Shown one piece after another: positions 1 to 54,427 of a DNA stretch of 54,427 nucleotides. The notes below the pieces were generated by a model. The model made no database searches and was not told the origin of the DNA. It saw only the letters and a list, made by a program, of their open reading frames with translations. Position numbers and translations under genes: made by a program. The stretch is from Salarias fasciatus (lineage: Eukaryota). Each line of letters begins with the position of its first letter. The stretch's first letter is position 1. The DNA lies in NCBI RefSeq assembly GCF_902148845.1, contig NC_043762.1, positions 29,154,760 through 29,209,186 on the forward strand. Direction: 5' to 3'.

Positions 1-263
1 GGTGGGCCGCCTCAGGATCCGGCCCAGCTCTTTGGTGAACTCGTAGTTGGTGTTGAGAGCCGGCGCGACTCCGTTCAACACCTGCGGCGAGGGGCGGGGG
101 GCGTCGGCCGCCGGCTCCAGGGAGTGGGCGATGATCCCCGCCAGGTCCGAGACGTGGATCCAGGGGAACGGCTGCCGTCCGGACCCCAGGGTGCCGCCCA
201 GGCCCAGCCAGAAGGGGAGCATCATCTGCTTCATGGCGCCGCCGTCTCGACCCAGCACCGCCC
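1..263 (-). CDS. sdr39u1: sdr39u1 (epimerase family SDR39U1) distal coding exon. The gene continues 3' past the window start. Encodes ...GAVLGRDGGAMKQMMLPFWLGLGGTLGSGRQPFPWIHVSDLAGIIAHSLEPAADAPRPSPQVLNGVAPALNTNYEFTKELGRILRRPT
   Basis: The hand translation of the minus strand matches the C-terminal half of human SDR39U1 ([44 protein letters not shown]...GVLNGVAPSSATNAEF). The acceptor ctcaaag sits at 264-270 on the minus strand. The plus ORF at 124-495 is the antisense artefact of this exon. Confidence 0.85.
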
Positions 264-346
264 CTTTGAGGACGGAAAAACAGATGACTTCATTAAATCA
301 GTGAACAGACGTGAGCGTGCTCTGGACAGCGGCGTTTTGTACGCAC

Positions 347-499
347 CGGGCCGAATGACGACTTGTCTGGTGCTTTTGGCCGTGTCCTCGGGAAGCTGCG
401 CGGCGGCCTCCCACTCTCTGACCAGCTTTGAGAGGAGGTCAAACGGAGTCCACTCGCTGTCCTCTGTATACTGGGCTGTCAGGCTGGGTTTGTAACAAG
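347..499 (-). CDS. sdr39u1: sdr39u1 coding exon. Encodes (A)CYKPSLTAQYTEDSEWTPFDLLSKLVREWEAAAQLPEDTAKSTRQVVIRP
   Basis: Matches human ...VAYYQPSLTAEYDEDSPGGDFDFFSNLVTKWEAAARLPGDSTRQVVVRSG. Acceptor ccctcag at 500-506 and donor GTGCGT at 341-346, both on the minus strand. Phase is consistent with the neighbouring exons. Confidence 0.8.
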
Positions 500-611
500 C
501 TGAGGGTCAACGAGCAAAACAAGGAGGATGCAACATGAATGGAGTTTTAAACTGCATGGCAATATATTTTACAGTATTGAAAAGCATTTCTCTATCAAAG
601 CAGCACATTAC

Positions 612-733
612 CGACTCCAGATACCAACACCCAGGAGTGAGGTGGAGAGGGTGAAGCAGCAATGGCTTGAGACAAAGCTTTTGTCGTGTCAATTCGACTG
701 GAGAACAAGTCCTTCTTATAGCTTTCGTTCCAC
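612..733 (-). CDS. sdr39u1: sdr39u1 coding exon. Encodes WNESYKKDLFSSRIDTTKALSQAIAASPSPPHSWVLVSGV
   Basis: Matches human RRWNETFQKEVIGSRLETTQLLAKAITKAPQPPKAWVLVTGV. Acceptor tttttctcttag at 734-745 and donor GTAATG at 606-611 on the minus strand. Confidence 0.8.
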
Positions 734-830
734 CTAAGAGAAAAACAGAATCACAGCTGCATATCAAAGCAGGTATCTGTAAAGTTGCATTCCACACAAC
801 AGACCATTGTTCGTTTCATCCGTGACTCAC

Positions 831-913
831 CATCGCAGTGGGTTCATGAGATTCTCTCCAGCCAGGTTAACGGCACCCTCGCACGGCGGGAGGCCATTGG
901 ACTCCAACTCACT
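831..913 (-). CDS. sdr39u1: sdr39u1 coding exon. Encodes SELESNGLPPCEGAVNLAGENLMNPLR
   Basis: Matches human DELAASGLPSCDAAVNLAGENILNPLRR. Acceptor ctgcag at 914-919 and donor GTGAGT at 825-830 on the minus strand. Confidence 0.8.
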
Positions 914-1003
914 CTGCAGCCACAGAGAAAAGGGAAAAGTGATATGGACTGCAGAAGTCATGTGATGGCGACGTGTGATGTGTTCACAAACAGCTCATCA
1001 TAC

Positions 1004-1144
1004 CCAGGTTATCTTTCCTGGACCGGGCTGCCGAGAGATCACCGTCACCTCATGACCTTTGTCCCTCAGCAGGCGGGTCAGTTCACGACCCACAAAGCCA
1101 GATCCCCCACCTACAAACACCCAACACAGAGAGGAATGCAAAAA
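1004..1144 (-). CDS. sdr39u1: sdr39u1 Rossmann-fold exon. Encodes (FLHSSLCW)VFVGGGSGFVGRELTRLLRDKGHEVTVISRQPGPGKITW
   Basis: Matches human MRVLVGGGTGFIGTALTQLLNARGHEVTLVSRKPGPGRITW, including the GxxGxxG motif. Donor GTATGA at 998-1003. There is no in-frame ATG between the upstream in-frame TAG (1145-1147) and the motif, so the start codon must lie in an upstream exon. The 5' boundary is either the acceptor tttgtag (exon from 1110) or ttatag (exon from 1144). Confidence 0.65.
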
Positions 1145-1299
1145 CTATAAATCCAACAGTTACATGATACACTGAACCTGGTTCAGAGAGCACATTTTTT
1201 TAATTAACCTTTTTTTTGCATTGCAATCAGAGATTCACTTTTATTTATCCTGCCCTCTGTATTATAAACGTACTGGCAAACAAAAACAAAAAAAAAATC

Positions 1300-1810
1300 A
1301 GATCTCATTTATGACATCCAGCTAGACTTAGTAAACACAGCTGCATCACCGCGCATGCGCATTGGACATTCTTACAAAACACTCCTGTGCTCAGTTGCTT
1401 TGAATAACAACTAAAACACACAGAGACCGGTTTCTGCTCTGAATCATAACGCTGACATGCTGCTTTAAGTGTAGTTGACTCGACAAACATGCTGTTAACG
1501 GAATAGTTTACCTTCCACATCAACAACTCCTGCAGCATTGCTATATGAGCTAACAGCTAGCTGCTGCTACTGTGTCACATTGACCTTTCCAGGCTCATCT
1601 GTGAAAATTAAAACCCTTAAAAAACGTACATACCGACTAAAACTCTCATGTCCGGTAAGTTCCCTTCAGATGTTGAATGAAATCGCTGGTAGTCGCAGCT
1701 ACTTATAACCTTATCTGCTCACAGTCCTGCTCTCAGTTTAGTCACATGAATTCAGCCAGCGGGGTTTGAACCATCACGCGCGCCGTAGTTTAGTGACGTC
1801 ATTCTGTAGT
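1300..1810 (-). promoter_or_regulatory. sdr39u1: Putative sdr39u1 5' region with promoter-type motifs
   Basis: NRF1 palindrome GCGCATGCGC at 1351-1360 next to a CCAAT box (attgg), and a full CRE TGACGTCA at 1794-1801. The region is GC-rich and lies upstream of the first coding exons. Confidence 0.35.
1512..1538 (-). CDS. sdr39u1: Candidate first coding mini-exon of sdr39u1 (MLQELLMWK), phase 0
   Basis: ATG at 1538-1536 on the minus strand, followed by a canonical donor AAG|GTAAAC at 1511-1506. It joins in frame to the ttatag acceptor at 1145. Hypothesis only. Confidence 0.25.
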
Positions 1811-3399
1811 ACATGAAGGCTCCGCCCCCTGCTGGTGTAGAGAAGGATTTACAGTTCATGTCACTGAATAACTGACGATTACATGTTTCAAACAAACTTT
1901 TCATCTCCAAAGTTTTCATCAGAAAACGTGTCTTAGTTCACATAATTAGTATTTTGTGATTTTTATAATGTATTTTAAAATGTTTCTATGTGTAATGTAA
2001 CAAATAGCCTCGATTACAATCTAAAGAATACTGCTTAATTCATCACATATAACATTGAACATGGAAATTTGCTATCTGCATTTAATCCATTATGGGGGAC
2101 ATAGTGCTGCTGCTGTGTAGATGGCCATGGAGGAGTTGGGGGTTCAGAGCATCACTCAGGGACACAGTGATATCCTGTCAACTCCAGGATTCAAACCTGC
2201 AATCACAAACTCACATCTTCAACCTGCAGGTATGCATGGGTGGTGGATGGATGGATGGATGGATGTTGAGACACAGATTTACGATTTTATGTAGATTGTT
2301 TTTTTTTTTTTTTTTACATTTTACATTAAAGGCCCACAAGGGATTCATCAAACAAATGCTCCAGCACAGTTTAACTTGATGTTTATGCTGTATTTTGACA
2401 AATATGATTTAGTAAATACACATTCTATTTGTAGAAACTCATGTAACAGTCATAAATTAGATGGAACCGTGAAAACAGCACAAGGGTTTTGCTGTCACTG
2501 CTTGGCATGTGAGGGTTTGTCTGTATTGTTTACTTTATCTGTTATTAATGATATAATAAAACTCTGCATGCTGCAGTTTGTTTATGTTCTTAAAGTTCAG
2601 CTATTTCCAGCAGCAGACTTTACCAGTCCATAAAAGCTCTGTTCAGGCCTCGACTCCTAAATACTACATCATTGTTACAGGAGCTTTTGCGTTTGAAAGT
2701 ATTTAAATTTAATCATGTCTGAATAACTCAAACAGACCAAAACAACACATCTACCTATTTGACATCCTGCTAACCAATGTGACTCCATCTGAATTTAATG
2801 AGTGAATCAGTCACCAGAAGTCATGACAGCTCAGCTAATGTGTCACAGCACATTATAGGACAACCTGAGGGAGAATGTGGAACAGAACTTTAACAAGTGA
2901 GTGGTGCCGTGTGATGGAAGCAGAAGTACTGGGGAATTTTAAAGTGAGTTATCTCAAAAATACTCATCTGCTGTTGTATAAAGGATGAACTTCTATTTAA
3001 AAGCACTTCATTTTCTTTAACTGTTGTTGATAAACTAAATGATATTTCACTTATGTTTACATTACCTTTAGAATACAATACACAATATACATTGTTGAGT
3101 TATTCATTCAATTTTACATGAAGTAATGCGATTCATATCTAGATATTTCAAATTTGAACTTAAAATTTAGTTTTAACGTAAAACTTGGCTGGTTGGGGGA
3201 AGCGTTTTAATATTTTCCATACATAGGCTATATGTATATGATCTATTGTTGTGGTCACGTGGATTACATGAAAAACACCTACTGTGTATATATTTAGAAA
3301 AAAACATTAATATTATCGCCAAAAAGAAGATGTTAACTGGATCAGGATCCCTGAAGCAGGTTGTTGTTATCAGGCTGATGAAAGGAGGAAGCAGCACCC

Positions 3400-3850
3400 G
3401 GAAGCTGCAGCCGTCAGCAGCACGTGGTCCTGATCAGGAGATAAATTGGGGCGCAGCTTCATTAACATTCTCTCTTCCTCGTGCGGCTGATGGCGGTCGG
3501 CCGTGCGGCGGCGGCGGGAGAGAATCCGGCCTGTTTTTAGGCTCGTTTATGGTGAGTGTTCGTGTTTATGTACCTGCTCGCATCATTTGCGTCGCTTTGG
3601 TGCGTTTGTTTTGTGCGCGCGCGGCTGTTTATTGCGGCTATTTGCGCGCGGATGTGTCGTCCGCATCCCCCGCGAGGCGCCACGACCTCGTGGTGTCGGT
3701 TAATGGGAACATCTCGCATTTACGAGCTGCCTCCCGGATGGTTATTGTGGATGCTGGACCGGTGTCTGGAAACGGGCGCATTTCTGCTGTTTTGCTGCGT
3801 TCACTGGTCTATAATCTGTAAACACAGAACGTTCCGCCGCGTCCTGTCCG
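3400..3850. other. CpG-rich island of about 450 bp
   Basis: High CpG density (gcggcggcggg, cgcgcgcggc and similar). It contains ATG|GTGAGT at 3548-3556. Downstream lie a small consensus-flanked exon at 4017-4052 (tctcttcag / GTAAGA) and an acceptor at 4518 (ttttgcag). Every reading frame through these is stopped. Confidence 0.4.
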
Positions 3851-5538
3851 CTCAGCTCTCCTCTCATGCGGTCAAACCTTGATGATGATCTGCAGTCCGT
3901 GTTTCACCTGAACCTCCTGATTACTCTCTCACTGCACTGATGGGTTTGACTCCATGTGGACATGAGACGTTTCCTGTGCTGCAGCGGAGACTAACCTGTT
4001 ATTTTTTTCTCTCTTCAGGGTTAAAGAACCAGAAATAAGAACACTTTGATAAGGTAAGATAGTGAGTGCACACCGCCACAGATCTGCACATCATTGATCT
4101 CCGTTACAGTCATCTGTAAATGATGATATGACCTCATACTAGATTAATGTAGGGAACTTGTTTTTCAATGCAACATCAGTTGATAAACTACCTTGAGCGT
4201 CTCTCTTTGCCTGCATCCCAAATTCTGGGTTTTGAAGCTCTAAAGTCGGATCATAAAGTATTTTACATGATACTGGTGGTGAGATTCTAGTGTGGGTACT
4301 GAATGTTGAACTGTAATATATTTCAAAGAATAAACTCTTGCTTTGGTTGTGTTCAGCTCTTCGGAGTACAGTAAAGACCCGTGCCTCCAGACCTCTTAGA
4401 TTTTGTGCTTCAGTCCGTTTCTTTATGGCAGAGTTGACCTCAACTCTGTCCTTGACTGTAAAGTTGAATTATTTGATGGTGAATAAATACTCATGTCTCC
4501 TTTTTCCTTTTGCAGGTGATGGATGCTCTGCGGGATTGTTGTGGCAGAGGTCATTGTTGATACTCAAAATTTTTCAAATGTTTGTTTTTCATGTGGAAAG
4601 ACTGACTTCCAATTGAGATGCACTGAGCTGTTTCCATTAAGTTACGTCGGTGAAATTAAATAAAATTTTACAAACGGTTTCTTTTTTCAGAGTTCTTTTT
4701 ATTGAAGGGTTTTCAGGTCACAAACGGAAGACAAAGTCCTGCCTTTACAAAAAGTATTAACTTAGTTGGTCCATAATTCTACATACAGTATTCACCCAAG
4801 AGTACATAAGTTAGACGGTGTGATCCAGCAGTGTTGCATATGAGCAAAATGGACATTCAGACATTTGATCCTAGCTCAAAGAACACAAGTTTTCAAGCGT
4901 TTCAAAGGCCTTTACCACTGTGACTCTTCATTAATGCAGAATCTCAAAGGCTCATAACGTCATGATAACCTATAGCCAACATTAGAAAGTGAGCAGTCTG
5001 TGTACCCTCGGTCTTAAATTAGTCCTAATAAATAAACTCATGGGCAACAAGTTAAGGACTGCTCTAAGCTCATCTCTCCACATGTTGCCAAAATAATTCA
5101 ATTTGTGCAGTTACCTCTAATTTTCCCTCAATCAACAGTAATTCAGTAGTTTCTCAAATGTACAGAGTATTGATTCATTCCCTGCTCCTATATGAACCTC
5201 TGGTAGTAACTTCTAAACTGCTTCAGGAACAAAGAAATCACAAGTTAGGAAATGGTGGTTACTACCTTTATAAGTACAGTATTCAGACTGGGGGAAATGC
5301 TGAAAAGTTGTGCAGCAGGTTGTGAGTCCAGCTCCCAACAGGTCAAAGGGGAAACGGAGAGCTCCATTAACATGTAGCTGGAGGAAACGATAAATCCAGT
5401 GTTCGCTTCATTAGATAAATGCAGCTGCAGATACGATTGCCATGGACAGTTGACTGATATTCAGAATCAACATCGAGCAATTCCCGGATCACGAACACAA
5501 AGCTTGTTATGATTGCTTCCAAAGTACAGTGCTACACC

Positions 5539-5544
5539 TTTATT
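5539..5544 (-). other. ltb4r: Polyadenylation signal AATAAA for ltb4r
   Basis: tttatt on the plus strand, about 160 nt downstream of the ltb4r stop codon in minus-strand sense. A second copy is at 5561-5566. Confidence 0.4.
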
Positions 5545-5702
5545 TGTTCAAAATAAAATATTTATTTAAAAAATAGTACCTTTGACTTTCAATCATTTAT
5601 TCAGAAAAATCCAGCCTTAGAAGCAGCACGCTCCACATGCAGCTTCACAAATGTTTAACTTGAATATGCTCACTTATGTACAAAGTCCGCTGAGTGTAAA
5701 GG

Positions 5703-5961
5703 TCACTGGATGACCCCATTCTGTGTGGAGGAGTTCGTGTTGCTGGAGTCGCCCACATTGTGTCCGTTGTTCCGCAGGACCCGGCTCTTGTTCCCCGTCT
5801 GCTCCGAGGCTGTGCCCTCGAAGAGTTTGGCCATGAAAGCTAATCCGTTCTGCTTGATGTAGGACTTCCCGGCGAAGGTGTAGAGGACCGGATTGGCACA
5901 GCTGCTGATGAAGGCCAAGGCGGAGGTGACGGCGCGGCTGGATTTAGCAATATGATCCAAT
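5703..5961 (-). CDS. ltb4r: Leukotriene B4 receptor (BLT family GPCR), last coding exon covering TM7 and the C-tail. Encodes (V)LDHIAKSSRAVTSALAFISSCANPVLYTFAGKSYIKQNGLAFMAKLFEGTASEQ...VIQ*
   Basis: The NPxxY motif and C-tail match human LTB4R (ALAFLSSSVNPVLYACAG...GFVAKLLEGTGSEAS). Acceptor gtgcag at 5962-5967 on the minus strand. The stop codon is at 5703-5705. Confidence 0.75.
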
Positions 5962-6563
5962 CTGCACCGAGACACAATTCATCCACCGGCCGTTTAGAAA
6001 AGAACCCGAAGCTGAATGATGGCCCAAACAATAAGAAATGGCAAATAACTATATTACTGATGCAATCATGCAGATTCTGCCACTTTCTGTGTTTGCCGTG
6101 TTTTTCTGATGACTTTTTCAAGTTTTCGACATCTACTCATCCCCAAAACTTGCTGAAGCTTGTTTACTTCCTGCTGAGGATGACTCAGCGCCACAGTGAA
6201 GGGTTTAAAGCGCCTGACTCAGATTTATTATCAATACGGAAAGTTTCAGATATCAGTCACAGCGATATTGGCAGAAAATTTCTTCTTTCTGTTTTTTAAG
6301 AAGAAAAAATTCCAGCCAAGATGCAAGTTTTGCAAGTAAAAATGGTCAATAAAAGCAGTTTCACATAATGCCTGAAACAGTGAGAAACCGTCTTTGTGAG
6401 GGTTGATGTTTACTCACATTTCTCTCGTTGGTGAGTTGTCTGGGTACCATTCAGCCGCCACCTTGAAAAGAACAAACCACTCATCAGCTGTAAAGATTTG
6501 ACCAAAATTCTTAAATAGAAGCAGATTTTATATATTCAGATTACTTCAAACACATCCTCACAC

Positions 6564-6766
6564 ACCTGGATCATGTTGATCACATGGTACGGCAGCCAGA
6601 AGAGGCCGAACGTCACCACGATGGCCAGGATGAGGTTCTCGCTGCGGACCTTTCTCTGAAACTTGGTCTGCCTGAGACGCCTCAGGATCATGACGTAGCA
6701 GGTGATGATGATAACGTACGGCAGAAAGAACCCAGAAACGGTCTCGAAGGCGTACTGAAACCTGAC
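6564..6766 (-). CDS. ltb4r: ltb4r middle coding exon covering TM5, ICL3 and TM6. Encodes VRFQYAFETVSGFFLPYVIIITCYVMILRRLRQTKFQRKVRSENLILAIVVTFGLFWLPYHVINMIQ(V)
   Basis: Matches human LTB4R HRAFHLIFEAVTGFLLPFLAVVASYSDIGRRLQARRFRRSRRTGRLVVLIILTFAAFWLPYHVVNL. Acceptor ctgcag at 6767-6772. The donor is CAGGT|GTGTGA (exon ends at 6564, phase 2) or the alternative CAG|GTGTGT. The exact 3' end is uncertain by 2 nt. Confidence 0.7.
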
Positions 6767-7368
6767 CTGCAGACAGGAGGAGAGTCGTCAGAGTGACCGA
6801 GCAAGAACAGCTCAGGACAAGAACAAGCATGTGAGTTATTTCCAAGTTGGCAAAAATAAGGACCATTGTTGAGTTTTTATCATTTCCAGTAGGATTATTT
6901 ATCCGACAGCAGACGTCGTTGTTGTATTTCTGATGGAGAAACTGTAGAGGTCCCAGTTTCCTGGTTGATCAGAGGCTGATGGGCCTCCTGACCTCCACTC
7001 ACACCATAAAACACCACGAAACTTACTCCAGCTGACCAATAGACTTTGGATTTGACTTGTTATATAAACTTTCTTCTAATAAAGGTTACACTTTATCCAA
7101 TGACATGTATTTTTCCATTAAGGAGAACATGCAGCTGTGACGGCGTGTCGCCCATGGCGATGAAGTTACAGTGTTCTGCTGATTGACGTACGATGTTAGG
7201 AATTTACACGGAGAACGTGAGAACAGGTTTTATGGATCCATAGTCAAACCCGAACACAGATTTCCAGAGGAACTCACATTATTCTGGTGCAGTAAATTCA
7301 ACTGGAATGCTTGTGTTGTGATTTTTCCGACGAAAGGACTCATCAGTCGGTTTAAAACATTCACTCAC

Positions 7369-7947
7369 GTGTCGAGGGAGGGTGTGATTGGGCGCGCACA
7401 CCAGTCTCTTCTTGTCCTTCTCGTCGCTGTCGACCCTCACGTCTCTGAACACCAGCGACGGCAGCGAGATGAGCATGACCAGCACCCACATGCCCAGGAT
7501 GACCCTCCTCACGACCTTCCTGGTGATCCTCCGGGACACCCTGCGCGGGAACACCACGGCCAGCAGCCGGTGGATGCTCATCAGCGTGATGAGGAAGATG
7601 GAGGCGTACATGTTGGTGTTGCACAGGTAGAAGACGCCTTTGCACATGACGTTGCCGAACACCCAGCTCTGCTTGGCCAGGTAGATGATGAAGAAGACGG
7701 TGAGGGCCATGAGGAAGCCGTCGGCGCACGCCAGGTTGAGGATGAGCAGCGTGGTGACGGAGCGCCGCTGGATGCGCGCCACGATGCTCCAGACGACGAA
7801 GAGGTTTCCGGGGACGCCCAGGAGGAAGACCAGGCCCAGGATGAGGGCGCCCAGGGTGGTGGAGAAGTCATTGCTCACCACGCTGTCGTCCTCGTGGTTG
7901 GTGTCGTTGGGTGTGACGATGTGGAAGGAATGAGTGACGTTTGTCAT
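7369..7947 (-). CDS. ltb4r: ltb4r first coding exon (TM1-TM4). Encodes MTNVTHSFHIVTPNDTNHEDDSVVSNDFSTTLGALILGLVFLLGVPGNLFVVWSIVARIQRRSVTTLLILNLACADGF...RITRKVVRRVILGMWVLVMLISLPSLVFRDV...CAPNHTLPRH
   Basis: Strong match to human LTB4R ([38 protein letters not shown]...YASVLLITAMSLDRSLAV...RRVLAGIWVLSFLLATPVLAYRTV). The ATG at 7947-7945 has a good Kozak context (agcATGa). It is preceded by the acceptor gtgtctttcag at 7957-7967. Donor CAC|GTGAGT at 7368-7363. The plus ORF 7183-7980 and the other minus ORFs here are GC3 artefacts. Confidence 0.8.
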
Positions 7948-10163
7948 GCTTTGTTCCTGAAAGACACCAGATGCAGGTAGAAAATATGACATTCAGATGG
8001 TGTCAGCTGAAGAATAAGAACAATGATGGTTTTCACTTCATTCCTCAGGATCGGTGCTGGGTCTGTTGTCCTGATCACTCAGTCATCCTGATGAGTAATG
8101 GACATGTCGACATGTGATTCTGACTGAGCGGGCAGAGGAAAAGAAAATGAGGAAGACATTTCTAATGTTGAGTAAAATCAGTGCTTTCCTGTACTTGTTA
8201 TGTAATTTGTCTTCAAAAAGTATCTGAGTAATGAAGTAGTCTTCCATCTATAAAGCTGTACATTATTTCTTACTTACTTCTGACTGTTGAGCTTCGTCTC
8301 ATAACGAATTCATCGACGTACATCAGGTCATCTTCACTGAAGTAATAAGTTTGAAATTATGAAAGTTTTCACAACAAATATCTTTTAAAAGACTTCTGAT
8401 ACACTGTTTGACTGAAGTCATTTGAAGAGCATATAAAAAACATTCCTCTTCGATTTACTGCAGAAATGTTGGTGTTTGCACCAAATTTCTTGAGTTACAA
8501 AAACAAAACAAAACAGAAGAACAAAACAATTTCCTCTGGAAGGAAATTGTTTCTAACTGAATTAGGAGAGGAGGAAGTAAAATAAGAAAATACTGGAAGT
8601 AAATGTATTGTGCTTTGGTTCCTTTTCCTTTTTTTTTATTGAAATGAAATTAAAACTTTTGGGTGTGTCTGTTTCATTTGATGTTGGCGTCTTGAGGAGG
8701 ATTTTACATTAAAAAAAAATTATATAGAAATACTCCGATCACTGATGCCAGACTGGAGATGTTGTTTACCAAACTTTCACTTGTCTGACACCCTGACGCA
8801 GCCTCGAAAGTATGTGTATCAGAGCGGAGCGTGCAGCTCAGACTGCAGCACGCCAAAACACACCAAACTCCAGCAGCGCCGCTCCGAAGGGAAACTCTGC
8901 CTGAACCGTCCGCAGGTCACGTTCATTCATTCAACTCTTGCAATTTCCTCATTTCTTCCTCTCGCAGGATTATTTATCGCTGACCTTTCTCACGAAATAT
9001 GAGTGAAACGGCCACCAAAGGCCAACCAAGAAGATCATTTTGTATCCTGAAGCAAAATATACTAAATCCCCAACAAGCGCCCGAGGACCACGACAGAAAA
9101 ATGACACTGGTCATCCAATGTGACGAGAAGAAGAGATCACATCCCTGTTTCCTGGCTGAGGACTAATTTCCCGGCTCTGTTTGTATTCCCCTGGTAGCTT
9201 CCAGTGAGAGCAAATGGGTAAACAAAATGAATCAAAGCAAGCTTTACATCGGCAGTATGGAACTCAACACACATAATAAGTCCACAAATCAATGCTGAGA
9301 AGTGAAAACTGTTTCTCACAATAGAGTAACGCGGCTTTTTAGGATCATTCAGCTGTTTCCACTGATCCAAACTAGAGCAAGGTGCAAAGCACAAGAATAA
9401 ATCTAAACATTTTTGCATTTATTCAGAGATGTCTTTTAAAGCTTGTGAATTCAGAAACTCTTTGACAGACACAAAGACCAGTAAACACACCCTGATTTCA
9501 AAAGCAGTGAATATTAAGTCATGGGGCATCTTCATATTCCAATAATGTAAATAGGAAACAATAAACCGAAGACAAAATAGACTAAAGATCAGTGATGTGG
9601 GTGAAGCTGATTAAATCAGAGACAGGTGACAGAGGATTCAGGTGTGATCGCAGCAGAGGGAACTCACCTGAGTGTGAAGAGACGCCTCGCTCCTCTTGCT
9701 GTCCGGCTCTGACGCTGGTTCTGTCAGCTCTGCCTGTAATAAACTGAATCACATCCTGCCTCACAGGCTGGGACACGCTGGGCTCTGAGTGTGTGCAGGA
9801 GGGGTGTGTCTTTCTGTCACTCCCTTCTCCATCTCCGCTAAGCACTGTGTACATTTAACTCAAAATAACCGACCTGTGCGAAGAAAAGAAGGAAAAACAG
9901 TCACGTATCTCCTCTAGTTTCCAGTCTGTGGCGTCCTTTTTTATTATCATACATGCATTTCTGTGTGAAGGCAAGTCTCTAAATCACAAGCTGGTGTGGG
10001 GAGGAATTTGTGTCCTGGGGGTCTGTTTTTTTTTTTCTTTTCTTTTTACTGTGAGTCAACTATTGCGTAAAGACAGAAGTGAAGGTAATTGTAATGCTTT
10101 CTAATTCTTGCACAAGCTCCGTCGGTGTGATGACAGCAGACACGCAAGAGCAAGCATGCATAT

Positions 10164-10168
<5 letters not shown>

Positions 10169-10194
<26 letters not shown>
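10169..10194. repeat. (CA)n microsatellite
   Basis: Dinucleotide run seen directly in the sequence. Confidence 0.95.
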
Positions 10195-10199
<5 letters not shown>

Positions 10200-10648
10200 T
10201 GAAACCCACTAGTTCATACAAGTCTGCCTGGCTGGCAGGAATGCTGGTTTCCGCATGGAAAGCAGAAAAGTAATAAAAGAGCTGAAGACAACCTGGAATT
10301 TTCATTCTGCTGTTATATTCTGAAAGAGACATAGGACCTCCATGTCTCACTGCTGCCAGGCAGAGTTTATGCAACTGCACAGAAATCCTCATGCTATGTT
10401 TTAGTGCGCTGATAACACTATAGGACTCCTATACTGCAGCTCCATAAACTCCACAGAATGTTTTCAGTGTGGCAAATAAAAGTTGATCTTTGTCTTGAGC
10501 AGCACGGTGCAGAGAAGGCCGTATCTGAAACATCAAGGATGTTTTCAAACATGTGACTGTAATAAAGAAAGTAGAGCCAGACAGCAGCGCTTTAAAGTCA
10601 CAGTTCTGGATTTCACCACAGGAAGGCAACACGTCCACAGGAATCAGC

Positions 10649-10701
10649 TCTCCTCATCCTCCTCCTCCTCATCGTCCTCCTCATCCTCCTCATCCTCCTC
10701 C
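10649..10701. repeat. (CCT/CTC)n trinucleotide microsatellite
   Basis: tcctcctcctcatcgtcctcctcatcctcc... seen directly. Confidence 0.9.
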
Positions 10702-12899
10702 ATTAACACGACACTGGACACATCTTTCACTGGGTTTCTCTCATCCTTTAAGTTGTGGCAGCCCTTCAAAGGATTCATTAGTTATTCAACTAGTTTTACG
10801 ACTCCCTAAAACCTTCCATTTCTGTGTTTGTCCTGTGTTTGAACTGCTGATAATGTGTGCAGACAGTAACACTATTTACTGTTCAGTTGCTGAAGTTTGT
10901 GAAAACTGTTGCTTTAAAACAAATGATATTGAGCCTGGACTTGAACCGAGGGTCTTTCCCTGTGAGCCAGGAGTGCGAACCACTTCAATACTGTGCTTCA
11001 CCCTTTAAAGGGCTCTCACTGAAAGATGTGGAATTAGAGAGATTCAGCATTCAGGTTTAGTAAAGGATCTGTTTGGTGTTGGTGAGTTAATTCAGCCAAA
11101 AAACACACAGAAATGTTAAAAATCACCTGGAAAGTCTCAAACCAGGAGTAAAAGAGGCCCAATTTAATTTCTAAATGTGTGCCTGAAACCTTGATTGAGT
11201 GTGAAATAAGGAAGAAGTCATTCAATCAAATAGTTTTCTTTGTAGTTGAAATGCATCAAATGAAACTCTGGGTTTGTTTCTTCTGAAAGGTTTCTTTCTT
11301 TATTTCTTCAAAGTTAGTTTTCCAAAACTCTTGCACTACTGAATGATTTACGGAGCCCCAGACATCTAAAATAAAACTTTCAATTGTGGCCACACGTTAA
11401 TATTTTCTGCTCAGCACAAACGAACGCATCATGGCCTCATACAGTACGTTGTTGGGCTGAAGAGCCACACGAGGCCGCTCAGCTGCAGGCTGCAGGCGCC
11501 TGTCTTAAAACCAAACAAAGTCACATTTTATTTCACAATTTACAGGCTGAAATTCTCACTGGATGTCTTCAGAAACCTTCCGTTTCACTTTAATCATCCC
11601 ACGGTTCAAACGTCTTGAAAAGCCGTCTGACTGTGATGGATGTATGGATTTACATTCCCACACGGCAGCAGCAGAAACCCAAATTGCAAAATGCAGGAAA
11701 TCAAAGTGACAGATGAGACGCTGCAAACAGCTGAACTGGGGGTGACTAATATTTTACTGTCTGCAGGGAAAGAGTACAGCCACCAGTAAGTACAGGATGA
11801 TCTTCTCAGAGGACATGATGCTGCCTGTCTGTGTGGAGTTTGCATGTTTTACAGCTGATCCCAGCTGATTTTGGGCAAAATCTTCCATGTCGCCTCAGTT
11901 TCTAATTATTTATCTATTTGCTCTTTTATACTTGTTACCTGAATGTGACTCTTTCCCTGATAGTGGCGGTCCACTAACTCCTGCTGAAGTCCTGGGGAAC
12001 TGTTGCTCCGGCCTGCTGGTAGCACTTTCCCCCTCTCCACAGCCGCGCTGCAACATCTTGACATCAGTCCAGGATCCAGGGCCTGCCCACACAACCCCCA
12101 GAGGACGACAGGGAGGGAGGGAGAGGGGGAGCGCGCCACCATAACATACGTCTAATGATTGTGAGAACCGGAGGAGGAGGGCGAGGAGAGAGAGAGAGAG
12201 AGAGAGAGGGGTATATGGGATGGGGTGGAGGTGGGGGGGAGCAGGGCCGAGGCGAGGAGAGCCAGAGAGAGTGTGTGTTTATTTAAGTTCTTCGTCTCCT
12301 GACTCAGACAGAGAGCAGACTGCAGAGGATAATGAGAAACAGATCTTCGGTGGGGAGGAAGGAGGGAGGGGAGACTCGGCAGAAGGAGGGACGAGGAGGA
12401 CCAAGGAGCAAAAAAAAAAAAAAAAAACAATGATGCAGAAGAAAAAGGGGGTGGAGAGGAAAGAGTGACAGCCAGAGAGGGGCTGTCCTGTCATTACCAC
12501 AGGAAATAGGTCCTCTATGTTCCTCACAGCTCGGATGGCCATGCTTACAATGGCAGGGTTCTGGAGACGGTGACCCACTTTTATCTGACCTGCACATGAC
12601 TGCAAAAGGAATAATATTGTTTTACAGTGTGGAAAGTTTGGACCCACAGCAAACAGCAGCGTGGAGACCATTTAATACATCAAAGCAGGGAGCAATCCCA
12701 CATTTGCACATTTGTGTGTTCAGTAAATATGATGCTGGTGTGAGGAGAAGGAGAAGCCTCCAGAGAGAGAGAGAGCAGAGGGGAGAGGGGGAGAGGCTGG
12801 GCAGGGGGGATCCGTGAGTGACAGGCGGGAGCTCCTATAGGGAATAAGTAACGGACCAACTGCAGCTGGGAAACCCACCCAAAGGCAATTAAGGGTAAA

Positions 12900-13315
12900 G
12901 GACGACAAAAATATTTGATAAACTTCCCCCCCTCTCTCTATCTTGAAGGGGAAAGAAGAAACTATAGTGATGGCGATGGAGCCGGAATGAAAGGCAGGAC
13001 GATGGGAGAGACTGTGGGATTTCTCCGGAGCGCAGTTTGATCTGGGACCACAAGGCATCAAGTCTGGAAAAGAGAGAAAAAAAGAAAAAAGAAAGTTGCA
13101 AATGCTCGAAGAGGACGCGGCGTCTGAAGCGTGGAAAAGTTTCCTGAAGAGGGAAAAAAACCTTCCAGGATGGGGGACTTTTGCGCAATGACACGCACAT
13201 AGAAGGAAAAAAACCCTAAAGTTTCTGGAACATCTCCGCGCAGCTCTTGACTTGAAGACGCACCGAACGGAGAAGTCTGCGCGTCCGCCGGAGGGAGACC
13301 GGACCGCGCACCGCG
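12900..13315 (+). promoter_or_regulatory. nfatc4: Putative nfatc4 promoter and 5'UTR, with a CpG island running into exon 1
   Basis: The region is GC- and CpG-rich immediately upstream of the nfatc4 ATG at 13316. GA-rich polypurine tracts extend further upstream from 12100 to 13200. The transcription start is not determinable from sequence. Confidence 0.35.
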
Positions 13316-13478
13316 ATGGGGGCCGCGCCGGGCCCGGGCTGGGAGGACGGCGAGTTCGAGTTCAAGCTGGTGTTCGAGGAGGACCCGAGCCCGGGGCCGT
13401 CCCCGGTGCGCATGGCCGAGCCGGACAACCCGGCCACCGGCGAGGACGGCGAGAGCGCGCCGCCGCACCGGGACCCCG
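13316..13478 (+). CDS. nfatc4: nfatc4 coding exon 1. Encodes MGAAPGPGWEDGEFEFKLVFEEDPSPGPSPVRMAEPDNPATGEDGESAPPHRDP(V)
   Basis: Matches the human NFATC4 N-terminus MGAASCEDEELEFKLVFGEE. ATG at 13316. Donor CCCG|GTTTGT at 13479, which is weak. Phase 1 fits the TC at the start of the next exon. Confidence 0.7.
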
Positions 13479-13864
13479 GTTTGTCTCTTCTTGTGTGGCG
13501 TGAGGGACGGAGGTCCGGCATGGCGCGGTTAATGCATGAACTCTGCTCATCCGCATGCATGTGTGTGCGCAAACTTCAGCGCGCACTCCGCGTGCATGCG
13601 TATGTTTTTATTGCGCGTCCGTTTCTTCTGTGTGTGTGTGTGTGTGTTTGGTGTGCGTCCGCGCGCGTACCATATTGTACCCCCAGTTAGTTTGTTGGAC
13701 GCGTTCGCGTGCGTGTGTTTTCTGTTGTTCGTGCGTGTGTGCGTGCAGGCCCAGACTCAAATGTGTTTCCAATCAGCTGTGCGTGTGAGTGGAGTTAACA
13801 GCTGCCATCTGGGAGGAACCTCAGCCTCTGCACACACCTCCCTCTCTGCTTCAGTCAGCCTCCA

Positions 13865-13865
<1 letters not shown>

Positions 13866-13936
<71 letters not shown>
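13866..13936. repeat. (CA)n microsatellite of about 35 units
   Basis: Seen directly. It generates the poly-HT ORFs in the track. Confidence 0.95.
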
Positions 13937-13938
<2 letters not shown>

Positions 13939-14086
13939 CTCACTCATTTGTTTCCCGCCCTCACTGGCATACAGTTGCATTACCACACCCAAGAGAGTAA
14001 ACTGCAGGAGAAGCAGGAGAGCGTTTCTTCTCTTTAGGTGATACATTTCAATGTTTGACAGCAGACAAGCAGAGAAGTTGCTCTTT

Positions 14087-14088
<2 letters not shown>

Positions 14089-14136
<48 letters not shown>
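14089..14136. repeat. (GT)n microsatellite
   Basis: Seen directly. It is in inverted orientation relative to the (CA)n run at 13866-13936. Confidence 0.95.
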
Positions 14137-14138
<2 letters not shown>

Positions 14139-14649
14139 AGATTCATGTTCCCTCCTCTCCATCCAGTGTACTGTACTGTGCAGAATAAAGACAGCCAGTT
14201 TTTTTTACAGTATAATTCTTCATCAAGACATGAACACAGTATTTAATGCATAAACCTCTCCTGAGTAACCAGTGTCAGGTATTTAAAAGGTTCCCACAGG
14301 TAAAATCTATATATAGCAGCATTAAACTAATTGGGAATGTTGCCAGTGTGATGTAACTTTAACTTGGAGGTGCTGTGGATTTAAAATCTCAAGCAAGAAA
14401 GTTATGAACTGATATGGTTTTAACCTGTTGACCCTGAGATAATGGAAAGTCCAAATATTAGATATGTTGAAGAAATCATTACTTACATTCATATTTTTTA
14501 ATTTAATTCAATTAAATTCAGCTTTATTTATGAAGTGCCAATTACAACATAGTCCTTTCTAGACACTTTTACAGAGAAAACCCAACAGATCCACATGAGC
14601 AAGCATAAGTGACTGTGGAAAGGAAGAACTCCCTTTTAAAAGGAAGAAA

Positions 14650-14800
14650 CCTTTGCAGAACCAGGCTCAGAGGAGGAGAACCCTGCAGAACCAGGCTCAG
14701 AGGAGAACCCTGCAGAACCAGGCTCAGAGGAGGAGAACCCTGCAGAACCAGGCTCAGAGGAGGAGAACCCTGCAGAACCAGGCTCAGAGGTGGCGGCGTT
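14650..14800. repeat. Minisatellite with a roughly 30 bp unit (gaaccctgcagaaccaggctcagaggagga), about 5 copies
   Basis: A tandem direct repeat is visible. It produces the repeated-peptide ORFs at 14569-14988 on both strands. Confidence 0.9.
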
Positions 14801-15439
14801 CTGCTGTTCCGGTTGGGGTGAGGGGACAGAACGAGAAGGAGATAGGACAGAGAGTTTCTTGTATCTACATACATAAACAGAGAGCACATGGGCTACAAGA
14901 GGAACAATCATCAGCAACACGCAGTTATGAAACATTAACATTGAAACGAGAGAAAGGAGCAGAACTGGGAGCCAGTTCCACATGGTAGGAGCCCGTGGTT
15001 AAGGAACCTCCTGCACCCACTGGGTCTGGGTTGCGTCAATAAATCAATGGATCAACTGTTTTGATTGATGCCCAATTAGAAACTGATTGCATCCATTGAG
15101 TCCAGGTTGTAGCATTAGATCAATGGATCAGCCGCCATTGATGTTCTGTTTGCGATCCCTCCATCCTCTTCTTCCAGGGTTTCGGTGTTCTGACTTTTAA
15201 GTGTTCCATAGTGGAATGAACTGTCAATCCCAGAGAGAGCGACAGACAGCAAGCAAGCTAGCAAGCTCCCGGTTTACAGCAACAACAAGAAAAAGGGTCC
15301 AGGAAAGCCTGGACCAGCCCTAACTATAAGCTTTACTAAAAAGAAAGGTCTTATGCCTTGAAAGCAGAGACTGTGTCAGCCTCCTTAAAGGTATAATACA
15401 ACATTTTCTCGAAAAGACGAAGCCCCACGTCTGTTACTC

Positions 15440-15645
15440 ACTTTTTGAACAACGCGCATGCGCCAGACCATCCGCCCGGCTCTCCTGCTTCTCCCAGAAA
15501 ACGCGGAAGTGTACGAGCGCGATCTCCTCTTCTCCGGCATGCACAGCTCTGTACAGTTTCTGCGATCCGCCTCGCTCATAAATAAAGCTTTTTTTTTTCC
15601 CGAAACAGCTACAGTTTCATTATGTCAGACTCGCCATCGGTAAGT
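15440..15645 (+). promoter_or_regulatory. Promoter-like module inside nfatc4 intron 1, with a short ATG-initiated exon and a GTAAGT donor
   Basis: Two GCGCATGCGC (NRF1) palindromes at 15447-15456 and 15686-15695, and a ctgattgg CCAAT box. The ATG at 15622 reads MSDSPS and is followed immediately by a perfect donor GTAAGT at 15640-15645. Confidence 0.3.
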
Positions 15646-15666
15646 ACGAGCTCAGAAGCTCACCGG

Positions 15667-16555
15667 CTACATAAACACTCTGAATGCGCATGCGCAAAAG
15701 GGAGAAGCTGATTGGGCGCAAGCACGGAGAACCGCCTTACGAAAGCAGCTCGTCAGAATGATTGACAAACAGACCCACCAATTATTTAGGTGATCCACCC
15801 GGAAATCAAAATGTTGTATTACACCTTTAACAGAGACTGGAGCTGGTTCCACGTGACAGGAAGAGGTAGCTGAAAGCTCTGCTCCTGTTCTACTGTTAGA
15901 GAACCTAGGAACCTCCAGCAGACCAGCACTCTGAGAACCAAGTGTTCTCCTGGGACAGTATGGGACTAACAGCTGTTTAAGATTTGATGGGGCCTGGTTG
16001 TTCAGGGCTTTATAGGTTGAGAGAAGGATTTTAAATTCTATTCTAGATTTAACAGGAAGCAGTGAAGGGAAGCTCATATTGGGGTGATATGATCTCTCCT
16101 GATGGTTCTTGTGAGAACTCTTGCTGCAGCATTTTGAACCAGTTGAAGACTTTTTAGCCAGTTGTTGGTTCCTGATAACAGGGAATTACAGTAAACTACA
16201 CTGGGGCTCCTACTTTGACAAGTTGATCGGTGTCATCTGGTTTCAGGGATAGGTAGATCTGTATATCATCTGCATAGCAGTGGAAGTTAATGGAGTGTTT
16301 CCTGATGATGTTCCTAGAGGAAGCATGTATAATGTGAAGAGTATAGGTCCCAGAACAGAACCCTGTGGAACTCCATATTTAACTTTGATCCGAGCTGAGT
16401 CAGAGTCATCATTAACATTAATTCTGTGGAACCTGTCTGCTAAATATGATTGAAATCAGTTTAATGCTGAACCTTTAATCCCAATAATATATTCTAGTCT
16501 CTGTAGTAGAATATCATGATCAACAGGATCAAATGCAGCACTGAGACCTAACAGG
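15667..16555 (-). mobile_element. Fragment of a non-LTR retrotransposon (LINE; reverse transcriptase C-terminal part and 3' region), 5' truncated
   Basis: The minus-strand translation contains [20 protein letters not shown]...[11 protein letters not shown] (the RT YADD motif) and the teleost-typical 3' ORF tail (ORF 15667-16077: ...KILLSTYKALNNQAPSNLKQLLVPY...LLEVPRFSNSRTG...). The reading frame is decayed. Confidence 0.7.
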
Positions 16556-16622
16556 ACCAGAACAGAGACCAGGACAGAGACCAGGACAGAGACCAGGACA
16601 GAGACCAGGACAGAGACCAGTC
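16553..16622. repeat. Tandem repeat with a 12 bp unit (gaccaggacaga), 5-6 copies
   Basis: Seen directly at the 5' edge of the LINE fragment. Confidence 0.9.
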
Positions 16623-16977
16623 CTTTTAGAGCGTCCTTAAACTGGTTTCTATCATAAAGGTAAATTACAGCATGAATTTACAAATATTAATCAAAAGAAA
16701 ACAATGTTACCCTTACATGCCCTCAGTCAACTTGCCCTTCAGTTTAGCACTTTTCTTTAATTTAGCTGTTGAACTTAAAGATGAACAGTAACTAACAGCT
16801 GGAATACAGACCCACAGCAGATTAATCAGTGAAATAAAAACTGTTATAAATGCTAAATTAGCCTGATGTTAAAACTTGAGGGAAACTCTCCTTCCACTGC
16901 AGGATCTCACAGGAACAGATCAGTATTTCCAGCTTGTGAGGACTCCATGTAAATTCTTTCCAGACTGTGTGAAAGAA

Positions 16978-17100
16978 TAATGGCTCAGCTGGTAGAACAT
17001 CTCATCTTCCCAAGGCCAGCTCATTCTCCCCTCACACCACAGTGTGTTTAAGTGTCTTTGGGCAAGACACTGCACCAAAATCCACCTTTCTGAGCAGCTG
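16978..17100 (+). mobile_element. tRNA-derived SINE fragment
   Basis: The tRNA A-box-like GGCTCAGCTGGTAGAAC is followed by the teleost SINE core motif CTTTGGGCAAGACACTGCACC. Confidence 0.45.
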
Positions 17101-18973
17101 TCGCCATTAATGCACAAATGCTGAAATACATGAATTTGACTTATGATGCAAAGTGCATAGAGAGTGCAGCAGTAATGATAAAACATTATGCAAAGTCCAT
17201 TTACCTTTCAAAGCAATGGTATTTACAGTTCTTGTTTTCACAATATGTTGAAAACATAAAATGTAGTACAGTTCAGAAAATTCAGGATCACAAATTGCTT
17301 CAAGCTTACACAAGAGCTAGCAGCAAATAGATACCAGGCTATTGATTTTGTCATGCATGATTAGGCCGGCTGATTTGTTTGAAGTAACAAAGTGTGCCAT
17401 TAACTGGGAAAGAGAAAGTGACCAATAAGCTGGATAAATAAAGCTCCTGAAAACATCTGGTAGCATTCAGTACCTAGCAGAAAATACTCTTCAGTTTATC
17501 TGTGTGTTAAATAGTTTCACAAATAGGTTTGAGGATATGCTGTTTATTTACAAGAAAGGAAGAATGACTGACAAAAGGAAAGCTGATTTTAAAGAACTTC
17601 TTTCGCTCCCTGTTTTTGTTTAACGTCTCAGAACTCATCGATATTTGTTGAAACCATTTGTAGCGGGCCCTGGTCCACAGGTTGCAGCAAACATAGCTTT
17701 ATTTCCCAGGTTCTAAATTAATCATAAAAGTGTGTGAGACGGGGTTATGATGAGGGATTAGGTTTTTTTAAGTGCGTTCAATAAGTATTAGGTAAGTTTT
17801 CGTGGCTCATAAACTCGGTTGTTCTGCACGCAAACGTCCAAACGACTGCTCCATGTGAAAATGCACCAGCAGAAGAGTTGCCTCAGCTCTGCAGCTTTAA
17901 TCACTTGGAAATATTTTTGTTGCCAGGAAACATTTGAGGAGATTTTTCACCCCAACTCTTAATTTTCTTGGCCGTTTCCTCCTGCGTGTCCGCGTTGCCT
18001 GTGTGGAGCGCCGCCACCGCGGAGGAACGGCGATCGGTTCGGAGTCTCGCTCGTTACGCAGTGACTACCGTTTGGCTCGACCGCCGTGGAAATGTGGCGA
18101 CGGCGGCGGCCTCCAGGCCCCGTGTCCGTATGTGGGGGGTTGATTGGAAAACGTGAATAAAATGAAAAAGTTTCATCATTCCTTGCTGAATTTGAACTAA
18201 TATCTTTAAAAAAGGAAATATTCTGAAGTAGCACAAAGTAGAAGTGACCAACATTTAACAATGTTCTGACATGTGACGAGTAAGAAACTCCATGATGCTC
18301 GGATTGCTTACTTTAATGTTATTTGATGTATTTTAGTCCTACTTTTAGATTAATTTCATTGGTTCATTTGCTGTTTCTACAATTCAATCTTTAAATAATC
18401 CTTTAAAACTAAAACATGAGACCTGTGAGTCTGCTGCGTATTGATTGCGCTTAGCTTCTTCCCTTTATGCTAAGCTAGACTAAACAACCACTTGCTGTAG
18501 CTTCATTTTGAAAGAATATAAACCTACTAAGAGTTGCGGTTTAAAGGCTACGGAAATGTTTCAGTGTGTGCATTTTCCATATGGCAGCAGTTAGCGTAAA
18601 TCCAGAGATCTGACTTATAATAAATGTTTCAAGCATGCTGATCACAAAGAAATGAATCTTTACTGACCACAGACTGTTTACAGTATATTGATGGCCACAT
18701 AATGAGGCGTTCTCAGGCCAGATGCACAGAAACAGTAGGTCTCACTGCCTGAATGTCAATGTGTGGTTGGGAACAAGATTAATTGGATGCCGAATGTCTC
18801 CCGAAAGCCACAACAATACATGTGGAAAAAATAGAAAAACGCATGTTAAGACAAAGAGATAGAAAATTACATTTTTTTGTAAAGAAAACTGATGGAATAA
18901 AAGAAAAGTGTTCGAAAAACAAACGTCAAACCTCTGATGAGCAGTTTATCTTAATTTTCAACCAACAAGAATG

Positions 18974-18976
18974 GTG

Positions 18977-19049
<73 letters not shown>
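18974..19049. repeat. (GT)n microsatellite
   Basis: Seen directly, about 70 nt upstream of nfatc4 exon 2. Confidence 0.95.
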
Positions 19050-19053
<4 letters not shown>

Positions 19054-19119
19054 CATTAAATTTCCTTAATTATCCAGTTTGGGTTAAGATTGAGGTTATG
19101 ACTTGACCTCTGCTCTCAG

Positions 19120-19286
19120 TCACAGACAGCCACCTGGCCTCCAGTCATGCCGGTCAGTCGATCAGCATCCCCAGCCCGCCGCCGCCGTCCAGCCAGCGAG
19201 CGGGGATGCACTCCCCCCCGCCCCGGAGAGCCGCCGTCAGGGAGTTCAGCGGGACCTACGAGAGCTTGCCGGCGCGCTCTGTGCAG
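19120..19286 (+). CDS. nfatc4: nfatc4 coding exon 2. Encodes TDSHLASSHAGQSISIPSPPPPSSQRAGMHSPPPRRAAVREFSGTYESLPARSVQ
   Basis: Matches human IGIPRPPPPRPGMHSPPPRPAPSPGTWESQPARSVR. Acceptor tgctctcag, donor CAG|GTAGGA. The phases are consistent. Confidence 0.75.
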
Positions 19287-19483
19287 GTAGGACGCAGGAT
19301 TGGTTCCTCACTGGTATTGTCCTGACAGTATTGTTGCACCTCTGTCTGCTGTTACCGACTCAACAAAGGTTGTAATAATTGGGCAGCAACTAATCTTTTG
19401 TGAAATGTGTTTCTAACATTCTAAAGCTGCAGCTTTTTAAGACTCAGACGTGCGGTGTCCTCCATGCTGTCGTTTCTCCGCAG

Positions 19484-20002
19484 GTTTCGGAGTCTCGTGT
19501 CGTGGAGTGCCCCAGCATTCAGATAACCACCATCTCCCCCGAAGACAACCAAGCCACCTCCGTCTCCAGCTACTGGGACATGGGCGGCGGCAGCGGCGGG
19601 TGGGACCGGGAGCGCCTTTACCTCCCTCTGCTGGACGCCTTCAGCTATCGAGACAAATGCCCCAGCTCGCTCAGCCCCAGCCCCGCCTCCAGCCCCTCCT
19701 CCCGCGGCTGGCTCAGCCCCGCCTCCAGCTGCGACTCCCTGCTGGTGGAGGAGGAGGAGCTCAGCGAAGCCACCATCGCTTTTGGGCTGTCGCCGTCGTC
19801 GTCGAGGCCCACCTCGCCCTGGGGCAAGAAGCGCAGGAACTCCCCGCTGGCCTCGCCTTGTGCCTCACGAAGGGGCAGCTATTCAGAGGAGCTTCAGGGG
19901 TGTAGCGTGGAGGGTGGAGACTCCGCCTCCCAGTCGCAGGCCCCACCCAATAGCTGTGAACTCAGCATCCCGCAGAAAACAAGGAAGACGTCGCTGGAGC
20001 AG
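19484..20002 (+). CDS. nfatc4: nfatc4 coding exon 3 (regulatory domain with SP and SRR motifs). Encodes VSESRVVECPSIQITTISPEDN...SPWGKKRRNSPLASPCASRRGSYSEE...IPQKTRKTSLEQ
   Basis: Matches human RVLECPSIRITSISP...ASPCGKRRYSSSGTPSSASPALSRRGS...ESIPQKTRRTSSEQ. Acceptor tttctccgcag, donor CAG|GTAAGG. Confidence 0.9.
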
Positions 20003-20078
20003 GTAAGGCTGTCCGCTCAGAGATCCCCGAGACTCCGGACAGCTTCGTCCTGACGGTGGTTCCACTTCTGGTGTCCAG

Positions 20079-20254
20079 TTGTCTCCGAGGGAGGTGGATC
20101 AGGAGCTGGCTCCGAGCCAGAGCGCTCCCTGCCCGCCGCCGGAGACCCAGCAGCCCCGGAGAGAGCCGCCGCCCATGGGCATGGACTACCTGTCTGTGCC
20201 CCCGGCGCTGGCGTGGGGCAGAACCCGAGCCAGCGCCCACAGCCCCCTCTTCAG
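20079..20254 (+). CDS. nfatc4: nfatc4 coding exon 4. Encodes LSPREVDQELAPSQSAPCPPPETQQPRREPPPMGMDYLSVPPALAWGRTRASAHSPLF(R)
   Basis: Matches human ...MDYLAVPSPLAWSKARIGGHSPIFR. Acceptor gtgtccag. The 3' splice donor is GC (CAG|GCAAGG at 20255). This is forced by the perfect phase-2 join TTCAG + A = FR|SNALPPLDW with exon 5. Confidence 0.8.
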
Positions 20255-20752
20255 GCAAGGACACGCCGGTTCAACCGAGAACACAGCTGAGAGTCCAGTC
20301 ATGTGTTTAGAGGTTCATCCAGATAAGGAGTGCCTCATACAGGCCTTCCACTCTTCAGGAATCTTCTTTTGCTGTTTTCTAAGAAATGAGGTCTCTATTA
20401 CTACAAATGAGAAGACATGTTATGGTCTGTTTTTAGAAAATGATCATGAATGAACTGAAAGTTTTATTTTTACATGTGAGCTAAAACAGTTCCTTTTTTG
20501 TCAAAGCAGAAATAAGCATAACACCATAAAAACTGATCACAAACAGCATTTCAAATCCAAATTTCACACCCGAATCAATTTCCCTCAGTGAAAATGGAAA
20601 GACCAATGGCTTTAGTGGAAAGGAACAGGAGAGCATCTGACGATGAGACAGAAAACCTGAAATAAAAAAAGAATTCCTGATATCAAAGCTCTGAATGTCT
20701 CATGGACATTTGAGAAGCTCCAGCTAAATCTCTTTTCCTGAACGTCCTGCAG

Positions 20753-20915
20753 ATCTAACGCTCTCCCGCCGCTGGACTGGCCGCTGCCCACCCAGTTCGA
20801 CCAGTACGAGCTGCGTATCGAGGTGCAGCCTCGGCCGCACCACCGGGCCCACTACGAGACGGAGGGCAGCAGGGGAGCGGTGAAAGCCGCCCCGACGGGG
20901 CATCCCGTCGTCAAG
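20753..20915 (+). CDS. nfatc4: nfatc4 coding exon 5 (start of the Rel-homology domain). Encodes [54 protein letters not shown]
   Basis: Near-identical to human [54 protein letters not shown]. Acceptor cgtcctgcag, donor AAG|GTGAAC. Confidence 0.95.
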
Positions 20916-20992
20916 GTGAACACGCAGACTGCTGTGTCTCACGGTGGATCAGCCGTTTGAATTCATCGCTCGCTTTGTGTCTCCCTCTGCAG

Positions 20993-21093
20993 CTGTGCGG
21001 ATACTCGGAGAGGAAGCCACTCTCTCTCCAGGTTTTTGTTGGGACCGCAGACGACCGGTCAATTAGACCTCATCCCTTCTATCAGATACACAG
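20993..21093 (+). CDS. nfatc4: nfatc4 coding exon 6. Encodes [33 protein letters not shown](R)
   Basis: Matches human [33 protein letters not shown]. Acceptor ctccctctgcag, donor CAG|GTACTG. Confidence 0.9.
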
Positions 21094-21363
21094 GTACTGA
21101 ACCCGAGGAACTCATTTTACAACATGCACTGATGTTCAGGGGACACAAACTGGTGGGACGCATGATCTGACCACCGAGGCTGCAGCCATCGCAGAACAAG
21201 CTGCTCCCAGTGACGGCCCAGGAAACGACTGGAAGCGGTCATTCTGTGTGTCGTTTGCTCTGGAGGAGGCCATTAAGACGTATTCTGTTATATTTCTTAT
21301 GCAACATGGCAAAATAGACATGCATCAGAAACTCACAGCATAGCTAACTTTTTCCATGATTGC

Positions 21364-22040
21364 TAAAGGGATACTTCAACATTTTGGCAAATTGGCACCA
21401 TTTAACGCAATTCCTTAGTCATTTCGAACAGCATACTTACTTTTTTTGTGAGGGCGAGCTGTTGTTTATTCAGAGGCGAGTCGGGGAAGGTTTTCGGGAC
21501 GGACACAATGGAAGTGGATGGTATTTTTGGTTCCCCCTCGTCAAACTCATAAAATACAAAATCCAACAACCCCAAAACACTTTGGTGGACACGTTATAAT
21601 CCACACATTCACTACGCTGTGGAACACCAACAAATAATATTGTAGCGTTACGACACTGAAGCAAATACTGGGAACTACTTTTTCTTTTGAAATCACTACG
21701 CCCAGACGCCATGTTTAGTAAGTAGTTCCGTCTTAGCAACCTTCGCATAAACAACTCAATCCGGTCATTTTACATTAATATTTCACAGCGTAGTGAATGT
21801 GCGGATTATAACGTGTCCACCAAAGTGTTTTGGGGTTGTTTGATTTTGTATTTGATGAGTTTGACGAGGGGGAATAAAAATACCATCCACTTCCATTGTG
21901 TCCGTCCCGAAAACCTTCCCCAACTCGCCTCTGGATAAACAACATCTCGCCCTCCCAAAAAAAGTAAGTATGCATGCTGTTCGAAATGATTAAGGAATTG
22001 CACTAAATAGGCCAATTTGCCAAAATGTTGAAGTATCCCT
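21364..22040. mobile_element. Foldback element. A long, near-perfect inverted repeat with arms of about 260-280 bp (21364-21615 and 21765-22040) around a loop of about 150 bp
   Basis: The reverse complement of the right arm aligns to the left arm at about 90% identity. The mirrored ORFs 21360-21599 (+) and 21806-22015 (-) give the same peptide. It lies in nfatc4 intron 6 and directly abuts the MITE at 22041. Confidence 0.8.
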
Positions 22041-22588
22041 TTAAAGGTGCATTAAGGAGTTTGCACGTTTTCTGCGAAACAACGGCCCCTGCAGGCCTTG
22101 GGCGTAATGCAGTTTAGTGAAACACTCGTGCCTGTGGTTTGGGTCCATGTACATGCACGGAAGAGGGGAACTCCTTCCTCGGTCTTTAAGTAGCGTTCGA
22201 GTAAAATGTAAGTTTCTTTTGCCTGGTGGGTCTGTGCTGGAGCTGTGGCAGTGCTAGAAGCCGGTCTTTTCTTACTTTCTGGAAGCTCCATCCTCAGTAC
22301 TGCTCAGTTGTTGCTGCTAAGCATCTGGCGGAGTAATGGCGGACAAAACGAAACCTCAGGAAATCAGGCCAGCCGGAACGCGCATTACGTCACATCATCT
22401 CAAATTCTCCCCAAAAAAATTCTGGTGCCGGACCGGCACTGCAACTTTCAAGTGATAATTTAGCGCTGTTACCAGTACTTACAATGAATATGTCAGGGCA
22501 CATTGTACACATCATTGAATATTTATGACATATTTATGTTGGAAAATAAGTATTTTTAAAGTTGAAAAACTCCTTAATGCACCTTTAA
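22041..22588. mobile_element. MITE-like non-autonomous DNA transposon, copy 1 (548 bp). Terminal inverted repeat TTAAAGGTGCATTAAGGAGTTT. Flanked by TTAA, or by TAA/TTA
   Basis: The 5' end is ttaaaggtgcattaaggagtttgcacg. The 3' end is aaaactccttaatgcacctttaa. A second copy lies at 37311-38247. Confidence 0.8.
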
Positions 22589-23468
22589 GCGAACCAAATC
22601 AAAAACCTGTCTACTTAATTAAGAAAGTATCACAGTGATGCAATCTTTCTACTTATGAAAAAAAAACCCAACCATATAGCGAAGCCTTAAAAAAGATCAA
22701 TAATACAAAAATTACTGTAGTTCCAAAAAATAAAGAAAAATATTGAAATAACCCCCCAGTAAAGACTTATGATATTATGAGTAAGTTTCATAGCTATGGA
22801 GACACAAAGCACCTGAAGTACTTACTGGATATTTTAAACATCCAGACATTCAGTCCAGGTTCATGCTGAGTGAGCCGGACTGGCAAAATAACCTTAAATG
22901 GAAACTTTAAAAAACTTGTTAGTCTTGGTGCAGAGTATACATGATGAAAATGTCTTTATTTTCCCAACACTAAACAACTATGATTGAAAATTACTGCAAT
23001 CTCCATATGGAGCCATTTACTGCTGTCAGGCTAATGATAGCTTTAAGATTTCATAGCAGCATCACTTATAATCCAGCTGTGTTTTTTTTTTTAATGTTTT
23101 CAGTTTGCTTTGTGGTTTTTGGGCTGCATTGGAGCCTCTTGCCTGCTGGTTTCAGTTGGTGGGCATGACCTTTGACACCCTTGTCTTACTGTAACATGAC
23201 CTTTGAAAAAAAGAATGTAATCCACACAAAAGCTGCTAAGAGGCCACGATAGACTGAGATTATTCAAATCAGTCAATTAATCAATAAATGCTGTTTCATT
23301 TTTTTCCCCAAGTCGAACAATAGCTTCATGAGATCACAAGCTATTAAGACATTTGACAAACAATGACTTAAAGCAAAGAAAAGTCACAAACTCCTATAAT
23401 CACCAGCTGTTCTCCGTTTCATTAGAAGACCATGAAGCCGCTCAGTCCTGCTGTTTCCTCTCTTCCAG

Positions 23469-23570
23469 GGTGACGGGGAAGATGGTGGGCACTGCCAGTC
23501 ATGAGAGCGTCCAGGCAGGGACCAAAGTGCTGGACATCCCCCTCAACCCCGAGAACAACATGACGGCCCT
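23469..23570 (+). CDS. nfatc4: nfatc4 coding exon 7. Encodes VTGKMVGTASHESVQAGTKVLDIPLNPENNMTA(L)
   Basis: Matches human [34 protein letters not shown]. Acceptor ctcttccag, donor CT|GTGAGT. Confidence 0.9.
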
Positions 23571-24105
23571 GTGAGTCTGGGATGAGCGGCAGAGAACAGA
23601 TTACAACTCCTGTTTCCAGCTTTCAGCAGAAAATTCACTGTAAACAAATTAGCGGAGCAACGTAACTTAATACATGCACTTGCGTCACAGAGCCAATTTT
23701 TTTCCCTCTTTTCAGTTCATAGTACTTACTGCTTCCTCCCTTGATTCATCTTTTACACCACTTAATCAGATTTAGAGTTTTTTTGTGCAGAAGTCGACCT
23801 CAGCCGACTGCACAGGTAGCACATGCAAACATTCCATAGAAAGACTGAGAATATGAGATTAGGACTATTTCAACCATGAGTTGAGAGCGCTAACTACTAT
23901 AAGGCTGTGTGACGCCTTATTTGTTCATTTTTCCTTCACACACACATGCTTATGCACCTCTGTCATGGATGGATTTCTGATTGTGCCGACTTTCATTTAT
24001 ATTGACAATTAATGTGTAACTGAAGTTTCATAATCACTATGTACTATTTTTGTGACATTTTGCTTTTACTGAAGTAATCAAGTAGCCATGATCTCTGGTT
24101 TTCAG

Positions 24106-24293
24106 CATCGACTGTGCCGGAATTCTGAAGCTGAGAAACTCTGACATCGAGCTGAGGAAAGGAGAGACGGACGTCGGCCGGAAGAACACCCGGGTCCGCC
24201 TGGTGTTCCGTACCCACCTCCCTCTAGCGCCCCCTGTAGCCCCTCCTGGACGCGTTTTGGCCCTGCAGGTTGCCTCTCTGCCCATTGAGTGTT
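24106..24293 (+). CDS. nfatc4: nfatc4 coding exon 8. Encodes [62 protein letters not shown]
   Basis: Matches human [57 protein letters not shown]. Acceptor ggttttcag, donor T|GTGAGT. Confidence 0.95.
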
Positions 24294-24383
24294 GTGAGTG
24301 CCTGTTTGTCGTGTGAAGCGTACGCTCTCTCTGGCGATCGGTCCGACGCCTCGTGCTCACTCGTGTCGGCCTCGTCCCCTCAG

Positions 24384-24524
24384 CCCAGCGCTCGGCCCAG
24401 GAGCTGCCCGTCATCGAGTCCGTCAGCCTCACCTCCTGCTCGGTGGAGGGGGGAGAGGAGCTGCTGCTCAGCGGCACCAACTTCCTGCCAATATCCAGGG
24501 TCCTCTTCATGGAGCGAGGCACAG
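24384..24524 (+). CDS. nfatc4: nfatc4 coding exon 9. Encodes [47 protein letters not shown]
   Basis: Matches human [47 protein letters not shown]. Acceptor gtcccctcag, donor CAG|GTGAAC. Confidence 0.9.
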
Positions 24525-24609
24525 GTGAACGCCTGAAAAACTGAAACTCAGCATCGTAACTAGGAGGATCGATATGATTGTCACTAACCTGAACTCCACC
24601 TCGTGTCAG

Positions 24610-24665
24610 ACGGTAAGCTGCAGTGGGAGGAGGAGGCTCACGTGGACCGAGACAACAGCAACGAG
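24610..24665 (+). CDS. nfatc4: nfatc4 coding exon 10. Encodes DGKLQWEEEAHVDRDNSNE
   Basis: Matches human DGKLQWEEEATVNRLQSNE. Acceptor tcgtgtcag, donor GAG|GTAACT. Confidence 0.9.
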
Positions 24666-24667
24666 GT

Positions 24668-26765
24668 AACTAATATTAATAATAATAATATTAATAATAA
24701 TACATTTTATTTCACAGCGCCTTTCACAACACTCAAGGACGCTTTACACAAGATTAAAAACACATTACAGATAAATAAAACAACAAGGAAAAGGACAACG
24801 TAACACAGGGAAAAGAGAGAAATTACAGGTGATAAGAAGATTGAAACAGGTGAGTTTTGAGTCTGGATTTGAGCTGAGATAGAGAGATGATGTGGATGTC
24901 TGGAGGAGAGAGTTCAGAGTAGAGGAGCAGAGCAGCTGGAAGCTCTGCTCCCCATTGGTGCTGAGGAGGGCGGAGGCCACAGAGAGGTGGAAGACCTGAG
25001 GGAACGTGAGGGGGGCCAACGTGAAGGAGATGGGGGGCAGATTGTGGATGGCTTTGAATGTAAACAGAAGAATCTTGAAAATGATCCGGACATTGACAGG
25101 GAGCCAGTGGAGCTGCTGGAGGACGGGTGATGTGGTGAGAGGAAGGGGTTTTGGTGATGATGGAGCTGCTGAGTTCTGGACCAGCTGGAGCTGATGGAGG
25201 GATTTGTGGGGGACACCAAAGAGGAGGGAGTTACAGTAGTCGAGGCGGGAGGTGACGAGGCTGTGGACCAGGATGGCAGTGGTCTGAGGGGTGAGAGAGG
25301 GGCGAGAGAGCGGCGAGAGAGGGGCGAGAGAGGGGCAGAGGCGGTTTATATTGCGTAGGTGGAAGTATGCAGAACGAGTGATGTTATTAATGTGGGAGTG
25401 GAAGGAAAGTGAGCTGTGGAGGACGACACCCAGACTCTACCCTGAGGGGAGGGGACACTGAGGAGCTGTTGATGGTGAGGGAAAACCTGTCAGATTTGGA
25501 GAGTGTGGACTTGGTGCCAACAAGAAGAAGTATTGTTATATTACTATTTAATTTCAGGAAGTTTGAGGTGAACCAGGATTTGATTTCAGAGATACAGAGG
25601 GTGAGGGAGGAGGCGGGAGAGTGGAGTTTGGTTTACTGGAGAGAGAGAGAGCTGGGTGTCGTCTGCGCAGCAGTGAAAATTAATACCAAATTTCCGAAAA
25701 ATGTTGCCGAGGGGAAGGAGGTATATGATGAAGAGGAGGGGCCCCAGGACGGAGCCTTGGGGCACACCAGAAGTGACGGGGGAGGGCTGAGAGGTGAAAG
25801 ACTTGAGCTGGATGAACTGAGAGCTCCAGTGAGGGAGGAGAGAAACCAGAGAAGGGGGAGTGAGTGATGCCGATGGAGGAGAGTCTATTGAGCAGGATGG
25901 GGTGAGAAACGGTGAGGAAGGCTGCACTCAGATCGAGGAGGATGAGGATGGAGATGAGACCAGAGTCAGCAGCCATGAGGAGGTCATCAGTGATCTTTAT
26001 TAGTGCTGTTTCAGTGCTGTGGCGGGAATGGAAACCGGACTGGAAACGTTGATGAACTGTTGAGGGTGAGATGGGAGTGGAGTTGAGAGGCGACAATTTT
26101 CAATAGGATTTTGGAGATGAAGGGAAGGTGAGAAATGGGGCGGAGCTTATTGAAGTTATTGGGATCTGAACCAGGTTTCTTCAGGATGGGGCTGACGGCT
26201 GCAGATTTAAAGAGAGCAGGAACAGTTCCAGAGGACAGGGAGGAGTGAATGATGGCTGATATGAGGGGGAGTAGAGAGGGGAGGCAGGATTTGACCAGGA
26301 CTGTGGGGAGGGGGTCCAGATGACAGGCTGAAGGCTTGGAATTGGTGATGAGGTCGGCGATATCAGAGGGGGGAGGGAGTTCAAAGGTGGAAAGTAGATG
26401 AGATGGTGGGAGAGGAACAGAGGAAGGGAGAGGGGAGGTAGTGGAGCCGAGGTGTTGGTGGATTTTCAAGACCTTGTCATTAAAGAACTGGAGAACAGAG
26501 TTCCAGGTCTCTGCAGAGTACAGGTGGGGGGGTAAAGAGTCAGGGGGTTGGATGATGCTGTTGAAAACGGAAAAGAGTGTCTTACTGCTGCCAGCATTAG
26601 AGCAGATGAGACCAGAATAGTATTGTGATTTAGCATGAGATGTGGAGTCCTTATAAAGAGATAGGTGTGCAGGATACGTGTCTTTGTGGATGTTGAGACC
26701 AGTAAACTTCCTGACCTCCAGGTCTGAGGTCGTCTGACGTAAAGTGACGCGCTGTGTTTGACCTC
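24668..26765 (-). mobile_element. LINE insertion of about 2.1 kb filling most of nfatc4 intron 10. It is an L2/CR1-like non-LTR retrotransposon with a decayed ORF2 (reverse transcriptase) and a microsatellite 3' tail
   Basis: The minus-strand ORF fragments carry RT motifs: [60 protein letters not shown], and [21 protein letters not shown]...[10 protein letters not shown]. The 3' end on the minus strand is ...aaggcgctgtgaaataaaatgt(att)n at 24668-24720. The frames are interrupted by shifts. Confidence 0.85.
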
Positions 26766-26769
26766 GTAG

Positions 26770-26896
26770 TGTCTGCTGTGTGTGAGGGTGCCGGCCTACA
26801 GCGACCTGTCCGTCAGCCGGCCGGTGCCGGTCAGCCTGTACGTCTCCAACGGGAAACGGAAGCGGAGCAGCACTCACTGCTTCAAGTATCTCCCCG
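26770..26896 (+). CDS. nfatc4: nfatc4 coding exon 11. Encodes CLLCVRVPAYSDLSVSRPVPVSLYVSNGKRKRSSTHCFKYLP
   Basis: Matches human VTLTLTVPEYSNKRVSRPVQVYFYVSNGRRKRSPTQSFRFLP. Acceptor gacctcgtag, donor CCCG|GTGAGT. The minus ORF 26011-26877 overlaps this exon only by chance. Confidence 0.85.
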
Positions 26897-26979
26897 GTGA
26901 GTTCAGGGGCCTTCAGGGTGGACAGTTAATCTGAATCAGTAAATGTCCTCGTCTGATGTCGCGGTGTTGCTGTTCACAG

Positions 26980-27702
26980 TTCTGTTTAAAGAAGAGGACC
27001 CCCTGCTGTCCAGGCCCTCGGTGCTGCCTCTGGACGGGGGTCCCGTGTGCCCGGTGGGGGGTCCGCCCCGGATGGACCGAGGCTTCCACGCCAGGACCGA
27101 CCCCATGTCTGAGGAGCGGGGCCTGGGCTTCCACCTGCCCCCCTACCCCCCCGCCTACTCCCCTCCGGTCCCGGCCATGAGCTACCCCGAGGAGTACTGC
27201 CCCAAGCCCGACGCGGCGGCGGAGGAGGCGGGCGGGTCCAGGGCGCCGCTGTCCGAGCGCCACCCCAGCTTCGAGAACCTGGAGCTGGGCTTCACGGAGC
27301 TGCTGCCCCCCCTGTACCCCCGCGGCCCGCAGCCCCCCTCCCCCTCCCCCTCCCCGTGGCTGGACTCGCCCTACCTGTCCTCGTCGCCCTCCCCGTCACA
27401 CTCGTCCTCTCTCAGCCCCTTCCCCGCAGGAAGTCCCATCTCGTCCTCCCCGCTGCCCCCCATGCTGGCCCCCCCTTACCCGCCCTACTCCGCTTACTCT
27501 CAGGAGGCGTGTCCGTCCCCTCCGTCCAGCTCCGGCACTTATCAGGACATCTGCCCGGCACCCTACCCCCACTACGAGGGCTGGGACCCCCAGGGGAGGG
27601 TGCTGGGGATGGGACACGGGGGCGAGGGCGACGGGAAGGTCCAGGAGTGTCCGCTGGAGTTTTCCAGCTCCGCCTCAATGCACCACATCACCTTCGAAGA
27701 AG
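26980..27702 (+). CDS. nfatc4: nfatc4 coding exon 12 (Pro/Ser-rich C-terminal region). Encodes VLFKEEDPLLSRPSVLPLDGG...SASMHHITFEE
   Basis: Matches human VICKEEPLPDSSLRGFPSA...GITLEE. Acceptor ctgttcacag, donor GAAG|GTGAGA. It corresponds to ORF 26943-27716, and the other overlapping ORFs are artefacts. Confidence 0.9.
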
Positions 27703-28515
27703 GTGAGACTCGCTGACGCTCGCCTGGCGTCGATAGAAACGTCCATGAAGACACAGAAGCTTCTGGAAAAGCGACAGGATTTGATTTTATTTAGTGTAAT
27801 TTAAACTGTTAACCAAGATTCTTATTCATAAATACCTCACAAGAATAATAACCTTCCTAAAATAACATGAGTGAGATTTTTTTCCTGTACTTTGGATTTT
27901 TCTCTTTTTTTTTTCATCTTTACCTCAAGCAAAAAAAAAAAAAAACACATTTTGACAAAAGTGGTGACGATTATGTAATGATGACGACATCATTCAGTTT
28001 AGGGAGAAATGGTTAACATCTGAATGCAGTTAATATATGATGGCTTTTTTAATACTGCAAATTGAGTACAAATTACATTCATGGTAAATACTGCAAAATA
28101 AATAAATGGTTTGATAATGCCCTAATAACACTGAAAAAAATGTCCCCTGACATTGACTAAAGGACATTCAGGTTAAAAAGACAAATATTGTTTTAACATT
28201 TGTCAAAAAGTGACCTTTATCTAAGAGATGATAAATGTATACCTGGAGGTAGATCAGCTGATATTATAACACTTTTGCTTAAAAAACATTCACAAAGCTG
28301 TTTCAGTGATTCTGTGCAGCCTCTGGAAACTGTTGGATCAGGACTAGTTGGGAGCGCTGCGTAAAAAGAGGCAGAGAAAATGTGACGTTATTTAAATTTT
28401 TGCTCTGAATAAGCCGAAGAGGTTTTGAATGTGATACCAAGATATAGAGACGGCTGAAATGTCGAGTTGCAGGATTGTAACGCTCACCTCTCTCTCTCTC
28501 TCTTCCTCCCTGCAG

Positions 28516-28586
28516 TATCAGAGTTTATCGGGGAGGACATCCAGTCCTACCAGCTAGCCTCACAGATGGACAACCAGCCCAACTGA
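28516..28586 (+). CDS. nfatc4: nfatc4 last coding exon. Encodes VSEFIGEDIQSYQLASQMDNQPN*
   Basis: Matches human VSEIIGRDLSGFP... Acceptor tcctccctgcag. Stop TGA at 28584-28586. Confidence 0.85.
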
Positions 28587-30205
28587 GCTCGGAGCGACCC
28601 CCGACCCCCGTTTGGCCTTCAGCAGTCGTTTTAACCCCCCCGTGCACCTGGTATTGATACGAGGCGGCGCTGCCATTACATGTAACATTACAGGGAAGTC
28701 TGGTTACCGAGACACTGTAATTATGACCACAGGTAACAACTGTTTTATAAAAGCAAACTCATGTTTTCAACATGTTTTCCATATAAATTATAGAACAAAC
28801 TGCCAGTTTGGTGTGTTCCATGATTTTTTTTATTTGCAAAACACAAACTAAACATTGCTTTTAGAAGAATTCTGAAAATGAATATGATTAAATCTGACAG
28901 AAATCTTTAATTGTGACAGTTACCCATGAGTCAATACATTTATAATACAGTCCGATATCATTGACTCCCAGTCTTTAAATGCTGAACCTTATTTGACTCA
29001 CCTATTGTTAAAACATTAAAAAAGTTAAACCCCTTAAAATCGAGAGGTCTGCCAAGTCAACACATTTAATTCTGTCTTTTCATTCCACTTTATTACCTTA
29101 AATAACTTCTCAACAAATCTGAAGTAGCTGTGGGGAGATATGATACTGTTACAGATACAAGATATCAACACTAAATTAAAGAACATTACCCTTAAAACTA
29201 GTGAAATTATCTGTTCACGCAGCAAGTAAATTTTACTTAAAAAGCGATCTTGATATAACAATTTTAAATCAAGAAAATCAAGTCTCTCTATCTAAAATTT
29301 GTCTTAAATCACGTGGGATGGGACATTTTGACTGAAAACAAGACGAATGAACTTTTTTTTTGCGGTGTCTTCAGTAGATTCTGGCTGGTGTGAAGCACTG
29401 AGACAAAAACATAGAAAGGAGTGTAAGTTTACCCCCTCGGTGGGGAGTGTGAGCCGGCTGTTTGAAAGCTTTCTAAGAGGAACTGTTTGTTTCTGTGTCG
29501 AGGCGCGAGGCGCGGCGACACCGAGCAGGGAGGCGCTGCGGGCCTCGGCTCCGCCGGGTTTTAAATCACCCGCTGTTTGGGACGTTACTCATTCTGCTGC
29601 AGAACTTCACGGGTCTTTTCTCCTGCGTTTGTACTTTCTCCTCGACGGCACTCTGACAAAAACTCTGTAATTACTTGAATGCAGCAAAACGCAATAAAAG
29701 GGAAACCGGCCTCACAAAAAAGACTGAGGTATCATTCTATGGTTTTCTTGACAGTTTTATTAGCTATACGGTTCGGCGAAGCCATACATGGACATTCTCC
29801 CAGCTTCAGACCACAGAGGCTGACGCCCGGGGGGATGGTATATATAGCCGACGCGGAGCTCGGAGGATTTTTGACAATAAACTCCGCGTTGGAACCTGAA
29901 ACCAGAACTCCTTCATGACATTCACTTTTCCAGTTCCAGCTTCGGCGTTTCTCTCTGGCCGCAGCGCAGGAAAGACTGCTACATGTGGAAAGTTCAAGAG
30001 AGGCGAACGCGCCAAAAATAATTGAATGGAAAGACTGTGGTGTTTACGGCTCTAACAGTCGCTGCAAATATCACGTTAACAGTTTACATGTCGAGCAGAT
30101 CGCTCGAAGGTGGTAAAGAGCAAACAAGACCATGAAGAACAGCTGAGGGGTGTGGGAGTTTAACCAGACAGAATTAGACATTTAATACTGGCTGTTGCTT
30201 TACAT

Positions 30206-30208
<3 letters not shown>

Positions 30209-30300
<92 letters not shown>
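30209..30300. repeat. (GT)n microsatellite of about 46 units
   Basis: Seen directly. Confidence 0.95.
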
Positions 30301-30303
<3 letters not shown>

Positions 30304-30378
30304 TTTTGTGGGCCCATTACACCTGTGAGATCTGTAGGGACGAAGCTGGACTGAGGTGAGGGTGAACTGGAGGGCAAA

Positions 30379-30379
<1 letters not shown>

Positions 30380-30446
<67 letters not shown>
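30380..30446. repeat. (CA)n microsatellite of about 33 units
   Basis: Seen directly. It is in inverted orientation to the (GT)n run 80 bp upstream. Confidence 0.95.
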
Positions 30447-33400
30447 AAACAGGAAGGTCCGCCACCCAGAAACCCAACACTCCTCTCTTTGAGGCAAAAG
30501 TGCTAACTGACCTGTTTGTGTATCTAACTCTGTTTTACTGCGTGGCGAAGAGGTTTGAAGAGTAAGTGGACCAATCATGTGGTCAATGTGCATTTTTTAT
30601 TTATTTTTATTTATTTATTTATTTATTTTTTGCAGTCCAGTTAAATGATAATCCCAGCAGAATAACAAAATGCCTCCAATTTATCTAAATATAATTCAGA
30701 TGTTTACAGAAAACAGTATTAAAAGCTGTTCATTCACATGTGCTCACCTGAGAATATGAAGTGTATTTCTTTTATAAATAGCATGTTCTCTAAAAAGATC
30801 CTCAGTACCAGTGCTGACGAAGCCTTTTTATTTACACAAAAGTCAAATAATACAAAAATAAAAAAAAGTACCGGTAGGCAAAATGATCCAAAGGAAAAAC
30901 CTTCAAAACCCAGGAAAAGTTAAGTCAGGTAAAAATCTGAGCCGACATTGGTGCCAGTCCCTTAATTCAGAGTTTTATCCTGTCCACAGACTCAATATCA
31001 GTCCAAATCACATGTTCTGTCTTCTTCCTGTTCTGTTCCTGGTTCTATTTACATTCTGTGTGTTGTTATTTTCTCAGATAGCTTGTTTACCTCCATAGAA
31101 ACTGACTTCTTTTTCAGTCATTCTGAAAAATTTGCTAAAAATACCCAGATTTCCATGTTCATCAGAGAATCCCCCGTAGCCTCGGTTTAGAAACACGTTC
31201 CTCCTCTTTCGACAGGTTTCTGCAGATGAGCTGGCTGGGAGTGTCACCAGGGGGAGGTAGACTCTCAGTTCTGAGCCGGGCTGACACACACAGCCTCACA
31301 CAGCAGCTGCTGGTTTAAAGCAGGCGGGGTGTGAGAACAGAGTGACCATCAGGTTAAAGCCCCACTTGACAGCTGGAGTCCCTGAAGAGGAGAGGATGCT
31401 GGGTGAGGAGAGACGGGGAGTCATCCTGCTGCTGCTGGCTCTGCACACGGCTTCTCACCCTCTAATGTTTGAGGCCCATGAGTGAAGCAGTTTGTGTGTG
31501 TGCTCTGGCTTCCTCCCACAGAACAGAAATAAGCAAACAACAGTTGTTTTGTGACCCTAAACTGCCCCGGGGTGACTGTGAGTGTGTGGAAGTTGTGTGT
31601 TTTTTCTTTTTGCCCAGTGAAGGACTGGCGATCCGTCCAGGACGTGCCTTGCTTTGGGGTTAGATGTGATCCTAACTTTGAAAAAGGGAAAAATAACAAG
31701 TGGATGTTTGCGCCTTCATCGTCTTACTGGAGCACAAACACTTCAGCATCAGCCTGGAGGGCTGAGTCAGTATTCATTCTGCAGGGCGGAGTCGACGACG
31801 CCTGTAAAAACTTTCACTGCAGCCCGCCATGATGTGGCTTCACGACCGAATTAGGACTGAACAAGAAAATGAGTCAAAATGCTGCCTGGTGGAAAATGAA
31901 GGAGCATCTGGTTCCATCGTTACTGCCACCGTTACTTAGTGGGTCACAGCGTGGGCATCACTGTGACAGATACAGAGACAGGATAAGGAATTAAGCTCCT
32001 GAAATAAAATCTTGTCTGTGAGTTAAAATGTCAATTTGATGTAATTCTGCAGACACAAATAAGTATGATTTTAATCACTACTTTATGGGCTCCTGGAGTG
32101 TTGTGTGAATTACCTTTGAGGAAAATGTGAGAACAGTGAGCATAATAAATATTTCATTCACTCGCATCATCCTGACATTTACAAAACAAACGTACTTCAA
32201 GAAGGAAAAATTGATCCCATTCTGTAATTATTGGCTCATAACTGCAAAGAGAACTAGACTGACGTCACTGCTCCGGGGCCACGACTGAAAAGACACGACT
32301 GCTGACAATTTGTCAGTACAAAGTAAATACTTTGTAATACCAAGAGGTCATTAGCAGCTTTCATTTCTTCTTATAAGTTTTCGTCCCCCCCCCAAATAGC
32401 TTTTGTACCCCCCTGTGCCCCCCTACCAAAACTAATCTGGATCCGCCCCTGCTGACAAAACCACAGCTTGCCGTTTCACAGACGCTGCAGGACACACTAC
32501 GGCGGATACACACATCCTGGTGTGTAGGAATGCACGTAAGCAGCAGAGCCCCCTTTAAAAAGCATGGAAAACATGAGAAGGAGCGCCGGTAGCCTCAAAC
32601 GGCACGTTCAGGGGTCAGCGTCAGGTGAGCCACATGTGGGGAAGAGGAACGAGCACACTGGATAACAACCCAACTAAAGTGCTTAATTTTCTCTCACACA
32701 CTGACACACAGCTCACACAGCTGTTTGCTATTGAAACCCTGTTGGTCTGGAAGGAGGAGAGGCTGAGCAGCAAAGTGTTTCAGTGGAATAACCTTATCGC
32801 CAAGAAAAATGCACTGATTAAACATTTAATGCCGAAAGATCATTATGATGAAATGTAGTTTTGAGAAGATGTGACAGCAAAATGAGCTTTTTAGGGATCA
32901 GTATCTGGCCTTTAGAGTCAGTGGATGGCAACAAAAAACTTGTAACCTTTAGAAGAAGCGTGCAACAGCGTTAATTCTCTCTCTTATTTCGGATGTTTCA
33001 GTGGCGTGCACGTTGTTGTTCACGATTCATTAACGGAGCAGTGAGCACGGTGTGGATCAGGGGTCATGTAGAATTTGTCAAAAGTAGTGCAGCACGTTCT
33101 AATGCACTGAGCGGATAAAAAATGTCTTTTCCTGTTAGTCCAACAGTCTGTCCCGTAAAGACTGTGGATTAATGCATCTGGAATGCGGGGGAGAGAATGA
33201 GACGCGGGGCTTGGACGATGCTCATGGCCGTCCTGCAGCTCTTCTGTTCTCACAGCGATCGTGAGGATCTCACAGGGCGACCAGCGATCTGAAAGCAGAT
33301 GTTACTGGTCCTCCTGAACTGCTATTTCCTTTTATGTGCTGTCCCCATTTCAGCTGGTTTGATGCTCAGACTATCAGTAAGATCATTCAGTTCATCATAT

Positions 33401-35513
33401 ATTGTCAGCTGGGAAAACGGCAGTGTCATTCACATGTCTCATGCTCGACTCCTGGCTGAGAGCGAACAACACATCCTCTCTGAGGCTGAAAACATGATGC
33501 TGCGTTTGAGAAAGCCTCGTCTCTGAGACCTCTTTCATTTGAGATTGTATCACGCTATTGTATTGGCAATAACTCCCTCTTTGTTCACTCTATGGGAGTG
33601 GGAAAAGCAAGAATTATTCAAGTTACTTATGCAGAGTATGCATGCTGCTCCATACGAACCTCTGAGCTGTAAACAACCTCAGGAGATGATATCAAACAAA
33701 CAGAACACAGTTTCACCTCCAATCCTGCTGAATCTTACTTTACATTTATTTGTTCGCTTCAAAGAAGAAAGAAGCTTCAGCAGTGAAATGCACTGTATAA
33801 GTAAAATCCATTTACTGCTAAAAGTAGATTATAAAGAGATCGCTGAAATAACACACAAAAAACACACAATATTCTTACCACATATTTTTTTTTTATTGAA
33901 ACACTGGATTACATTTCTCTATAACACTGATATGATTTGCACAACTGGAACACAGTGAAGTATAAAAACAAGTTGAACACGATCATGTTAACATTGTCCA
34001 GAGAGGGAGATGTGTGTTTTTGCCTTTGAGTCACTTTCCTGTCAGTATTTCTACAGCAGTGTTTAACCAATAGGCCAAATCCACAATAAATGTATTTAGT
34101 TGAGCGTGTTTGGATTTTAAAGACATGATGGGAATACAAACAAGTGCACTTTGTAATCTTCAATATATATTCTTGCCATTGATTGTAGCTTGCATATCTG
34201 CACATATAACATAACTGTAGCGAAAGCTGGCCGAGCTTCTTTTTCTTTTTAACGTCATGGGAACTATTCTAGCACTGCTTCAAGTCTCGACACCGGAGTC
34301 ACTTCTGGATCGGGAAACACGTTTAGCTGCACTTTATGGTTTGGGAAACAACAAAACTTTTAATCATGAAAATTAAAAACCTTCAGACTCATAGAACGTC
34401 CATCATGAAGCATCTCAGTATTTTTCCACCAGTAACCTCGACTCCATGCAGTTACAGTTGGGTTTTTTTTCTTGGCAAGTTATGTACTTACCTACCATTT
34501 GTACCAAATTTAAGAACAGGCCACATTGACTTACATTATGCAAATTAAACTAAAGAAAAACAAACAAATAGACAATAGTCCGATAAGGTTCATTAGGCCT
34601 TTTTTTGTATTCATGGTTTGGATTGGTTTGGCCTGTGTATATGAATCCAAACCACAAATAGACAAAACTTGCTTTGCTTCATCTTATATTGTCATCACAG
34701 ACTATGCTTACGTGCACACAGTAATTGGGGTCCGATTCAAGTCCATTTACGATAAGCTTGCTCATATCCAGAGAACACACATCTCTGTATAGAAAATACA
34801 ATCACAATGGGAACAGATCCGTCAATGAAACAGTTTTGTATACCACCATGTTCAAACAGTTCTCATTCAGGTCTTTCTTATTCAAGACAGGACTACATTT
34901 ATGTCGCTAAGCACAAAACATATGTACAGAAAAACCCTAGAAATGTAAGAGAACATTGGACTTGTGAGCACAGTCACCTCAACCTCTGTCTCAAAGTTTC
35001 CTTCTTATCTGTCTGTAAGAATCTCAATCATGCAGTATTCTTCACACAAAATTAAATTTGGCAGAGGCAGAGTTTCTTACTTTGAGGCCAAAAAGAGCAC
35101 AAGATTTGGGTATCTGACCCATGGAACATATCTGTCTCTTTGAAAAGCCTCTTTCGCTGCCTTAAATAAATCTTCTCGGTCACATTCCTGGCTAACCGTT
35201 ACACAATTACTTTGGGCTCTTGTCTTGTTCTCCAGCTGTTCAGTCATATAGCAAAAGAAGCAAATCTTTCTCTCTATTGGAGGAAATTTGAAGCAACAGA
35301 AAGGTACCAGTTGGGGTGTAAACTCAGGAGTCTGTTCCCACCATGATGCACGAGCTTCTCTCGACTGTGTGGATACCAATAAAACAAATCAGAGTGCCGA
35401 TGAGTACACAAGCATTTGCCTGCAGCAGTATATTTGACAGCAGTTTTACAGCCTTTCATAAACTGGACGAATTTCATTTCATTTGGCGCATACTGCTGGC
35501 GCTCTGTCCTCCT

Positions 35514-36395
35514 TCAAGCACTGACGAAGACCAGGCGGGTGGAGTAGATCAGGTCGGCCAGGTACAGGATGAAGTTGACGGCAGAGAGCACAGCCACCGC
35601 CATGAGCTTATCCCAGATGCACAGTCCCATCGCGCTGCTGCACTGGTACGGCCTGTTCTTGTTCCCCCCGTGTCTGGGGTCGAAGTTGAAAATGGGCCAG
35701 ATGATGGTCGCTGAGAGGTAGAGGACCACGGCCAGCAGAGCGTAGCCCGACAGGAAGCGGGCGAACGGAAAGGGGAGACAGCCGGTGCACTCGCCGATGC
35801 AGAGCATGATGATGCCCGCCGACAGGATGAAGCAGATGCAGTAGACGGACATGCAGTACTTGAGGGCGTCGTGGCGGTCGTACAGCACGGGGTCGCTGAC
35901 GAAGACGAAGATGACGCAGGCCACAAAGGTCTCGCAGACTTTCAGCAGGCCGGGGGCCGTGGCCATGTAGCCGGCGACCTCGCCGGGACGCGCCTTGCTG
36001 ATGCTCACCTCGCTCATGTAGGCGATGGTGGCCAGGCAGGAGAAGACGGTGGACACGATGCGGTAGTCGCGGGTCTCGTTTGGCCCCGAGGAGCCCTTGA
36101 GGTAGTACAGGGGGAAGATGATGGAGGCGGACAAGCAGAAGACGGCGGAGTAGCAGGCGAAGGTGATGGGGAAGTTCTTCCAGGACACCGGGGCTCTGGA
36201 CTGCAGCCCGAAGAGCTCCACCAGCAGGACCAGCAGGGTGCCGGCGAAGCCGAAGGCCCAGCAGAACATGCACCAGTCCTTGGTGCCGTGGTACAATCTG
36301 CCGCCGTGCACGGCCACAGAGAAGGCCACGCAGGTGAAGACCAGGGCTGCTAGCCGTGTCCAGAGCAGAGGGCTGGAGTGGAGGACGATGGCCAT
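35514..36395 (-). CDS. myadm: Myeloid-associated differentiation marker (MYADM) family protein with a double MARVEL domain. Single-exon 293 aa coding sequence
   Basis: ORF from ATG at 36395 to the stop at 35514-35516. It aligns with human MYADM ([25 protein letters not shown] / [36 protein letters not shown] / NLLAYVADLVHSAHLVFV), which supports an 8-TM topology. The acceptor cctcttacag at about 36505-36515 on the minus strand suggests an upstream non-coding exon. The overlapping ORFs 35608-36498, 35549-35926 and 35871-36353 are GC3 artefacts. Confidence 0.8.
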
Positions 36396-37310
36396 GGTGA
36401 GAGGTGGAGTGGCTTAGCAAGAAGACTGGAAGGATTCCCGTCAGAGATGAGTCTCTTCGGTCTGGGAGTGACTCCCTTACAGCGCTAGCATCAGCCACTC
36501 AGGCAGAGAAAACTGTAAGAGGAAAAAGACAACGGAAAGAATTAGTAAGCAGTACTTTGGGGTTTTATGTTGTGTTTCATGACTTCAGGATGAAGTCAGA
36601 CGCGGCCGTTGGAGGGTAACAGCCTGCAGCGCTCTCCACATTAGCTCTGTCCGCCCACATGGCGTCTTCTGGGACGCACAATAGCGTTATTGTATTTTTA
36701 TGAATGGTTGAAACAACAAGTCAAATCAGGGAAACACAGTTGGAAACCACAAATAAAGCCTGCTCTGTGGTCCCACTAAACTCTCCTCATTTACATCTGG
36801 TCAAATCATCTGGAGACCAGTCAGCGCTTTTCCTTGTGCTTTCTCAAAACTCCGACTTGCTCTCTTAAAGGTGTTCTGAGTCTGTTTTGGTCTGACATTC
36901 CTCCGTGGTCACGTCCCGGCTGACGGGTGGGGCGCCGCAACCTCCACTGACCCTCTGGCTGTGTCTGTCATCGTGACCCTAAACATGGCCCTGCTCATTC
37001 GGTCATCTCCTCTTCCCTGGCAGCCAATCAGAGGCTCATAACCGTTTTTCAGCAAAACATTCACTACAGTGTTCTGTCTATGCAGTCTGATGCTTTTGAG
37101 AATGTTTCATGTTGGAATGGTATTAGGTTCACAGCAGGTCTTTATTTCACATTGTTGAAAAATCATATCATCTCAAAATTCAGCGTTGTTCGTGGATATG
37201 CTGCTTCTAATTAATTGGGATTTTGAAATGAAAACTTTTAATCAAAACTAAACATATATTGATAAGCATCGAAACTTTCTCTACAAACTCATTGTAAAAG
37301 TTAAAGGGAC

Positions 37311-38247
37311 TTAAAGGTGCCTTAAGGAGTTTGCACGTTTTATGCAAAACAGCGCCCCCTGCAGGCCTTGGGCGTAATGCAGCTTAGTGAAAAACTCGTC
37401 CCTGTGGCTCCCGTGCACAGAAGAGAGGAACTCCTTCTTCGCTCGTTTAGTAGCGCTCAAGTAAGATTTAAGTTTCTTCTCCCTGGTGGAGTCTGTGTGG
37501 AGCTGTGGCAGTGCTAGAAGCCAGTCTGTTCTTACTTTCTGGAAGATCCTGCTCAGTTGTTGCTCACTAAGCATCTGGCGGAGTAATGGCGGAAAAAGCG
37601 AAACTTAAAGGTGCTGTAGGCAGGATTTTGCTAGTCAATGCTAATTTTTCTGTGTTTTCTTTGGATTAAATGTTAGAGTATCCATTGATAATCCTTTAGG
37701 AGTGTAGCATAATTGCACTACCGCGAGGGCGCAGCGTTTCCATCTGTCTCTGTTCTGAGCTGAAAAGGAATCTCGACAGCTCCAGGTATCTTTGACCAAT
37801 CAGAAGAGCCCATGAGGCTCTAACCGTGATTGTTCGAGGGGCGTTCGTCGCACGTTCTTGTGGGAGGGGCTTAACTTGCGTGAGGGCGTGATGTCAGAGA
37901 AAACAGGACAGGATTGGCTGTGCTGGGTTTCAAATGGCCATCTTAGATGGATCAAATCGCCATCTTGCTCAGGTAACCCTAAGCAAGATGGCGGAGATGC
38001 GGAATCCTGCCTACAGCACCTTTAACAAGGGAGAGCGCGCATTACATCATTCCTTTCAAATTCTCCCCCAAAAAAAACCGCTGGTGCCGGACCGGCACTG
38101 CAACTTTCAAGCGACAATTTAGCGCTGTTAGAGGTTCTTGTAATGAATATGTCAGGGCACATTGTACACATCATTAAAAATGTGTAACATATTTATGGTG
38201 GAAAATAAGTATTTTTAAGGTTGTAAAACTCCTTAATGCACCTTTAA
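37311..38247. mobile_element. MITE copy 2 of the same family as 22041-22588 (937 bp). It contains a nested insertion
   Basis: The same termini, ttaaaggtgc(c/a)ttaaggagtttgcacg ... aaaactccttaatgcacctttaa, and collinear internal sequence (ctggcggagtaatggcgga..., ...ggtgccggaccggcactgcaactttcaag...). The paired ORFs 22052-22291 / 37311-37574 and 22245-22463 / 37934-38122 reflect the two copies. Confidence 0.8.
37605..38025. mobile_element. Second, unrelated MITE nested inside MITE copy 2. TIR AGGTGCTGTAGGCAGG ... CCTGCCTACAGCACCT, flanked by TTAA on both sides
   Basis: The left junction is aaacTTAAAGGTGCTGTAGGCAGGATT and the right junction is AATCCTGCCTACAGCACCTTTAAcaagg. This segment is absent from copy 1. 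Confidence 0.7.
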
Positions 38248-38269
38248 GGCAACTTTTCAAAATTTACCT

Positions 38270-39050
38270 CAGTGCTGCCATGATAGGCGCTGCGGGTAAC
38301 TGCAGCCACCAGCCAAGGCTGCATGGAGCGCGCACAAACATTTTACAGAATGTCCGGCTTCACAGCACTGCACCAGGGATGCTCATGCTGGGGGGGCTCG
38401 GCTCGTGCTTGGATTCACAGACCAGGAGCAAATGTATAATATGCCGGGAGAGCGGACAAATGAAACTACAAATAGAACTACAAATTAACTTTCTTCTGTT
38501 GATTTTTGGTTTGTCAGCAAGTGAGCAGCGGTGTATTTGCGCACGCGCGATTCATTTGAAATGTGGACGCAGAGCGGTGTGGGTCTCCTCTCTGCTCTGA
38601 CTGCAGCAGGGGGCGCTGCTGAGACTGGCCGCCTGTGAGAGCTTTGCGACGGGGGAGGGGCTCACAGCAGCACCCGCTGCTAGTTGAGGACAGCGGAGAC
38701 GTCCTGTCACGTCTCCAGAGCACCAGAAAAAGTTGCTAAGTTTGTCGCTAGTTACTTTTGACAAAAAAAAGTCGCCAAGAGGCTTTGGAAAGTCGCCAGA
38801 TTTAGCGATAAAATTAGTCACCAAGTTGGCAACACTGCCCGCCCCTGATCCCAGCAGTGTTTGAGTCCGCGTCCACGGCGGCCATGTTCTTCCTGTTCGG
38901 CAACGCGCATACAGCGTCAATTTACGTCACATCCCCACGATTGCGCGGGAAATTCGGACCCCGAACAGCAACAAATTATTTGGCACACAGCCTGTATAAG
39001 GCAACAGACAGATACGCGGATTGGCCTGTTATTTTAGGTTTTTAATGCTT
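38270..39050. repeat. Possible interspersed repeat or DNA transposon remnant with reiterated GTCGCCA / GTTGCTAAGTTTGTCGCTAG motifs
   Basis: Internal short direct repeats (gtcgccaagagg, gtcgccagattt, agtcaccaagttgg). The ORFs 38280-38600 and 38552-38920 have no recognisable protein similarity. Repeat status is unverified. Confidence 0.25.
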
Positions 39051-41247
39051 CACGACACATTAGCATTGAATAAACTGGAAATGCATGTGAAGTTTTTCAC
39101 AAATCTTGCCTTAAGTCCCTTTAACAACTGTCATAAAGTTGCCAAAGTAGCTCAGTGCTGTCAATTACACTGCAGAAAGGGTATGAAGGAGAAGTTGAGC
39201 AACTTCAACTGTCAATAAATTAAACTTTTAATAGTGTGTGAATATTAGTGGCCTTTCAGTAATTGTAGATATATTTTAAAGCTTTCCTGATTCTACATTT
39301 GAACTTAAAACTGTATAAGATGGTGACAAAGTGTAAGTTTTCAGTCAAGTTATGAGTGTGGTCCTACAAGTGTGCATTCAGTTGTGAAATGGCTGCAGCG
39401 ATTTAAATCATTCAAACTGAAACCTGTTGTGTAACCTGTGCACTAAGATGTGATCTAATGACACACTGTCATGAGTGAAGTGTAAGATTAGCCGATATCC
39501 TCTATTATAAGTTCTCACTGAATGCTGCTGCATAACGGCCAACATTAAGAAGTACCGACTGGTTTATCTTACACCAGAAGCTCTTTGTTTATTGTTTTTG
39601 CGGCACACAAATTCTGAAACTCGTCCATTAACAGAGATTTTGTTTCTTGCCTCATGAAACCCGCAGAACTCTGGTGGAGACTGCAGACGAGAGGAGGAAC
39701 CTCTGACCACACTCACTGCGCTCTCTCCCCCATTCCTCCTCACACCCATTTCCCATTTGGCTGCACAAATCATTCCCACTTTACACAGACGGACAACCAT
39801 AAACACGAAGAATAGGAATGTTTAGATTAGTTCCATTAGACACCGATGAAACGGTCGGGGGCGTGAGGCAAAGAGCCACCCTGGCGGCGGTGCAGCAGTC
39901 GAAAGGAGAAGACAATAAAAAGGCCAAAATGGAAAAGAGAGCCCTTGATAATGGTGCAGGATGTCTCCGGGAGGGGGGAGCACGGGGGAACCCCTGCGCC
40001 TCGGCCACAGACGGACACATGGTTTAAACACGGTGATGGAGTGGAATAGCAAGAGGGTGAGTCACCGGCGGGCCCGGCTCTTCTTTCACCTCTCCTCACT
40101 CTCTCCCCACCTCCTCCCTGACTTCTGCTAAGATTTTCCAACTGGCTGATGCCTTCCAGATGAGCTGCAGTCTAGCTGCTGCCGAACAACTGGGAACTCT
40201 GTCGCACTTGCCAGGTTCTTTCCCTCTTTCTTGCTTCCTTCCTTCCTTTCCTCCTGACGGTCCGATTTGGTGGCTACTCCCTCTCTTTTCCATCAGTCCT
40301 CCTCGTTCTCTGTCCTCATTCAGTACTCCCTCTCTGGATCAAGCTGCCAGTTACGCTCAATGTAAACCACTGAAAATAAACGTATATGGAGGGCCGTCAT
40401 GGAAAAATCAACCCTCCTCCACTGCTGCCGCCTTCGCTTTGCCGGTCATGGCATCAATTCAGGAAAGAAATAAGAGAGGAAAATGCCACATGCGAGAAGA
40501 AAAATAAAAAAATAGTGTGGAAAACTTGTGTTTTTCACAGCAGAGTGTGGAAAACACGACATGCGCACACTGACAGGGGCGCTTCCCCACTTAAAGGAGG
40601 TGCTGAAAATAGGCTCATATATGAGGACAGGAAGCACCGTGCGCTTCTGCACAGTCTGTTTTTTTATACACACACGGTTGATAAGGCCGAGATGCTCAGG
40701 AAGCAAGTGTTTGTCTCTGGCGGAGAGGTCATGTGCGCTGCTTGTTTTGTTGTCATGATACAAAATCACTTACTCAATTTCACCCATAATCCACTTAGGG
40801 GGAGGCATGGGTCGAAGCACAAGATGGGATCTGTTGGCAAACCGTCTCTGACTGCTTGTTCGTTTAGTGTCTCAGCACGGTGCTTTCAACTGCTTCGGCA
40901 AAAACACACACTTCTTTTTACTCGGTTTGACATTTTTCTGAGAAACCAAATGCAGTATTTTCCACGGTGAAAAGGCTGAAGCCACATGTGTGAGACGCCG
41001 GGGAGTCAGACCGCTCCGCCACACCCACTCAGCAGCCAGGGGCACCTGGACATGTCGTCCCATTCAGATGGAAAACACACAGGTCAAAATGTGTGTATGT
41101 GTGTTTTATTTTCCTCAAATGAAAAACCAAAGGCACCCCAGTTTTGTGTGTGTGTGTGTTTGTGTGTGTGTCTGACAGCTGTATCGTTTAGGTTCATTCA
41201 TTGACAGTGGTGGAGGTGGGTGTGCCGCCTGCCACACCCTGCTCTCA

Positions 41248-41291
<44 letters not shown>

Positions 41292-41912
41292 CACATTACA
41301 ACCTAAATGATTACCGACAGAAGAAACAAGAAACTCTCTGACAAGTCAATATTTTGTTCTGAATCGAAGACACAACGCAGAATGAACTTTAAAAATGTTT
41401 GCAGTAGCAGGATAAAAGGAAGATACAAAAAGTTAAAACTGCAGAAAGGAACGTTTTTCATCAAATAACAGAACAAATCAGAGTTACATTGTGTCTCCAC
41501 AGTTAGTTAGAGCCAAATGAAGTCACAACAAAAGATCAGAGAAAGTCAAAACCTCTCTAATAGGCTAAAGATAACACCCTTTTTTTATTCTCATGACTTT
41601 TTCACTTGCAAGTAAGTCCAATGCAACAAGTTTTAAAGAGGATTTCTTTTTCTTTTTTTTTTTCCACCAAACTGTTGCTACAAAACACTTTCTTTGAGAA
41701 ACCATCCCCTCTCCCATTTTCAGAAGGTTTTTCTTACCTATTTGATGGTGACCGTCTCTGGTCTCAGTCCTGCACAGCATCCAGGGGCAGAGAGTCGCAG
41801 ATTGCTCCACCTCAGCTCTCTGATGGGACTAAGCTGCCCAGAGGAGCCGCTCCCCGCCCACAAAACCAAATTAGGCGTCAAATGTCTTCACCGTTATTCA
41901 CATCTGTATGGA

Positions 41913-41957
41913 CTCCTCCTCCTCCTCCTCCTCCTCCTCCTCCTCCTCCTCCTCCTC
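41913..41957. repeat. (CCT)n trinucleotide microsatellite of about 15 units
   Basis: Seen directly. It produces the poly-Leu and poly-Pro ORFs 41694-42005 and 41606-42034. Confidence 0.95.
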
Positions 41958-43576
41958 TGCCTCCACCCTGCAGTCTACACCCAGCAGTGCAGCAGCCTCT
42001 GTTAAACAGCTGTTACATTTTTGGGGAAACTTAGTAGTAAATTATTGCTAAAGTACACAAACAGTTTAGATTACATGTACTAAAGTAAAACAACTTGAAA
42101 AAGTTATAAACTACAGGATACTTAACGTTCTATAATTATCATGACAGTTATTCACAGTATTTTTGTGACTGATAACTTCAGTTTTTGTACGTGAGTACAG
42201 AAGAAATCCTACATTGATAACATTTTATATCAACTCCTTTGGTTTAATTTATCCAGGGGTTTTTTCACCTTCTTGGCTCATTTATTAATTAATTATAATC
42301 AATCACAATCAACAACAACGCTGATGTTCAGGGTTCTTAATATCCATCAAACAACATCTGACCATAGTTTGATTATGTTAAAGAAAAGCTGCAGTTTTCT
42401 TTTACTACTAAAATCTCACTCAAATGATTCATATTTTAACGTTTTGATCATATCCAAACCTGGGCTAGGGAGAATAAACATTTGTTTACTTTCAACAGAA
42501 CTAATAAAACGCAACCCTTGTTTAATTCTGGAATAATCACTGCTGCTTTGATTTTGGAGGGAGAAAAAACTATTTATCCACACAGATTAAATGATGTCAT
42601 GTCCATCAGCGTTCCTGCAGACAAGGGTCACGTAATGCTAAATATATGGAGGGTTCTCCCCATTATGAACTTGTTTGTATACGTTGCTTAGCAACTGCAG
42701 CCATAACTCATAGCAACCACATTATGTTTACTGGGAGTTTAGAGCTGACACGTTTCCGGAGAAAGAAGTGTCAAATCAGAGCTTCCTGCTAGCTCGTGTT
42801 CATCCTGTTAAGATCTCTTTAACTTGCTGAAGCCGCTCACATTGAAACCATTATGATGTGTAAGAGCAGTATTTTGCCAGAGAGCGCACTCCCCTGTTCA
42901 CCAATAACATTTATGACTGGGAACAGTTTTTTAAGGTCAACCAGTGAAAACAGCGGTGTGCTTTGAGGGAGCCTTCGTGTAACACCTCTGGGGCTAACTC
43001 CTAAATGTGGAGGATTACAACATTTTAAGTACTGGAGGCGGTGCAGAGCTTTTTTTTTTTTCATTTTAGTGGCAATATGCCATTGCTTAAGCAATACTCC
43101 TGCTCACAATGGAGCCTCACAGTGCTGCCCAGACATTCTAAAATAGGATTTTTCCTTCTTTCACCTCAGTTTGACCCCTCCCAGAAAATGAGACAGGAAA
43201 GGGGGCTGCAAACCTCCTGGAGCCAATGCCAGCTGATGGTGAGGATGCAGCATGCATGTTTGCGTACTGCAGGAAAGAGATCAGAGTGCATTTAGGGGCA
43301 TGAAAACCTCACACAGAAGAACTTGGCCCAGATTTGAAGCCACTACTCCCCTTGAGGCAGAGTGCTGACCACTCCAGAGATCCACAGCAGCCAAAACAAT
43401 CTCATAATGCTATTTAGAAAAATCAAAACTCTAAAAGATTAAGGGGAAATTTTATACTTATTTATATATGTATTTATCCAATAACTGTAGTCACAGTAAC
43501 TCAAGACTCTGGAACTCCTCTTGCAGGGTAAACGTTACCCTATATTTTTTCTGCAATTCATCGCTTGTATCAGTAT

Positions 43577-43658
43577 GTATTTTATTTTATTTTATTTTAT
43601 TTTATTTTATTTTATTTTATTTTATTTTATTTTATTTTATTTTATTTTATTTTATTTT
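43577..43658. repeat. (ATTTT)n pentanucleotide microsatellite of about 16 units
   Basis: Seen directly. It sits about 135 bp upstream of the pex19 ATG. Confidence 0.95.
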
Positions 43659-43659
43659 C

Positions 43660-43791
43660 GGCCTTGCCTGTGAGTACCAGTGTGTACCACTAGATGGCGC
43701 CAGACTTGACATGTCACACGGTGACGCAGCAGTTTTGCGTCATTTTCCTGCGCCGCTCGCTTCTCTGGCTGCTGTTTGTTGAGAGAACATC
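43660..43791 (+). promoter_or_regulatory. pex19: Putative pex19 core promoter and 5'UTR
   Basis: GC-rich TATA-less region with CRE/ATF-like half-sites (gtgacgcag, ttgcgtcat) immediately upstream of the ATG at 43792. Confidence 0.35.
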
Positions 43792-43855
43792 ATGGCGTCG
43801 GGAGCAGGAGAGTCGTCCAGCGGACACGATGCAGAATTGGACGAGCTGCTGGACA
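43792..43855 (+). CDS. pex19: pex19 coding exon 1. Encodes MASGAGESSSGHDAELDELLD(S)
   Basis: Matches human PEX19 MAAAEEGCSVGAEADRELEELLES. Donor A|GTGAGT at 43856. Confidence 0.85.
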
Positions 43856-44622
43856 GTGAGTGTTGACACCGAGTCGTGTCGGCTGTGTTCGTGGCTGCGG
43901 TTGTTTCCCGTGTTAAAACAGTGACGCTGCGCTCCACAGATTCTTTTTTCTCCGCGTTTGGATCCACAGCGAGCTGCCTGCGGGTCCTCTCACTTTGGTT
44001 CCACCGGAGTAGCATTGACCTAAATAAACCTCGCTATCTCGTGTAAATAAAGATGAATTATTCCAAATTGTTACTCTGAAGTAAGATAATCCTGATCATC
44101 TGCCACAAGTGTTTATTAGAAAAGATTTTGTTCTACCAACATCAGCTGGCATTTTTGTTTCAAAGGTCAAATTTACAATCCCAGACAGGTTTTGCATCAG
44201 GAATTATATTCACTTCCAGTGTACAGCAAAACTAATAACAGTGCGTAGAACTAGTGCTAAACAGGAACCCAGTAGATTGAAAACAACCTCCAGAAAGAAC
44301 ATTAACGTGCAGCAGTCTAAACCTGATCATCCAGGTGAGATCATTAGAAAAACGAGTAGTTTTTACAAACTGGTCATCTGTGAGGAATCGAAAAGGTTTT
44401 GATATTTAAATGGTATTTTCATCACGCCCCTGGTTGGAAATGCTTTGTTCTCTAAAGAACTGAGCATCATCTGAGCTGTTCCAGAGGGTTCCCCCATGAT
44501 GGGATCTACAGGTGTAAGCTCACCAGTGAAAACAATACACACTGCTGCTGGGACCATTTTGGTAATTAGATGTATATTTCATACCAACAGTGACTGAATT
44601 TATCTTTGTAAAACTTTTTAAG

Positions 44623-44705
44623 GTGCGCTGGGTGACTTTGACAAGGCCCCTCCAGCTCCTGAGCCTGCAGCAGCTTCCTCCTCGGTAGACAGTGGAGCAG
44701 AAAAG
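44623..44705 (+). CDS. pex19: pex19 coding exon 2. Encodes SALGDFDKAPPAPEPAAASSSVDSGAEK
   Basis: Matches human SALDDFDKAKPSPAPP... Acceptor aacttttaag, donor AAG|GTCTGT. Confidence 0.85.
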
Positions 44706-45478
44706 GTCTGTTTTGTCTTTATTTTTCTTCAACTGTCTCTTTTCTCTTAACTGGATTGTATTTGAAATTTTCAGTTTACTTGTGGGTAAGTTTTGTTTTT
44801 CTACTGTGTCCTTTGACAGTAGAATAAACTGTCGGTGAAAAGAGCACTGTCTTTTCACTCCATCTAGGTTATCATAGGGCTTCATGAATGTTATCGGCTG
44901 ATTAAAGATAACATTTTGGATTGTAATCTCTTCATTTTATCTGATGGTAACGCTTCAGTTTTTTATAAAGCAGAGTTACAAGCTATGCATCAGAGATGGA
45001 TGCCTTCTACTGTTTATCAGATTTAATGCAGCCAAGGCTGTGGTTGCCCTGCTTATTGCATGTATGTGTGCCACCACTATGAGGTAGAACTAGTAAATGC
45101 ATTTGATGTTTATTATAATTGATAGGGGCACAGGCCACAGAGAAAATGACTCTGGGCTGCATTTTAGGCGTGAACTTGTCTGATCCAGGACTTTGAGTTA
45201 TGTTCACTTTTAGCATGCTCACTAAAATCTGTTTACAGCAACAGGATTGGAGAAAATTGATCAAACAAGCAGTTTTTAGTTTATTCTTTGTGATCATGCT
45301 CTTCCTGTGTGAGCTTTTCCAGCACTTCATGTTGGTTGGTTAACATAATTTCGATTAGATATCATTGATTTGCCAGGCTTCTTACTGAAGGTTTAGTAAT
45401 TTAAGGAACCCTGTGTGTTTGTAGTTTGCCCAGTTCACATACTTCCTGGACTGAAGTCCTTTGTCTTCCTGCCTGCAG

Positions 45479-45641
45479 CCGCCCCTGCTGGAGGACTGCA
45501 AGCTGTTTGAGACTTTGTTTGAGGGAGACATGGCTGCTCAGGCCAAGGACGAGTGGGAGAAAGCCATGACAGAGCTGGCTCAGGAGGAGCCAGAGTTACT
45601 GCAGCACTTTCAGAAACTGTCAGAGGCTGCAGGGAAAGTTG
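45479..45641 (+). CDS. pex19: pex19 coding exon 3. Encodes PPLLEDCKLFETLFEGDMAAQAKDEWEKAMTELAQEEPELLQHFQKLSEAAGKV(G)
   Basis: Matches human KFFQELFDSELASQATAEFEKAMKELAEEEPHLVEQFQKLSEAAGRVG. Acceptor cctgcctgcag, donor G|GTAAGA. Confidence 0.9.
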
Positions 45642-45723
45642 GTAAGAAATTACCTCTGCATTTCATGTGTTCTCCTACCCATTTAAGTATCAATCCCTCG
45701 CTGTTACTTGCTTTGCACGACCA

Positions 45724-45809
45724 GGCACTGATACCGCTTCACAGCAAGAGTTCACCTCCTGTCTAAAGGAAACGCTCCGTGGCTTGGCCAAAAATGCAGA
45801 TAACCTTCA
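45724..45809 (+). CDS. pex19: pex19 coding exon 4. Encodes GTDTASQQEFTSCLKETLRGLAKNADNLQ
   Basis: Matches human SDMTSQQEFTSCLKETLSGLAKNATDLQ. Acceptor gcacgaccag, donor CAG|GTGAGC. Confidence 0.9.
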
Positions 45810-45896
45810 GGTGAGCTGAGAAAGAATCTGGACATTATGGAGGGGAGAAGCCTTACATATTGAAACACTGACTGAGCCGCTGTTGTTGGGTTGCAG

Positions 45897-46070
45897 TCCA
45901 CGGGACTGGCGGGAGATGACCTCGTCAAGGCTCTGGAAGGACTGGGTCTGGATGAGGGTGGAGAAGCTGGCGGTGAGGATGGAAACATCCTGCCCATCAT
46001 GCAGTCCATCATGCATAACCTTCTCTCTAAGGAAGTGCTTTACCCATCTCTAAAAGAAATCACAACCAAG
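45897..46070 (+). CDS. pex19: pex19 coding exon 5. Encodes STGLAGDDLVKALEGLGLDEGGEAGGEDGNILPIMQSIMHNLLSKEVLYPSLKEITTK
   Basis: Matches human ...LTKAMEGLGMDEGDGEGNILPIMQSIMQNLLSKDVLYPSLKEITEK. Acceptor gttgggttgcag, donor AAG|GTCAGC. Confidence 0.9.
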
Positions 46071-46153
46071 GTCAGCTTTTGTTCAGTGAGTGGTCATAAT
46101 GTTTTTCAATTTCTCTTTGTGGTTTTTATTGTAACTGCCGATCATTCTTACAG

Positions 46154-46321
46154 TACCCAGAGTGGCTGGAGGCCAACAAGTCGGCGATCAGCTCAGAGGA
46201 ATACCAGCGCTTTGAGCAGCAGTCCAAGATCATGGGAGAGATCTGCCAGCTGTTTGAGAAGGAAGAGGAGGCTTCAGACAAAGACAGTACATTCGAGAGC
46301 ATCATGGAACTGATGCAGAAG
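46154..46321 (+). CDS. pex19: pex19 coding exon 6. Encodes YPEWLEANKSAISSEEYQRFEQQSKIMGEICQLFEKEEEASDKDSTFESIMELMQK
   Basis: Matches human YPEWLQSHRESLPPEQFEKYQEQHSVMCKICEQFEAE...ARFEMVLDLMQQ. Acceptor cattcttacag, donor AAG|GTGAGG. Confidence 0.9.
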
Positions 46322-46595
46322 GTGAGGCTGCATTTTGGTTCATTCACAGTCAGAACTGTACAGCGATACAGGCTCAAACACTGACGACATGCACTCCCCA
46401 CCTCTTGTCTTTACTATCAACTGCTTACCTAATTGCAATGTCAGTGCACACATCTCTTGTCTGTAAAACATGAAGGGTTGTTTAAAAAACTAAGATTAGA
46501 TCCAAAATTTCGTGGCAGATGTAGTGCACAGCAATTATAGGCTATGATGTGGAAAGAGTGACACAGCTGACCGATCATCGCTTTTTCACTTACAG

Positions 46596-46640
46596 CTTCA
46601 AGACCTTGGACAGCCACCGAAAGAGCTGGCAGGAGATGCA
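46596..46640 (+). CDS. pex19: pex19 coding exon 7. Encodes LQDLGQPPKELAGDA
   Basis: Matches human LQDLGHPPKELAGEM. Acceptor ttttcacttacag, donor GCA|GTGAGT. Confidence 0.9.
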
Positions 46641-46848
46641 GTGAGTCGCAACAGCAAATGTTTTTGTGTGCAAAATATTCATAACATACAAATATTCATC
46701 CTGCCACACTCCAGTGATTATAACACTGCTCAATAATCACTCACTGAATGCATCGTCTTTGAGAAGCTGTTTGTCTTTGTAGTTGAATTCTAGAAGAACA
46801 ATCGTAAGTATGTTGACAGAACCGGGTTCTGTTTGTTTGACTCTGCAG

Positions 46849-46935
46849 CCTCCTGGCTTCAACTTCGACATGGAGTCCCTCAACCTCCCCGGAGGCCCCG
46901 GGGCCGGCGCAGGAGAGCAGTGCTCCATCATGTGA
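46849..46935 (+). CDS. pex19: pex19 last coding exon. Encodes PPGFNFDMESLNLPGGPGAGAGEQCSIM* with a C-terminal CaaX farnesylation box
   Basis: Matches human PPGLNFDLDALNLSGPPGASGEQCLIM*. Acceptor gactctgcag. Stop TGA at 46933-46935. Confidence 0.9.
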   Translation, partial: PPGFNFDMESLNLPGGPGAGAGEQCSIM

Positions 46936-49102
46936 GGAGGCGGTGGGCGTGGCTTATCCAGCGCCGGGAGCCCGCAGGTCACCGTGTGCGTCGGCCGCAG
47001 GGAGGGAGTGAAAACGCCAGGCGGGAATCTGGCCTCGTGGCCACACTGCTTCCCTCTGGGAGGAGGTGTGTGTGCAAACAGCAACCACAACAGAGCCGGA
47101 AGCACGGAAACCAAAAAAGAGCCGGTCACAAAAACACACTCTCTTCTCTGTAAAATCACCAAACGCACAAAGATGAACATTTTAATATCCTTTCCTCAGT
47201 TTGATCTTGGTTGCTGCAGTTTCTTCGGTTTAATTGAGCAGTCTCACCATCGTAAGACATGGCGTCTGCCACGCTCTGTGTCGTGTTCGCATACTGTTTA
47301 GCCTGACGGTAAACTCACTGGTGAACGGTGCCTTCGCTAAATGACTCACATCAGCTGTTGTCTTAGTATCGTCTGAAATTGAATAATAATTTGTTCTGAA
47401 GATACGGTTATAATATACATCTGCAATATCTGTCGAGGTTTTCTGCCTAAACTAATTCCAAAAACTGTACAGAACTGAACTTAAGTTAGTTTTTTAACAG
47501 GAAAAATATGAAAAAGAGGTGAGTGTTGGTCAGTTTTTTTTAATATATATATATATATATAGAGAGAGTTACAGAAGGGGACTTTCTTGTGAGAAGATTC
47601 CAGGATCTCCAGTAGCTCACTGAATTAAATGAACCCCATTCCCCGAGTGTCACTCCCCATCCCCACATGTTGATTTGAAAGGATTGCCGGGCGCCTTTGC
47701 TGTGGTTCCAGTGATCATTATAGTGTAGAGTTACTGTGCAAAGTGCTTCCAGTGTGATTCCCCGTGTTCTCAATGTGCAGAGTGATGGATCCTGCTGGAA
47801 AAGCAAAACACAGATTGTAATTCAGCGTGTTCGCTGTCTGATTGGGCGGACCTGTAACCCTCGGAGGTACAGCGCTGTTTCTGGAAAAGGCGACTGGCAG
47901 GGAGAATCCAGAACATCCCATTGTGTCATGAGCATGCATATAATGCATGCAGGAACACTGTCGGTTGAAACATCAGCAGCCTGATGTTAGCGTTTTGTGG
48001 CGGTGTTTGAAAGGTGTGTTTACTGCAGTGGATGTGTTGCGTTGACTGCTGCTGCTGCTGGACAATGGTTTACCGGAGCAACCGCAGAGAGGTGGCCAGA
48101 AATGACGCGAACGCCGGCCCGTCAATAACCACGGAGCCGACTGAAAGGGTTCGGTCAGCCGTGCACTGAGAAGGAATGATATATACATCAGCCCCGGCCG
48201 AGGGGAGGCTGCTCCACACGTTCCGTCTCGGGGGAGGAAGTGCGACCTTTTCACCTCGAGGCCGATGCTCCTTCAAAGAAAATGCAACCTGTTATTTTTG
48301 CCACTATCTTGTTGGATTTGTAAATATATGAAATAAAAGCAATGATGTGATGCAGATATTGTCTTGTTGAGTCATTTGCAGATTAAAAAGACTTTCAAAA
48401 CTATAATTGAATGTTTCCCTCTTTTCCACTCTTTGCTGTCAGCAGTATTCCTCAGATCAGTCAGTGGCTGCTGTACGTACAGTAGCTATAATACCAGAGT
48501 TTCACTACCAGATGATGCATGAGTTCTGTGGTGCAGTGTTGAAATCCAGTCACAAGTTTCTTTCATTTTTCATCTTGCCCGTGTCAAATGAACATTTAAA
48601 AACTAAACAAACGCGTTACTTTTCTAAAACTGATTTTATTTTTATATATTTAGAATTTTGATTTTATCACTATATCTTGGTGTGGAAGAGTGATCACAGC
48701 TCAGGTTCAGCAAACAGGACAGTTTTTGGTAACATGTAGATGAGTAGGGTGCAATAAATTTTGTGAATACGGTGATGGTGTAATACAATAACACAATTGT
48801 GCTTGTATTTGTGTCATTCAATATGAATTTGTAGTCCAGCAGTTTCTGGGACATATGGTTTAAGATCAACCTTTTTCTGTTCATTTGCACCGTGGGAGGA
48901 GCAGCTTTTCAGTTTTTCTGTACACTATGACAATGAAGACTTGTTTTATTTTAATTTCTTTTTTTCAGAATTCTATTTTATGGTTGACAAGTTTATTTTT
49001 TTTTATCAATCGTGCTGCGCAAATAATGGATCCTTAATTAGCACATCGCCCTCGGTAGATCCTGCAAATCACCCAAAAGCACTTTAAGAAATACATTTTA
49101 CT

Positions 49103-49345
49103 AAGGATCGACCAATTATCGGCCTGGCCAATAATATCGGCAGATATTCGGCATTTTTCTAATAATCGGTATCAGCCTTTTTTTCCAACCTGGCAAAAGC
49201 CATATTGACATGTGCAGCAACAAATTGCTTCACGTGGTGTGTGAGAACAAATACCGTGAGGATTCAGCTTGCTGGCAAGGTTACCACCAATAGCCGATAA
49301 AATAAATGTACTTAAAAACGTGCTCTTTGGATCATATATACGGCC

Positions 49346-49425
<80 letters not shown>

Positions 49426-49600
49426 GAAGTCACTACTCTGGCCTGTGTAACAATGTCCCACTCACAGCTAAATTTTGACGCCAAAATGTTCATTTTTACT
49501 GCAAATGAATATCGGTTCGACATATCGGTTATCGGTTTCCATAAGTACCAGTAATCGGCATCGGCACCGGCCCTGAAAAAGCCATATCGGTCGATCCTTG
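49103..49600. mobile_element. hAT-like non-autonomous DNA transposon (MITE) of about 500 bp. TIR (T/C)AAGGATCGACC. It carries an internal (CT)n array and a 9 bp target-site duplication
   Basis: The left junction is acaTTTTACTaAGGATCGACC. The right junction is GGTCGATCCTtgCATTTTACTg. The direct repeat CATTTTACT lies at 49094-49102 and 49601-49609. Internal inverted sub-repeats are rich in ATCGG and CCGAT. Confidence 0.6.
49347..49421. repeat. (CT)n microsatellite of about 37 units
   Basis: Seen directly, inside the hAT-like MITE. Confidence 0.95.
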
Positions 49601-50179
49601 CATTTTACTGCCACCTTTGAGTTTTTTTTTCTGTTACCATAACTTAAATGCCAGGCATCAGGCATTCAATCAAGAAAATGCTTTCCAGTGATTCATTTAT
49701 CTTAAAAAGTATTTATTGGTAAAGACACATTTTGAGCTTTTAGATATTTTATTTTTCAGGTTAAAATGATAAAAATTTCAGCTTTTAATTTTTCTCAAAG
49801 GAGGCGGACTACAGTGGACGCTAAACCTGACCAAAAGAAGATGCTGGAAGAAGTTTGGAGTTAGATCAGACTAAATCTGGAGGAAAGACACTGATGCTGG
49901 ACACTATGGCCAGAACAAAACATCATCAATTAAGGAGTATTTTATCGTTCTAGTAGTTTCTAGTAGTTTGTAGATATGCAGATGGTTGCGTCCGAGGTTT
50001 TCCTGTTTATGGTATTTATCATGTTGAAACTCAGTATGAATCAAAATATAATGATTAATATGGAAACAGCAATATTGTGATGATTAAAAGATATCAATGG
50101 CAATATTCATCATGATATAATAAAATGCATTCGCCACGGAACAGTTTGGTGCAGCTTCTATGTGTTCCATATCCATGTC

Positions 50180-50389
50180 CCGCCGCCGTGGAGCTTTCTG
50201 CGTCACACTTTGAATGCTAAACTTTATTGTTCAGAACCGGAAGTCAAAACGAGCTACGTGTCAGGAAGAAGTGGAGCGACTGGACGGGCGATCACGGCCA
50301 GGCAACAAAAGTCAGCTTGCCTGCAGCAGTTCAGTGGAGTTTATTGGGATAGTATTAAAATAAATAAGCTACAGTGCTGAAGTGGAACG
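50180..50389 (+). promoter_or_regulatory. copa: Putative copa promoter and 5'UTR
   Basis: CpG-rich region with an ETS/GABP core CCGGAAGT at about 50237-50244, upstream of the copa ATG at 50390. Confidence 0.35.
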
Positions 50390-50429
50390 ATGTTGACGAA
50401 ATTTGAAACAAAGTCGGCCCGTGTTAAAG
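50390..50429 (+). CDS. copa: copa (coatomer alpha subunit) coding exon 1. Encodes MLTKFETKSARVK(G)
   Basis: Identical to the human COPA N-terminus MLTKFETKSARVKG. Donor G|GTAAGA at 50430. Confidence 0.9.
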
Positions 50430-50758
50430 GTAAGAGTTGGAGGCTAGCAGATAAGCTAAATGTAGCGTAGCTAGCTGGCTTTCGTCTGCTCAGTCATTCG
50501 TCATCAATAGAAAATTTATGTTATCTTGCAAAATTGTATTAGACACGTTTTTGTTATGTGTTTATCAGCTTCCCGAATAAACTGTCAGTATATTTACTGT
50601 TCGCAAACCTCTGTGAAAGTAAATGGACGCTACGTGGCCTAAGCTGCTCTGTTGCGAACGAAATTCTGCATTTCTCCACCCGAATATCTCTCACTCTCTG
50701 ATGCTTGGAGATTAGTATTGTCATCGTAAATTTATTAATCTGATTTGATTCACCCCAG

Positions 50759-50872
50759 GCCTGAGTTTCCACCCCAAAAGGCCGTGGGTTCTTGCAAGTT
50801 TACACAATGGAGTCATCCAGTTATGGGACTATCGGATGTGCACACTGATTGACAAGTTTGACGAGCACGATG
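50759..50872 (+). CDS. copa: copa coding exon 2. Encodes [37 protein letters not shown](G)
   Basis: Matches human [38 protein letters not shown]. Acceptor ttcaccccag, donor G|GTAAGT. Confidence 0.95.
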
Positions 50873-50902
50873 GTAAGTGTGAAGTGGTGGGCTGTCATTT
50901 AA

Positions 50903-51058
<156 letters not shown>

Positions 51059-51120
51059 TAATCAAAGTTATTGATTCATTACTTGAGACGCATGAGGTGT
51101 GAAGTTCAGTTTTTGGATAA

Positions 51121-51276
<156 letters not shown>

Positions 51277-51345
51277 TGACTCTTGATTTTTGTAATTTTA
51301 AAATTACTCTTAAGTGGTAATAACGAGTCGCCACCTTCCTTGTAG

Positions 51346-51422
51346 GAGTACCCTTGGATTCTGAGTGCCTCTGATGACCAGACCATTCGGATCTGGAACT
51401 GGCAGTCCAGGACTTGTGTCTG
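51346..51422 (+). CDS. copa: copa coding exon 5. Encodes [25 protein letters not shown](C)
   Basis: Matches human [26 protein letters not shown]. Acceptor ccttccttgtag, donor TG|GTAAGA. Confidence 0.95.
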
Positions 51423-51675
51423 GTAAGATGAGCTGTAACCTGCACGGTATGGCTAACATGGAGAAAGAATGAATACTTGGCACAAACTTGGCAGTTACGT
51501 TGTTTGCATTAACTTCAAATGCAGTTTTTAAAATGCATGAAAATTGAAACGGTGTCTTTTTTTCAAGTCTCCAGTACATGCAAGTGAGATAAGTTACATA
51601 GTAGGGTTTAAGTGTTTAGTACACTTTTTGAAGTCCTTCATCTTGGCTCCATTTAAGACACACATTGGGTTATAA

Positions 51676-51903
<228 letters not shown>

Positions 51904-53469
51904 TGAGGGGCAGAGTGGTACAAAAGACGAGGAAGAGGGCAAGAGCAATGTCCATGTTGCCTCTTGAACCTCTTCTCCGTCTTCAACTTGTAAAGAGCAT
52001 CTCTGTGGGCTGTTTGCAGAAACACCTCTCTTTTTTGTGGGGGAAAGATTTGAAGGAAGTTGTGGCAGATTTAATTTGCAGTGCAGATTTCTTGAGTGAA
52101 ATATTGCACTGCAAATGAAAGATCTGAAAGGTTCATAGGATAGATAGGCACGGTGCCCAAGAAGAGAGATGGTCTCGTTTTGAGAGGTGTTTCTGTGCTT
52201 TTGCATGCTCTTTGTTGGTCTTTGTTCTACATTCTTGTTGCTTGTCTTTCTACTAACTAAACCATGAACTGACTCTCCTCTGCTGTCACTGTCATACTCA
52301 TAAACATGCAGAAATTGTGAATCTATGGCCTGTCCTGAACTTGTGCTTTGGTGTTTTTTCCATTTTGAGCATGATTTTAATTGTTTCCTGTTAAACTGAC
52401 ATAACTGCAGCATGTACATTTTCAGCTTTCCGTGCTCCATGCACGACCTGGATTTAGAATTAATGAAAGGTTCACTTTGCACGCGTTATAGACAAAATAT
52501 ACTGCTTCCCATTTTGTTCCTTAATATTTGCAGATTTGAATTGCATCCATTAATAAACCAATGTAATGGATACATTTACTATTGCATATATACCTTTTTT
52601 GCAGTATTGATGTTAAGTTCTTACGACCTCTAACTCTTGCATGACTGGCTCCAAAACTAAAAAGATAACATGAAATATAACACTGCTTATATGTCCTAAA
52701 GCCGCAATTACCAGATTGTGGTTAGGTTGAATCTTAACCTTCAGCTTTGACATTTCATCCACTAATTGTGCACGTAATTCAAACATTCTGACAGAAACAT
52801 GCATGAACCAAAGTTCCTATTAACACCCAGCGCCCCATCAGAGCACGTCTTTAAAACCCTCGCCACCAGCCACCCCACCACCCATCAGCCGAGTCCACAC
52901 ACTCCCTTTGTCCTTCTTATCCCATGCTCTCCTTGGAAACATCCACACCTGCACATGGGTTTCAAGAGTCACTTCTTATCGCGTGTCTCCTTCCTCTCCG
53001 CTGTTGAACTCTCTGTTCACCGCAGTTTTTAAGCGGGTCGGGATCATCACAGGCTGTGCTTTCTCACAGATTTGTGTTTCTGCCTTCGTTTGAATCTGGA
53101 AGCTGATCAGTACTTTTTCTCCAGTCTAATCAAACGTGTTGTTTTCGTCTGTCGCAGTGATTTATTAACCCAATCAAGACGACTGCTACAATTTTTGATA
53201 GTTTCCAGGCTCAAGTTGGCGAGTAACACGAGAGAGCAGAGGTTGTGTTGATGTGTTCCGCTGTGTGTGTTCAGCAGTCCAACAGTGGTCTCTTTGTGAT
53301 TAACTCATGATGCCTTTTTTACTTGCCTTATATTTAATTCAAATGTGTTTTTTTTGTTTTGTTTTTTGTACTTCATGTTTTCCTCCCTCCCCCGTACTGT
53401 GGTTGTGTCGTGTGTCACGTGAACGTGGCTCCGCCTCTTTGCACGCGCTGCTCTGCCTGACGATTCCAG

Positions 53470-53579
53470 GTCTGAGGAAGAAGAACCTGTCGCCGGGCGC
53501 CGTGGAGACCGAGGTGCGAGGCATCTCCGGCGTTGACTTGTTTGGCGCGTCGGACGCCGTCGTTAAGCACGTGCTTGAG
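53470..53579 (+). CDS. copa: copa coding exon 7. Encodes [36 protein letters not shown]
   Basis: Matches human [36 protein letters not shown]. Acceptor gacgattccag, donor GAG|GTGAGC. Confidence 0.95.
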
Positions 53580-53690
53580 GTGAGCGACAAGTTTGTGTTC
53601 GTATTTGTTGCATTGCTTGTTTCGATTACTGTCAAACACTGCTCCAGCTGTGAAAGTTGGAGCAGTGTTGTACCCGTTTCTTATTGCTAG

Positions 53691-53858
<168 letters not shown>

Positions 53859-54427
53859 TGAGAATTTCTGTCAGAATTCTTTTTTTTTTTTTTTTTTTCA
53901 CCTTTTATTCAAAGTAAAACCCTTCCTGACTCGAACATCTCCTGCTTTCATCAGCTGGAGGATGGATGAGTGGAATGCTCTGGATGTTGGTTTCAGCCAG
54001 TCTTGGACCTCCTATTTATCCTACATTCTTCTGCTTGCTTTTTAAGCAGCACTGCCGCACATGAACAGATTACTCCACTGCTTACAGATTTAAGCTCTTA
54101 CAGTTGGTTTTTAAAGCCATTCTTGGTCTTGCTCAGTCTTACTGATCCATTTACTTAGATTGACGTTCAACATGTTTTTTTCTGCATTGCTCAGCTGTAG
54201 CTTCAGTTCTATTTTCATCCTCTTATTCTTTCGTCACATTTTGTAGTGTTTTTATAGATGTAAAGTGTATTACGTTATTGCTGTAAAGTGTTTTCCAAAT
54301 TTTACTTGAATATTTGAAGAAAGAAGTTGAAATCTGGAAGCAAATAGCACACCGCTGTCATTTTATCAGAATGAAGAAATATAACAATTTTTAACTCGCT
54401 TCAGGATTTTGTCGCTGACCTCTTTAA

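Follow-up and report, generated by a model that had tools for sequence, protein, structure and literature searches.

The nfatc4 gene of the blenny Salarias fasciatus carries, within one of its introns, a long segment of DNA that can fold back on itself, which raises the question of what kind of element this is, how it came to lie there and whether it matters to its host gene. We examined it within a window of 54,427 nucleotides, by which we mean the whole stretch of DNA that was analysed. Self-alignment defined the foldback as a near-palindrome of 674 bp, with two arms flanking a spacer of 154 nt (Table 1), and BLAST matched it to its own reverse complement from end to end. An inverted-repeat scan returned four collinear pairs that jointly cover 21364-22043, the outermost being 33 nt long and 100% identical. 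The arms were then compared in a gapped alignment that begins inside the TTAA-type flanks; they agree at 243 of 257 aligned positions, mismatch at 14 and are further separated by three indels (1, 4 and 1 nt), so that identity is 94.6% with gaps ignored and 92.4% with gaps included; the longest perfect run measures 46 bp. A first-pass annotation had placed an inverted repeat here, with arms of about 270 bp at roughly 90% identity and a gap of about 150 bp; the repeat is indeed present over its entire length, the estimates are close to our measurements (259 and 261 nt, 154 nt), and the aligned arms do not fall below the proposed identity. The same annotation called the element perfect, which holds for the outer 33 bp but not for the rest of the arms, where the mismatches and gaps lie. 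Direct-repeat families and tandem repeats were sought in the foldback and none was found, and the 54 kb searched contain a single copy of it. The inverted repeats of the window are dominated by a different structure, a (CA)n tract facing a (GT)n tract at 30208-30446, which forms an inverted microsatellite pair of ~70 nt at 97-100% identity.

Table 1. Coordinates of the foldback, related elements and genes in the window (position 1 is the first letter of the window).
Feature	Coordinates	Strand	Remarks
Left target-site duplication of the foldback	21363-21366		Now CTAA, read from the sequence; one base decayed from TTAA
Left arm	21367-21625		Terminal inverted repeat of 259 nt; starts AGGGATACTTCAACATTTTGG; AGGGA terminus fits AGGRR (PMC6004289)
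Central spacer	21626-21779		Hairpin loop, 154 nt; unique, no second match in the window
Right arm	21780-22040		Terminal inverted repeat of 261 nt; ends ...GTATCCCT
Shared TTAA	22041-22044		Right duplication of the foldback and left duplication of the neighbour MITE
Neighbour MITE	22045-22588		Perfect TIRs of 22 nt, AGGTGCATTAAGGAGTTT; right TTAA at 22585-22588
TTAA-flanked MITE	15385-15830		446 bp; TIR AGGT(A/G)TAATACAACATTTT
Triple-nested TTAA/AGG cluster	37301-39124		TIR of the outer element AGGGACTTAAGGCAA
Second copy of the neighbour-MITE family	37311-38247		84-87% identical to the 22041-22588 element
Third MITE of the cluster	37605-38025		Nested inside the 37311-38247 copy
nfatc4 host intron	21094-23468	+	2375 nt; between RHD exons 20993-21093 and 23469-23571
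Leukotriene-B4-receptor-like GPCR gene	5703-7992	minus	Upstream of nfatc4; best PDB matches LTB4R1, E = 2e-34
MARVEL-domain (MYADM-like) gene	35514-36395	minus	Downstream of nfatc4; ORF letter-for-letter XP_029971377.1

The termini of the foldback were examined in order to identify the class of element. The sequence runs from gattg CTAA-AGGGATACTTCAAC on the left to GTTGAAGTATCCCT-TTAA-AGGTGC on the right, and a paired-terminus scan matched CTAA-AGGGATAC at the left end with TTAA-AGGGATAC, read as the reverse complement, at the right end. The right terminus had earlier been read as CCCTT followed by TAA; it is instead ...GTATCCCT followed by a full TTAA. The element therefore reads AGGGA...TCCCT, with AGGGA at both ends in agreement with the AGGRR motif of T2-MITEs and Kolobok, and its flanks match TTAA at seven of eight bases (TTAA on the right, CTAA on the left), which we accept as a TTAA duplication. 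The T2-MITEs of Xenopus are defined by their TTAA target and by ends of the AGGRR type, and Kolobok transposons share both (PMC6004289); in full-length Xenopus Kolobok elements, TTAA borders ends such as AGGGGAACT (PMC6004289). Among percomorph fishes, the gsdf promoter of sablefish contains a Kolobok MITE between duplicated TTAA sites (PMC8327909). From these features we infer that the foldback is probably a non-autonomous, cut-and-paste, TTAA-targeting copy of the Kolobok/T2-MITE type, an assignment for which the TTAA and the terminal motif together provide only nine informative bases. Kolobok elements are described with short TIRs (PMC8327909), and because the arms of the foldback exceed these it is filed here as a long-TIR variant that has become a nearly complete palindrome. 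Its length and coding capacity are those of a short, non-coding element (longest ORFs 79-94 aa). The 79-aa left-arm ORF had no homologue either in a set of 5.8 billion proteins or in an exhaustive HMMER scan of 1.84 billion representatives. Four ORFs of the foldback and two of the neighbour MITE, looked up as exact sequences, gave no match, and no transposase-like ORF tied to the foldback termini is present in the window.

Other superfamilies leave different footprints at their insertion sites. A hAT MITE needs an 8-bp duplication, and the 8-bp flanks of the foldback, ATGATTGC and AAGGTGCA, differ; when the foldback and its neighbour were taken jointly as a hAT element the 8-bp flanks were likewise unmatched. 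Duplications of TA and TWA were also rejected on the flanks. A Tc1/mariner (Stowaway-like) MITE, which would have duplicated TA and have the ends AAGGG...CCCTT, deserves separate mention: read as TA-AAGGGATAC...GTATCCCTT-TA, the element has intact flanks at either end, and a mutation has to be assumed only if TTAA was duplicated. We nevertheless consider such an origin very unlikely. With a TA duplication the outer bases should be random, but among the six AGG-ended elements in the window a full TTAA stands at 11 of 12 flanks, including all ten of the five sister elements. Tc1/mariner termini are moreover of the CAGT type, and those of the foldback are unlike them.

The five sister elements are paired elements with TTAA/AGG... 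ends, recovered by the paired-terminus scan together with an outer element that was recognised separately. The motif TTAAAGG/CCTTTAA occurs 22 times in the window, against 8.9 ± 3.1 expected. Unpaired TTAAAGG termini were observed at 11005, 32558, 36865 and 39124, among others, and could represent solo ends, or else decayed copies from the TTAA-type transposon group. The MITE at 15385-15830 has a TIR, AGGT(A/G)TAATACAACATTTT, similar to the AGGGATACTTCAACATTTT of the foldback, and may be mobilised by the same transposase. Neighbouring elements start with AGGTG or AGGTA and so depart from strict AGGRR. PiggyBac also targets and duplicates TTAA, and a piggyBac-derived MITE, that is a deletion derivative of a TTAA-duplicating piggyBac-like element, would account for the TTAA and CTAA that flank the foldback and for a sister element with a clean 4-bp TTAA duplication. 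PiggyBac-like elements, though, start with CCC... and end with ...GGG beside TTAA. The foldback shows AGGGA...TCCCT at these positions, as T2/Kolobok elements with AGGRR do (PMC6004289), and all six elements of the window begin with AGG; a piggyBac origin is thus unlikely.

The cluster at 37301-39124 provided an opportunity to observe these elements relative to an empty site. The left TIR of its outer element (AGGGAC-TTAA-GGCAA) is split at the internal TTAA by the 37311-38247 copy. The orthologous locus of Ophioblennius macclurei (GCA_966212585.1, OZ308459.1), reached through the adjacent MARVEL gene, aligns to the window in non-coding DNA at ~70-85% identity, and the cluster (37305-39124) is missing from it; taking out the cluster together with one TTAA leaves Salarias flanks that align gaplessly with the Ophioblennius sequence across the junction (TTGTAAAAGTTAACAACTGTCATAAAG versus TTGTAAAGGTTCAGAACAGCCATAAAA). 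This alignment demonstrates that elements of the AGGGA type with TTAA flanks moved in the Salarias lineage after its split from Ophioblennius, and that they nest in one another's TTAA sites. This evidence concerns the cluster, since the Ophioblennius locus ends 5-7 kb short of the intron with the foldback. At a TTAA target, an empty site does not distinguish a duplication of TA from one of TTAA, so that in this respect it is equally compatible with the TA duplication of Tc1/mariner.

The location of the foldback was established through its host gene. A 228-aa RHD model, assembled from plus-strand exons with a few junction residues added, matched the structures of NFATc2 and NFATc1 with E = 1e-98 and agreed at every residue with a Salarias fasciatus UniRef protein (100% from end to end of the model). 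The next-best matches, at 95-96%, are named NFATc4, and proteins named c1, c2 and c3 follow at 60-67%, in agreement with the nfatc4 intron proposed by the first-pass annotation. The bounds of the intron are secure because the spliced RHD model is exact, and the foldback starts 273 nt downstream of its 5' splice site. The gene order around nfatc4 adds to this picture. The GPCR gene upstream matches the human LTB4R-NFATC4 neighbourhood, and the downstream ORF is that of the Salarias fasciatus homologue of myeloid-associated differentiation marker, an exact match that identifies the window as blenny DNA; the order of nfatc4 and the MARVEL gene is kept in locus L005 and in locus L006, that of Ophioblennius macclurei. 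The orthologous intron measures ~530 and ~610 nt in two other, more distant fishes, compared with 2375 nt here, and these introns, which are unalignable, display no similarity to the foldback or to the neighbour MITE. The two elements together occupy 1226 bp including their TTAA flanks, about half or more of a fourfold expansion of the intron, and the difference in length suggests that the insertion of the foldback would be specific to the lineage. A further intron of nfatc4, between the exons at 24608-24669 and ~26767, holds long ORFs on the minus strand (25586-26877) that resemble fragments of LINE reverse transcriptase, as judged by eye from their translations; this intron is ~2.1 kb here and 56-95 nt in the two other fishes.

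A plausible course of events can be outlined for the Kolobok/T2-type element. A Kolobok-type transposase, supplied in trans, would have recognised the AGGGA... termini of the foldback, which would already have been palindromic, and, in the Salarias lineage, inserted it into a TTAA of the nfatc4 intron with duplication of that target. The next inverted-repeat element, at 22041-22588, adjoins the foldback directly, as had been noticed previously, and this contact had been attributed to serial insertion into a hotspot. The chemistry of TTAA insertion offers a better explanation: both elements target TTAA and share the one at 22041-22044, similar nesting is seen at 37301-39124, and no special hotspot is needed because the duplication that flanks a resident element is itself a fresh TTAA target. 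In the simplest order, the neighbour MITE would have inserted first and the foldback then into the TTAA at its left flank, resulting in the layout TTAA-foldback-TTAA-neighbour-TTAA, of which the leftmost T would later have mutated to C while the arms drifted ~5% apart.

The divergence between the arms, 0.057 (JC), gives an indication of age. Aligned blocks of Salarias and Ophioblennius differ by ~0.17-0.37, a range in which the blocks of highest identity include exons; provided that the arms did not yet differ when the element inserted, the foldback would have roughly 1/6 to 1/3 of the age of the split between the two genera. On the same assumption it would be younger than the neighbour-MITE family, whose two copies differ by 13-16%.

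We also considered whether the palindrome was made on the spot rather than inserted. It could be a single-copy structure that arose by inverted duplication of the end of a shorter TTAA-type MITE, for which template switching or faulty gap repair at the site are possible routes. The single copy in 54 kb is consistent with such an event, and Kolobok TIRs are normally short, so that arms of this length need some duplication event in any case. The collections searched returned no match (in metagenome contigs, an internal 26-mer and a terminal 23-mer, used as exact patterns, gave zero), a result of little weight as these do not include S. fasciatus genome DNA. Both outer ends, however, carry a full terminus and a TTAA-type flank, which fits the integration of a pre-formed palindrome, and a local origin appears distinctly unlikely. 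Two MITEs inserted head to head were rejected as a source, as the inner ends of the arms carry no TTAA/AGG termini.

In light of the geometry of the foldback, we calculated the folding of its transcripts. The plus-strand RNA is predicted to form one long hairpin with a minimum free energy of -450.8 kcal/mol, compared with -156 ± 6 for shuffled sequences (z = -46), which bears out the single-hairpin fold anticipated by the first-pass annotation. The RNA of the minus strand reached -469.1 kcal/mol (z = -42) and the foldback as single-stranded DNA -288 (z = -36). The folding energies relative to shuffles exclude a chance origin of the pairing. The emphasis previously placed on the sense orientation of the element in the pre-mRNA is without meaning for a near-palindrome, because both strands fold equally well.

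Such a stable hairpin on the transcribed strand, with duplex runs of up to 46 bp, could suggest a selected functional RNA, one that either gives rise to endogenous siRNAs or miRNAs or regulates nfatc4 splicing, and MITE-derived miRNA genes in other organisms set a precedent. A number of observations speak against this. No Rfam family was matched over 20800-23000 on either strand at E <= 1, the orthologous introns of two other fishes lack the foldback, which is hence not conserved, and its arms are decaying at 5% with indels, a pattern in which compensatory maintenance is not seen. The minus strand folds better than the plus strand, as symmetry at the level of DNA would predict and selection at the level of RNA would not, and palindromic fish repeats are documented targets of ADAR (PMC8096273). 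We therefore regard a selected RNA as highly improbable. The foldback is most likely a neutral passenger that encodes nothing and has no selected function.

In the nfatc4 pre-mRNA the foldback would form an imperfect dsRNA stem of ~260 bp, which would probably be edited promiscuously (A-to-I) by ADAR and lost with the spliced-out intron. Many zebrafish repeats belong to a class termed approximate palindromic sequences; they self-fold and undergo extensive A-to-I editing by ADAR, and in one ANGEL copy 62 of 63 adenosines are edited (PMC8096273). No other fate of such RNA is as well documented in fish. Self-folding fish repeats are documented in vertebrate somatic tissue as hyper-edited by ADAR and not as sources of hairpin siRNAs (PMC8096273). 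By analogy with these repeats, ADAR editing would be the likeliest fate of the foldback RNA, ahead of a dedicated small-RNA function. Hairpin-derived small RNAs, effects on splicing and DNA instability may also occur.

A more far-reaching proposal is that the foldback belongs to an undescribed blenny family of near-complete Kolobok-type palindromes, whose arms would grow and spread through hairpin intermediates and whose dsRNA would measurably affect the nfatc4 pre-mRNA; we hold this to be very improbable. A single-strand hairpin intermediate is the model proposed for zebrafish Angel. Were such a family real, effects on nfatc4 could arise via editing, innate dsRNA sensing, looping of the intron or small RNAs. 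For the Kolobok/T2-type passenger, significance beyond annotation is small. If transcribed, it would nonetheless place a long intronic dsRNA within a gene for an immune and developmental transcription factor, and it represents a reasonable locus at which to test ADAR editing in a non-model fish.

Comparison with known systems places these features in context. The foldback elements (FB) of Drosophila share with the blenny element very long inverted termini, a short unique centre and the capacity to form hairpins or cruciforms. FB arms are built of tandem subrepeats, whereas those of the blenny element contain no tandem or direct repeats, and an FB-type identity was rejected on this ground. Zebrafish ANGEL is likewise a teleost element and almost entirely palindromic, with single strands that self-pair (Izsvak 1999, as summarised in PMC12628747), but it is classed as hAT (PMC8096273), whereas the foldback is unrelated to it in sequence, shows no 8-bp duplication and has TTAA/AGGRR ends. 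The Kolobok MITE of sablefish gsdf also resides in a percomorph, is non-coding, measures a few hundred bp and has a TTAA duplication; it differs in its TIRs of 12 bp, compared with ~260 bp here, and is present in at least 228 copies (PMC8327909). The T2 MITEs of Xenopus (for example Xmix/T2-A1, T2-C and the Kolobok-N families), non-autonomous partners of Kolobok, agree with the foldback in TTAA and AGGRR (AGGGA here) and, like it, are short, non-coding and found in or near genes (PMC6004289). Here the host is a blenny, sequence similarity is limited to the terminus, and the inverted ends reach ~260 bp and make up 76% of the element; one Xenopus member, Kolobok-N2_XT, has palindromic internal repeats that recall the palindromic foldback (PMC12676858). 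Taken together, MITEs that target TTAA and are of a Kolobok/T2-like kind, one of them a palindrome with long arms, are now documented in a blenny genome, where TTAA-type MITEs are seen to nest into each other's TTAA sites.
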